A DNA stretch of 57,974 bases, filler included, from Perkinsus olseni (lineage: Eukaryota), in the NCBI GenBank assembly GCA_013115125.1. It is 2 parts of 2 records of this genome, joined end to end, with 100 filler letters (N's around TTAATTAATTAA, not from the genome) between each part and the next. Parts side by side here need not be neighbours in the genome. Positions count along the whole stretch, not along the records: positions 29,074 to 57,974 come from JABANN010000440.1; 1 more part is not named here. One strand, written 5' to 3'. Shown here in pieces: positions 1 to 57,974 of the stretch. The first letter of the stretch is position 1. Each line of letters begins with the position of its first letter. Both the position numbers and the translations under genes were made by a program. The notes under the pieces are model-generated. The model ran no database searches. It worked only from the letters and a program-made list of their open reading frames with translations, and was not told the DNA's origin.

Positions 1-328
1 AACATAAAGACCGAGCATACGTTGATCGTGGGTACGGGGTACTAGCTCGGGACCAATATATAGGTCTACATCTTCACTACGGATGTGATAATTAGTTGAG
101 AAAACAACTAAAGCGGAAAATATTATCAATTGGTCAGTTATCAATTTGACAACTAGTAGCGCTTGAATATCTGGACTAGCTTCATTCGTGCGGAAGATGC
201 TCCAACGGCTCATTGCCCCATCGATCGTCGTCTTCGTTGCGCGGGGTCGAAAAATTCGTCTACTCCCCGAATTTCACTCTCGTCGATCAGCCGTAGTCGA
301 TCACTACCAAGAGGAGACGGTCGTGAGT

Positions 329-381
329 TGCAACTTGCAACGGGTTACATGAAAATTTCATGTAACCCGTTGCAAGTTGCA
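329..381. repeat. Perfect 53-bp palindrome (26-bp arms, 1-nt centre)
   Basis: TGCAACTTGCAACGGGTTACATGAAA (329-354) is the exact reverse complement of 356-381. Confidence 0.95.
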
Positions 382-388
382 TTGACAT

Positions 389-446
389 TTAATGTCCAGG
401 GTTCGAACCTGGGTGGTTAGGACCATTACCATCCGAGCGACTCATT
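389..446 (-). pseudogene. tRNA-like element (A-box and B-box/T-arm, no anticodon arm)
   Basis: Minus strand reads TCGCTCGGATGGTA...CCAGG-TTCGAAC-CCTGG, with partial acceptor pairing TAATG/CATTA. The T-arm region is 20/22 identical to 56771-56792. Confidence 0.5.
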
Positions 447-911
447 ACAGTCTCGGGTCGAGACTGTCTCGTCTCCTCCGAGAATGATGAGCACGATCGT
501 GCGAAAATGAGCACAACCTAGCAGCACTCGTCGCTCTGCTCCGGAGAGTAGGAACAGCCTTCAAGTATTCAAGTCCCTCTTTCGACGCATATCGGGTATT
601 TTATTCGGTACCAGACCGCGTCCTTCAACTGAACGCAATATGGCGGTTGGCACGTATAGTTCACACACATATTAGGTTTTCATCACACCGTTTACATCCT
701 CAATTTTAGTGTAAGTCCTGGACCAGTGTAAAGTTAACGCCATAAGTATATCACACAGTGTGACTGAGTTAGGAGGAATGCTTGAAATATTGACAAGAAG
801 TGGGGGCCAGTAGTGGCATTCTCTACAGACGTGACCCACCGCATGCGATCTCGCAACGCCTGAGAGTCAGTGACCACTGCACGATCTGGCTTGGCAGAAT
901 ATATCTTCATC

Positions 912-985
912 GCCCGATTAGTTCAGCTGGATAGAATGTCTGCCTACGGAGCAGATGGTCGTAGGTTCGAATCCTGCATCGGGTA
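912..985 (+). tRNA. tRNA-Arg(ACG)
   Basis: Cloverleaf: acceptor GCCCGAT/ATCGGGT, anticodon arm TCTGC-CT ACG GA-GCAGA, T arm GTAGG-TTCGAAT-CCTGC. Confidence 0.96.
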
Positions 986-1371
986 TTGCTTATGGTTTGC
1001 AGCACTTCGCCATCAACCCGGTGATTCACATCGCAACCAAGAAGGCTCTGTAGCTGAGATTTGAGGTCCAGACTCGATCTAGGGAAAAGGTTACACGTGA
1101 TTCCGCTCTCCTGATGTCCGATCCCGCATCTGCTTCCGACTCTTCGTAGGCTCCAGAGACGAACAGCCCAGTAGCTCGGCCCTAGTTCGTTATGCTACCT
1201 CAGGCAGTATAGCCAGACAGGCATAGCATACATGGGCTGAGCCATTCTCTACGTCGCGCGGTCAGCCCAGCTACTCCAACAAAACGAGGCTTTAGAATAT
1301 GAAAATTCAGTTAGAAGGACTATGATGTACATCGTCAGTTTATTAAGACAAATACAACCAGAACTGAGCCC

Positions 1372-4228
1372 TCACATTATGAAGGGTGCCTCGCAACGAC
1401 AGAGCGTCATCTCCATCCTATTGCACTGCGAAGGGCAACAAACCCGCCGACCATCCGGACAGACATACATCTTGCTTTGCAGACCTCTCGCCGGAGCTGA
1501 CACGCTTCTCTGCATGTCGTGACCAAGCAGCGGCGTTTCCAACTTGGAATCGACCTCCTCTTCTTCCTCAGCCACTAAAGCCTGTTGATACTGTTTCTTA
1601 TGAAAGAGCGGGAAGCAGCATAGCATCCACTCAGTAGCACTCACGCTCGCATCAGCCATCACCTTATCCTTCACGTGGTTACCGTGCCGAAACAGGAAAA
1701 CACCGGCCAAAATCACGGCCAATGCCACCCATTCTGTAGAGGGGATTCTGGAGGACCCAATTAGGGGCCACGGGACAAGCGACAGTATAGCAGCGAGAGG
1801 GGCGGTAAGTTTCATACAGACAAATGTTAACAACGCTGAGTGCTTCGCCACCAAAGCGTAGACGCTGATGTTGTAAAATATATTCAACGACATATACACC
1901 ACGTACGTGACAGTCGCATACCGACAGGAAGTGAGCTCCGTCGGCCTGTCCGCGACCAGGCAGAAGAAACCGTCCTCCAAACGCTCACCGAATCCAGCCG
2001 GCTGTCGGAGCCATTCAATGACGCTTGAAACAGGAAGGCTCCAGCACAACGAAAAGACGGAAGCTCCCGAGTTGACGACGAAGATGTCGAGACCGTCGCC
2101 GTACTTTGCCGTATAGCGACGGAAGACCATTTCCTTGAGGGTAAAACTCATAGCAGTGCAGGCAGTAGAGAGGCACACTAGAGTAGCCATTGGGATGTTA
2201 GTACTGGATACCCCGCCTTGTGAAAGCTGCATAAACGCCGTAGCTGAGCCCAGTATCACTACGAGGAGGCCGACCAACTCTACTGCAACGTATTTTACAT
2301 GAAGAAGAGTGGCGCTCCACAACGCAGTGAACGGCACCTGACAGCGGCAGACAGTTCCGCAGCCGGCGGAGGTCTCGACACAAGCGGACCGTTAGAGCGC
2401 TGACGAACTCGCCACCACTAACATCTGTATGTGAAATTATCAATCCAGAATTTTCCATTTTATTCGCTCGTTTCATCTCTATCATAGACAACCAGGCGCC
2501 CTTCAATCCTATTTGACGAACGAGGGATTCCTCGGATCGCTAGCGCGATGAAATGATACACAATGCTGCCCTGAGCATACGTTAAACGACAAGACTTGAT
2601 CTCTCTGGCGAGAAGCGGCGTGGAGAAAATATTAGAAGAAAGACCAAGATTTCAAGATTACCAAGGGCAACCATGATAGCTGCCGCTCTGCCTTCCCGTT
2701 TACCTGGGCCTGTAGCATGAGTTGGTATACCATAACACTGACGTATGGTTGGCCGATGAATTGCAGAATTTGGCCCATCACATCACAGAGACCGGCGATG
2801 GCTAAAAGACGCCACTCGCCGCCACGTGACCAGATGAAATTTACCTGAAACACAACAACAGTGACGTGGCTGGTCTCCGGAGGCTGCCACCCTGCTCGAA
2901 GATAACCGGTGAACTACCCTCTTCGACAAACCAGGGCGATGGGAGGCCTCCGGATTCGAATCATCAGTCGGAAAAGCGCAGCGGTAGCGAGATTGGTCGT
3001 CTCCACAGCGCCGTCTTCACCCGAAATTGATCGTCATTCACCAACCCGGTCGAAGGCCCGATTGCCCTTGGCTACTACCTGCTGCTTAGTGATGTAACCC
3101 ATGGTGTATCGATACAGGCAGACCGAAGTGTAGATTACGAAATATACCACAGCATTGGCGATGGCCGTTACGAAGCCCGAGTAAGGCCCCAAGGGCTGAG
3201 CTCGGATCTTACCCGCGACGACATCTGTGGACCTGACGATGGAGAGTTGACGACCGAGGGAGAAGTCGCGAGACGAGTTCTCATCATAGACAGACTGGGC
3301 AGCAGGGATGGTCGAGTAGTTCATTTCAACGGCACTCGATTGAAGCTTCTCTACGTTTTACAATCGCCACGTCTCTCAGGGCAAATGGTTCTCTCACTTC
3401 AAACTTAGAAGTGAGAGTTCCACACCTTAGAAGTTCTTAAGGTACTATGGCCACAAATTACCCGTAGAAGTTCTACCTGGGCGAAAGGCATAGCAGAAGA
3501 TGTCACCTCTGGCACGCGAGGGAGGGGACCGATGGGAAGTGCTACCAGCCACCAAGGATTATCTGTCGTGATTAGCGCTTATAATATCAGTGTTATTCTG
3601 ATCTCGATGGCCGGATATATTTTCACCCAATTTGCCCACGAATCATCTCGGCATCTTAGGTTGAAGACGGCCCACGACATGAAAGCTCAGAAGATCGAGG
3701 TATCCAGAATTCGCTCACACCCATCGGTAAACTTGAACGGGCGTGAGTGCCGTTTTGTCTCTAGTCAGCTGACGAGTTCGCGTCGCCTACCGAGAGACCC
3801 ACAAAGAATTGCAGTCCCCCTTGGACGTGAAGGCCGTGTACTATTCATCTCTCACTTTATTGGTATGATGATCAATACTCCTGCCCGCGAAACTGAGAAG
3901 CTAGACGGACCTAGTATGAAGGCTTGCTACGCTGGAAGAATCAAGCGACTTCTTCGCACGGCCCCGCCGTTATCAAAAAACTTGAATTTTTGGGGGGTTT
4001 TTTCATATGTCTTGGTGCCATTTTCATAGTTCGAAAACCGTCCCCAATGACCTACCCTGTTATTATAACAGCGAGCATGAGTAGCGAGATGACTAGCTGG
4101 TCGTGGCGGTACTTGGCCGCATCTTCCTGCGCCCTCGCTTCGCCCACCGATGGTGGCATCGTAGCGTTACGTTGCAGCGCGGGGGCGGCAAGCGGTGAAC
4201 GATCGTTCTTCAACAATCGATCGGTCAT
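1372..4228 (-). CDS. CRT-like (chloroquine resistance transporter family, DMT superfamily) membrane transporter, 4 exons
   Basis: Phase-consistent GT-AG exons 4228-4056, 3232-3079, 2844-2704 and 2337-1372. Multiple TM helices with CRT-like segments (VVAGKIRAQPLGPYSGF, LKEMVF, LDIFVVNSGASVF, YMSLNIFYN). The start codon is inferred from an upstream CTAAC...CAG acceptor. Confidence 0.8.
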
Positions 4229-4622
4229 TTGGGAATTCACCGGGCAAGACGGAATACTGTAAGATTCTTCTGTTAGTTGAAAATCATCATTCCTATCTAA
4301 AGTATATAGCGGCACTAGGCAGAAGCGACGATACGCTGCTGATAAGCGACAACACAAGGCAAAACCCGAGACGAGACGGAAGCGGCGTTTCGCTCCGCCG
4401 AAAGACGATTTTTCTGAACTACTAGCGGCACCGGACGCCATAATGAATCGTATTCGTTGCTTGGATGCTCGCGATCGGCGGCAACCTGCGCCGTGGTGGA
4501 CGTGGCCGGGTTGCATCGCTCCGCTAAAGCTTTGCCATTTTTCGAATCGATCGACTGATCGATTTGGTAGAGCTTGGATCCCCGGAGTGTTCTCTTCACA
4601 CCAGGGTTTGGTCTTCTCCAAC

Positions 4623-4742
4623 ATGGCTCATAAGTCCAACCCCTATAAGAAGGCCCGCGCGGCCATGCGTTGGAAGTGGAAGAAGAAGCGTACTCGCCGT
4701 CTTCAGCGTAAGCGCCGGAAGATGCGTCAGCGTTCCAAGTAA
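4623..4742 (+). CDS. RPL41: 60S ribosomal protein L41 (eL41), copy 1
   Basis: MAHKSNPYKKARAAMRWKWKKKRTRRLQRKRRKMRQRSK: eL41 core with an alveolate-type N-terminal extension. Confidence 0.95.
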   Translation: MAHKSNPYKKARAAMRWKWKKKRTRRLQRKRRKMRQRSK

Positions 4743-5186
4743 ACTCTCTTCTGAGTTTTCTTGGACGTCCGCTGTTGCTGGAGAGGTTGCTGGATTGCAA
4801 GTGTCTGAAGGTGATATCCATTTCAAATTTTCGCCCCTCGCTTTTTTTATTTTCCTATTTCTCAGGTTGATATTACCATTGTTGATGATAACAGCATTCG
4901 ACTTGTCCAAGGCTGTCGCCGCTACCTTTAACCCCGGTCTCAAGATTTCTCCTTGGTGTGGTGTTGCTAACTGCTGCTCAATTAACTTCGTGATTGCGAG
5001 CATTCTTCCATCCCTACTGTGCAAACGGTGAACGCTGGCATGCCAGTCAGTAGCTGCAGATTGCACTGAAGGGCCACATATCTCGCTAGATCAACTCGGA
5101 GCTCATCCTAGTGGGTTTGGGGTCGTCTCAGTTCGCTGAGCTTATCCTTACTCCCAACCAAGAGCTTCGGAAATTTGCATTGAGAT

Positions 5187-5274
5187 GGTCAAATGATGAT
5201 AAAACACGACGGTCTTATGAACCCACTTGATGGGATCTGATTCCACTTATAACTCAGCTCACTCTGATAAGATC
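5187..5274 (+). ncRNA. Box C/D snoRNA, dual guide for LSU rRNA (U35/snR73-like and U29/snR71-like)
   Basis: C box ATGATGA 5193-5199; guide CACGACGGTCT 5205-5215; D' ATGA 5217-5220; C' TTGATGG 5227-5233; guide AACTCAGCTCAC 5251-5262; D CTGA 5264-5267. Both guides are complementary to the conserved LSU segment GUGAGCUGGGUUUAGACCGUCGUG. Confidence 0.85.
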
Positions 5275-5280
5275 TGTTAA

Positions 5281-5571
5281 CGGCAATTCCGACACTTGAA
5301 GTTGGGCTGCTCCTGTCAGTGACGAACTTCCTTTTTTACATTGCCAAAATGGACTCGTTAGCTCAGCTGTCTGACCGATTTTCGTATTGGTACAGATCGT
5401 TCATTGCGCGATACACCTTGACTGTATGTCGGGTCCACGGCAATTCCGACACTTGAAGTTAACCGCCCTCGTCGGTGATCGGCTTCTATTCTTACATTGC
5501 CAAGATTCACTCGTTAGCTCAGCTGTCTGACCGATTTTTTGTACTGGTACAGATCGTTCATTGCGCGATAC
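5281..5571. repeat. Two-copy tandem duplication, period about 157 bp
   Basis: CGGCAATTCCGACACTTGAAGTT at 5281 and 5438; an ~80-bp block TTACATTGCCAA...GCGCGATACA near 5336-5414 and 5492-5571. Confidence 0.9.
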
Positions 5572-6728
5572 ATTTCTGTTGTGATTATCGATGGCTTTTT
5601 TCATCCCTCGCGTAAAGCGGTGAAATTTAGTAGCTGCAGCGGTGCGTGCTGGGTCCTGCCATCGTAGAGAGAACATGCTGTCCCCTTCTTGGGTTGATCG
5701 TATGCCGGGGCTCTCCACCGAAGCCGAAGTTCACGGTCAGCTTAGCTGGCCTACTTAGCGGGTTTGACTAGCAGCTCTGGACAGCTTTATTGACTACTCG
5801 CTGTCTCGTCTTGAGTGATGACTTTATTGGTAGTCGTGTGCTTACAATAGACAGCGAAGAGTGTATGGTGCTCGGTGTTGCGCTTCCCTTGTGGTAGGTT
5901 TGTTGCTATGATGTGTATCGTACAAGTTCCTGTTTGAGTTTGCAAAGCACACTCTGTGACGAGGCTCCGAGTGCCTCGCTACAATTTCCAACTTTGCTAT
6001 ATGGACGTGTCCCGATTCCTATGCTCGGTGAGTTAACAACACCACCCTCACGGAGTTTCATATTTTGGATACATCTTACTGTTTACTATTAAGAAGCCGA
6101 CTATAGGAATTTACGAAATTAAAGATACCACGTCGCATGGCGTAAAGTTATACCAACGTAAAATTCTCGGGCTGAGGAATAGCCATGACTCCTTGCTTTC
6201 GTTTGAGCAATGATGCGGGCCTAGGCTGCCGATCGGTTTCAAACACGTTTGAATAGCTATTTGATAACAAGGACCATATTACGTAAATAGACACAAGGCT
6301 GACCCTTCACGTATTTAGTCGGAGCTGCACCCTCTGCAGTAACGGTTGAGTATAGGGTGCGAATTTAGTACATGCAGGTGACTTCTCAAACTGTTTCATT
6401 GTTGAACGTATTTGTGTTGTGGAAGTACTCACCTCTGGGCTTGGTGGCGTGGCCGAGCATAACCGGTATTATAGCGCTGACCTCTCAAAGTGGTAGAAGA
6501 GTAATGAGGATGACCTTATGTCACGGTGGAATCTCATTGTCCATCACACGGAACGACGAAACCATGGGTTGAAAGTAAAGCTTCGAAGCCTCTTGAACTT
6601 CTAAAGGACCACCGGGCTGGCTTGGCGACAGTGAGCACACAAAGCTTGCAAAATGCTCGACTGATCGATTTGATAGAGCTTGGATCCCCGGAGTGTTCTC
6701 TTCACACCAGGGTTTGGTCTTCTCCAAC

Positions 6729-6848
6729 ATGGCTCACAAGTCCAACCCCTATAAGAAGGCCCGCGCGGCCATGCGTTGGAAGTGGAAGAAGAAGCGTACT
6801 CGCCGTCTTCAGCGTAAGCGCCGGAAGATGCGTCAGCGTTCCAAGTAA
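6729..6848 (+). CDS. RPL41: 60S ribosomal protein L41 (eL41), copy 2
   Basis: Same 39-aa protein as 4623-4742, with one synonymous CAT/CAC difference; the ~72-nt upstream segment is also nearly identical. Confidence 0.95.
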   Translation: MAHKSNPYKKARAAMRWKWKKKRTRRLQRKRRKMRQRSK

Positions 6849-8182
6849 ACAACAACAGCAGTGAAGGGTAAGCTCTTGATTTCGCCACTCTTGTCTACTA
6901 TCTATAGTGTTGTTTCTGCAGATGCTGTGACGACCAAGGCCTGTGAAGACTGTTCGCCTGAGCCAATTGACGACTTTTGTATGCCGCTTTTGCGGTCATC
7001 ATAATCATCGCTCTTCCCTGCATTAAATATGGACTTTAGTTTGCTGCAGTTGGGAGGGGTGCATTCTCACCGGCCATTCATCGGCCGGTTTACGAATGCT
7101 GGTATTGATGGTGGAGTGACACTCTGACCGTTAAGGAGAGATGCGTTCCAGCCGACAGGTGCGTTCTCGGGCAATGTATCGATCGGATTCGATCGGATTG
7201 GCATCGTTCATATTCGGTGTGTGTGAGTTCATAGTCTAACGTCAGAATCGGCTTAGTTAAGTTCTCGTCGATGTGCTCATCTGATGGCGGCTTTTGCGGT
7301 CGGCATCGGACCGCTTTCTCTACACTTTATTCTGCAGTAGTGGGTTGAATTACCCGATCCTCAGCGGCGTGCAACGATACTCCCGAGGCCGGGACGTGAG
7401 AAGATATGGTGTGGACAGTCGGTCTTCAGTGGATCATGCTCGCAGAGCAACGGGTTACTTTTCACACTAGATCACAATAGGAACATTCTCACCGACCTTG
7501 AGCTGGCCTTTGATGCTGGGATAGGTCGCCCTGAACCCGTTGGGGACGTAGCACTTAGGCCGCGTAGCCTATCTTTCATCCTCACCATCGCTTTCTCGAA
7601 CTCTCCGGTAGGGAGAAAGCTCTTCCTGTTTCTATTACGGATCCTCAACCGGGACCGGCAATTCTTGTTAACGAAGCCGGCAGCTTTCCAAGAGCGACAT
7701 AGCTAGGTGAAGAGTGGATGCTGCCAGGAAAGAATGAGATGGTCTGGTCTGTTCCTTCTGCTCGTTGTGGCAGCGTTCGGGCATGTAATAGCGCGATACA
7801 GAGCTCATCGTTAAGTTGCTAGGCTAGCAATGCTAGCGCATCGGCATCAAGTCCAACTAAGCCGGTGACGACGTTGAACTTTGAACTGACGCACACCATT
7901 CTCCCTACACTGCTCAGCCGCGAGGGTTTGCCTTTCTTACAATAACAAGGGAAGGAAATCTTCGGGGAGGTCGAGGGATGCACCTCCCTCAGCAACTCAG
8001 AACAAAACACGCTCGAAGCTTGAGGAGAATCTTCTACTCGCCGCCGGGATGATCGGCAGCCTTCGAAAAAAGAATCAAAAAAGGGCAATAAAATCTTGTC
8101 GACGCCCAAGAGTTGCTCTGTTGCTATGATCGATTTCATTAGTGGCCGCTGGCTGAGGCCAGCAGCAAACCAGGAGGATCTC

Positions 8183-8872
8183 CTACGAGTGGGGGTCACT
8201 CGGGAGTGTGAAGGGTGGTACTTCAAGACGGCCGCCGTACTCCACCGCTCCTGGAACGTGGTACCCAAGCGTGTGGATGTCCAGGAAGAGACGTTGAGCA
8301 GAGACGTTGTGGCCGGTGGGATCCACGACGATCGTTGATGTTAAATACACGGGTAAAGAGTAGAGCTTCTCGCTCAGTGGCTCCACTGCTGCTCATGCCG
8401 CGATAAGATCCAATACACCAATGCATGTAGCCGAGCGATTTAAGAAACGAGGCTCAGCTTCATCAAGACAAACGAATGAGTTGCCCTGAAGCATCGTCAT
8501 CTCCGTCCACATTCTGTTGCGGATTTTTAAGTCTATCGTCCCTCGTGCGCAGTACTGCACATGACGCTCCAATGTAACCATACCACACCAAACGTATTTC
8601 TCCAGAGTAAGCTTCTCCACCGATATGTGAAGGACCGAAGGAAGGTTGTACGAGATTCTTAAGAGAGTGCCGATGTACCACATACAGCAAGCCAATGCTA
8701 GTCCGGAAAGGAGAGTCCACGTGGCTAAATAATACCAGGGCGTCTTCCCGCCGCTCGCCATTTTGCCGTCTCGCCATAGCTCCCGTGGTGGCTTGTGTGG
8801 CTCCGGCCTGGACCAGCGAAGAAAGCCAGAAGGGGTATCGAGAGGGTCGTATGCGGCGATGAAAGTTTCCAT
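8183..8872 (-). pseudogene. Membrane-anchored family member 1 (possible LEA_2/WHy-like), interrupted by an in-frame TGA
   Basis: Motifs DTPSGFLRWS, a TM helix, EKLTLEKYVWCGMV and NRMWTE are shared with three paralogs. TGA at 8395-8393 is followed in the same frame by family-homologous sequence (VEPLSEKL...LGY). Confidence 0.65.
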
Positions 8873-9500
8873 ATCTCGGCCGGTGGAAGCGCCAGGCGCA
8901 GAGCGGAAATCTCGTGACGTGACGTGCCACCCGTGACACCCCAGCCGTCACATTTTGCCTCGGAGGGACTGCCGTGTTTTCGAGAATCGCCCAGTCTCAT
9001 AGCGAAACCCTCGCCCGAGAACGGTCTACGGCCTCGCTTTGGCGTTTGGTGTCCCTCGGAGGAAAACCTCTTGACGAAGTTTCTGATTGCGTCACATATC
9101 AACACTAGAGAGAGTTTCCAACTTCGCGCGTCGGAAAGAGTCTAAGCCGGAATCAGCGTTGGACTATCAACTCACGTACACAAACTCGCTCATGTGTTTG
9201 ACACACGCCCCAACGCTAGGGTGAGGTTGATGGTGATGATCAGTGATCACCGCGACCACTACGGGGTAGCCTCGAACAGGATGAGGGTCGATCCTTTAGT
9301 CCGGGATTAATAGCCCCATTCATCAACTTTAAACAAAACACACACAGAGAGCATAAGAATTCCGCTAAGAGCCTTCAAAGGCATTCTAATGAAAAAGAAG
9401 AGACCGTGGCCAGCCGACACCAAAAGACCGACAACAGGCTGCTAGCCCTGAACTGTTAGCCCGGCCTTGTCTGTAGCCGTTGACTGGGGAGTCTGTCACT

Positions 9501-10178
9501 TTAGTGGGGCTCCTGTGGTAGGGGGGCTCCCGAGAGGAACGAACTTGAGAGAGTTGAGTGTGGTCCTTGAAAATGGTCGTAATCCTTCGTGTATTCGAAA
9601 GAGTAGCCGAGAGCATATACTTCGAGCAAGGTGTTAGTGAGCGTGACATTGAGGCCCAGGGGAGCTTTCAGGGCTGTCCACGTCAGCAACATCGGCACAG
9701 TGTGCAGGCCCTCGCTCACGGGTCCCAAAAGTATATCCTCGCTGAGCGTTACTTCCAAGACGTCAAGCTCGAGAGAGTCTGTCTCCATGAACCATAAGAC
9801 CGACTCGTCGTTGCTCAGGATTGCCACCTCTGTCCATAGTCTGTTGCGAGTCTTCAGCACCACTGACCCTTGTGCACAGTACTGCAGCTGAGACGCCAAA
9901 CTAACCATACCACACCAAACGTATCGTTCCAGGGTGAGGTTCTCAACCGATACTTGAAGTACCGAAGGGAGATTATATGAAAGAGTTAAGAGAGTGCCGA
10001 TGTACGAAAGTCCGCTAGCCACTGTTAGCGCGGACAGCAGGGCCCATACGGCCAGACGAAACCGAGACCTCTTCGCGTCGAGTGCCTCTTTGAGAACTCG
10101 CCGCAGGTCCCTCCGAGGCTTGCCTGCCACCGGCTTCGACCATCGGAGGAACCCAGAAGGGGTATCGAGAGGGTCGTG
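9501..10178 (-). CDS. Membrane-anchored family member 2 (no in-frame ATG ahead of the conserved N-terminus)
   Basis: DPLDTPSGFLRWS...ENLTLERYVWCGMV...NRLWTE...LEVYALGY; intronless; in-frame TGA immediately upstream. Confidence 0.6.
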   Translation of the reverse strand, partial: HDPLDTPSGFLRWSKPVAGKPRRDLRRVLKEALDAKRSRFRLAVWALLSALTVASGLSYIGTLLTLSYNLPSVLQVSVENLTLERYVWCGMVSLASQLQYCAQGSVVLKTRNRLWTEVAILSNDESVLWFMETDSLELDVLEVTLSEDILLGPVSEGLHTVPMLLTWTALKAPLGLNVTLTNTLLEVYALGYSFEYTKDYDHFQGPHSTLSSSFLSGAPLPQEPH

Positions 10179-11702
10179 TCAATTGCGTCGGTGAGGATAG
10201 ACAGGTGAACAACTTGGTCAGGGCGACGGGTGACACGGGCTGTCTCACGCCACCTCCTCGACAGCACTGGTCGATCATGGCTGGTTCGATAGAGTATCAC
10301 CGGAGCGCAAATAGCTCTAAAACTAGCTCAGTCAAGCAGTGGGCAGCCTCCGACCCAGAGATGGTCTGATTGGACCCTATTGGCGAGGATGGGGCGCGAT
10401 GAGTGACCAAAGCAGGGGAGACAGAGGCGTACGCATGCCCACAACTAGCCTCAAGCTTCACGAAATGATGTGAGATGAAGTGTTTATGAGGTTGGAGGGT
10501 TTGCGTTTCCGAGCAGGAGAAAGTTCAAAGCTCCGTGTGAAAAGTTCTGTCGTTCAAATCTTTGGTCTCGGAGATCGGGCCAAGCGCAACACCCCACCGG
10601 CCTCGGTAAGGTGGCGTGTGACGTGAACTCACTGCGGCGGTGATGGTGACGCGCGATGGTAAACTATGCCGAGCCCGAATGCCATCCCACACAGGGCAGT
10701 CGCAGTTCGACCGTCATAACTTGTGACGCATTCCGCGAAGACCATGGTTGGAGAATTTGTGAGCGTCACACCGTCCACTTTCATATGCTTGCACCGTTTG
10801 CGGAGGACTTGGCATTACTAGTCTGCTAGCGCGAGAGACTCAACAGGGACACGAAGTGTTATGGTGCGTACAAGCCTTCATCCTGGACTCAACGCTCGTT
10901 CGTCCGCTGAATGAAACATCTCCTTTGACTCCGAGGCTCGGCCATTGACCGGTCTGTGCAGCAAGAACCTCTAATATGAGATATTCAGCTTTCCATCAGA
11001 GGCCGTGTGTGGATCTTTCGAAATCTAAAGCCCCGATGAAGTGTCTTCTCAAGCAATTTTTCTCTGGGCTGTAAGACCTTGAGTAATGTTTTGATCGACG
11101 CTTCTACTTATACATCATGCTGTACATTGCACAATCGCCACGGCTCTCAGCATGAAGGGCTCCGCCGGCTGTCATCACGCCAGTTCTACGCAATGGCTGT
11201 CTTCAAAAACTCTCCCGGTCGCTAGCTGCTGCAGAGTTCTTAGTATGAAGTCCTGCGCCTTATCCGTCCGTCGCTACATGCAGTCGTCTTTTGAATGCAG
11301 TGGAGCTGCTTTTGGACCCATTGCTAATCTTGATGGATGCCTCTACGATAAGCGGAGAGGGCAAGACAGCGTGTGAGTTTAGAGTCCAACGCCGACAGTA
11401 CGGCTTAGTCAGACTAACGTCGATGTACCTTTCTGTGGGGGGTCAGTTTAGCCTGTTGAGTAGGCCCTGTTCATCAAGCTAGGGATGCTGCTCTCAGAGG
11501 GAGGAGGCCATCGTGAGCCAGAGTACCTGGTTTGTCCCGATGGAACTTGTGGCTCACTTCTCGTAGACCTCAGGTGAAGAAACTGTGAGTTTTGCGCACC
11601 CGTTTGCCCTCACTGGACGTCTTCCGATTCGGCAGACTCAACAGGCAAAAACTCAATAGCGTGACAGCGCCACTAACCACATCACAACATGACGTGCAAT
11701 CA

Positions 11703-14700
11703 TCATTCTTCTTCCTCATCTCCACCCTCGCCATCATCACCAACCACCTCGGCCGGGAAAGGCTCCGGCTGCTCCTCGATGTCCGCTGCCTCCACCAACA
11801 CGACTGCTGGACCCTCGACAGGCAAAAGGGAGGGTTGGTCCCTGACAGGCAAAGAAGCCTTCCAGTTCGTATCAGCGGCGATCGCTCTCACTTGCGCACG
11901 CCGTAGCCAACATAGACGTTTGAGAGAACACCAGTACTCTGCTGAGCTATTGTTGCTGCTCCGGGCCATCTCAGCGACTCTACCGCCACTACCCCGGGAG
12001 AGCTGCTACCCTCGCCTGTTGTATACGATACCTGCAAGATTCCTGCGTTACGACATCATAAATCGCCTGCCGTCGTCCGTCGCTAGTCTTGTCATCTTGC
12101 CTAGTGTTACTTATTATGCGCCGATAGTCTTGCGCATGCGTGTGTAGCTCATTCCCCTCGGGAGAGTAAACTTAGACGGAAAAGAGTATAATGTCTGGGC
12201 ACTAGCTATAATCCATAGGATCCTTCTCACAGTCTCCCTCTGGCCTTAGGTCCCAAGTACGATCATCAATTGCGGAGCGAGCGGAGCAAGCGGAGCTCCA
12301 TTATGTCACATCGGATCATTTCGGGCGTGCGTGCGGATTATTTCTTTCCGGCCGAGGCGTACATGGAGACACGAAGCACATCGAAAGGATTCATTCCCGA
12401 GAAACGCTAGAGGTCCGCTCCAAGCTAAGATACATATTCACCTCACAGTGCCCATCCCTACTGGATCTCCCACGAGCCTTATCCTCCAACAGTCCATCGG
12501 ATCAACGGCCTCCTCCCCTTCCTCCACCTCTTCTACCGGCATTCCCGGCACCTGTCCATACTCGTACCAACCGCCATAATCACGCAGCAAAAACACGTGC
12601 ATGTGCGCTATATTGCCGACCATCTTCGCTGCTCACTAACTACCAATCATCCCGCATCTTGCACGCGCGTGAATGAGTATGCGCTCTAGATCGCGCCATA
12701 GCATCTCATTATCGATCAACTCCCCTCGAGTCCGGTTTTCCACTCTTTTAGCCCCATCTCAAATGGCCACACTGTACTGAGTTGAAGTCAGCACGCGTCA
12801 CCTGGATCCTGGAGTCCGCCGCTATCGAGGTGAAGCGCTCGATGGGAGGGTCTTCGGTCGCCAACTGCTCCAACCTATTACTCAGCAGCTCCATCGCCTC
12901 TTCCTAAGACGACCTCGGATGCGCCGCCTTCTGGCAGTGTCACCAACCTCCCCTTCCTGGGGCTCCGGCAAGTCTGCTGGATGCTGCGTCCGGCCACTGC
13001 GAAGGAGATACGGTCGAGCATGCACCCACTTGTCTTTGGACAGCAGCTCCTGAGGGCGCACTGCGATCAGCAAAGGCAGAAACACTTGAGAGCAAAGGGA
13101 CCGTCGTGTAGAAGCTGTTATTCACTGAATGATGGAGCACGGTAGTGGTAATAATATATACGACCTAGGTTCCAAAGACATGCCATTCCACCACGCTGGA
13201 ATGAGCGCAGCGGACGTGCTTATCGGCAGAACAGGATACCAATAATACGACGCTGAGCGTCGCCAAGGTCTACCGCATTGGAACCAGTATCGGTACCCTG
13301 CGGAGCGTTGGCCGCGGCACAGCACCGCATAATCAACGGAGGAATCTCCCGAGGGCAGATGATAAACAGGAAATAATAGAAGGTTCCACGGTATATCCAT
13401 CTGCTACCTGCGGCGAAGGAATCTCGAAGCCCTCACTACGGATAACGTCGCCGTGAATGAGCTTCTCGAGGCCGCCCAAAGATTCCTCATCCTGCAAGAA
13501 GGTAACTGTAGACTGGCCGATGACCGAGGCACTGACCTCGGGGGTTGCAGTCCACTCGCCTTCGATCGCCAGAATCGACGCTGCACTGATACGAGCTATG
13601 ACGCTGCGAAGGTACTCCCTGAAAAGCAGCGGGTTGTGGAGCTCACACGAGCATTTCATCAGCAAGCCCGAGTTAACCCGGGGAATTTGACAACCCTGGG
13701 AGAGATCGGCCCGCCCTTACTCCTCCGATGCTTCGAAAGGCGGCCACTGTCCACACGCGCCGTCGTCCATCCTCCTACTGAGGTCCCCCGTGAACAGCCT
13801 TTTGCACGAGCGTGAGGCCTCGAGAAGTCGCGGGGTGATCTGAACCGGCAGTCGTTCGGTGTTGCTAGCTTAGCCACGCATCTGACCTGTGGAAGCTCCA
13901 CCCAGGCGTTCGCGGAGGTGATATCTTGGACCACAAAGTAGGTATAGAGATTGGCCCCCGGACGGCCGCGCACTTCTGGTGCTGTGAAGATCCTGAGGTC
14001 ATGACAAGCCTAGGCAGAGAGAAATGATACCCTATCAGCTTCCTCTGCTTCTTCCACCAGCCTGTATAGGGACCACGCTCTATGACGCAGCATACAGTAC
14101 AGAACAGCCGAGAATGAGTCCCAATCGGGAGAGTACTAACAGTCAACACTTCGAAAGAATGAAGGAGTTAACCGTTGTTATGCGACAAAGCGAGTAAATG
14201 GGTAGCGGCACCAACAGCGAGACAGACCGAGTGGCGGCTTACTCTTCGGCCTCCTTGACATTCTTCGGAGCTTCCTCTTCTGGCAGCGCCGGCAGTAGAG
14301 CCTCAGCGATGTAGTAATCTTGTGAGCCAGTCGCTGAAGTGTGTAGCAAGCGATCGAATGAGAGTAAATACCACATCCGATGTAGTCTAGCTGGTTAGGA
14401 TTCGTGGCTCTCACCCACGCGACCGGGGTTCGAGTCCCCGCATCGGAACTTTTACCATCGATCGGTGACTAATAATGCGCGGTAGTGTAAAGTGATGCGA
14501 ATGTTACACACCCCTGAAACACCAATTGACCGCACGCGCGCGGGGGCTCCGATTCCCAGTTCGCCTGAGCTAGCCACCAAAGGCAGCTGTTGAATACTAC
14601 TCAATATCTTGCCCCAGAATCTGAGCATCTTAGCATCGTTCCCAAGCTTTCCTGCCAGCTCCCTCATCCTGTTAGTCAACAGTACTATCTCCGCCTCTCC

Positions 14701-15599
14701 GCCGATACTCAATCCTGAGAGAAGACAACATTCCTGCCAAGGCTAAGCGGGCGGCTCATGTAGCTCACCCGCGATCTCGAGAGCAGCTCGGGTGGTTGGA
14801 TTGCAAAGGACGTCCTCGGAAGGGATTGGGCACTCAATTACAACGCCCGGTTTCGAACCAGCCGATCTCTCGTCTTCCAAGAACTTCACGAACTGCCTGG
14901 CTTTAGCCTGAAGGGCGCGCAATCAACTCCCGTCGAAACGGCGCCGCTGTGAGCGAGTATCGCCAGATCCGGACCCTCGCCGATTATCGCTACAACCGCA
15001 CGCTCGTGGGACTTCTGACCTGTAGCTCCTCCTCTGCCTTCTTCTGCATCGACGTGTCGGAGGTAGTCGGGTATAAGTCTTTGACGTATCTAATGGGTTC
15101 AGGTACTACCTAGATACTGAGCGAATGCATAATGGGAGCGAAGACAGACCCACACTCGAGGATGAGATGGAGCGCTCCCAACGCGACAGACGGAAATTAG
15201 GACGCGTTACAGATCCGTGTAGAGATAGAGCCCCTAAAGCCCTATCCATGTGGTGCTGCTGCAAACTAAGAAAATTTCAAGCATACTCGAGCAACTGTGC
15301 GAACATCTACAGTGACGCGACCACGCTGTAGCGCTCTTCACTACTAATACGAGGCAAGCAACGAGCGATGCGCCATCTCCCTACCTGCTGATCTCTTCGA
15401 TGTAGGTCGACACATCCCCCTTCAATTTGCCACTATCCTTCCTCCTGGCCATCTCCGCCAGGACTCTACTGATGTGCTCAGCCACGCCACCACTAACCCC
15501 TTCAGAGGGATTCTGGGCACTGCAGCCGAAAACTCTCTCCTGCAGCTTGTGCATTGCCGAGTGGTCGCTGCCGAGGCCCGCGGAAGTGTCTATCTGCAT
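11703..15599 (-). CDS. RSPH4A: Radial spoke head protein 4/6 family (flagellar), multi-exon
   Basis: Collinear family motifs across exons: LRFWGKIL, GSQDYYIAE, GPGANLYTYFV, WVELPQV, EYLRSVIARIS, WVHARPYLLRSGR, VAVESLRWPGA, NVYVGYG and an acidic C-terminus. Confidence 0.9.
14376..14448 (+). tRNA. tRNA-Glu(CTC), antisense within an RSPH4/6 intron
   Basis: Acceptor TCCGATG/CATCGGA, anticodon arm CGTGG-CT CTC AC-CCACG, T arm CGGGG-TTCGAGT-CCCCG, followed by TTTT. Confidence 0.96.
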
Positions 15600-15627
15600 A
15601 CGTGCCAATAGCTACAACGGATAAAAA

Positions 15628-15692
15628 TGACGGCCCTGGGAATTGAACCCGGACCCTCCAACACTACACCGGCGACCAATACCACTGAGGAT
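15628..15692 (-). pseudogene. Degenerate tRNA-like element
   Basis: Minus strand CCTCAGTGGTA ... CCGGG-TTCAATT-CCCAG GGCCGTCA then TTTTT; acceptor and anticodon stems do not pair. Confidence 0.45.
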
Positions 15693-15796
15693 GAAAACAG
15701 GGATTAACTTCCATCCATGTCCATCAGTGCGTAAAGCTCCTCCTTGGTATCGACTGTTCGATCCAAGTTTGAGCGACAGTTCTTCATTGGACCTTT

Positions 15797-17440
15797 CTAA
15801 GCGGACATGGCAGGGGTCCTCCTCGGCTGGTGATGATGATGGCCGCTCCTGATCTCCGCCTGCTGCACGGCGATTCTCATCGCCTCTAGCCTTGCTTGAC
15901 CCTCTCGGGGGCCTCTCAAGTGCTTGGTATAATCGTAGGCCCGATGCTCATCTCCAAAACTCAATCGCTTGCCGCGCCCAGTGAGCTGGGACTGGTGTCC
16001 AGTACTACGAGAAAATGGATCGCATATGGACAGACCGGCCATGTAAATGCGCGACGATCTGTGAGACGGCGTTGATAGTCTCCGGTTTGCGCAATCCTAG
16101 AGTACCAACTTTTTCACAAATCCAAGGCGATTCTTCCCAAGTGGTATCAACTTCATCATTCTCCCAAAGAGCGCTCATCAAATGTTCTCCGGCGTACTAC
16201 TTTTCATCTGGCAAGGGAGAATATCTGGCCGTCGCACATGAGCCCTGTAAGTACGGTACTAGACACTGACTGCACAGTGGACCCTCAGAAATCGATAGAC
16301 CACCCGATTCTGCGTGAAGAGGGTCATCAGTAACCGATAGTCGCACCTCTCTGCCATTGAGCAGGTACTGGCCGGGGGCCTGCAACGGAATGGCTTTCAC
16401 TGCGCCTTCGGAAGCTGCTGTGATGACTGATTCAATCGATTTAGCAGCCAAGTAGCTCACTCAGATGAACCGTTGCTGGTCGTAGCTTAGCGCGAAAAAG
16501 CCGGAAAAGACTTCGATAATCCAGGTGAATCACACGAGACTCAATAAGATCGCTACTCTGTAACAACACGAACCCAACTGGAAGGAGCAATGCACCTCTC
16601 AATGGATGAGGAAAAATTTTCTCCGGCAAATAGCCCGCCAACCCCCCCCCTCACTATCTCTTACCTGTCGGTGGATGCGGCATATCGCAGAGAGATCGGG
16701 CCTCCGCTGTAGCAACTTCGATATTTTCGAGTCAACAGGATCGCCAGGGTGGGGCCGATAGGCCGGCAGAACCCCTTGGAGCCTTCTGTAGGGCGTGGTC
16801 GTTCTCATCTCCCGATAAGAGATCACCGTCGGCTTCTCGCCCGTAGTCTGTAGATCTGACCGAGAAGAACACCCACAGTGAGTCGTTTCTGACACCTCTA
16901 GCTGTGACATTACTAGTTGTAGAAATGGTTCTCCACGCTACTCTTAAGGCCGGCACGGACGCAACCCCGATCGCCTTCTCATTAGCATCTCGCAGATCAG
17001 ACCAATGCTCCGTAGTGAGACACCCTGGTGCCGAGAAAGAGCGAATCGAGGTTGATGGCAGGTCGATAAGGTGGCTGAAGATACTCCGTACGATGGATAC
17101 CGTAGCGCGAGGAAATGATCGAGAAAAGTACCACTTTTTCGGCAACACTGGCGTGGCCTTTGGACGAGCGAGGCGCTCAGCCCCTCTCGGTGTGATAGCA
17201 TACCAATCAACGACCACTGCCGAGGAGATGACGTTGATGCTCGATAAGGGTATCCGAAGGGTGTACGCACAGCGCTGGTCAACCTAAGCTGTCTCGGACC
17301 GGAACGAAGAGGGCGATCGGGTCTAACCTTGGAGCGTATCTTTATCTCGATCATGCCTGTATCATCGTGAATGGGTATCCTTAGTAGACTGGTCTTAACA
17401 CTAGCACCTTGCCACGGTCCATCTGCTTTCCACCGCACAC
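15797..17440 (-). CDS. Multi-exon hypothetical protein (possible GAR/GAS2-like motif)
   Basis: Exon-like ORFs with splice signals (YRPHPGDPVDSKI, PGQYLLNGREVRL). The 5' end is uncertain. Confidence 0.45.
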
Positions 17441-18449
17441 ACTTGGCTTAACTTGTTTCATGGTAAAAGTGACCGTATAAAACTTCGGTGAAGTACTCAG
17501 CTTTGGTATCGTCGATATTCAGAGCGCGATGCCCAACGATAGACAACTGAGTAAACCGCTGCCGTTAAATCCCTCGTTCAACAAGGTGATTTTGAAAATC
17601 ATAATCTATTCTGGAATTGATTTTTACACGTAAAATAAGTATGGTCGACCCTGAGTTTAAGAAATTGGCTATTATTCTAACAGGAATTATTATAGAATTA
17701 TTGAACGACCGCAGACGATAGGTTTGCTCGGGTGACCTACACACAGCTCGGCTGCTGGGTGTGGTAGTGGGGCTGGTCGGGTAGCAGCACACTCGCCTTT
17801 GGAGGCAGTGGACGAAGTAGAAGTTACGGCGTGGTCGTTGCTGCCATCAAGTTGCATGAGGCCTCCGAGAGAGTCCGACGGCATGAATGGACAAAGAAGA
17901 GTGACTGCATCGAGGCGATTTTCGCGGCGCGCGCAGAAGAAAATGTGCCTGTCGGACTCGAGATAGTAAACTTGAAAACTTGCAATACTTTGAGCCACGA
18001 ATCATGAGAACAGACTCTATAGATCTCCTCTGAGAGAGCTCCCAGGGTCGTCTCCCATGCATTTACTTCAATCCTGCGAGCTGTCCTGAAATTCAAGATC
18101 AGTCGGGTGAACACTTCCACACGTTGAAATTGCTACTTACGTTGAGATGAATGGCTACAATTTCAACGGATTCAGTCCGCGCCTGTTATAACGGCATCGT
18201 CTACTCCTGAACTACGCCACTTGTCCCATTATAGGCCACACCTCGTCATAGCCTCGGCCGTCCTAGGATGCTTCAGTGGCAGTGGAATCGATGAGCTCCA
18301 CAGATCAACTTCCAACGAGACACACCGAGAGAGAATGAAAAGTCGGCTACTTGCCTCCAAAGGCGTATTAGATAAATATTTTCATCGAAAATAGACAGGC
18401 GAACTCTTGGGGCTGACACCAGTAGACACGACCCGAGTGACTGCTGGCC

Positions 18450-19238
18450 CTAAGCTTCTAGCCCGGACACCATGACCTTGTCAGCAGCCGCTGACTGGGG
18501 AGTCAGTGACTTTAGTAGGGTTCCCGAGGTGGGCGACAAGTTCGAGAGAGCGAAGCGTGGTCCTCGAAGATCGGGGAACTCTTCCCGGTACCAGAAATAG
18601 CCACCAAGAGCATGAAGTTCGAGAAGGCCATTCGCAAGCGTCAGGTTGGTACCTTGGGGGCCCATAGGAGCTCCAGCCGCTAGAGTGATCGGTAGAATAT
18701 GTAGGCTCTCGCTCATGGGTGCCACCGCCGTATCCCCGACCATCGTCAAGACGGCGATCGATCCGGTATCTTCGAGAGAGGTTGTCTTGTTGAACCATAA
18801 GAATGATTTACCACTGCGGATTGTCATCTCCGTCCACATTCTGTTGTGAATTTTCAAATCTATCGTCCCTCGTGCACAGTACTCCATTCGAGAATCTAAT
18901 GTTACCATACCACACCAAACGCATCGTTCCAGAGTAAGTTTCTCCACCGATATGTCGAATACCGAGGGGAGATCATATGAAATAGTTAGAAGAGCGCCAA
19001 TGTACCAGAGACCGCAGGCCAATGTTAGTCCAGACAGAAGAGCCCACATTGCCAAGTGATACCACGACTTCTGCTTGACACTCGTCAATATGTCCTGTAA
19101 AGTCCGTGGCGGCTTCTCTGGCGCCGGTCGTGACCACCGGAGAAACCCAGAAGGAGTATCGGGCGTCCATACCCAACGTTCGGCGGCAGATGCTCCGGCA
19201 AAAGAAGGCGAGTCACCCTTAGAGATGCAGACGGGCAC
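18450..19238 (-). CDS. Membrane-anchored family member 3 (no in-frame ATG ahead of the conserved N-terminus)
   Basis: 262-codon open frame with DTPSGFLRWS, a TM helix, EKLTLERCVWCGMV, YCARGTIDLKIHNRMWTE and LELHALG. Confidence 0.65.
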   Translation of the reverse strand: MPVCISKGDSPSFAGASAAERWVWTPDTPSGFLRWSRPAPEKPPRTLQDILTSVKQKSWYHLAMWALLSGLTLACGLWYIGALLTISYDLPSVFDISVEKLTLERCVWCGMVTLDSRMEYCARGTIDLKIHNRMWTEMTIRSGKSFLWFNKTTSLEDTGSIAVLTMVGDTAVAPMSESLHILPITLAAGAPMGPQGTNLTLANGLLELHALGGYFWYREEFPDLRGPRFALSNLSPTSGTLLKSLTPQSAAADKVMVSGLEA

Positions 19239-19270
19239 GGCGTGACAGGGACGGTGACACGGGGCCCCAA

Positions 19271-20521
19271 TTGTCTCTCACCCCACTTGCTCTATCTTCT
19301 CTGGTCGTAGACTTCACAATCCTTCGAGGGCCCTGTATAATAAACAGTGGGTGTACAACCTCGCTCTCTGAGCGCCACAGTGAGCGCTCGACCCTCGGGC
19401 GCCCAGAGAGCGAGGTTGCCTTGAGTCTCGAGGGGATTCAACAACGTACGCTTGCTAGCGACGATAAACTGCCCTTCTGCACTATAACTCAGTACAGTGT
19501 GGCTATTTGAGACGGGGCTCAAAGAAAGGTGAAACCGGACTCGAGAGGAGTTCGGGAAAACTGATCTAGTTGTTGGATTCATGGTGAACGTATGTTCCAT
19601 AGCATGACGAGGAACGCACGGATTCACTGGGACCAACGTTGTTGTGCCATTCGGGTGTATCAGGTGACATAGGACTCAACACACAGGAAGAGACGGTCTA
19701 AATCATCCAAAGTCATCTAAATCCATGGAGGAAGTGTCTCGTCTCGAGCACAGCGGAGCGAAGCGCATCAAACGTAGTACGTTGAACGTACGTACCACGA
19801 GCAAAGGCGCACAAAGAGCAAGGTGGGTACGCAGCAGCAATGAAGGCAGTTGTCACTATAGTGCACTTCACTTGTTGCAACTCGTTGCCGAAACTTGGAA
19901 ACTTGCAAGACTACATTCATTGCTCAACAATCATCCGAGAAAGAACTCCCACACCAGCAGAAGCCTGCAACTTCGAGTTCGGCGACTCCCCCGCCAATTG
20001 TCGAGGTGACACAAGACTCCCCCCTTTGGGGGGGAGTCAAGGCCCCCCAGTGATACAGCAGACGCCTTCCGAGACCACCCCTCCCTCTTGAGACCCAGAG
20101 ACTATGAGGATGCCCGCAAAGATGCAAGGAAGGAGGCTGACCTCATGAGCAAGTTCAAGGGGACTGATGATCCACGAAGTCTGGACGGCTTTCTCTCCCA
20201 CCTCAATGTGAGGTTGAGTTTGAATGGTTGGGTCAGAGGCTCGCCTCAGTCCTATTATCTCCTTGTGAACTCGTTAGATTCTGAGGTAGTCGAAGAGATC
20301 TTTGTCCCCACTGAGTCCCTTCTTCAAGTTCAACGAACCCCCGAATGGTTCGATCACGCCTTCAACGACACCCTGACTGAGCTGTACATTAATTACTATG
20401 ACCCTTCCATGCGAACTCTCCTCCTTGCCAAGTGACAGCAGACTCAGCAAGCCCACAGCCAGTCCTTCGAGGAATACCTCATGGAATTAGAGAGACAGCG
20501 AGTACTGTTGAGGCACAGCAA
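19271..20521 (+). mobile_element. Decayed gag-like retroelement ORF, split by a solo-LTR-like insertion
   Basis: SKFKGTDDPRSLDGFL...LLAK*QQTQQAHSQSFEEYL resembles retrotransposon capsid regions. It has a frameshift near 20088 and an in-frame TGA at 20433. The ORF halves rejoin when 19478-19865 plus one TSD is removed. Confidence 0.55.
19478..19865. mobile_element. Solo-LTR-like element copy 1 (388 bp), TSD CTTC
   Basis: TG...CA termini, 9-bp terminal inverted repeat TGCACTATA/TATAGTGCA, CTTC on both flanks; homologous to 47513-47750. Confidence 0.88.
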
Positions 20522-20592
20522 GCACCATTGGTCAGGTTGTAGAATACAATGTTGCCATCGATGTGACCCGAGTTCGATTCTCGGATGATCGT
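20522..20592 (+). pseudogene. tRNA-Gly(GCC) pseudogene
   Basis: GCACCAT TGGTC...GTAGAAT, loop TT GCC AT, intact T arm CCGAG-TTCGATT-CTCGG; three acceptor-stem mismatches and one anticodon-stem mismatch. Confidence 0.75.
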
Positions 20593-22499
20593 TGCTCCTG
20601 GTCGCTCTCATAGTCAACCCAACATCTTGGTGATGTAATTTGTGGTAGTGATAATGACAAAGGGATCAACAAAGGTATTGCAACAATCTTTGTTGTACTC
20701 GCGTGCTACAGCTAATGTAAAGTGCTGAAGAATTACAAGGTAATAAGTTGGTACCATACTAAGTCCGCGCACAGCAACACACTCGCGACAAAAGCATCGT
20801 CTCGAATAGAGAGGTCAGGTTGCGAATCAGACAAGTGGGGTGGATACACTCGGTCACAAAAACTCCGAGCAAGGTCCCGGCCCCGACGCTCCAGCAAAAA
20901 ATGGATGAGCAGAATCGGAAATTACATCCTTTGTCAGGGATGCAAGAAAAGGGCCGTTGCGATCACGTCGGTGACCTCCACTCTCAACACGCATTCTCAC
21001 CCTCCACTCAATAGACAGTAGACTCTTCCAGAGGAGACAGTTATTTCACCAACAATATATGACTCTGCACTGACTGTGCTGCACGGTCCGTCAGGATCAT
21101 CGGGAGTGAGAAGCAGAGAATATAAGAGCATGTACATTATAATGGGAAGCCATCGGTACTCGAAGGCTTCGAGTCGAAGCTAGCCTAGTCGGGAATTCCA
21201 CGAAGACTTCCCAAGGAGGAAATCTACGATGTCCCGGCGCCAGTGCCACCGGTCTTGACCTTCGGAGGAATCCCGGGCTTTGGACGTTGAAGGAAGACCA
21301 AAAAAGAGTCTCACCTAGCCTTGCCAGGCCAGAAATGAAGGTGGTTGCGTCGGTAGGGCTAAGTGGTTGGCAATCACTGGTTGCACAACGATGGGAAAGG
21401 CGCTGACCCGACGTGATGCCCAACCACGCATTGGTGATGCGTGAGTGCCAGGAGTCTTCCGACAGGAGACAACCCCCATATCAAATGAGACCTTGCAGCC
21501 TGCAACTTGAAGTTGCAGGTTCGTTGCTTCCACCGTGCCAACGATCGGAAGCCGATCCTGGAGTATGCGACATTGGGGAGAGTGCGGATATCTCCCCGCA
21601 GAACAGCCTCCACCCCGTTCGAGGAGATTCAGTGGCATCGAAAGGGAAACTGCGTTTGAGTGATGATATGATGGTTCATATACGCTCAAACCAATACGGC
21701 ATGATGCCGCAACATGTTGTGTGTGGAAGCGAGCCGTGTTTCTAGCGGCAACAGGCTAATGAGTCATTAATAATGTCTCGTTCCTCCAGCGAGCGAGTCT
21801 GATTCAGCATCTCTGTGTCGCGTTGAGTTTTGGCTGCTTTATATCTCGCACTGAGAACTCATCATTGGTGGCAGGTCAAGAAGATGGGCCCTTCGAATAC
21901 CGGATCGGCCTTCAGTAGGGCTATTTCGGTAGAGAGAGTCGGATCCTGCTATCACGTTCAACTTGCCACTGATGGTATCGGTCTCATGCAGGGGTTTTCC
22001 TGCAGGCATACGAGGTCCCCTTCTCTTGGTCCACGACGAAGCGCAGTGTCTTCTCACAGTGCCCCAAGCAGTGACCGCTTTCACTCAGTCCGGCCCTAGG
22101 CTCTTCGTGATGTTTGTTACGTGCATAACACTGATAGCATGACATGGCTAAGCATGTTCAACTTACACTGATCTCGGAGTTGGGAATACGCTGAGACTCT
22201 CTGAGTACAGGTCGAATAAAGCCTTCATTAAACAGCCTCCTCTGGCACCAATGGCTGATTTCATAGTGGATCCTGCCACTGCGATGCAGTCTACGTACAC
22301 CAAGATCGATATGCCATTCAAATTCAGGTTAGTTTCTCCAGTAGTTGTACTCGCTGGGTCAGCGATAGTACTATCATAGTGGTATCATTCTATCCGGTGT
22401 TCCAACGCTCAATCAGTAGTGGTTGCATGCCGAATGATCGTCGTACTCACTTTGGGTATCATGATAATGGTCGAGTAGGATGAGTATCGTGAGATAGTT

Positions 22500-22868
22500 G
22501 CCTGAGGAAGTCAGCTGTCTGTAGCACGCATTCGTCTGACTCTTTAAAGAGCATGGCCGGCTGTACATGGCTCTTTCGATTTCAGCGATAAGTCAGAGGC
22601 TAGGACCAGCTATAGAAGGCGACTTCTCGTCGAAGACGGTGATGACACTCCGCTAGCTGTCATACCACGCGAGGACTCGGTCTTTGGCAAAGTCGACAGG
22701 GAATTCGACGGAGTAAGTCACGCTAACCGGCCAATCGGGTTGCTCGGGGTTCCCGAGCTGTCTTGTGCGTATAAACACAAAGGAAATACTGAGTATTGTC
22801 GCTATCCATAGTATGTACTTACTCCCATCGCACTTCAGCTCTTTCTCACTGCATCTGTCGACAGCCAC
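22500..22868 (-). pseudogene. Decayed gene for a membrane-anchored or secreted protein
   Basis: A TM segment, then PDWPVSVTYSVEFP...AWYD, reminiscent of the N-terminal domain of 26/29-kDa cysteine proteinases; in-frame stops follow. The boundary is approximate. Confidence 0.3.
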
Positions 22869-23064
22869 CTTCTCATCGTTTTACCCACTGCTATATGCTT
22901 ACTATGGTTTCTAGTACAAACCATAGTACTAGAGCTGTACGTGAAGAGCCCCGATCATAGATACTTTGTACAAACTTCATACTCTACTCTTCTATGCCAT
23001 AGTATCTTTGGTCGGGACTCTCCACGTACAGTTCTAGCCTTGCTTCTCTTTTTAGTCCGTCCTA

Positions 23065-23090
<26 letters not shown>
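23065..23090. repeat. (CT)13 microsatellite
   Basis: Read directly from the sequence. Confidence 0.95.
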
Positions 23091-23096
<6 letters not shown>

Positions 23097-23169
23097 TACC
23101 CTGTTCTATTCTTGCAAGCCTTTCCTGCTCCATTGCCACATTTTCTCGTTCCTTCACCACTTTGGCTGC

Positions 23170-25392
23170 AAGAGTCTCTGCGCGTTCAGGAGATAGATGC
23201 AGAGATCCTCGGAGTCCCAAGCGGCGCTCGCGTGCTGGAGATTCACAGCCAGCTGCAGAAAGTATCAGACGACCTGAATGATATGGTTGAAGACCTGCTG
23301 GAGGAGCGTGAGAAGGTGAAGAATAAGAAGACAGGGATGGCCACACGATTAACGGGAGATATAGGTATACCTCTTTAGGACTTCTTCTTGGCCTATCGCA
23401 CCCACATGTTCACCGTCCAACGCGAGCTGACCTCTCTGAAGAATCTGTCGGACTCGAACGAGACGAAAGGGAGGAGGGTGCAAAAGGTGAGATGAGATAC
23501 TCTTGTTTCTGACGAAGGTGGTTCGATGCAGGTCCGCTCTTTAGAAGCTGAGCTACAGTGGTTCACGGCTGAAGCTTTGAGGTGAGGACTCGACGGGCAT
23601 TAGGGCGATAAAAACTGCGTCAGTGGTCCCGGTTGCACTCACGGCTCCGTCGATGTGGACATCTTATCGCCAGTCTCACATCAGGAAGGTTAATGGCGTT
23701 TATCGCACCGTGGGTGAAAAATCACATGTATTGAAATAAAATAATGGCCCTGTCCTCTATGAGACACTGTATTGAATAATTTATTACAGTGTATTATACA
23801 GGACAGGGGCTTTCCATCCCATCACTTAGTTGAAGCACGGGGAAACGAGCACCGTCAGGAAAGTCGAGGTGCTTTCGCACTCAAGATCGAGTCGCGCTCA
23901 AAACAAGGCACAAATCGAACCGCGCTTGATAGGCTTGACGATCTTTGTAAGAAACACCAGAAGCGACTGGAGAGGTTTCGGGGCAACGTGCAAGAACTGG
24001 AGGATGACCGCGCCTTTCTGGAGGAGGAAATCACAGCTTCACGAACGGAGTTCAAGGCGTTGAAAAACGCTGTAGGCCAAGCCCAGGTAAACAAGATATC
24101 GTTCTCTAGGATGATAGGATAGAATGATGGCAAATAGGATGATAGCGCCGAAGCAAGATTCGGGGCGCCCGCATATGCTTGTGACCGTCACATGCATTGC
24201 TACGTTGTGACGGAACGGGGCTCCTGTCCCGAGATGAAAACGAGTCTCCGAGATGGAAAGACTCTTCTTCATCTCCTTTCATGAGAGTACCCAGACCCAA
24301 ATACGGCCGTCTTAATTCCTGCCCGCATCTGATCCGATCAGTGAAGATCGATTGAGTAAAGCACAGTACTACTGGTGGCAGGAGATAGCTGAATTGTGTG
24401 ATCGTGCAATCAGTGACCCGCCCGTAGCGCAGAAGAAATTTGACAGCGGCTATTATAGCGGGAGGCCGATGATAGACTGTCTTAGTCGAGTAACTTGTTC
24501 TAATATGATCAACGGGAATCTGATCTATCGAACCGCGAAACTCGAGTCCGCTGAGTTGATACCAGGTATATGGCTTTTTCAGACTGCCGTCGAGAGAAGG
24601 GAAGACAGGGCTAGAAGCGGTGGAATTCCTGGTGATACTGAAAGCCGTGCAGAGCGCGACAGCAGGGGGAGGGAACAACACTCAATCGGGCCGGAGCAGT
24701 AAGGAATCATATCTGACTTTCGTGTCCTTGCTTAGTTCGACAGGAGCACCGATACGTTGCAAGAAGGAGAACTGCGAGAGCGCTATGACCAAGTGGTGGA
24801 GGACTTAAGTCGGAGTATTCGTACCGAGAAAGCTGCGATCAACCGGCTTCGCGATGATGCCGGGGATAAGATGAGAGAGTCAAGCATAGCTCAACCCGGC
24901 CCTGTGGAGGGCCTGGCGGATATCTTCACGCGATGTGTTGATGAAGTGAGGGTCGAGCGGTCACACCTCTCGTGCAGTGGAGCGGGCGGTTCTGGAGGCT
25001 GCCGAACCGGTGCCAGTTGTTTCACGTGATTGGACCGTAAAATTTCAGGTGAAGGGCCGAATAGTCGAGAGAAGAAACCATTCGGCGAAAGAACACACGA
25101 AAATGAGAAGCGAAAGCGGTGCGCTCATGAGTTACACGATGCATTTATCGGGTTAATTTCAGCGAAGAGTCGGGTTGAGCCACGCGACGTAGGGCTGAGC
25201 TGGCTGACTGCCGGTGACCGAAAGCACCTTTTGGAGACATTCTTACTTGACAAAAAGGTCCGAGTGTCAGATAAGCTGCATGAGGAAGTCAACAGTTGTT
25301 ATGTTCTGTACACGTGCAAGGTACTCCAACTGCTACTTGATGAAGTGCCGTCGAGTAAAGAGTCTGGCGTGCTTGAAGGTCATGCTAGTTAG
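23170..25392 (+). CDS. Multi-exon coiled-coil protein (possibly CFAP157-like ciliary protein)
   Basis: Exons with GT-AG borders: DFFLAYRTHMFTVQREL, LEAELQWFTAEALR, LEDDRAFLEEEI, LADIFTRCVDEV, DRKHLLETFL. The start is uncertain. Confidence 0.6.
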
Positions 25393-25872
25393 ACATGACT
25401 AGCGTGTTGACATTCGGTTGTGTCGAGTTTGATGGAGTGAGGAGTGGCCTAGAATATTGTGCTGCTCGCTTTCATCAAATTTGAAGTACCGCAGCCATAC
25501 TTAGACCACGGGTTCGGGTAACTGTGGACTTTTCGTATTCTCGGGTTTGAGTCACCACAGGTTAGTGGTGAGCACTACTCTGAGTGGTGCTGTGAGTCAG
25601 ACTCAGTGACGAGTCGTTGGAATTAATGCACGTTGTCGCCGACACTTGTCGGTGAGGAAATAACGTGGAATGAGGAAAGCCCCGCCGCGTTAGGAAGCCT
25701 ATCATTGGAATGACTCCGGGGCTGCCAATACTCAACCGCGACACCGGAGGTTCTGCACATGCGTGCATTCTCGAGTAGCCTTGCACGCATGCGTACGGTG
25801 GACGTCACCCATCGCCGGTGGGCCATCGGTAGTGGGATAATATCCCAGGGATATTGAGTATGAGACTCAGAT

Positions 25873-28013
25873 GTGGCCCACATCTTATCCGATCATCCTG
25901 GGAAACCTTTCAAGGCCCGTCCGCCGGCAGGAACTATATCACTTCGACGGGCGTGGGGAATAAGGCCTACAGAAGATGGGGAACGTGGCGTGAAGCGCCA
26001 ACGCGAGTCGCGGGAGGCCGCGGGCTCGGAGCCCATACGCCGTGATCTTGTAAATGAATACGAGGAAGAGCATCGCGGCACCTCAAGTTCTTCGGCGAGC
26101 AGAGCGGATGCAGTAGAAGACAATAGTAACGCCCCTCCCAGCAACGTGGACGTAACTGGAGCAGCTTCATCATCTACTGCTGCTGCTCGAGCTTCTTTGG
26201 TACCTACTCTTACTCGAGGGGGATCCCTCAGGAATCAGGAGAAAATATTGAGTGAAATAGCTGCCCTTAGAGAATCTGTAGACAAGGTCCTGGAAGGCGA
26301 AGCGGCGAAGCGTTTCAAGGGTGGCTTCGTGTCGGCGGTGAAGAGCATCTCGCCTAACTTCCGCGTATGCTGGCTATCGAACCAAGTAATATGTACAATA
26401 TGCGAGTCCAACAAGCACAGGATACACACGTCCGACCTACCGGCTCAACTGGATCGCGTCGGGAGGTTTGACATCGGTACAACTGGTGCAGCACCGGTAG
26501 CGGCTCGAAGGCGAACCATTATTGACTCCCTCAAGGACCACGAAGCCACCGTTACTCACCGTCGTTGCAGCGAGCTTGCACAGCGCTCCGTAGATGACCA
26601 AAACCGACGGACGGAGATGAACATTGCGCGCGTGGCCTATATTACAGTGGTGGAAGGAGACAGCTTCGCCAGATTTGAGAGATCGGTGGCGAATCTTGCT
26701 CTGGCAGGGAGCCCGGTGGGTGATATCAACCACTCAAGGAAATTTCTCAGCACATTTGCGAAGGCTATGAAAAAAGAACTGCTGGATCGTCTTGTTCATG
26801 TTCTGACATCTCCCCAAAGATGCTTCGGCTCTAGGCCGACTCCGCTGGGAATCGCCACTGACAAAGTCACACTAGCGAGAAGAACGTTGCAACCAGTATC
26901 AATAAGCGGTATAGTAGGAGGTGAGCTTGGGTGAATCTCGTTCTTAAGCGGACCGAATTTATCTGTTGGGCAGGTAAAACACAAGCATACTTGATCGGCG
27001 CTCCTCCCGCTGTCGATAAAAGCGGGCGGGGTCTTGTAAGCTTACTGGTTCATACAGTCGAAGGCGCCGGGATCTCGAAACATCATCTGCGATCGCATTG
27101 CGTGAACTTATCAACCGACGGAGAATACGTCAATCTACGTGCAGGAAATAGGTAAGCCCTCGGACGGATGAGTCATCTCGGTTGACTGGATGATTGACTA
27201 ACGACCTCGTGGAGAAGGTTAGCCGAGGAGTTGGACATAGACTATTCCGACGACGGCTCTTCGCAAATATTTCACGGGTGGGACGTGGCACATCGCCTTG
27301 AACTGGCTCATCAAGATGCTCACAGAGAAGTGGATTTGCGTGGCACCCTTCACGCTGAGATCCAGGGGAAGGTAGGAAAGGATTTCGAGCGGACGAGAGA
27401 AGCTGCAGGCGAGCTCGGGGTCCGATTCTACTCGCCAGTGGCGAGTCGCCACTTTCCTACTGCAGAACTCGGTGGTGCAGCTCAGAGCGGAGGGTCCTAT
27501 TGAACTTCTCCAGAAACCTGGTGGCTATTCATCATGCCGATGGAAGCGATCCCAAAGTCAAATACCTCGAATGCGGTTGGGCCTTCATCTTCTGTGTGGT
27601 ATATGACACCTTGACTCACATGAGTGAGGTTTCGCTCATCTCCCAAAAAGTCGCGATGCGACCTTGGGAGATATGGCGATCTCTATGTGACTACAGAGAT
27701 CGATTAATCCTATGCGAAGCTGAGTTGGCCCTCATTGAAGAATCAGCAAGGGACGGCACTTTGTCTGCTCTCGATTTCGATTGCGATAATTTGCCAACTC
27801 ACCATCAGTGTACCAGTCGTCACTGACGACTGGTACACGATTGGAGACTTGCCACTGTACGGACTGAAAGTGTACCACTGGATACTGCACGGGCAGCTAG
27901 TTTACGGATTCTCACTTGAGCCGCCTTCTTCAATCAATGCCCACTGTGATGCATCCGTAGTGCGTGTGGTGAACCCCAGGCCGTGGTCCACAACGCTCCA
28001 GCTGGAAGTATGA
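25873..28013 (+). mobile_element. hAT-like DNA transposase gene with introns, probably decayed
   Basis: Zn-finger-like CTIC...HEATVTH; catalytic-type IATDKVT and STDGEY; WDVAHRLELA (CxxH-equivalent motif). Apparent introns at 26920-26973 and 27152-27217; later frameshifts; no TIRs identified. Confidence 0.7.
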
Positions 28014-28516
28014 GATAAAGAGTGCTGATTCACACCCGTAAACTACGCAGTCCGCTGTTACACCTAGTGTAGCCTCGACATCATCTGTCGGGCGTGCGCT
28101 GCCGTTGAAGCTTTGACGTCAGGACGCCGACAATCGCGGGACGGTCGATGACTCATCGACGATGAGTCTGATTCCCAGAGGCCTTGGGCCAAGCCGTACG
28201 ACATTGTGGCACTGAGCAGGTATCCCGGACGTGCAAGGCGAAAGCCTAGGAGTCCAAGGCTACTAGCCTAACGACCCATTTGTTGCTGATATCTTTGATT
28301 CCGATGACTTTCGGGTACTTTCACGTGCCAACTTTGAACAAAACACATCGCTCGGATTGAATGCAAACATCTATACTTATCGGCTGAGTTGTTGACAGGC
28401 TAATGACGGAAAGAAAGAGGTACATGCAAACTCTTCAGATCGTCACCAAAGGACGTAGTTAGCGATCGCCTATCGCGGTTCAAAGGCCAATTGATGAGCC
28501 AGACAACATGGCCTTC

Positions 28517-28945
28517 TCAATAGCCGCTGACTAGGCTCGCACTCACTTTCGAGGTGCCGTTACAATAGGCGACGCACTCGAGAGCGAGGTCTGGCACTTT
28601 CAGTCTGCCATATCCCCTCAAATGCCCGAAATAATATCCTAGTGCATAAGTTTCCAGAACGACTGACTCAATGGTGAGGTTGGAGCCCGGAAGAACTATG
28701 GGAGTTGTCGACGATAGATACACCGGTAAGACATGTAAATCCTCGCTCGTGGGTTCCACCACTGTGCCGGCGATAGCCAGAAAGCCCTCGGTGATTTCCC
28801 AGCTGGCGCGAGCTGGTGTTCTCGCTGCGAAATGCGAGGATTTCGTAGAGCCTAGGAATGAACTTCCGCTAAGAATCGTGATCTCTGTCCACATTCTGTT
28901 TGATACCCTACACGAAACTTGTGTAGTGTAGAGTGGTGCAAACAT
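28517..28945 (-). CDS. Membrane-anchored family member 4 (C-terminal part, next to an assembly gap)
   Basis: NRMWTEITILSGSSF, VEPTSEDLHVLPVYL and LETYALGY match the three paralogs. Confidence 0.6.
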   Translation of the reverse strand: MFAPLYTTQVSCRVSNRMWTEITILSGSSFLGSTKSSHFAARTPARASWEITEGFLAIAGTVVEPTSEDLHVLPVYLSSTTPIVLPGSNLTIESVVLETYALGYYFGHLRGYGRLKVPDLALECVAYCNGTSKVSASLVSGY

Positions 28946-29017
28946 TGGTCCGTGACGCGCTCGCCCAGGTGGCNNNNNNNNNNNNNNNNNNNNNNNNNNN
29001 NNNNNNNNNNNNNNNNN

Positions 29018-29029
29018 TTAATTAATTAA
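29018..29029. other. Artificial six-frame stop linker inside an N gap
   Basis: TTAATTAATTAA centred in a 100-nt N block (28974-29073), typical of contig concatenation. Confidence 0.92.
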
Positions 29030-31039
29030 NNNNNNNNNNNNNNNNNNNNNNNNNNNNNNNNNNNNNNNNNNNNGGCTATGTTTGCAGGGGTGGCACTTTT
29101 ACCACGCGAGACTACTGCAGTGTGAGGTAGCATCCAAGGTCGAAGCTTGCCTTGGACAGAATGATATGATATCAGTTTCATCTTTATTGACTGTCCCGGT
29201 GGTTGCCATGATTTCGGTATGGAGAGTCATTCAGGAGTTGATTCTGTCGCCCGGTTAAGGACCGGCAAGCTTACAGTGAGTACAATTTGGTGCGACTCAT
29301 CAGAGTTTACAACGGATTTGAGGCCTCTTCAAATGAATAATGCGAGGTTATGAGAAGCCAAACCTTGGTCTCACTCGAAGAAGGTGTCCCGGCGTCGAAC
29401 GTGAAAGTGTAAGCGAAGTGAAAGTTTCCACTCCGCCTCAGTTCCTTAGAGTATTCAATAACTGTGACGGCGTCCCCAAGTGGCTCCAGTGGAGTTAGGG
29501 GTCTATTGTTGCAGATTCAAGTTGACGCTGAGGCGGTGGTGCGTGTGATCCCCTCGGCGACGACGGCAGAGCAGCACAACTGTACAGTGTCTGCGGATGT
29601 CGCTGGCCTCCACCCGAGTGAGTGCCGGGAGGGTCTTTTGTGAGTGCCCTATCGTGCGGGCTTCGCACCACCGCAGTTCATCTAGCGTGATGCAAGAGTC
29701 GATCTGAAGATTCTTGAAACGGGCGTATCTTTTGGCGATGCGAGAAATGAACTTTTCAACGCAGTTACTTTGCCATGTCCGAGTAATCTCACCTCATCCA
29801 GTTCGACACCGATCTACCTGCCTGTGGGAGATCACGTTCTCGCTCTCGAGATGATGCTGGAGGGGCTCTACAAGTCGGTCACCTTTATGGTTGTTTTCGC
29901 CCGGAATCGTGAATCAGGGTTGAAGTTAGCATTGCGCGCTGTGGTGACGGAGTTATAGAGGGATATGGTGAAGAGTGCGACGTAGGAAGATCTTATTCTA
30001 CGGTGAGCCGGGATTCGATACTCGCGGAGAAGGTCAGCAATAATCTTCCCGCTTTTGTAGCACCCTCCCGAAGTCCTATCAACCCGGGTTTTCTTTTCTT
30101 CAGGCGTGCCTCAGTGCGCAGTGTCTGGCCGCGCCAGGCTACGTCTGCATGGGAGGCGGATGCTCTCGAGGGCCCACACGAGCGTTGAGCGTCGGCTGTC
30201 GTGGATACCATTGTGCTCGGCACACTCTTGCTCAAAATGTCGATGGCGGGATGGTCGCGATATCTAGCGGGTGCGCGAGGGAGTTTCGCTCGTCATACCA
30301 AATTTTCCCAGCTTCAGGGCTGAGTTTGCAAACGTGACGAGCGTTCTTCGCGTTGCGACCGAAGGCATCACTCACGTGCTCATCGTCGAGCAATGCAACT
30401 TGGAGGAAGTATCGTTGACCAGAGAAGGACAGGATGCTCAGCTATGCTTCCCGCAGGAGCAGGTCGGCCTCTGACTGCTCACGTCCAATGATAATTCTGT
30501 CGAGCACAATTGGCCTCATCCCGAGCCAGTTGACCGTGCCTGGTTTCCCGAGGCTCGTGAACACTCTCGCGCTTATCTTGATGGCTCACTACAGTGTTCT
30601 TGGTTCAACTAGCTTGGAAGATGTTCTCAATGTGTATGGCATCAGTTTTTTCCAGTGGAAACACGGAAACTTTTNNNNNNNNNNNNNNNNNNNNNNNNNN
30701 NNNNNNNNNNNNNNNNNNNNNNNNNNNNNNNNNNNNNNNNNNNNNNNNNNNNNNNNNNNNNNNNNNNNNNNNCTTTCCAATCCAACGGGGGCTGGATGGC
30801 TCATTCTCAGGCACTAGTGCAGTGGAATTACACTGGTATGTTCTACTTAACCCCCTTCTCACCCGCAGCCCGACTCCACCTTCTCATCGTAAGCATAGTG
30901 CGCTCGAGGGGGTAGCCAAAATCTGCGATAACGTGAAGGAAATATTTGTGAAGAATTTGCTTCGGAAACAGAGTCGTCGCATTTGACAGGGAAATTACGG
31001 TGTTAGGTTAATGATTATCGCGACAATTCTAGCTAGACA

Positions 31040-31061
31040 AACGTAGTCGCTTTGGCTCAAG
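31040..31061 (+). other. Relict spliced-leader (DinoSL/Perkinsus SL-like) sequence
   Basis: AACGTAGTCGCTTTGGCTCAAG matches ACCGTAGCCATTTTGGCTCAAG at 18/22, with the 3' 11 nt exact; it is not followed by a GT donor. Confidence 0.65.
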
Positions 31062-34000
31062 ATTACCTCCTTCTTCGAATCAACGAAAGCGAGCAACCTC
31101 GTGCTGCTGATATATACGAGGTTCAGCTTGGCAGACGGAGGCAGACGATGAGAAGGGTGCAGGAGATTCCATCAGTTTAGGGTTCAGACACACTGTCTCT
31201 ATTTATCGGGGAGCAGCTGCCTAGATGCCTCCAGGCAGAGAAATGGAAGGATACAAGGACGATGCTGGTGACCAGGAGCTGAGGTGAATTCAAGGCACAC
31301 CCTCTCCCTATCATCGAGCTGTAAAGGCCAGGGACCAGAAGAGAGATATTGAGCCTACGTATTTGTCTCACCAACTTCCTCCCTCTTCTGGAGCACCAAT
31401 TGGTTGCTGCTCTCTGCCTTTATGGATCAGCCAGCATCGCTGTGTTGATCGCGTAGCATAGAGCTTATGAGGCATGATCAAGATGCCTCCGCAAGGACAG
31501 CGATGTTGAGAATTACATCTCGAGGAATGAGAGACTGCCGGTCAACTTGACCAGGTCAAAGCGGGCCTGATGTGCAGTGCAATTTTACTGCTATGTTCTA
31601 CTTGACCCCCTTCACACTTGGAGATTGGCGGAGATGCGAACCAAGATCGAGAGCGTGGCGAAGGCCTTCAACGTCAAAGACATGATCATAACGGCGACCA
31701 TATTACCACCGATAAGCACCAGGCGTAGGCCCAGCAACAACTTACTTGGATGCATTGCCCTCCGAGAAGAGCTTCGCAACAGGGACTATTCTGATTCGGT
31801 GTTGACGCTACGGGCCAAACCGAGCGGGGGATTCCTGGTCCAAAGCTGCTCGGAGTCAAGGTGAAGAAACTCACGGACAATCACATACTCGGAATATAAG
31901 AGAAATGGGGCGAGACTACTTCAGATGAGGCCTAGGGATACAACGATCTGGAGACGAAAGATAGCTTGTATGGCAGCTTGTCACATGGTCCGCTCCAACG
32001 GTCGGAGTCCGACCTCGTCAGCTTCGTTAAGTACTAACGGGTCACTGCGGCACCTCTCCCCAAGAAGAATTCTGGTTGTATGAGGATGACAGTGGAGACC
32101 TCAGGGTCAGAGGCAGCTATAGCTGAGCTCCCTGTATTTGCCAAGATCATTCGTGAGAGAATGGCTGTTTCTGCAGACGGGAGACCGTCTGCTATGCTCT
32201 CATCGAACCTAGCATGACTTTCTCTGGGTCCTTACAGTGTAAGAGTCTTACAGTGTGTTAGTCCCGCGGTGTTTCACGATGTAAGGCTTACACTGTTCTA
32301 CATCGGCCGTACTTACTCAGAGAATGACCATCGATGAGCACAAGGCGCGAGAGGCCACGCTCTCGCTGGCTACTCACCGCCAAGTTGTGAAAGAATTGCT
32401 CGAGATGCTCGGGGAGTCTGATAAGCTGTGTGCTGCAACCGTTTAGTCGACCGTTACAGCGTCAGACGCGACCAACTTCTCTTTGTGAACAAAAAAACCA
32501 TCGTTTTTCAGGGTTGCCCGAAGAAATGCTCGCTTCTTAGAGACAGTTCATCTATCGATCTATCGGGGAAGCCGCGTCCCATCCAACTACTTTCATTTTG
32601 AACTGAGTTGGACACAGAGTCGCTAGATAATTCGGATCATTTTCGAGCTGGCCTGTTTCACCTGGACATGTTCCATTTTCAAGGATATTCAGGAATTTCG
32701 GAGGTACCTCGTCTCGTTCCTGCCGATATCCTCGTGTTGCTCAGGCACCCCAGATCTGCGGGGACGGCATTCATGTGCTCGGCGAGGAGTGTGACGGTGC
32801 CTCACTCGGATGCTCCTCGAAGGACTGCACAGTGCTGCCTTATCATGCATGTATCGGGTCATCATATGGTGCCCGTCGGAGTAGATGCATCCCCATCAAC
32901 ATGGACGGTGAGTGCCATTTTGTCTCCTAGTGGGAGAGCACGCTGCCACCTCCATTCTAACCTTCCTCGGGCCGACTTCTCCTTCGTCGATTGGACATCT
33001 GCACATTGTGCTGTACACCTTTATCAGCACTAAGGGCGTTTTCGCCTGTCACTTCAATCCTACATTCCGGAATCTTGAATTTCTCTTCGAAACGCCAACC
33101 GCTGCGGGCTGTCTCTTTCTCCCATGTCACTTTTCTAGCCTTGTCAGGTTCCATCTACTGCAAGCACCGTTCCTGCAGTTCGTTGTCGATCGAGCCGGGA
33201 CCATTGAACGGCTCCGTGGTGGTTGGTCGTTCTGGCTCGGTATCTGCGTTCGAGAAGGCTCACATCCACGTCAAGCTCGCTAGAGGAACTAGAGCTGTTC
33301 TTGGGTGGTTAGGGCTGACCACTGGGATAGGCTGGCAGTGTGGCCCTGGACGGCTGGACGTTTTCGGAGAGGCGCTGGTGGGCCTTGGGCCGGCCCGCAT
33401 CGTCTCGGAACCGCCACACCTGCTTTTGTTTGATTAGTGCTCTCTTTTTCTCTAGTCAGGGTGTCGGCCGGAGAGCTCTCGGTACCTTGGTGAAATCGAG
33501 ACAGACGAAGGCATCGAGAGAAACGTTCTCGCTTGGAGGGTGATAGACTCTGGGAAGAAGCAAGATTTGATCATCAAATGGAGCACAGTTGACTGGTGAG
33601 ATGGCACTTAGCGGTATCATGTTGAGTGGTTACAAGCCTCCCCAGTTGTGGAAGCGGATCCTGCCGGGATCATCCTGCCGGGAGAAAAGGAAGTATCTTA
33701 GGTTTGCCCGGCCCTCTACCTGAGCGCTACTTCCTGTGCTCAATAAACTTGCCTAAACTCATCCCTCTCGAAACAAGATACATCGGTGCTAATCTGACTA
33801 AGCCGGATCTCGGCGTTGGACTTGAACTCACACACACTGATTACTAAAATCGATACCAACATCAGTGCTGGCAGAAATTACTGAGAGACTTTGGCCTAGA
33901 TATTAGCATTCGGTCAGCCGTTCCCCGCGAGAACAGATATATAGTACTGGGGTTAGTGAACTGCGTCTATGGATGCCGCTGGAGATTGGATTTAAAGGAT

Positions 34001-34239
34001 TCGCTCGTCAATACTGTACGGTTCGTGTAGTACACGGTGCGGGTTTCCTGGCATGACTCATACCGTAAAAACCGTAACGAATGCATACCGTATGAGCAAA
34101 GCATGAGTTCATGATAATCTTTGCCACTCACTCGATACGTTCCCGCAGGGCTGCCGTTGGTAAGAAAAGATAGCTCTCTTCGTAGGCCCTACAACCCGGG
34201 GCTCACCACTAACGTATCGTGGTCTATGATGATCATTGG

Positions 34240-37200
34240 ATTGAGATGTGGGGACGGAGTGCACTTGGGGTGGCAGGAGCAGTGTGACGATGGCAACGAG
34301 GATGATGATGACGGGTAAGGGCCAGTTCTTCGCGCAGCTCTTCATGACTCATTATTGATAGATTTTCTGGCATTGGAGATTTCGGCGTTCTTGCTATTGT
34401 AATTTTAATTTTCACCATTTCTACCCTCATAGTGGGGGTGAGCGGGCACGTCTTGGTCCTAACACTATCGGACAATTAATGGACCCGAATAGATAGAACT
34501 CGTAGTGAGCGAGATAGAGCAGGTGAAGCGAGAAGTGTAGAGGATTGGAGACTCCAATTTGGAGTTAATGAACACACAGTTCAATTGGGTTGTGTAGACA
34601 GCACGATTCGTGTACAAAGCGTTTGCCCCTCGAACGTTGGTCACGGAAGATGGCTCGCCTCAGGTGCGATCGTGCATGCAACTTGGCTCCCCACAGAGCA
34701 TTCACCGACCCTCACAAGACGCTCTCTGTTGAGGGCCTCACCATCACCTGTAGTGGTTGGCATTGCTGGAGATTCGCGGTGTTGAGTGAGGGACCCCATA
34801 GGGTGGTGATAAAGCACCAACACTTGGAGATGACCAGCGAGGAGGCTGATATAGGGTAAGGTTGTCGTCATACAGTCGGTATGGGTGAATGCAAATGTGA
34901 GGTCACTCGTGTATGAATGAGGTTTTCATGCCACATTCAAGAATGAGGTCACTAAAACGTGTGCAAGAATGTACCGATACCGTTCCGATTGAATGCTAGA
35001 GCGGGATTGGACTCGACAGATTAAAAATTTGTAGCCCTTTCCGATGCTGTGGCGTTCGCAGAAGAGTTCTAGCTTTTCTTCGAGAAAAGGGTTTTCTAAG
35101 AATTTCCCTGCCACCTAACAGTGATGCACCTTGCATTCCGTGTGGATGAATACCCTCCTGACGAGTCCAGTCCCTTCATCCGCTCTGCTCACCTCAGGCT
35201 GGACGTCACAAACAGAGCCATCCTTCGACCCGTATCGCCAGGTCGGCCGTTGTGCACGTCGAACGAAGTTAATCTGGAATGGACGAGGAACTCCTCCGAG
35301 CTTCCCGGCGAGCTTTGCGCCCGAGGTTGGTGCAAGANNNNNNNNNNNNNNNNNNNNNNNNNNNNNNNNNNNNNNNNNNNNNNNNNNNNNNNNNNNNNNN
35401 NNNNNNNNNNNNNNNNNNNNNNNNNNNNNNNNTGCTGACGACGGCAACGTCCGATCGAAGGATGGCTGTAGCTCTACCTGCGAGGTCGAAGCTGGATGGA
35501 TATGTCGAGGTCGAGCTCGGGATAGACGGTAGGGAAAGATACGATGGCTATAGGAGTATCTTTGACCTCACTCAGAGACTACTGTAGTCGACTTATGATA
35601 CCTAATGTGGCCATCCTCTGCACAGGAGCTGCGTGCGATCGCCTCGCTGTTGATGATCCATGGACGGAGGCAGGCAGCAGCCCAAGGTACGCTTCTCAGC
35701 TCTTCGTTTTCTACGGTGCTGCTGTTTCGCCTTCCGTGATTTGATCTTCATCTCATAGTTGAATTCAATCAGTTTCGCGTGTTCAGTCTCGGTTTTCCGG
35801 AGAGCTCGAAATCTAATCACGAAAATGTGGCTGGACAGTTGGCGTGAAAACAGGTTCTTTCAGTAGTAGCGAGTGTGAGTAACAGTCTCCATACCATCTT
35901 TCCCCCAACTCGCGAATATTAAGATAATTATGTGTCTCATACTGTTGTTCTTCACTGCGCGAGAGAACCTCCAGTTCGGCCTCTTCAGTGCACCGTGATG
36001 CGCTGCAGCCACAACACTCGGGGCCTCTCCACAGTATCAGTTAATCTTCGTGCGGTCGCACCGTGCGACCTCCACTGGAGCTGCTCCAGCTACCGCTTCC
36101 TCAATCTCTTTCTCTTCTTCCTATCGTCCATGCGAGAACCTGAAGTCGCTCGTTACTGCATCGCTTCGCTTCAGCAGTGCTAGCGTGACGATAACGAAGT
36201 GGCCACTCGATCATACCGAGATGGATTCTGGGGAGCTCGTCGTCAGAGCAGGACCTGACGAGGGGGTCTGGATCGAGCCGGGGACGAAGCTGCTAGAGCC
36301 AAATCACGAAGTTGCACACCCTTCTGCCTTTGCTACGTATAATCCTGATCGCTCTCAGGTCCACGTAGATATTTCTAACATCGAGACCTTGAATTTTTTG
36401 CCCTACGCCATCAGCTGTCGCTGCCCGGGGATCGGCCGTCGCATCGGAATTGGGGAAGTCTGCTCCTATGAGTTGTGTCCCGACCAACAGCTCTCGAGAG
36501 GGCAGCTGGTTTGCGGCCACGGGGCTTCTTTGGACGGGGTCGTGCCGGGCTGCGTTGAGAAAACAGTAAGGATCGCACAATCTCGTAGTTGTAGAACACA
36601 ACATAAGTTGATTGGGCTCATAGTGAACGAGATAGAGCAGATAGAAAGTGGGGTAGTCGAGGGAATGGGTTGATGATGCGAAGCTAGGATGAACACAGCT
36701 TGATTGTGTTATGTAGACAGCGCAGAATCTTACCGCTCAATATCACATTCCGAACCAGCTGATATTCACAACACGCCATTGTGAGTAACGCAATAGTCGG
36801 AAAAAGGTAGAAAGCCGGAAAGTCGAAAAAACGTCGAGTTTCGCAATTGATGAATGCTTCAAGATGGTGGTAAGGCTTATCTAGGGCAGTGTCTGAGTAT
36901 TTTAGGGTGAGATACTCGAACGGTTTCTAGTCGTTCCTACTCTCCAGGAGCTCCTCACTGCAAAGCCCGTCCCCGCTGTGCTTTTGACTCTGGAGTGGAT
37001 CGCAGCCTCGGACAGGGCACTCAGTGTCGTAGCCGAGGCTCTCGACGGACGGCTCCAACAGCTGCTTCGCGCANNNNNNNNNNNNNNNNNNNNNNNNNNN
37101 NNNNNNNNNNNNNNNNNNNNNNNNNNNNNNNNNNNNNNNNNNNNNNNNNNNNNNNNNNNNNNNNNNNNNNACGGAACGGCGTTGATCTTTACACAGGGGA

Positions 37201-37484
37201 CGTTTCGCTCCACGAAAGCCTTGCTGTTTTCGGTGGCCATAGTGAACGCCAACCTCTCCTTCACGGCGTTCGACGATATGAGCTTCCTCACCGGTGACTT
37301 GGCCCGAGGCCTCGGCATTGAGGTGTTGGACCGTAGCCTCGGCCGCTCTCCTGGTCTTCTGTGGCAGGCTGATCAACTTGTACTGCGGACGGTGGTAGAG
37401 AAGACAGATACCCGATGGTGGTCGATGCCGGCAGCTGACAATCGACGAGGAGCCGGGCTCTATGCTGACGATGGCGACGAGTAG
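34240..37484 (+). CDS. Multi-exon protein with Myxococcus-type Cys-rich repeats (DUF4215-like), fragmented by gaps
   Basis: RCGDGVHLGWQEQCDDGNEDDDDG and ADDGNVRSKDGCSSTCEVEAGWIC. Linkage to the 36978-37484 exon is uncertain. Confidence 0.55.
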
Positions 37485-39138
37485 GTCGTCGAGTGGTACT
37501 AACGCTACCCAGATGATAGCCCGTCATTCTCTCTTTACCTGAAGACGTTATGCTGCTCTGAGGGAACAGCTTTTTTTCATTCTCCCTAGCGGGTAGTTGA
37601 AGTCAAACTGATTGAGATCGAAAATTCAGTTTCGTCCTAGACTCCCCACACGACACTTCCATGCACGGAGCATAAGTATCTGAACGCAGCCAAATCGTCG
37701 GGAATCTACTCGGTCCTGGACGCTGCTTCCTCAGGAAATCTGCCCTGGCGAGCGCCCAATTCGCTGTGGCCTTGAGCGGCTTTTTAGTGATACTGGCCTG
37801 TAGTGTGGCTGCTATCCGCCTGCGGCTATCGGAGGACCCGGCCGAGTCGGACGAAGATGATGAGGAGGGGGATGAGGATATTGCTGTTGTTGTTATTGAG
37901 GGACCCAATGAGGAGAATAAGACTGTTGATGGATCGGATGATGTACATCGGGACTATTGCGGCTTCTCCGTTATTGCTCATAGTCAACGCAAGGCGGGAA
38001 GGAGTGTAAAGCCCCTCTACCTAGTTCTACTTTGGAGGTTGGGGTACTAGCTTTGCACGCATGCACAAGGCGATCGACGCATGATAATCGAGTGACACCT
38101 GACGAAAGCGAGATTGTCGAATCGACTTCAAAGGATTGTTCACCGTTCATCCTCTCGAAGCTATAGTGAAGTTCGCCGAACTTCACTATAGCCGAACTTA
38201 GTTCGGTGAGGTCTCCCCGATGGTCGGCCAAGGAGTGGCCTAGGGTGATGTCCCGATACTAGAGAATTATCAATCATTCTGGACTGTACATCCGAGCTTG
38301 CCTTACACTCTCAGAAGGCCGAGGAACTAAATGGTGGTGTGCAGGTCCCAATGATCGTGATACAATCTAGTCCGACTTCGGAGCCCGCCCGGCCACCTCA
38401 GGAGTCGTCCGATGTGAAGCGCTTGGGTGCCGCTGTCCCTTCCGTCTGGGGGGCCTCCAGTCGTGCTTCCTCAGTGTCATCCAAGCTGGGAAGGTGGAGC
38501 AGGAGCAGTATGATCTTCCGGTTCTCGAGGAAGAAAGGAAATCGCCCCGCGCTTCAACTGGATCGGCGGCCCGACGATGACGCCGAACAGTAATTGGCAT
38601 GATGGCGCATGATTGCCAACGGTGTTTCAATACAACTACGTGAGCACTTCCGTTGAAACTCCAATCCAACCGATGAGACGACAGTTTTGATTTGGAACGA
38701 GACTCGTACAACTTGTACCACGTTACAAGCCACTAACGCTACATTACGAGCGTGACGTTAGTGCCAGGATCGATACATCTGCTCATTTTCCCAGCTCCAT
38801 TAACAGGCTGAGTTATAGAGTCCCTACGGTGAGGCTGAGCCAGAGTCCAGAATATGGACCTTCACAGCTGTCTTCTACTGCGATGGCCCGTGTAATATGA
38901 GAACGCGATGTAACGCTCATCGAGCCCTTGGAGTACTTGAGGATCAGTGTTATTGCACCAGCTGCCTTTTGACAGCCCATGACCGTCCATAACCACAGCA
39001 ATGCCGCCAGTGCCAAGGAGTGGGCAGACGCGTTTCGTAGGGAGACCGAGGAGCTGAGGATAGCGCAGCAAAGGATGGTTACAATCGAAGTGAATGTTGC
39101 AGTCAGTTTGGCGTCACTAGACGCTTTTTCAGGCTGAG

Positions 39139-39886
39139 ATGCAGGGGCCTGTGACGAGCGCCAGCCGCCGCTCTCTAGCGCGTGCTCGACTGACGCTAGA
39201 CAAAGCTAGAGAGAAGTTCGAGGATCGGAAATCGGAAGCGAAGGGATTCCGAACCAGAGTGAGAAGGGAGCTCTCATGAGAGTCATCCAGCCAGTGAGTA
39301 TGGTCAGGTTCGCTTGAAGGCACCACTGCCGTTCGAAGCTTCTTCCCCTCAAGTCCGTACCGTGCCGCGCGGTCAGGCCCCTCAGCGCGAAATGGAGGAC
39401 GATCAAAGCGATCATTCGACGATGGATGAGCTTCAAGCTCTGCGCTATGAACTTTTCCGTGAACTTGAACAGTGCGCTATGCGAGATAAAACAAGGCAGT
39501 GCTCGCAGTGCGGTCGTGAAGGTGAATCGAGAATTGGTCGCAGAGAGGAGACACCGGCTTGGAGACGATACCTAGATGAGGACTCGAGCAGCGAGGCTGC
39601 TAGAAGGAGCATCAGAGACGAGGAAGACGCTGAGGTCTCGGGCTGTGAGTCTTTAGAGCAGGACGATGCGAGCAGGACGAGGGACGCTGACGGCGGTGAT
39701 GTCCGTCCAGTGTCAGCGACGAGGCCGGACGAGCATGGCAGATCTCAGAGCGCAGTATTTCCTCAGAGTGTAGGGAGGGTGAGAGGCATACCGAGAGCAT
39801 CATCAGCCGGAGTGCGAATCAGACCCGGTGGAGAAGGTCAAGTCACAGAAAGACAAGAGGCGGTAAGATGGTTGATGCATGACTGA
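39139..39886 (+). CDS. Hypothetical charged/coiled-coil protein, possibly degenerate
   Basis: Glu/Arg-rich ORF 39314-39886 plus an upstream exon-like segment. Confidence 0.35.
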
Positions 39887-41076
39887 TAGCTGCAACAATG
39901 CCATTTCTTCGTGTTGCCTCGCTCAGTTTGCGCGAAGTACTGAGCTTAAGTAGAAATGCGGAACGAGATTAGAGCTATCAGCTAGAAATGATCCCTCAGG
40001 AATCCTAGCTCAAACTCATGTTCATTAGCGAATTCGTTTCAAGTTTTCCGACACAACCGGCACTGCCTTTGTTCATTTGCTTCAAGCAAATTGCTTGTAT
40101 GCTGCAGTCCAATCATCACTTCCGCTGCGTCCTCGCCGGCCGAAGACATGATGCAGATTTGCCGACTACGCCAGCTCGAAGCGAGGAAGAAGATCTCTCG
40201 CCAGTGATGATGGATGATGTCTTGCTTTAGCCACCGGGTCTGAGTTCAAAGTTCATATCCAGACCCAGAAGACTGTAAACTGCATGACAACCAGGAATTT
40301 GCACTCCAGGCTGGTACGCTTCTTATTGGGGCAGTGCTGACTACCCCTTGGGCTGCATTTCGTTGCCATGTGGCAATCACCCATTTCTTTTCAACAGAGA
40401 AGGCGAGGATTGAAATGCGCCATTTATTGCCAACACTTCTCCGAGGTGTCGAAGATTTTCTGGTGTTTTGTGTTCTAGTCGTAGTTTGGCACGCGAAGGC
40501 GATGAGCGGCAGCCTACTTGGATACCCTGAAAACCGAGCAACTGTATGCCCTTGGGGCCAATCCTCTGTGGTATGTGACGCTAGATACAGTTCGTTGCCT
40601 TCGCGTGCCAAACCTCGCCTCGAACACAAGTCACCACAGGATTGGGCTATTATCTGGACTCAGCGGCTCGATGAAGCAGATATACAGCAATATCCATATA
40701 CAACCGCCGACAGGGCACTATGCCGATATACATCAATGAATCGGACGCTGAACCTGCCCCTCAGAGAGAATAAAGAGGGGAAAATCGGTCTGTTAGGGTA
40801 CACTCGGAACAGTTACTGGTCTGAGCAGCACAGGTTGCTTGGAACCAACGATCAAACCGCGCACAAGAGTCCTGTAATAGGCTGACACTTGCGGCCAGCT
40901 GAGACCGACAGGGTTGTGTGCCAATAACGATAGAGGGGACGAGCAACGTGAGGTAACGACTCCGGCTCGAACTGTACCTCCAAGCACACGTGCTTTCCAA
41001 TTCTACATTAATATCGGCTACTTCTGCAAGCAACAACTGAGGCTACACAATTACTAGCATAGCAGGGAACATGCTC

Positions 41077-41746
41077 TCAGCCACTTTCGATTATCAGTGT
41101 GTGACGAAGCATACGCAACTTTTTCCCGCTGATGTACATGATTATGGAATCCATCCCCTCGCGGTCGCCGTCAGGGATGAATTTGATGGATTCGAAGTCA
41201 TGTTTCTTGGCTTCGAGAAGTGTCTTCAGCTTCTTGTTGAAGTATCTCACCATGTCCGAGCGCAGCTTGCTGCTGAAACACTGCCGACTGCTCACTGTAA
41301 GACAATTTCTGCGGGTAGGCTGAATTCTAATCGGAATCGATTTGTAATCACGGAGAGAGCCTTGATAGGGGAGATACAGGTCATCGGGCAAAATGTCTAG
41401 TGAGAAGGCGAAGGAGACATCTGGCTCGGCCCTGATTTCCGTATCATCTTCGTGCCAAAACTTCAGGTCAAGGTTGTCGAACGAGGGGTTAAAGATAACC
41501 TCGGCCTTCAACCTCATGCCATTGATTGTGTTGTTATAGGGCGTTGCATATGCCATATGTATTGCCGCGAACTCTTCTTCTAGTTTCCGCAACGACCTCT
41601 TGCCTCACCTCACGCTGGTCCATCTCTGCCAGCTGGCGTCGTTGATCCAGGCTGAAGAGGCGGTAATGAGGTTTATGAATTGGTCTGAGGCTGCACGTTG
41701 CAGTGTGCAGGATGCTACTGCAGATAGCAGCGACGAATGCAGGATG
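41077..41746 (-). pseudogene. Secreted hypothetical protein with an apparent frameshift
   Basis: Signal-peptide-like MHPAFVAAICSSILHTATC is in one frame; a 171-codon ORF (41592-41077) is in an overlapping frame. Confidence 0.45.
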
Positions 41747-42959
41747 CATAGTCAAACAAAGGAACGTAGAAGGTGCCACCTTGTAGAGGGAGGGCTCGTC
41801 CGAAATACTCAATCGGGCGTCTCCATCAGGGTCACGGGCGACGCTCCGCGGGCGTAACGCATCTCGCTCGCCCTATAAGAAGTTGATGTGATTCACATGC
41901 GTTTTATCGGGCGCTTTCAATCGGGTCACTAGCAGCTTTTCATTTTGAGTCGCTATATGGGGATATACGTTTACTTGAATTGTGAGTCCCCTCGCTGAAC
42001 AGTTTGGGTCGAGTTGAGTTGAGTTTCATCGAGCCTCTTCGTATCATATGGAACGGCTCAGCACTCTAGCTCGGCACGACGAACTCATGAACAAGTCGAC
42101 TTTCTGAGGGCCATCCCGGAATCCTGAGAGTGGCATGGGAGCTCACCCGAAACTACTGGTCTCTTAGAAGACCAGTCCGGGCGCAGCCACATGCTCAGAG
42201 AGTGGCGAGACTGGAGACTACAAGAGAACCCTCGTCGGTTGTCGTACTCACCAGGGGCGGTGGAAATACTATGACGATAGAACGCAATAGACTATACATG
42301 CCAGAAATAGGACATGAGGTCATCGTCGTGATGAGGTTGGCTTTAGATGAGGGTGCTGATTCGAGCGGACATGACTGGTGAAGTTAAAACTTGACTTCAG
42401 CCTTGAATGCTCCCGCTGTAATTCAGTCACGCGACTCTCGTCATTCTCGGCTGTGGCAGAGACTGATGCAGAAACTCGATTCTTGCTACATATAGCCAAC
42501 ACTAAATTCCAGCCAAAAGTCATCGAGTAATAGGTGAAGGGTAGTTCAGAACTACCAGTTCTCACAGGTGCTTGAGTTAGGCATATAGACTTCAACAGGA
42601 GAACGGAAAGCGAATAAGGCAGCTCCACGATTCATCTCAAATTGATATTCTCAATATTCTCGTGATATAAACAAGTATCATTTTCATCATTAGAGCTTCA
42701 CACGCAACATGGAAATGCTAGTTTACAAGATTTCAGCATCTCACATTTTCATGTCGACGTGTTGGCAACACCCCGGAAAGCTGCATTGCGCCATACGGAA
42801 AGATGCTTCACCGAATGAATACTCATATTCGATAATATCATGAGTGTATCAAATTTAGGAGAGTCGGCGGTGTGAATCAATCTCATGTCTGTTCCAAGAA
42901 CAATCTGCTCTTTCCCCAGGAGAGTACAGCTCGTGGAGGGCGGACCCGATGCCATACAC

Positions 42960-45900
42960 AGAATAAACGATAGACCAGATGAAGCGTCCTACCTCGCCGC
43001 CCAGAGAGGGCCGCATCCAACTGACCTCTCAAGTCGCTAACGCGGTTAACCAGTGAACTCTCGAGGCTGTACCTGAGCAGAGATGTTTAGCACGACCCTG
43101 GGAAGCCAGTGACCCACTGCTCATGTCGGAGTTTCCTTAGCTCTTCCTCTTTCCTTGCCAACCCTTCCCGCAGCTCGTCCACCAGTTCTTCGCTTCGGTC
43201 TCTCCCCGAAGCCGCGCGCACGAGTTGGTGACCTCGTGTGACTTCGGCCTTCAGCCGCCGGGCATCAGCGTCCCTTCGCTTCATCTCAGTCGTGTTAGCG
43301 ATTACGTCCCTTCTCAGCCCGTCTATTTGGGACTCCAAGGCCGAGAGCTGCTCCCGACTAGCATTTGCAGCTATCTCATTAGCGGTCGCCTTTTCGGATG
43401 AATCTTTGAAGTCGGCTGCCAGGCGAGCGCTGAAGGCAGCAGCGATTGAAACAGAGATCGTATTTACGAAGTGAGTTTTGACCGTGGCACCCGTACTTCT
43501 CCATTCTCGCCTTGTCGAGATCATCTCGGAGGTATCGTCTTTCGTCGCCCATTTCCGTGAGGAGCTGCTCGTATTTATCGATTTTCGACGTCAACAACGT
43601 TCTCTCGTGGGACCATTCGGATGCTGCTGCGCTCAGGGATGTCGTAAGACCTTAACACTCGGATCGCTACAACATGTTTGCCACTGCGGTGAACACCCCG
43701 ATCAGACTATTGCTCACTAAGAGAAGTGACTCGGGTGAGATCGGAGAAGAGATATCAGCGACCATACTGATGGCCCTGCCCGGATAAGGAACTAGGTGGT
43801 AGCTAAATTCCGCCTAGTTTCTTATCGGAAAAATTCCGTGGATTTTTAATGACTTGAATCTATTGATTTAAAAGAGCCGCTACTCAGCGGGACTCGGGTT
43901 TCCGATCAGCAGGTGTCTAGCACTACTCGCATAGCGAGGCATTGTCGCACAGGGTCTGTGCCACAGACTCCACTTCAGCGGGGCCCAATGAACTCACCGC
44001 TCAGCTCTCCTGCCTTTCTGGAGAGCTCTTCCTCCAGCTGTCGTATTTTTTCTCGGGCTTCGTCAAGTTGAGCAGGCAAATGACCCGCTCTACTCATAAC
44101 GCTCATTCGCTCCAACGCTGCCAGATGAGCCTGATAAGAATTAAGAAACTCCAAGATTTCAAGATTATGCAAGAACTGACCTCTTGCTTGGCCTGGTCCC
44201 TCTCCTTCTCGATTTCCCTACAAGCCTCTTCTGATTTACTCAAAGAACTCGAGAGGTGGCTAACTTCGGATTTTAGCCGCTCGATTTCCGCTCTGTAGGT
44301 GCCGCAGTCCCCCCGGAGAGAATCTATCTCATCCCGCGCTCTAAGAAAAAAAAGGCCGATACCGCTTCGCTCCGCTCGTCATCACCTGACAGCCTCATCC
44401 CGCATCTGCTGTGTCTCTACATGGTATCTTGCAGTTTCCTGCATATCGTTGACGGAAACATGTAGTTCATGACTTCTGAGCACCTGGTCCCGGGTTCGAA
44501 CCCCAGCAGCGGCACCTCATTTACCAAGGCCCTCTTCAATACAGCGGCTTCCATCTCCATGCGGTTCAAGTCTTCTTTGAGGCGTAGGTTCTCAGCCTCG
44601 ATCAAGGCGGCCTTAGCTCGCGCCCGATCTCCGTTCGACCGAGTTGATCTCGGAGAGTCGTCTCGCTAATCAACAGAGCTGGTTTATAGCGAGAAGGTGA
44701 TCTCTCCAGTTGCATATCAGGGCCCGAGGGATTCTGAGTTGAATCAGCGAGGCTGAATCGACTCAAAAACCGTCGTGAAGGACTAGCTGAAGAGGCCGCT
44801 GTGCCTCGAACCGACAGCATCTCTCTTATCCCGGACGACAGTTCAATTCTCACGAGTGCAACGAGCGCTCGATGAGGAGGGACGGACAAGGAAGACCTAC
44901 TGGCGATGCACAAGACTGATCTGCATATCCTCTAGAGGCGGCCGATCTGAGCCGGGAGAGGTCTTCCTCTAACGACTCGATTTGGGCCTTGAGTCTTCGA
45001 TTAATGGATTTGCCCTCTGCCAACTGCTGCTCGAAATCCTTCCGCTCAACAAGCTACGAAGGAAGATCGCTAACGGAGCTACTTCAAGGGGGCAGCTGTG
45101 ATTGTGTGGGCACACAATTCACATGCCCCCTGACGCTAGCAGCAACAGTTCACAAAGGCTTGAGTCATAGCTCTTATCAGTATCACAATAATTGAATCAT
45201 AACCGTCGTGTACTGATGATAAGATAGTGGGAACTCAGTGACAATCTTAAGTCTCTTCCATGCTTAGCAGAGTGAGGTGTGGCGTGTTCATTTTTGAGAG
45301 TTTCTAACTTAGTGATTCTTTCCTCTGCTGCCTCTGCGATGGAGAGCTCAGTCCTACCCCGTCATCCCGTTTGCTCGTGCTTTACGTTATTCAAGCCGGT
45401 GGCCCACCGGCGGTGGGTACGAAATCCAGATGCCTCTAGCTGTAGCTGTTTCGTACAGTACCGACCAGGCTATGGCTCTTATGGATACTAATCCCTGCAA
45501 TCGATAGATCGCGAATACAAAGCGCCAGATTACATCGTGCCAACTGGGTCTAGCGTCCAGTCAAGGGGGAGTAAGGGAGGCGAGGGGGATGAAGGCCAGC
45601 AGCCTTCCGGTCAATTCGTACTCCCGTCGATGCCCCATCAGAAGGAATAGAGCACTACGGGGTATTCCGATTCGATTTGCAAATCACTGAAGCCAGTATA
45701 TCTCAGCGCATACTTCGTGTTTGAGTCTGAGACTTGAGTATGGCATGCATACCGAATTGGAACACCCTGTACGACAGGCTCGGAAGATCTTGACACTGTG
45801 ATTTCTCCGAGTGTGGACGTGAGCGACGAAGTAAACGGCAAATAGGACACCCTCAGGAGAACTCATACACCCAGTCAGCCCACCAGCCTATCCAAGCTAA

Positions 45901-46138
45901 CCAAGGCGCTCTGCAGCTCGGCTTCATTTTTGTTGAGCTTGGCTCGAGTAGCCTTCAGTTCTCCAATCAAGAAGGATATCTTTTTCTCCTGCTTCTCCAT
46001 TATTTGCCGCAGTTGCATCGATTCTCCGACGGCCCCTCGGACCTCCTTGGCGTGTCGAGCTGTCTGTGAGAGCAACTCCGACGAGAGAGCGGCGGCAGAG
46101 GACGTGGTCGCCGACGATAATGATCTGAAAATTGACAT
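42960..46138 (-). CDS. Multi-exon long coiled-coil protein
   Basis: Successive heptad-rich exons (MSIFRSLSS...ELQSALVSLDRL; EAENLRLKEDLNRME; LDEAREKIRQLEEEL; LREGLARKEEELRKL). The 3' end is approximate. Confidence 0.65.
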
Positions 46139-47512
46139 ACTTGTTTCGCTACGCTCCGCTGAAACAACAGCGAGGTTCTAGCACGCGGTGAAAGGGAACG
46201 CACCGCCTCTCATCGTTGTGAGGCCAAGGACAGCAATGTCATCTATTAGATGACATCTAATAATACAAGAACGGAATTTGGCGCGTTTCTCGCTAGATTC
46301 TTGTCACCATGCGACAATAATTGGTCTTCAGGAGGACCTTTGCAGCTTGGGCGGCATAGCAAACGCTACAAGTTCGAGTCTCATTTCGCGATACTACACT
46401 GTACCAGCCACGCTGAACGAGGACTCGGGCCCACTCTTCTACAGTCACGAATCGTGCGTGAGATGTAGATTTTCTACGTCTCACTCACCATTTGTAAACG
46501 GTAGAAAAAGCTCACCTTCTCATTGAGGACGGGCCTGCCAAACTGCTCATGTCGGCGCTACTGTTCAGCGCGGGGCTTTTAGGCCTCCTGGATGCCAGTG
46601 GCGAGGAGGAGGTCGGAGAGGCAGATCCCCACGTTGGCGAGTGGCTATACGGCGATCTGGACTGGGCGACGGGGAGGAGGGGCTGCGGTCCTGTCATGCT
46701 CAAACTGCAGTAGAATCATCCAAGCAGTCATTAAAACCCTTTCCCTTGTTCAGTGTACTGACATTACCCTGGCGAAAGCAAGGAAGAAATAAGGCGGAAC
46801 AATACGAATGGGAAATCGTACTGATTATAAGACATATGATCTGAAACACTCATCTGATGATCATCACCCAGTAACGGTAACAGCCACTCGTCTCTCTTAT
46901 CGTCCCAGACGATAAGACTAAGAACTTCTCAGCAGGTAATCACAAAACTGTGCGGTTGCCACGAGAGAAAATGGGCCCAACCAGAGGCAGCAATCCTACG
47001 TCGGAGAATTACCAAGGGCACAATCACCACGTAGAGCTCACGAGCGCACAAAAGAAACTTGCGCGCATCAGAGATTACAAGAAAAGGCCATTGCTAATCA
47101 CTCGGCTCTACGCCTTGAACGCATCTCACCGACGTTTTAGGCTGGAAAGTTCACAGTGTGAACTTTGAAGGGTGAGCCCTAAAGCGTGGAATGAACGGTA
47201 CACATCATTTGCCTGGGAAGGATCCCTAGCAGGTTGTTTCAGGAGACAGCCATGTGATTGCGTGTGCGATATCGAACGTCACCGTTGGGTCGTGCGCTGC
47301 CCAGTTGGTGTTCGGCTCCCTGATGTAGAGTGCCATGTGGTGTCTCCGAGTCTACCTGCTCCTCCCTCCAGGAGGGGGTCGCCAGGCAGGAGTCCCTCCT
47401 CCCGGTCGTTCGATTCGCGACACCCCTCTAAAGGACGGTTGCCCGGGATCTATCTTCGCACGTATGCACAACTAGTAGAGAAGGCAGGGCGGTGGATCTC
47501 TGGTAATCAGCG

Positions 47513-47750
47513 TGCACTATAACTCAGTACAGTGTGGCTATTTGAGACGGGGCTCAAAGGAAGGTAACACCGCACTCGAGAGGAGTTCGGGAAAACTGAT
47601 CTAGTTGGTGGATTTATGGTGAACATATGTTCCATAGCATGACAAGCAACGCACGTGTTCACTGGGAAGAACGTACGTACTACGAGCAAAGGCGCACAAA
47701 GAGCAAGGCGGGTACGTAGCAGCGATGAAGGCAGTTGTCACTATAATGCA
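47513..47750. mobile_element. Solo-LTR-like element copy 2 (238 bp, internal 150-bp deletion), TSD AGCG
   Basis: TGCACTATA...TATAATGCA termini, AGCG on both flanks; collinear with both ends of 19478-19865. Confidence 0.88.
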
Positions 47751-47941
47751 AGCGATGTTATGCTGCTAAAGCAACCCTCATGATTCTGGTCCCTCATTTA
47801 TTCTACTCGGACAGAGTCCAGACTCAGTCCACCGGATGAATCGTTGCTCACAGGGCGCAAAGCGCGCAATTTCGCGCTCCGCAACTGTGCGATAGGTGAA
47901 ACCTATTAGGTGAGCTGAATGTCCCGCTTCTAGTATAAAAG

Positions 47942-47998
47942 GAGCCCCTCCTCTGGTGAGGATTCCTCACCACGTTGGTGACACCAACGGAGGGGCTC
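47942..47998. repeat. T-shaped triple inverted repeat
   Basis: Stem GAGCCCCTC/GAGGGGCTC encloses TGGTGAGG-ATT-CCTCACCA and CGTTGGTG-A-CACCAACG. Confidence 0.85.
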
Positions 47999-48582
47999 AA
48001 CTCTCGGACAACTTCTGGCGATGTTTTTTTGAGTGGACGAGCGTGCCATTCGTGTTATTTCCCTGTTATTCCTTTCCTGACTCCACCTCCTTGTGTGGGA
48101 TTGGGAGTGCACGGCGTGCACTGCACGCAGGCACAAGAAGCGATCGGCGCACAATGAGCAAATATCTACCTCCGTAGTACGGAGTCCGTACGGTGTTAGT
48201 GGGAGCTAGTCGCCTCAGGTAATCCCTTGTTGAGTCTTCCGTTTCGGATTGCAACACATTGGGTTCATGGCACCGAGTACAGGTTACATTCTATCCTGCC
48301 CATCATAACTCTCTCACCTGGGGACAAACCCTGTCTAACGGGACAAGGTCCCATCGCCCCAGTAGGAACGATGCTCATGCGTGCAAGCACTTAGCTCAAA
48401 CTATTGAGTTTGACCATCTAAAACCGTTCGATGATCATCCTCGTGATAGTGACCACAGCCTCGGTTTTCATAGAATAGGAAACCCTCGGCCTCCTTTGAA
48501 CAATTGGCAATGATATCCTCAGGTCGATCAGTGAGATTCGGGCCTGTATCTCGTTTCAGATCTCCAGTCGGATTTTTTGCTG

Positions 48583-50256
48583 ATGCTCCCTAAACTTTCG
48601 ACTTGCACCGTCATTACTCTGCTGGCTGCCCATGCCGCCCCACCACAAGCGGGCAACGTGCGCATGCGCGTTACCACCAAGGACTACTGCAATCCAGACT
48701 TGAAGGACGGCCACGGCAACCCTGCTCCGTGCGGCGTTTCGAAGTCCATGGAGACCTTCGGCCTGACCCTCCCCGGCATGGATGACGGTGTTCTCACAAC
48801 CAGAGAGGATATCATCATCACTAACGATGGTCAAGTGTCGGTCAAGGCTTTGCCCAATTACCCCTACCAGTTCATCATGACGGTGGAGTCACCCGAGTCG
48901 ACACGTGTCGAGCAACTTTACGACCATCAGTCCTCTGTCCTCGCCGAAGCTCCTCTCCCCAGCTACGTGAGCCGTCTCCACAATGCCGGCATTGACGCAG
49001 CTGATCTTGAGGCTCAGGGGTGGACCCATGAAGGTGTCGAGGAGCTGAATGGTGATGCTGCTATGAGCAGGTGGTCTAAGAAGGGTCCAGAAGGTGTCGA
49101 CCCCAAGGATGGCACCAACTACACGGCCCTCTACCAGACTGGTCTTATGCCTGACACTTGGGTTCTCTTCATCGATGAGGGAACCCACCAGCCTGCTAAG
49201 CTGCTCGCCATGGACACGTATGTTGGGAGTAAGGTCTTCCAAGAATCCACTTTTGAACAGTTCGAGTCCCTTCATGAGGACCTCAGCATCGAGTCGGCTA
49301 CCGAGGCTATGTATCAGACTTACCGGATCGATTCTCACCGCGGCCTCGACGAAGCTCCTGGAAGAGGGGCCCCGTTGGTCATGGCAGATTATATGGCCGG
49401 TGACTTCCTTCCCGAGAGGTCTCGTGCTTTCTTTGAGGAGCACGAGGCAGTGGACTGGATGAGCGAACACCGATCTCTCCGTCAGGCCTCTGTCGCTCGA
49501 GGAATCGAGTACTTCACCATCGAGAAGGATTCCGCGGCCGACATCTACTTCCACGCTTCGAGTCATCGTCAACTCGTCGAGGTTTTCAGTTTCGATTTCC
49601 CCAAGGGATGCAGTGACGGGAAGTCCGCCGACAGTTCCAAAAAGTACTGCTTGTTCGCTTCCGTCGATGTATCTGTAGGCGAGTCCATCGCCGTGAAGGG
49701 TGGTATGACGTACAAGGATATCAAAAACCCTGCCTTCAGCGCCCACTTGAGTCTGTCAGCGACTCTCCAGAAGGACGGCGATGAACTCGTACTCGATCTC
49801 GAGTTCGAGGCCGGTGGATGTGCTTTAGTTCTCCAATACGGAGAAGGAGCAAGCCTTACGATAACCGTCTGCATCTACGGTAAGGCCGGTGGCGAATCCC
49901 TCCTTCAACCGGATAAGCGAACCTTCTACGGCGAGGCAGGTATCGATGTGAAGTTCTACGTCCACCTACCCGTGGCCGGCAGCATCATTAACTGGACTAT
50001 CAGCGCCAAGGTCGGGTGTACGGCGAAACCCAAAAATGTTATTTCGGCTTACGGCAACATCGGCACTCAGGCTTCCGTTAAGCTTGCCAAGGCTAGTGTA
50101 TCTATTGATCTCAAGGGAAACACTGTTGACCACATCGCCAACAAGTGGGAGTTTAACTCCAACTCCTACTTCCATGCTTCAGTCGGAGCTTGGAAACTAA
50201 AGAAGTCTTGGGACAAGCAATGGCAGTTGTGGCATGCAGGCCCTATCAAGTTCTGA
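48583..50256 (+). CDS. Single-exon secreted hypothetical protein (557 aa)
   Basis: Long ORF with strong codon bias, an N-terminal signal peptide, upstream CAG acceptors, a beta-rich C-terminal domain and three HRxLx[E/Q] motifs. Confidence 0.9.
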   Translation: MLPKLSTCTVITLLAAHAAPPQAGNVRMRVTTKDYCNPDLKDGHGNPAPCGVSKSMETFGLTLPGMDDGVLTTREDIIITNDGQVSVKALPNYPYQFIMTVESPESTRVEQLYDHQSSVLAEAPLPSYVSRLHNAGIDAADLEAQGWTHEGVEELNGDAAMSRWSKKGPEGVDPKDGTNYTALYQTGLMPDTWVLFIDEGTHQPAKLLAMDTYVGSKVFQESTFEQFESLHEDLSIESATEAMYQTYRIDSHRGLDEAPGRGAPLVMADYMAGDFLPERSRAFFEEHEAVDWMSEHRSLRQASVARGIEYFTIEKDSAADIYFHASSHRQLVEVFSFDFPKGCSDGKSADSSKKYCLFASVDVSVGESIAVKGGMTYKDIKNPAFSAHLSLSATLQKDGDELVLDLEFEAGGCALVLQYGEGASLTITVCIYGKAGGESLLQPDKRTFYGEAGIDVKFYVHLPVAGSIINWTISAKVGCTAKPKNVISAYGNIGTQASVKLAKASVSIDLKGNTVDHIANKWEFNSNSYFHASVGAWKLKKSWDKQWQLWHAGPIKF

Positions 50257-51179
50257 AGAGTCTACTCGTCAACCAGCCTTTTGAGAGACTGAAGTTGTAA
50301 AAAACTTCAGTTTTGGAGTTCCACCACTTATTCACTTTTTCCGCGAGGGACTCTCGCTTTTAGAGTCAAAAATATCGGAAGCGTCACTGCGTAGTCGACG
50401 CGAATCGTTTGAGGCCCCCGATCGTTTGAGACATCGGGAGCCTCATGTCTTGACCCTTGTCCTATGTAAATAGTTTTCACCTAAGGAGACTGCAAATGAG
50501 CTCGGGGCGTCGGCGGAGCCGATTGCGTCGTACCCTTGTCAACCGTCGATGGGAGGAGAAGTCTCCAACAAGTTCTGATCATGTTGTGTTTCGAACCAGG
50601 GCACGGTCTTGGGGACAGACTTTCCGTCTGAGTGCGAGCGTCCATGAGTACTGTATAATGTATCAGCAGTATCTCCCAGAGAGCTGCACAAGCGGAATCC
50701 TGCGCTATGAATCATATGTAAGGTCACCTGACTCAGGTGGACTATGGATGAAAATAAAGGAACAGCATCTGACCGGGTCGTCAGTAATCCTCAGTAGCCC
50801 ACCTTTAGGTCCCCGGTCAGAATNNNNNNNNNNNNNNNNNNNNNNNNNNNNNNNNNNNNNNNNNNNNNNNNNNNNNNNNNNNNNNNNNNNNNNNNNNNNN
50901 NNNNNNNNNNNNNNNNNNGCATTCTATTAACTACTCAGCAAGCAAGTCGGTCAAATGTCTAACAGTTACACGGTAGCGATAGTATTTCATTAACACTATG
51001 AGGAGTACCAATTACACAGACAGCTGAATGATTGAAGTTGGGGTAAAATTAATAGCGCCTTCTCGCTGGGCGTCGCGAGAATGTCTCTGTGATTTCGCTA
51101 ATCCTCAAAATTACTACAGAAAAATGCAAGCACGAACAATTTCGTGGCGCGCGAAAAACGAGCGAAGCATACATACCGT

Positions 51180-54100
51180 CTACTTGCTCACGTCGACGAG
51201 TATTTCACTACTGTCAATATCGGCAAGCTCGGCGCTTCCGGCCATCTGGGACGAGCGTTCAAGCTCTTCCTTGGCCTGCCGATTGTTCTCGGGAGACACG
51301 GGAGCTTCCGAGCTCTGCAGGCGAACACGACCCACTAAGGAGGCATGGTCGGAAGTACGGTTACTGAAATGAAGGAAGCAGGGATAGAACCCAGGACCTC
51401 GCAAAAGAAAGCCGAGGGCACTACGTATTGTGACTATTGATCTGCCTCCTCAATCCTCGTTCCTCTTTCTTGTCTCCACTCAGCACGGCCTTAGCACAGG
51501 CGCTCCTCAAAGGCACATCTGCTCGCCACAGCTGGGCGGGCGCTATGGTGACCATCATGACCTGAAAAAGACTCTAACCACTCCCCCAGCGAAAGTCCAA
51601 TCTCATCATTTCCGACTCGTTAACAATCGTTTCACGCTGAGGGAGATCTCTAGGATTCATAGGAGCCATCCCTGGCCATGTTCCATAGTCAATGACCGTG
51701 GACTATGAGCGTGGCTATGCCCCTCCCGAAACGCCGGAACAAAAACCGGTATTTTCATGCTCCACCGCGTGCCCGAGCTAGTCTTCTCAACGACCACTAT
51801 ACCAAATTTTTGAAAGCTCATAACCATCGAGAAGGGCTTCAAGAGACCCAGCCCTGAGTATCACCTCTTGCGCGCTTGAGCTGCTGCTAGCACTGGTAGA
51901 ACTTAGGCTACTCTCAGCGGGGGGACGATTGCCGGCAGCCGCTACACCTAAATGCACACTCGGGAATACCAAAACTTTCCCAAAACATCGTCACTCACCT
52001 TCCTCAGCCGGATTCGTGACTCCGCTCTTAACCCAGAGGTAGTCCAAACGCTTGGGACAGGAGGGAACATCCTGAGCCAACTCTAACAGATCTGTCGCGC
52101 GCCACGAAATTATTACCTGGTCACTTGTGACGCCGTATTTGGCCAGACTCTCGTCACTTAGATCTCCCCAGTCGCCTTCATAACTCGGGGCTCTCGGCAG
52201 GCTCTCTTTATCCGCATGCATTTGCCACACATCCTGAAACCCCGCTTTTCCCAGAAAATCCCGGACACGGGCGTAAGCAGTCGCGCTCGACTGGGCAGTT
52301 GGACTCGTGTCCTCATCGGAAGATCTTGAGGTGGTACACACCGTCCGAGACGGCGATGACGACGGTGACTTCGGCAGGACCTGACGCAGGCTGATAGTAG
52401 AACACTATCTCTAATTCACGACTGCTAGTGTGCTCGCGTACAGTACGGACAAAGGAGGCTTCAAATTAGCTCTAGCCAGCTTTGAATAGATCTGTAGTTT
52501 TCCGAGCGTTCTTGACGAATCGGCCAACCCTTCGCAATTCAACCTCCGGATCATTCCGATCACTGTGTGCTCGCAACTGATCGAGACTAGCTCGGCGCGA
52601 GAGAAAGTCCAGAAATGATTCTTCCCTCCCGTCAGATCGTTCACCTTCTCGGCATTGAGGTGTTAACGAGGCGTTTCGGTAGCGCCAGTTCGGCACGGTT
52701 CCGAGGTCTCAAATACCACTCCATTCTCAAGAGAGCGGTCAAAATAACAGCAAAGTGGCTCGAATGGTAATGTTCAGTCGCTGTTCGCCATAACTTAGCT
52801 AATTATCTTCTTCTCTATTACTTTAGCGCTCGCCCCGGAGTCCCTGCCGGTGCCATCGATGTTCCAGTCGCCAGTCATAGCCGCCGCTGCCACACGGAGG
52901 CCTCTCGAGGAACACTCTCTCTCGAGATAGGCGACAACGTCGACAACAACTTTCTGAGGGAAAATGTCCGAAATAGGGGAAAATCCACCCATAATCGTCG
53001 CTCCATCTATCACTACCAGCTGAGCCAATTTGACATCGGGATCGTGACCAGCATCAAGATGCGTGGTTACTACGATGATTACCTGTGCATTAACAGTATC
53101 AAGCATAACACAGAACTCCGTCGAGTGTAAATTTTTCGGCTTTTCCTTCAAGGCAGTAATCACTACGAAAACAATTTTCAGATTCTCAATTTGCAGATCG
53201 ATTTCGCAAAATGGTGAGGAGCAAGGTGTGGGGGAGTTGAGAGAATTACGGTATGACGATGTGCAAATTCATTCGATCGCTTGACCCGAGAGACCGCTTT
53301 CTCGCTCCGCTTCCCTGTAGTACATCTTTTCCGCGGTCAAGAACAACTCCGAGAGCCCCCTTGGATGCTAGGGCATCCTCACCAGTCGCAACAGCGAATC
53401 GAGAAAACCTGGAGAAAACAACTTCACAAAGAATAGAACCAGCAACCTCTCGCTCTGAAAGTCAACACTACTACCACTAGGCCAATCACACACATAGATA
53501 TTACTTTTCCATGAGTATCGGCCATCTTGACATTATGACTAATCCTGAGTCCAAGAATTTCGTCGGCGCTGAGCACTCGCACAGGTGCGTTCCGAACGCT
53601 TTGGTGGCGTACTTCAGCTGCGTCCCTGCAAGACAACACCGCTACCACCAGACGCCCAGTCAGCAGTCACGATGAAATAACAAGTTGACGGGCGGTTTAC
53701 CATATTCATAACATCGTTCATGCGCTCTAAAAACGATCCTGTCCAGCAGAAGCACCATTCCGTTAGGAGATCGAAACCAAGGACAGGACCACCCTCTTAC
53801 GATTCTGAACGTATCTTATGAGCTGCCCTCTAGCAAAGAAGCGTCCGCAGAAGAGGGTATTGATCATGCTGGCTACAGCAGACTGTCGACCTGTCCATGC
53901 TTCCTGCAGCGTTACAACCTGTGAGCACAGCATGAGGAGGTTAATGATGCATCTTTGAATTGTATACGAATAGCGTCCATAAAAAATAGTTATTCCGGGT
54001 GACGGAGAAGATACGATAGGAAAATATGAGGCCACTATACCACAGTACAACAATGTGGGCACTAAGCGAAAGAAGAGGCCACTCCGCCGTCCTCGCGCCA

Positions 54101-54760
54101 CGTGTCACAGCGGCCCCATTCTTACACGTGGCATTTCTCTACTACAGCCGGCATACCACACCACGGAAATCCCCGATGAATTGCAGATGCACCCCCATTG
54201 TGTGAAACGCTAGCCCAATACGCACTACGCGTTACACGACGCGAAATGACTCCATTTTACGCCTGAAAATTATTCGGCCAAAACGCCCTCACTACATCCA
54301 GATCGTATCTCTGCGCTTGCTGCTCGATATGTCGACAAACCCGCTGAGCTCTCTCTGGGATACGGGGATCCAAACAGCCTGGGAATCTCGCCCGAACCTG
54401 AGACAAACCAAACGCCGCAATAGACGCGAAAGGGTGACACCATTCGAATGGCTTAATTCACGGAAAATTGGCACTATCGAAATTTCTTGATACGCGGGAA
54501 AGCAATATTTGAGCTGTTTGAAAAATCTGAGATTTACTGTTAATTTACAAGGTGAAGGGGCTAATAATCACTTTGTTTCCTTCTTATCAGACTTGGTACT
54601 ATTCTGTGCTTGTTTTTGTATTTTTGACAAAAAAAATCTCTTTTTCCAGAAAATTTACGATTAGATCTGCATGTTTAACGAAAAATTATGCAAAATTTTT
54701 TCCTCATTTACTACCGGTATTAACCACGTGTTGAACGTCATGATATTGATGACATCTCCC
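51180..54760 (-). CDS. Endonuclease/exonuclease/phosphatase family protein (sphingomyelinase-like), multi-exon
   Basis: Ordered EEP motifs across exons: IMTFNTWL, DVVTLQEAW, TTHLDA, GDWN, RLDYLW, SDH. Ends are approximate. Confidence 0.85.
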
Positions 54761-55258
54761 TCAGCCGTATCTTTGGTCGAAGCTGGCAAATTGCAAACTT
54801 CTGGAGAATCTTCTGAATTTTGCATTTTAAAAACAAGCTAAGAGCGGTCGATGGATACACGATATTCGAGTTAACGAATCTTTCCTGTGCCAGTATCGAG
54901 GTAGGAGCGACTTTGGATACACAATCAATCGGCGGAGACGCGGATCAGTTCTTGACGGCGGAGCGAAGAACTGAAAATGATTTTCTAGCGGAGCGAAGCG
55001 ACGCGTGTTGTCCATTTTCGTCCACCAATCCAACGAGGTCACGCGGGTCGTTAATGAGCCAATTCTCATAATCAAAATCGATTCTGGAAACGCATTTTCG
55101 TGCGAAAATCAAATCCAGAAATACTTCATCGAACGGGGAGATGGTGTTATGATCGTTGAAGTTTCTGTCGCCTAGAAATTTGAGCGTATCTTTTCTCACT
55201 GTGCATGACCATAATGAAGCTTAAGATTCTCAGCTGTACACTGTCAATAGTCTCTTGA

Positions 55259-57974
55259 ATGGTAGTTGGCGGCAGTAAGAAGAGCTCGTCGTCGGCCGCC
55301 GCCGCCAAGGGCAAACCGAAGGGAGCTGGCCCAGTCAAACCGAAGTTCAAAACCGCCAAGATGAACGCGAAGGGTGGTAAAGGAAGATGGAGTAATAATG
55401 AGGGAGGGGGTTGCGGTTAGATTCGAGGGCATATCTTCTGTCACGTACTATGATCAACCTAAGATACTCATCAAAATTGGATAATGATTTTGATATATTT
55501 TGACTCAATTATTAGCCGATCGTAGAGACAATAACGAGGGGAGGTGCGATTGGTATCGAAAGGCATATCTTTCGTCACGAACTATGATCAACCTAGGATA
55601 CCCATACAATAGAAGATAATAAAGCTATGTTATATACGGAAATACTCGACAGCTGCATTCGTCTATGCTGAACTATTTCACGCGAAATATTTAACTGACG
55701 ACAGTCTACGACCAGCATTGGCATGCTTTAATTTTCAATCGCCAAGATAAACGCAAAGGGTGGTGAAGAAGTATGTCGTGAATATTATGGAGGCGAGGTT
55801 TGCGGTTAGATTGAAGGGCATATCTTTCGTCACGAACTATGGTCAACCTAGGATACTCGCACAAGATTATGATAGCGTGTACATTACCATTTCAATTCTG
55901 TGTCTGTAACCGTCGGTAATAGCTCTGAGGGCGATAAGAGGGTTGGTTCATTAGTAATGAGGAGCGATCGAGACCCGGAATCGTAATCGAAAGCAGCCCT
56001 TGTCCGAACTGATGATGAATGGCGGGTGCCATGAGAGTGTTTGGAAATACGACCGCAGGAGACTGCACTTGTCAGCCGTCCTTTACGACGCATTTGGACT
56101 TTTTCACTTTCTCGGTACACTCGCTAATACAGCAACATACATGCCCGCTCAGAGTTCAATATCATTGGCAAAGCTTTAATGGCAACGGCTCGAATGAACG
56201 TAGATCGGGTAAAAATTGATCGGTCGCTATTAATAAGGGGATGAGCGACTCACTGTCAATAACGGCTCGTGACGAGCTGTAACACTATTACACTGTTAAC
56301 ACTGACAGTGTTAAACACGTCACAACACGTGTCACGTTTCCGTGTAGTTGGTAGTCTGTTCTTTTGCGGGTACTGTCGTTGGAGCATCATTCAGGTGAAG
56401 GGCACCTCTCTCTTTTATTGCCTTTGATCAGCCTAAGATACTCTACGAAAGTACATAATTATGCGAGAATCGGTCTACAGAAAATCAGCTTTTTATTGGG
56501 TTATCCAGCCTTGTTTCGTCGATGCATCTATTCAAATCTTCACACTGGCGAATCTGTTGTCGATGATACCATCGGTTGCAAGGGAAGATCTGCGGTAAAA
56601 CGGGCGACCATTGTTTCTTCGTCCCGGAAAGAACTGTGCTTTTTTTTGTCTTTGGTCCGGTAAAATAAGCCTGATTCGTATTTGGTTGACTTTGAGCCTG
56701 AAAGACTCGACAAAATTTGTTTCGGAGGTTTTCAGTAACACGGGAGACGGCATGCCGGAAAAAGATGACCTGTCGAGGGATCGAACCTGGGTTATTGGGG
56801 TGTTATTCAGACAACCCTGCCATGCGAGCAGCCAAGCGTCGGCAACAGAAGCAGCAGTTGGCGAACCTCCCGCCTGAGGAAGCCAAGGAGAGGCGACGTG
56901 AAGAGAAGGCGGCTAGTCGTCAACCAAGTAGTATATTTTGGGAGCCCGAGGCGATGCAGTTGAGGGTCGAACGGCTTACTTGTGGTAAGCGAGATGCTGA
57001 GGTATTCCTTCGTGTTATATATTATTATTATTTTGCTATTTTATTATAATATTAAGATATTTGTTTAGAGGTAGATGTCGTTCATGCTCGATAAAAACCG
57101 GATTGAGTTTTTTTCATTTTTGTATTTTCCATTGTTATGGTACGATTTTTTTCTCATTTTTACGACAATCTGTTACACTGTAACGAGTACCCAGAGAGTA
57201 TCTTGGTGCATGGAATAGGTCAGGTCGAAAAGATACATTGGAAGAACGGGTCGATTATTTCTCTCGATCTTTCGCGAATCATAGGTCGACCTGTCATGTG
57301 TTATGGTGAATCTAGGAGTATCTTTTATTATTTTGATATACGGTTCACCGGGCGGTGGAACAGCGCGAGACTTACCTGAGTCGAATTAAATTTTTCGTTC
57401 ATCTCAAACGTTCATAGGCGGACGTTCGTTATTTACTAGCAACCAGGGCCGACCTTTGGAATCTTCGCTGTGCGCGGTGGAAAGAATCTCTGCTCAGAGC
57501 CGAAGCATGAAGATATCAAGTTGGAAGTCCACACTGAGACGGTCGAACCAGCGGATATCAAGTCACTTGCCGGTATATAATTTCGGGAATTTCGTGGCGC
57601 GTGACGGTTTTAGTCAGGTTCCAAATGGTTCAATATAGCAGTTCAAAAACGCCCTACTAAGGGTGAAGAAACCAACGGCAACTTGGAGGAGCTTCACAAG
57701 GAAGCTGAGGAACTTTACAACTCGACGGTCGCAAGATTTGAATCGCTCATGCGAAAAGATTCCGAGCAAGCTTGGTTGAGGAAGACGGTCAAAGTTGGCA
57801 CTCTTTCCGATAGAGTGACGGCCCTGGTGACGATGTCCCAGTTTTGCCCTGTGCTTGCACTCCCGCAATTGAAAGCGCTGTTGGCGATGTGCAGCAAAAA
57901 GGCGGCGAGGGAGGTGCAAGTGGGAGTTGACGCCGTCAAGGAGCTCTTGTTGACCGAGTTCTTGCCAAAAGATC
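55259..57974 (+). CDS. MAK21: Ribosome biogenesis protein MAK21/NOC1 (CEBPZ family), 5' part
   Basis: The exon from 57618 encodes WLRKTVKVGTLSDRVTAL...LKALLAMCSKK...AVKELL...LP. A Lys-rich first exon (55259-55376) is phase-compatible, but the linkage is inferred. Confidence 0.8.
55353..55868. repeat. Three degenerate ~70-bp direct repeats; one includes a duplicate of the exon-1 end
   Basis: GGCATATCTT...GTCACG.ACTATG.TCAACCTA.GATAC near 55428, 55562 and 55817; CGCCAAGAT.AACGC.AAGGGTGGT at 55354 and 55740. Confidence 0.85.
56766..56840 (-). pseudogene. tRNA-like element related to 389-446
   Basis: Minus strand GCTCGCATGGCA ... ACCCAGG-TTCGATC-CCTCGACAGGTCA, then a T-rich run; no anticodon stem. 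Confidence 0.5.

Follow-up and report, generated by a model that had tools for sequence, protein, structure and literature searches.

Cm2959 and Am2946, two conserved 2'-O-methylations in the peptidyl-transferase segment of large-subunit (LSU) rRNA (yeast numbers), are assigned to separate guides in yeast and human: Cm2959 is the site of yeast snR73 and human U35, and Am2946 that of yeast snR71 and human U29 (PMC8817022, Table 1, and PMC13015370, in the parts of both papers available). Yeast, human, Arabidopsis and Dictyostelium all carry both methylations (available parts of PMC8817022 and PMC8583080). A first-pass annotation of a stretch of Perkinsus olseni DNA, 57,974 nt long with filler and here called the window, proposed that one RNA encoded between two ribosomal protein genes carries both guides as a fusion of the two functions. 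Is this locus a double guide for the two sites, and is its layout a rare derived one?

Two guides in one predicted box C/D RNA

The predicted RNA (Table 1) has AUGAUGA and CUGA boxes near its ends, as expected of the class (RUGAUGA and CUGA, about 60–120 nt apart), and an internal AUGA/CUGAUUC module that could form a K-turn or K-loop, with a 4-bp stem and a covarying pair across 11 copies. Its two antisense elements exceed the 10 nt expected of guides, with D+5 on the target: they pair over 11 and 12 bp with LSU locus L128, whose sequence here is that of the Rfam consensus. Folded alone, the window C/D RNA gave no significant structure (z 0.57); insignificant folds in isolation are usual for box C/D RNAs.

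Table 1. Positions of the predicted snoRNA, its parts and its neighbours in the window
Feature	Position	Strand	Basis
Double-guide box C/D snoRNA (predicted extent)	5187..5274	+	ends predicted from 4-bp terminal stem
Terminal stem, 4 bp including one G-U	5187-5190/5271-5274	+	sequence
Box C AUGAUGA	5193..5199	+	sequence
D' guide, pairing over 11 bp with LSU 2956-2966 (yeast numbering); G5212 = D'+5, predicted to pair C2959 (snR73/U35 site)	5205..5215	+	
Box D' AUGA	5217..5220	+	sequence, alignment
D'-C' hairpin, 4 bp, internal K-turn stem; stem kept, sequence differing, in paralog and sister RNA	5222..5234	+	
Box C' CUGAUUC; C' U pairs with D' A, replaced by C-G in L118 and L123	5237..5243	+	
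D guide, 12 bp to LSU 2943-2954, G-U at G2951; U5259 = D+5, predicted to pair A2946 (snR71/U29 site)	5251..5262	+	
Box D CUGA	5264..5267	+	sequence
RPL41/eL41 copy 1, in the form with an extended N terminus (39 aa); candidate as host transcript	4623..4742	+	Pfam PF05162
GT-AG intron in 3' UTR of RPL41 copy 1; snoRNA outside intron	4811..4865	+	contigs of runs X23, X24
H/ACA-like RNA copy 1 with non-canonical H box; 3' pocket predicted for U2944 equivalent, the site of yeast snR37	5282..5418	+	
H/ACA-like RNA copy 2, tandem, 85% identical to copy 1, same predicted pocket	5439..5575	+	
Further H/ACA-like RNA in the cluster	5941..6077	+	weak match to RF00545 (psi18S-841/snoR66; 22.1 bits, gathering 50), with fold z -3.8
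RPL41/eL41 copy 2	6729..6848	+	Pfam PF05162
Spliced 3' UTR intron of RPL41 copy 2	6868-6921	+	transcript contigs

A family search of the assembly recovered model positions 24–1444 of the organism's own LSU, a weak 2194–2324 fragment and nothing else, and pattern and DNA searches did not find the peptidyl-transferase segment in the assembly, from which the 3' half of the LSU is missing. The target used was L128, which is identical to the Rfam RF02543 consensus over that segment and is not the organism's own LSU; the other rRNA compared was the organism's own SSU, 5.8S and 5' LSU (2,486 nt). Against L128, the D' guide forms 11 Watson–Crick pairs and places D+5 on a C (model position 2968), and the D guide forms 12 pairs, one of them G-U, and places D+5 on an A (model 2955). 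The two predicted sites lie 13 nt apart, equal to the yeast 2959–2946 spacing, and the duplexes abut on the segment (2943–2954 and 2956–2966, numbered from A = 2946) with a single free U between them. Among the rRNA compared, each guide paired best with this segment (-20.7 and -20.4 kcal/mol versus -16.3 and -17.2 for the next best); the D guide has an additional, weaker 8-bp match in the organism's SSU. The G-U pair of the D guide is probably real and conserved, since a sister guide in the same genome (below) pairs all three G's and the same U occurs in Leishmania, Entamoeba and yeast snR71, in the parts of those sources available.

Compared with 2,616 nt of rRNA, 150 dinucleotide shuffles of the window gave box C with an exactly matching 11-nt guide at a mean of 0.007 against one observed, and box C with two guides of at least 8 nt likewise at 0.007 against one. 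The proposed C-D'-C'-D architecture, with 11- and 12-nt guides (one G-U) to abutting LSU stretches, was thus borne out by the sequence and by pairing with L128, and the D+5 register of both elements on L128 upholds the assignment of both guides to one RNA and of its sites to the Cm2959 and Am2946 equivalents, which are tabulated in the published sources cited above. We conclude that the window RNA is a real double guide for the equivalents of yeast Cm2959 and Am2946, its targets being predicted on the conserved consensus.

Calling the RNA unannotated was fair. At gathering level Rfam gives two tRNAs in the window and nothing else; by E-value, the best match at 5187–5274 is SNORD35 (RF00211), over the 5' half, at 19.6 bits (E 0.2) and below the gathering score of 36, and SNORD29 (RF00070) has zero matches in the window up to E 10. 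The two families the first-pass annotation had named for checking therefore divide, SNORD35 returning as the best, though sub-gathering, match and SNORD29 not at all. The RNA has the SNORD35 guide for the Cm2959/Cm4506 site at D' without the 36-bit score, and the SNORD29/snR71 guide for Am2946/Am4493 without the guide-at-D' layout or the 48-bit score. A metagenomic homologue described below (L118) reaches 31.2 bits with SNORD35, above the 19.6 of the window RNA. In predicted function the RNA resembles U35/snR73 plus U29/snR71, and by score it belongs to neither Rfam family.

A snoRNA cluster behind RPL41

The window RNA heads a snoRNA cluster behind RPL41. Its position between two RPL41 genes, noted in the first-pass annotation, is confirmed by Pfam PF05162 matches on both sides. 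The extended 39-residue form of eL41 found its best matches in PDB chains 5xxu, 9ygm and 3j79, of which we take 5xxu and 3j79 to be apicomplexan ribosomes. The 3' UTR sequences of the two copies are unrelated, yet both hold a spliced intron.

Eight bases downstream of the C/D RNA begins the tandem H/ACA-like pair. The 3' pocket that scores best in these RNAs, with 5+9 bp and 15 nt from ACA, points to the U2944 equivalent and is moderate evidence for a Psi2944 guide, because 2 of 60 pocket shuffles score equally well; their 5' hairpin found no convincing target in the partial rRNA compared. The predicted Psi2944 site and the A2946 target of the adjoining C/D RNA are two bases apart.

Transcript cover comes from contigs of 4 of the 24 listed runs and carries no strand, ends or level; the remaining 20 runs, nearly all small shares, were not counted as evidence. 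In run X1, which is spliced and very uneven in depth and whose RNA nature is a guess, the locus has cover from a contig at 5072–5257, at depth 654 versus 12–35 in flanking intergenic bins, and cover over 5026–6165 ranges from several hundred to tens of thousands. In X23 and X24, the listed RPL41 contig pieces end at 4918–4938 and cover is absent from 5026–5367, which we do not read as lack of expression; X2 has one low-depth contig that ends at 5176 with an A-rich tail. These contig ends in X23, X24 and X2 count against simple read-through from RPL41. Co-transcription with RPL41 copy 1, raised in the first-pass annotation, is plausible.

The highest X1 cover of the cluster falls at 5589–5823 (+; bins 33,617 and 12,830), with a contig at 5607–5708 of depth 16,132. 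This stretch, in which a hairpin precedes a purine run resembling an H box, has no Rfam match up to E 10 and is possibly an abundant unannotated RNA. Elsewhere, the window contains tRNA genes at 912–985 and 14376–14448 (+), a CRT-like transporter exon at 1372–2391 (-; Pfam PF08627) and three ORF stretches, related to one another, from a membrane-anchored and uncharacterised protein family at 8393–8947, 9501–10178 and 18450–19277 (-). In the same genome, a weak LSU-like fragment (L003, C1215:44357–44740; 60.6 bits, model 1891–2388) lies within a 125-kb contig, a degenerate or organellar rDNA piece.

Relatives in the genome, in metagenomes and in the literature

A second copy of the RNA lies on scaffold C2565 (L005), 81% identical to the window RNA, with boxes and both guides intact and changes confined to the spacers. 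Interleaved with it is a sister RNA with the same D' guide and a D guide shifted by 2 nt to C2948, the snR69 site; the sister D guide pairs at 13 of 13 positions with the LSU consensus, and the two sister duplexes overlap by 2 nt on the target. The sister RNA recurs on C2828, beside an assembly gap, and the C2565 and C2828 copies may be the same array counted twice. This tandem array (C2565 1–509, L005; C2828 about 1270–1525, L127) is probably an unresolved repeat at the gap.

All six genome matches to box C plus the C2959 guide fall in double-guide RNAs or in copies truncated at a gap or at the end of a contig. The A2946 guide with its box has five genome matches, of which two are the double-guide genes and three have no box C in the 80 nt that precede them. 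On these six and five matches, this incomplete assembly, from which a stand-alone guide may be absent, shows neither a separate U35 nor a separate U29. The U35-type guide is always at D' in this genome, partnered at D by a guide for the nearby helix-90 site, A2946 (two genes) or C2948 (the sister). Looser guide-pattern searches were too unspecific on their own (223 matches versus 117 in the control; 32 versus 8).

A metagenome scan, which required both guides with a loose pattern and so gives no proportion of single to double guides, yielded 122 matches in 120 loci among the matches listed, nearly all of them chance; a C-like box lies upstream in 9 of the listed matches, in seven loci. The A2946+C2959 layout occurs in at least three of the 120 listed loci, L041, L118 and L123 (the last with three tandem copies), each with box C, D', C', D and both guides in D+5 register. 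L043 has a C2959+C2948 form with a poor D'. Among these four loci and the window, similarity is limited to the snoRNA and the flanks are unrelated. The exact D+5 register of both guides is kept in 7 of 7 A-type copies, and the pair between D' position 1 and C' position 6 covaries, as A-U in 6 of 11 RNA copies and C-G in 5 of 11, copies that are not independent events.

The 113 listed loci without the upstream box were dropped, as were L013, L067 and L093, which are GC-rich with short guides and no D'. In a check for an archaeal precedent, all 16 matches in species genomes are bacterial and were taken as chance, none being archaeal; viral contigs gave 0 matches.

In L118 the double guide is intronic, behind a DDX21-like helicase exon with relatives at 53–61% identity in animals, Paulinella and cryptophytes; with that query, the exon has no counterpart in the P. 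olseni genome. The exons flanking the double guide (L118 234–432) may belong to different genes, a possible misassembly at low cover, and the downstream one presumably encodes a polyprenyl synthase-like protein. L043 looks, over the whole locus on its minus strand, like a polycistronic cluster of several C/D RNAs that includes U14 and the C2959+C2948 double guide.

Published guides, described here from the available parts of the papers, hold the same elements in other combinations. SNORD35/U35/snR73/PFS17 (RF00211, clan CL00056) carries its C2959-site guide at D', like the window RNA, and Plasmodium PFS17 has the same 11-nt guide without, in the part of the source available, an A2946 guide (PMC2656528). 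SNORD29/U29/snR71 (RF00070, clan CL00051) guides the same A2946 site as the window D guide, and the same G-U is found in yeast snR71 (by probe sequence, PMC13015370) and in Entamoeba Me-Eh-LSU-A3089 (PMC3542256). The A2946 guide sits at D' in the Rfam SNORD29 consensus, Plasmodium PFS2 (PMC2656528), Tetrahymena cd4 (PMC3273799) and Neurospora CD27 (PMC2780460), and at D in the window RNA. Leishmania LM27Cs1C1 (T. brucei TB11Cs4C1) has it at box D, with an identical 12 nt including the G-U, and the RibOxi-seq and cryo-EM columns both score its site; in the U35-type LM35Cs3C6/TB9Cs2C1, an AUGA D' comes after a nearly identical C guide, the same box as in the window RNA (PMC13487219). Unlike the window RNA, these trypanosomatid halves lie in separate RNAs, each with an unrelated other half (PMC13487219); their presence at the same boxes is compatible, by sequence, with either a split or a fusion.

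In Dictyostelium, CD15 has been published as a predicted double guide for the U35 site and the helix-90 site C2948, 11 nt apart (PMC8817022, Table S7); its partner site is C2948, not A2946, and its order is reversed, with the C2959 equivalent at D (as judged from CD8), so that the P. olseni sister RNA shares C2948 with it in the opposite box order. Dictyostelium A2946 is guided by CD11 (PMC8817022). Separate guides for C2959 and A2946 are described in yeast, human, Arabidopsis and Dictyostelium (PMC8817022; PMC8583080), and likewise in Neurospora (PMC2780460), Plasmodium (PFS17/PFS2, PMC2656528) and the Guillardia nucleomorph (PMC6461891); for Tetrahymena, cd4 is an A guide only (PMC3273799), and a Cryptosporidium primer pair indicates a C guide with a different 3' end (PMC9465071). 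Fungal guides switch between snoRNAs and form double guides, conserved ones making up 8 of 68 C/D families, among which snR73 is not named in the part of the source available (PMC5824354).

The separation of the guides in yeast and human, as the first-pass annotation stated it, agrees with the sources available in part (PMC8817022, Table 1; PMC13015370), and so does the novelty of the pairing among the alveolate catalogues compared, where PFS17 and PFS2 are separate (PMC2656528) and Tetrahymena cd4 is an A guide only (PMC3273799). The exact A2946+C2959 pair was not found in the available open-access literature, a search that lay outside the Euglena, Chlamydomonas, diatom, oomycete, Toxoplasma, Giardia and Trichomonas catalogues; it also found no snoRNA catalogue for this lineage. 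The description of the RNA as a fusion, in the sense of a rare derived event, found no support: the same layout recurs in at least three of the 120 listed metagenome loci with unrelated flanks, the C2948 form occurs in the sister RNA and L043, and CD15 is published (PMC8817022, available part). By sequence, the window layout is not lineage-unique, and CD15 is a close published precedent.

Working model, alternatives and significance

We consider it likely that the window RNA is a functional double-guide box C/D snoRNA and that a fibrillarin snoRNP methylates both sites, assembly and methylation being assigned from knowledge of the family. The snoRNP would assemble on two K-turns, C/D and C'/D', and 2'-O-methylate the C2959 equivalent from D' and the A2946 equivalent from D on pre-60S rRNA. 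Given the abutting duplexes, and the 2-nt overlap in the sister RNA, both guides are unlikely to pair in full at the same time; the sites would be engaged sequentially or with trimmed duplexes, and the first guide may tether the RNP beside the second site, a view that agrees with what the Dictyostelium authors remark on CD15 (PMC8817022). The RNA would probably be cut from a polycistronic precursor common to the adjacent H/ACA RNAs, possibly by read-through from RPL41.

The double-guide reading has to be weighed against one in which a single guide directs methylation and the other element pairs in an accessory role, as an anchor for the RNP or a chaperone of helix 90/93. The D' half is the weaker module, with non-consensus D' and C' (AUGA/CUGAUUC), and several sister genes serve C2959 as well, its guide being redundant at six genome matches; the targets are just 13 nt apart, and at CD15-like spacing the Dictyostelium authors consider simultaneous occupation sterically challenging (PMC8817022, available part). 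Yet both guides keep their exact D+5 register in all seven A-type copies, the C'/D' pair covaries, no further A2946 guide was found in the incomplete genome assembly, and the trypanosomatid U35-type guide is also followed by AUGA, with its site scored methylated (PMC13487219, available part). We regard a single working guide as distinctly unlikely.

Smaller still is the chance that the working genes lie in the C2565/C2828 array and that the copy in the window is a duplicate, either silent or decaying. Other copies do exist, and the locus has neither X23/X24 cover nor a local X1 peak, but every box and guide base is intact while the spacers have diverged from the paralog, and the RNA comes first in a cluster of structured RNAs with contig cover; we find this reading very improbable. 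A chance arrangement of motifs in a 3' flank would fit the sub-threshold Rfam score, with nothing beyond it in its favour, and has against it the shuffle mean of 0.007, the paralogs and distant homologs, and the placement of both D+5 positions on known methylated nucleotides; its probability is negligible.

With the double-guide reading preferred, the locus adds an unannotated predicted guide for two conserved peptidyl-transferase methylations, and the sister RNA illustrates how a shift of 2 nt in register lets one scaffold serve either A2946 or C2948. Since the target duplexes abut, the RNA offers a natural test case for simultaneous versus sequential action of eukaryotic double guides. In yeast, the helix 90–93 job is spread over interdependent snR37, snR69, snR71 and snR73 (PMC13015370, available part). 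A broader proposal, speculative and in our judgement rather unlikely to hold as a whole, is that the double guide for C2959 (D') and A2946 or C2948 (D) is an old, widespread and uncatalogued family, maybe the ancestor of U35/snR73, U29/snR71 and snR69, and that with the Psi2944 H/ACA guides behind RPL41 it would form a co-expressed module holding the helix 90–93 peptidyl-transferase segment open during folding. If the layout reflects recurrent guide shuffling, it is another example of a documented process; if it is ancestral, the tracing of the U29, U35 and snR69 families to the eukaryote ancestor would change.

Follow-up and report, generated by a model that had tools for sequence, protein, structure and literature searches.

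The Plasmodium PEXEL lies about 15–30 residues after the signal peptide (PMC4764566), and plasmepsin V (PMV) also matures proteins that are not exported and tolerates Asp at P1′ (PMC10900883). Toxoplasma ASP5 cuts internal RRL (TEXEL) sites with a strict preference for Arg at P2, RSLGM and RELLD peptides having remained uncut in the experiments described in PMC4764566; its substrates are often not exported and carry internal sites, and GRA44 is probably cut twice (PMC6212819). In the ASP5 model, P3 Arg is clamped by E506 and Q549, and P1 Leu is held by I429, Y503, F546 and I554 (PMC4764566). The oomycete RXLR motif is cut after Leu by an enzyme that is still unsettled (PMC11754927), and diatom silaffins, silacidins, frustulins and cingulins derive from precursors with several RXL sites (PMC4557024, PMC9650480). 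A sequence-only reading of the locus analysed here had described such motifs as normally single and often close to the signal peptide, which holds for Plasmodium but not for ASP5 substrates or the diatom precursors. PMV cuts non-exported proteins and the oomycete and diatom RxL proteases are unsettled, so the PEXEL may have arisen either to direct export or to mark secretory proteins in general for maturation.

Here we analysed a window of Perkinsus olseni DNA (the whole stretch examined, 57,974 nucleotides) that contains an intronless gene on the plus strand at 48583..50256, stop codon included. Its 557-residue product is a secreted member of the DUF6740 family (PF20525): the match spans residues 24–557 and the full profile (1–532 of 532), with an E value of 6.8e-209 and 694.9 bits against a gathering cut-off of 27. 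The genome holds 27 DUF6740 matches, corresponding to about 20 genes. All named relatives are hypothetical proteins of P. olseni, P. chesapeaki or P. marinus, with no other genus represented, and the closest homologue is the P. olseni protein P0002 (92% identity). Residues 1–18 (48583..48636, plus strand) form a probable signal peptide, as the N terminus is hydrophobic, like those of the relatives, and passed a crude hydropathy screen at the threshold. Of 24 listed runs that contain the gene, 14 were guessed to be RNA. Contigs of four runs from four studies, also guessed to be RNA, cover 48558..50566 on the plus strand without joints and leave the flanks uncovered; this interval is the probable transcript extent and hints, weakly, at transcription without splicing.

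Three HRxLx[E/Q] words lie in frame within this single ORF, confirming what had been read from the sequence, and the protein contains no further RxL word. Site 1, HRGLDE, begins at residue 252 (49336..49353); site 2, HRSLRQ, which includes an RxLR word, at residue 296 (49468..49485); and site 3, HRQLVE, the best conserved of the three, at residue 328 (49564..49581), all on the plus strand and with their Arg residues at 253, 297 and 329. Cleavage after each Leu would fall behind Leu255 (base 49347), Leu299 (base 49479) and Leu331 (base 49575) and would yield fragments of 26.1, 5.0, 3.7 and 24.3 kDa. Of the two spacers thus delimited, both on the plus strand, the first (residues 256–299, 44 residues, 49348..49479) is acidic, has a pLDDT below 50 and conserves E278, R281, D291 and W292, and the second (residues 300–331, 32 residues, 49480..49575) conserves I308, Y310, F311, a Gly at 316, A318 and F323. 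Shuffling the sequence 100,000 times never produced three HRxLx[EQD] words and produced three RxLx[EQD] words in 79 cases; these figures overstate the case because the pattern was chosen post hoc, which makes conservation the more telling test. A DNA-level repeat origin of the three words was rejected, given that their codons differ and their 78-base neighbourhoods are alike at 22–27 of 78 positions. We also discarded a fourth site near residue 131, which reads SRL rather than RxL in this protein, lies in a low-confidence loop and is unconserved in distant members.

An AlphaFold2 model based on a 17-sequence alignment comprises two domains and a low-confidence joining segment (residues 256–334), and the sites fall at the start of and inside this segment. 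The earlier placement of the motifs between an N-terminal and a beta-rich C-terminal domain thus translates into positions at the predicted domain boundaries. The N-terminal domain (residues 20–255; 48640..49347, plus strand; about 26 kDa, including the N-terminal residue) is predicted to adopt a LolA/ependymin (EPDR) fold. Its best Foldseek matches are ependymin-related proteins and LolA (E values of 6e-5 to 1e-3), and human EPDR1 (6e7o) superposes on residues 20–255 with a Z score of 10.7 and an rmsd of 3.5 over 149 aligned residues, the match ending at residue 255, the Leu of site 1. Atlas searches returned ependymin and LolA clusters at 0.86–0.87, which we treat as leads only. The predicted model therefore has, with moderate confidence, the open beta-sheet of the LolA type. 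EPDR1 itself interacts with lipids and has hydrophobic grooves (PMC6363788); the Perkinsus domain is a probable lipid-binding domain. The likeness to EPDR1/ependymin and the LolA superfamily lies in the predicted fold of residues 20–255; by contrast, identity to EPDR1/ependymin is about 10%, the Pfam ependymin profile does not match, and a linker that carries the motifs joins the Perkinsus domain to a second one.

That second domain (residues 332–557; 49576..50253, plus strand; about 24 kDa) is predicted to be a 12-stranded antiparallel beta-meander, and when modelled alone from 47 sequences it reached a pLDDT of 92.7 and a pTM of 0.80. Hydropathy alternates along most of its strands, giving one hydrophobic and one polar face. 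The domain model bears a loose likeness to bacterial barrels, with Z scores of up to 11.8 at an rmsd of mostly 9–13; from the full-length model, TonB-type barrels superpose with an rmsd of about 3 across some 190 residues. Foldseek returned no match in the PDB (E ≤ 0.001) or BFVD, a sequence search found none in the PDB and all Atlas matches were below 0.9, although none of these null results proves a new fold. A homodimer prediction run without the alignment scored 0.01, which speaks neither for nor against a dimer.

A profile search also revealed secreted proteins in which the C-terminal domain stands alone, preceded by a signal peptide and a short pro-piece. Among 14 such genes in the genome with a visible N terminus, RRL lies exactly 10 residues before the Pro of the domain's P-x-x-C in three and RGL at 15 in one, and the pro-regions of the remaining ten lack RxL. 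In the two-domain family, the Arg of site 3 precedes the same Pro by 10–11 residues in 23 of 27 members. Because stand-alone relatives exist and some carry RRL in the same register, the C-terminal domain forms an independent unit, and site 3 marks where it naturally begins.

We then analysed motif conservation across the family. RxL or RxM is present at sites 1, 2 and 3 in 16, 20 and 26 of 27 members, respectively; RRL accounts for 9/16, 9/20 and 8/26 of these copies, M variants included, and at site 1 all 16 copies are RxL. The His that precedes each motif in the query is largely incidental and was dropped from the definition: with the query excluded it precedes 3 of 32 RxL words (P = 0.07), and the tallies by site are 2/16, 3/20 and 7/26. 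Hence the conservation that the sequence-only reading called for was found for R-x-L, in paralogues and orthologues, but not for His. Even the 92% identical P0002 reads RQH at site 3. Across the 27 members, the linkers contain 64 RxL words compared with 14.2 after shuffling, with no excess in the N-terminal (17 versus 14.9) or C-terminal domain (3 versus 8.1), counts that are not phylogenetically independent. To reduce relatedness, we aligned 52 sequences and kept 20 representatives below 50% identity. Their linkers still hold 35 RxL words against 9.3 expected, a number reached in 0 of 2,000 permutations, and 15 RxLx[EQD] words against 1.4. Eight control x-x-L words (with K, H, Q, E, D, A, G or S in place of Arg) were at expectation, for example KxL at 5 versus 5.1 and QxL at 7 versus 4.9. 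At least one motif is found in 17 of the 20 linkers, at least two in 13 and at least three in 7; the other three linkers lack RxL/M altogether. Among the 35 representative sites, P2′ is Glu, Gln or Asp in 15 (background 0.17) and P2 is Arg in 11.

The surroundings of the motifs are less constrained. Around sites 1 and 2 the sequence varies and is rich in indels, and RxL is kept below 50% identity while conservation of the neighbouring columns drops to 0.15–0.35. In P0078, a relative with 24% identity (HH probability 97.7%), the linker has shrunk to 30 residues and retains RRRL and RDL. Within the spacers, however, the columns W292, I308, Y310, A318 and F323 are kept in 85–95% of representatives. 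The two linker pieces had been proposed to be released as small peptides; conserved as they are, they resemble functional pro-segments more than waste from processing.

The genome contains 105 aspartyl-protease matches, and the weakest exon match led to an intron-rich gene on the minus strand of contig C3266 (G000:C3266, matched exons at about 38,700–40,500, a weak Pfam exon match). For each of two exons, PMV was the first PDB match (E values of 1e-12 and 4e-7), and database alleles of the protease match PMV with E values of 2e-43 and 3e-49, followed by BACE2 at 2e-11 and 2e-15. A membrane-anchored control protease (L037) instead matches proteinase A and cathepsin D. The closest solved relative of the C3266 protease is thus PMV, and such matches are confined to this one locus.

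The residues that line the substrate pocket point in the same direction. The C3266 protease contains IVDTG, SYTEG and FYTQKANGI, the last of which spaces its F, Q and I as ASP5 does, and its SY-x-E and F-x-x-Q-x4-I match the Glu and Gln of the ASP5 P3-Arg clamp and the S1 lining. It has a four-Cys nepenthesin insert (C-x2-C-x7-C-x4-C; Plasmodium spacings are given for comparison in PMC9478907), a hydrophobic N terminus, a C-terminal transmembrane helix (residues 478–496 of P0113) and an acidic cytosolic tail. The S3 Glu/Gln, the hydrophobic S1 residues, the insert and the membrane anchor are therefore all present, and the Cys pair (C-x-x-C) that follows the first catalytic Asp of PMV is missing. 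A DNA pattern for a PMV Cys motif gave 11 matches against 11 for the control, with no protease in the six loci inspected, and was abandoned. A search for a PMV/ASP5 orthologue, proposed in the sequence-only reading, has accordingly turned up one related protease with the substrate-binding residues. On sequence evidence it appears to be a close relative of PMV and ASP5; calling it an orthologue would rest on the best hit and these residues.

RxL recurs in the pro-regions of unrelated secreted families. In a saposin-like family, a variable stretch between the pro-piece and the first Cys carries RxL in 15 and RxLx[ED] in 14 of 17 sequences, which are mostly close relatives from a family met by chance in a genome sample. 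The pro-regions of 17 subtilisin ORFs contain six RRL words (0.6 expected). Of 16 anchored subtilisins (18 minus one duplicate and one false anchor), nine have RxL downstream of the prodomain anchor and seven lack it, and the RxL-bearing proteins mostly share a prodomain insert that the others lack. No RxL excess was seen in the pro-regions of 19 secreted aspartyl proteases (5 versus 7.8). We also counted RxLx[EQD] at residues 15–80 in a sample of 400 kb plus the window, finding 4 versus 0.7 expected in 18 signal-like ORFs, several of which are transporters or wrong frames, and 11 versus 2.6 in 42 others. The secretome-wide enrichment predicted earlier did not emerge from this small sample. 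Because it failed to separate secreted from other ORFs and the aspartyl-protease pro-regions were null, we regard the motif, as far as shown, as family-specific.

How, then, do the Perkinsus sites compare with the known systems? As in PEXEL, all three query sites fit RxLx[EQD] (15 of 35 among representatives) with a free P2, and the Asp at P1′ of site 1 has a parallel in UIS2; the C3266 protease has PMV as its best PDB match and the four-Cys nepenthesin insert. In contrast to PEXEL, the sites lie more than 230 residues into the protein and number three per chain, and the protease lacks the C-x-x-C of PMV. As with TEXEL, the sites are internal and far from the signal peptide, which was itself called by the crude hydropathy screen, and several per protein are possible; ASP5 cuts after Leu in substrates that are often unexported, and the C3266 protease keeps the S3 Glu/Gln and an Ile at the I554 position. 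The strict RRL of TEXEL is not kept, P2 being Gly, Ser and Gln in the query. As the PEXEL position and the TEXEL RRL rule both fail, the Perkinsus sites appear to be neither, yet resemble both, combining ASP5-like placement with PMV-like freedom at P2, if they are indeed cleaved.

Site 2 is reminiscent of oomycete RXLR, with RxLR in 19 of its 20 copies; RXLR-EER comes soon after the signal peptide, usually with EER behind it, whereas the RSLR at residues 297–300 lies deep in the chain and has no EER downstream. Diatom RXL precursors share the arrangement of several internal sites that release parts of a secreted protein. Those parts are repeats of short peptides, whereas here two unlike folded domains flank two unique spacers, and in Perkinsus a candidate protease has been identified.

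Building on the observed motif conservation, the position at domain borders, the recurrence in unrelated pro-regions and the presence of a protease with matching active-site residues, we consider it moderately probable that the DUF6740 protein is a proprotein cut after each Leu of R-x-L by the C3266 enzyme, in an ASP5-like maturation. The layout would be a signal peptide, a LolA/ependymin-fold domain, and then RxL, spacer, RxL, spacer and RxL ahead of an amphipathic 12-stranded beta domain. On this model, the precursor would enter the endoplasmic reticulum and be cleaved after Leu255, Leu299 and Leu331 by the membrane-anchored aspartyl protease within the secretory pathway, probably in the Golgi by analogy with ASP5. 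The products would be the probable lipid-binding domain of ~26 kDa and the beta domain of ~24 kDa. The conserved spacers may serve as pro-segments, probably shielding the beta domain on its hydrophobic side until cleavage frees it, and the triple site may provide redundancy, which would fit the loss of single sites in paralogues. The same enzyme may mature other secreted families, namely the saposin-like proteins and one subtilisin subfamily. RxL in DUF6740 would accordingly be a maturation site; host export by this motif is unsupported. Several observations count against cleavage by the C3266 protease. RxL/M is absent from the linkers of three of the 20 representatives, and only seven have three or more motifs. 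The RQH of P0002 at site 3, the stand-alone beta domains, aspartyl proteases and anchored subtilisins whose pro-regions show no RxL or no excess of it, and the ORF sample weigh on the same side. The genome also has 74 subtilisin matches besides the 105 for aspartyl proteases, and any of these enzymes might cut an exposed linker that contains Arg. Moreover, because Toxoplasma ASP5 needs RRL, the DUF6740 sites would require a laxer P2 than ASP5 has.

One alternative, which we consider unlikely, is that RxL is the cleavage site of another enzyme, either a subtilase (site-1-protease-like or a secreted subtilisin) or a cathepsin, possibly cutting after a basic residue. Site-1 protease recognises R-x-L/hydrophobic motifs, and the subtilisin matches in the genome offer many candidates. 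A conserved basic P4 (Arg, Lys or His in 13 of 35 representative sites; background 0.14) and the Arg at P1′ of site 2 would, on this view, contribute to recognition. The identity of the oomycete RXLR protease is likewise unsettled (PMC11754927). Against this stand the preference for Glu, Gln or Asp at P2′, which fits the PEXEL type, and the PMV/ASP5-like enzyme with an intact S3 pocket encoded in the genome. The site-1-protease and kexin domains PF23090, PF23094 and PF01483 had no match in an exon-by-exon search of this intron-rich genome, run with no eukaryotic positive control, a result that we do not count against this alternative.

We judge it rather improbable that RxL is a structural docking word, with the linker as a conserved sub-domain packed against one or other domain, anchored there by R-x-L, and the chain left uncut. 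The spacer columns are as conserved as the motifs (0.90 for W292 and I308, 0.95 for F323), the low pLDDT of the linker comes from an alignment of just 17 sequences, and RxLxE is common in helices and was enriched in the non-secreted ORF sample too. However, the same word is found in pro-regions of unrelated folds, it survives in P0078 when most of the spacer sequence is gone, and it stands ahead of strand one in stand-alone beta domains lacking both the N-terminal domain and the spacers.

A bolder version of the maturation model is, in our view, doubtful. It would place a PEXEL/TEXEL-type pathway at the host interface of Perkinsozoa, with an ASP5-like enzyme maturing many secreted RxL families and, in DUF6740, detaching a LolA-like chaperone domain from the amphipathic 12-stranded sheet, which could then assemble into a membrane beta-barrel. 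If true, a PEXEL/TEXEL-type signal would exist outside apicomplexans together with a eukaryotic secreted module of barrel plus LolA, and RxL maturation would be at least as old as the ancestor that apicomplexans share with the dinoflagellate lineage. Finally, functionless inheritance of an ancestral RxL copied with the genes, with the His triplet arising by chance, fits the unconserved His and the restriction of all named members to Perkinsus, but is very improbable given that RxL persists below 50% identity as neighbouring columns decay and that control words are unenriched.

Maturation of DUF6740 by a PMV/ASP5-like enzyme would use a mechanism already known in kind; what appears new is the lineage, together with the substrates and the mixed specificity. 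Among the best 8–30 matches in open-access full text, no paper dealt with RxL processing, an ASP5 homologue or DUF6740 in Perkinsus, and none of those listed names DUF6740 or five of its P. marinus members; the alignment in PMC8540915 or ASP5/PMV phylogenies in subscription journals could already include the Perkinsus enzyme. For DUF6740, which numbers about 20 genes in each genome, the predicted folds offer the first structural reading that we found.

Because a conserved linker R-x-L and a PMV/ASP5-like protease occur in the same genome, an RxL protein-maturation system probably also works outside apicomplexans, in Perkinsus. Having one PMV/ASP5-like enzyme and conserved internal RxL sites in three secreted families that are unrelated to one another, Perkinsus provides a testable non-apicomplexan case for the origin of the PEXEL. 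The candidate specificity would lie between that of PMV, with its free P2, and that of ASP5, with its internal sites, and the C3266 protease may be a possible drug target in this parasite of clams and other shellfish.

The C-terminal beta domain of DUF6740 is encoded on its own by at least 14 genes of the P. olseni genome (G000), frequently arranged in tandem (loci L110–L119, L126, L127, L131, L135 and L139), with an RRL motif upstream of the domain in only some of them. Both domains are present in the 622-residue database protein P0078, a distant DUF6740-like sequence possibly originating outside Perkinsus, whose 30-residue linker bears RRRL and RDL and whose C-terminal end carries two Cys-rich repeats. 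In a minus-strand paralogue (L021:1486–3198), a Thr/Pro mucin-like stretch lies C-terminal to the signal peptide and, of the three proposed linker cleavage sites, site 3 alone is kept. The DUF6740 copies at L009 (G000:C1048), L024–L026 (G000:C2036) and L016/L020 (G000:C3313) have an in-frame stop or are split in pieces, and are probably pseudogenes or assembly breaks.

Antisense to the DUF6740 gene runs a 288-codon open frame (window 48892–49755, minus strand), probably a codon-usage shadow. Long antisense frames also occur in several paralogues. Elsewhere in the window, two related minus-strand open frames (9504–10178 and 18453–19277) have the segment 'DTPSGFLRWS' in common, with hydrophobic helices after it, and are likely to encode paralogous membrane proteins.

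Among other secreted proteins is a double saposin-like family without a Pfam match (L166:1033–1824, L166:3982–4767 and L189:8455–9300, all plus strand); of 17 sequences, 15 have a RELxE-type motif between the pro-piece and the first Cys. RRL/RxL also sits in the prodomain insert of one subtilisin subfamily (L072–L077, L082, L083 and L099); the short-prodomain subfamily has neither insert nor motif.

Genome-wide, secreted aspartyl proteases, with 105 matches, and subtilisins, with 74, form large, mostly intronless families, alongside conserved, intron-rich protease genes. A single plasmepsin V/ASP5-like gene with many introns (L107; G000:C3266:36000–42000, minus strand) encodes a protein with the S3 Glu/Gln, a nepenthesin insert, a transmembrane helix and an acidic tail whose Tyr motifs we take to be suggestive of Golgi sorting.
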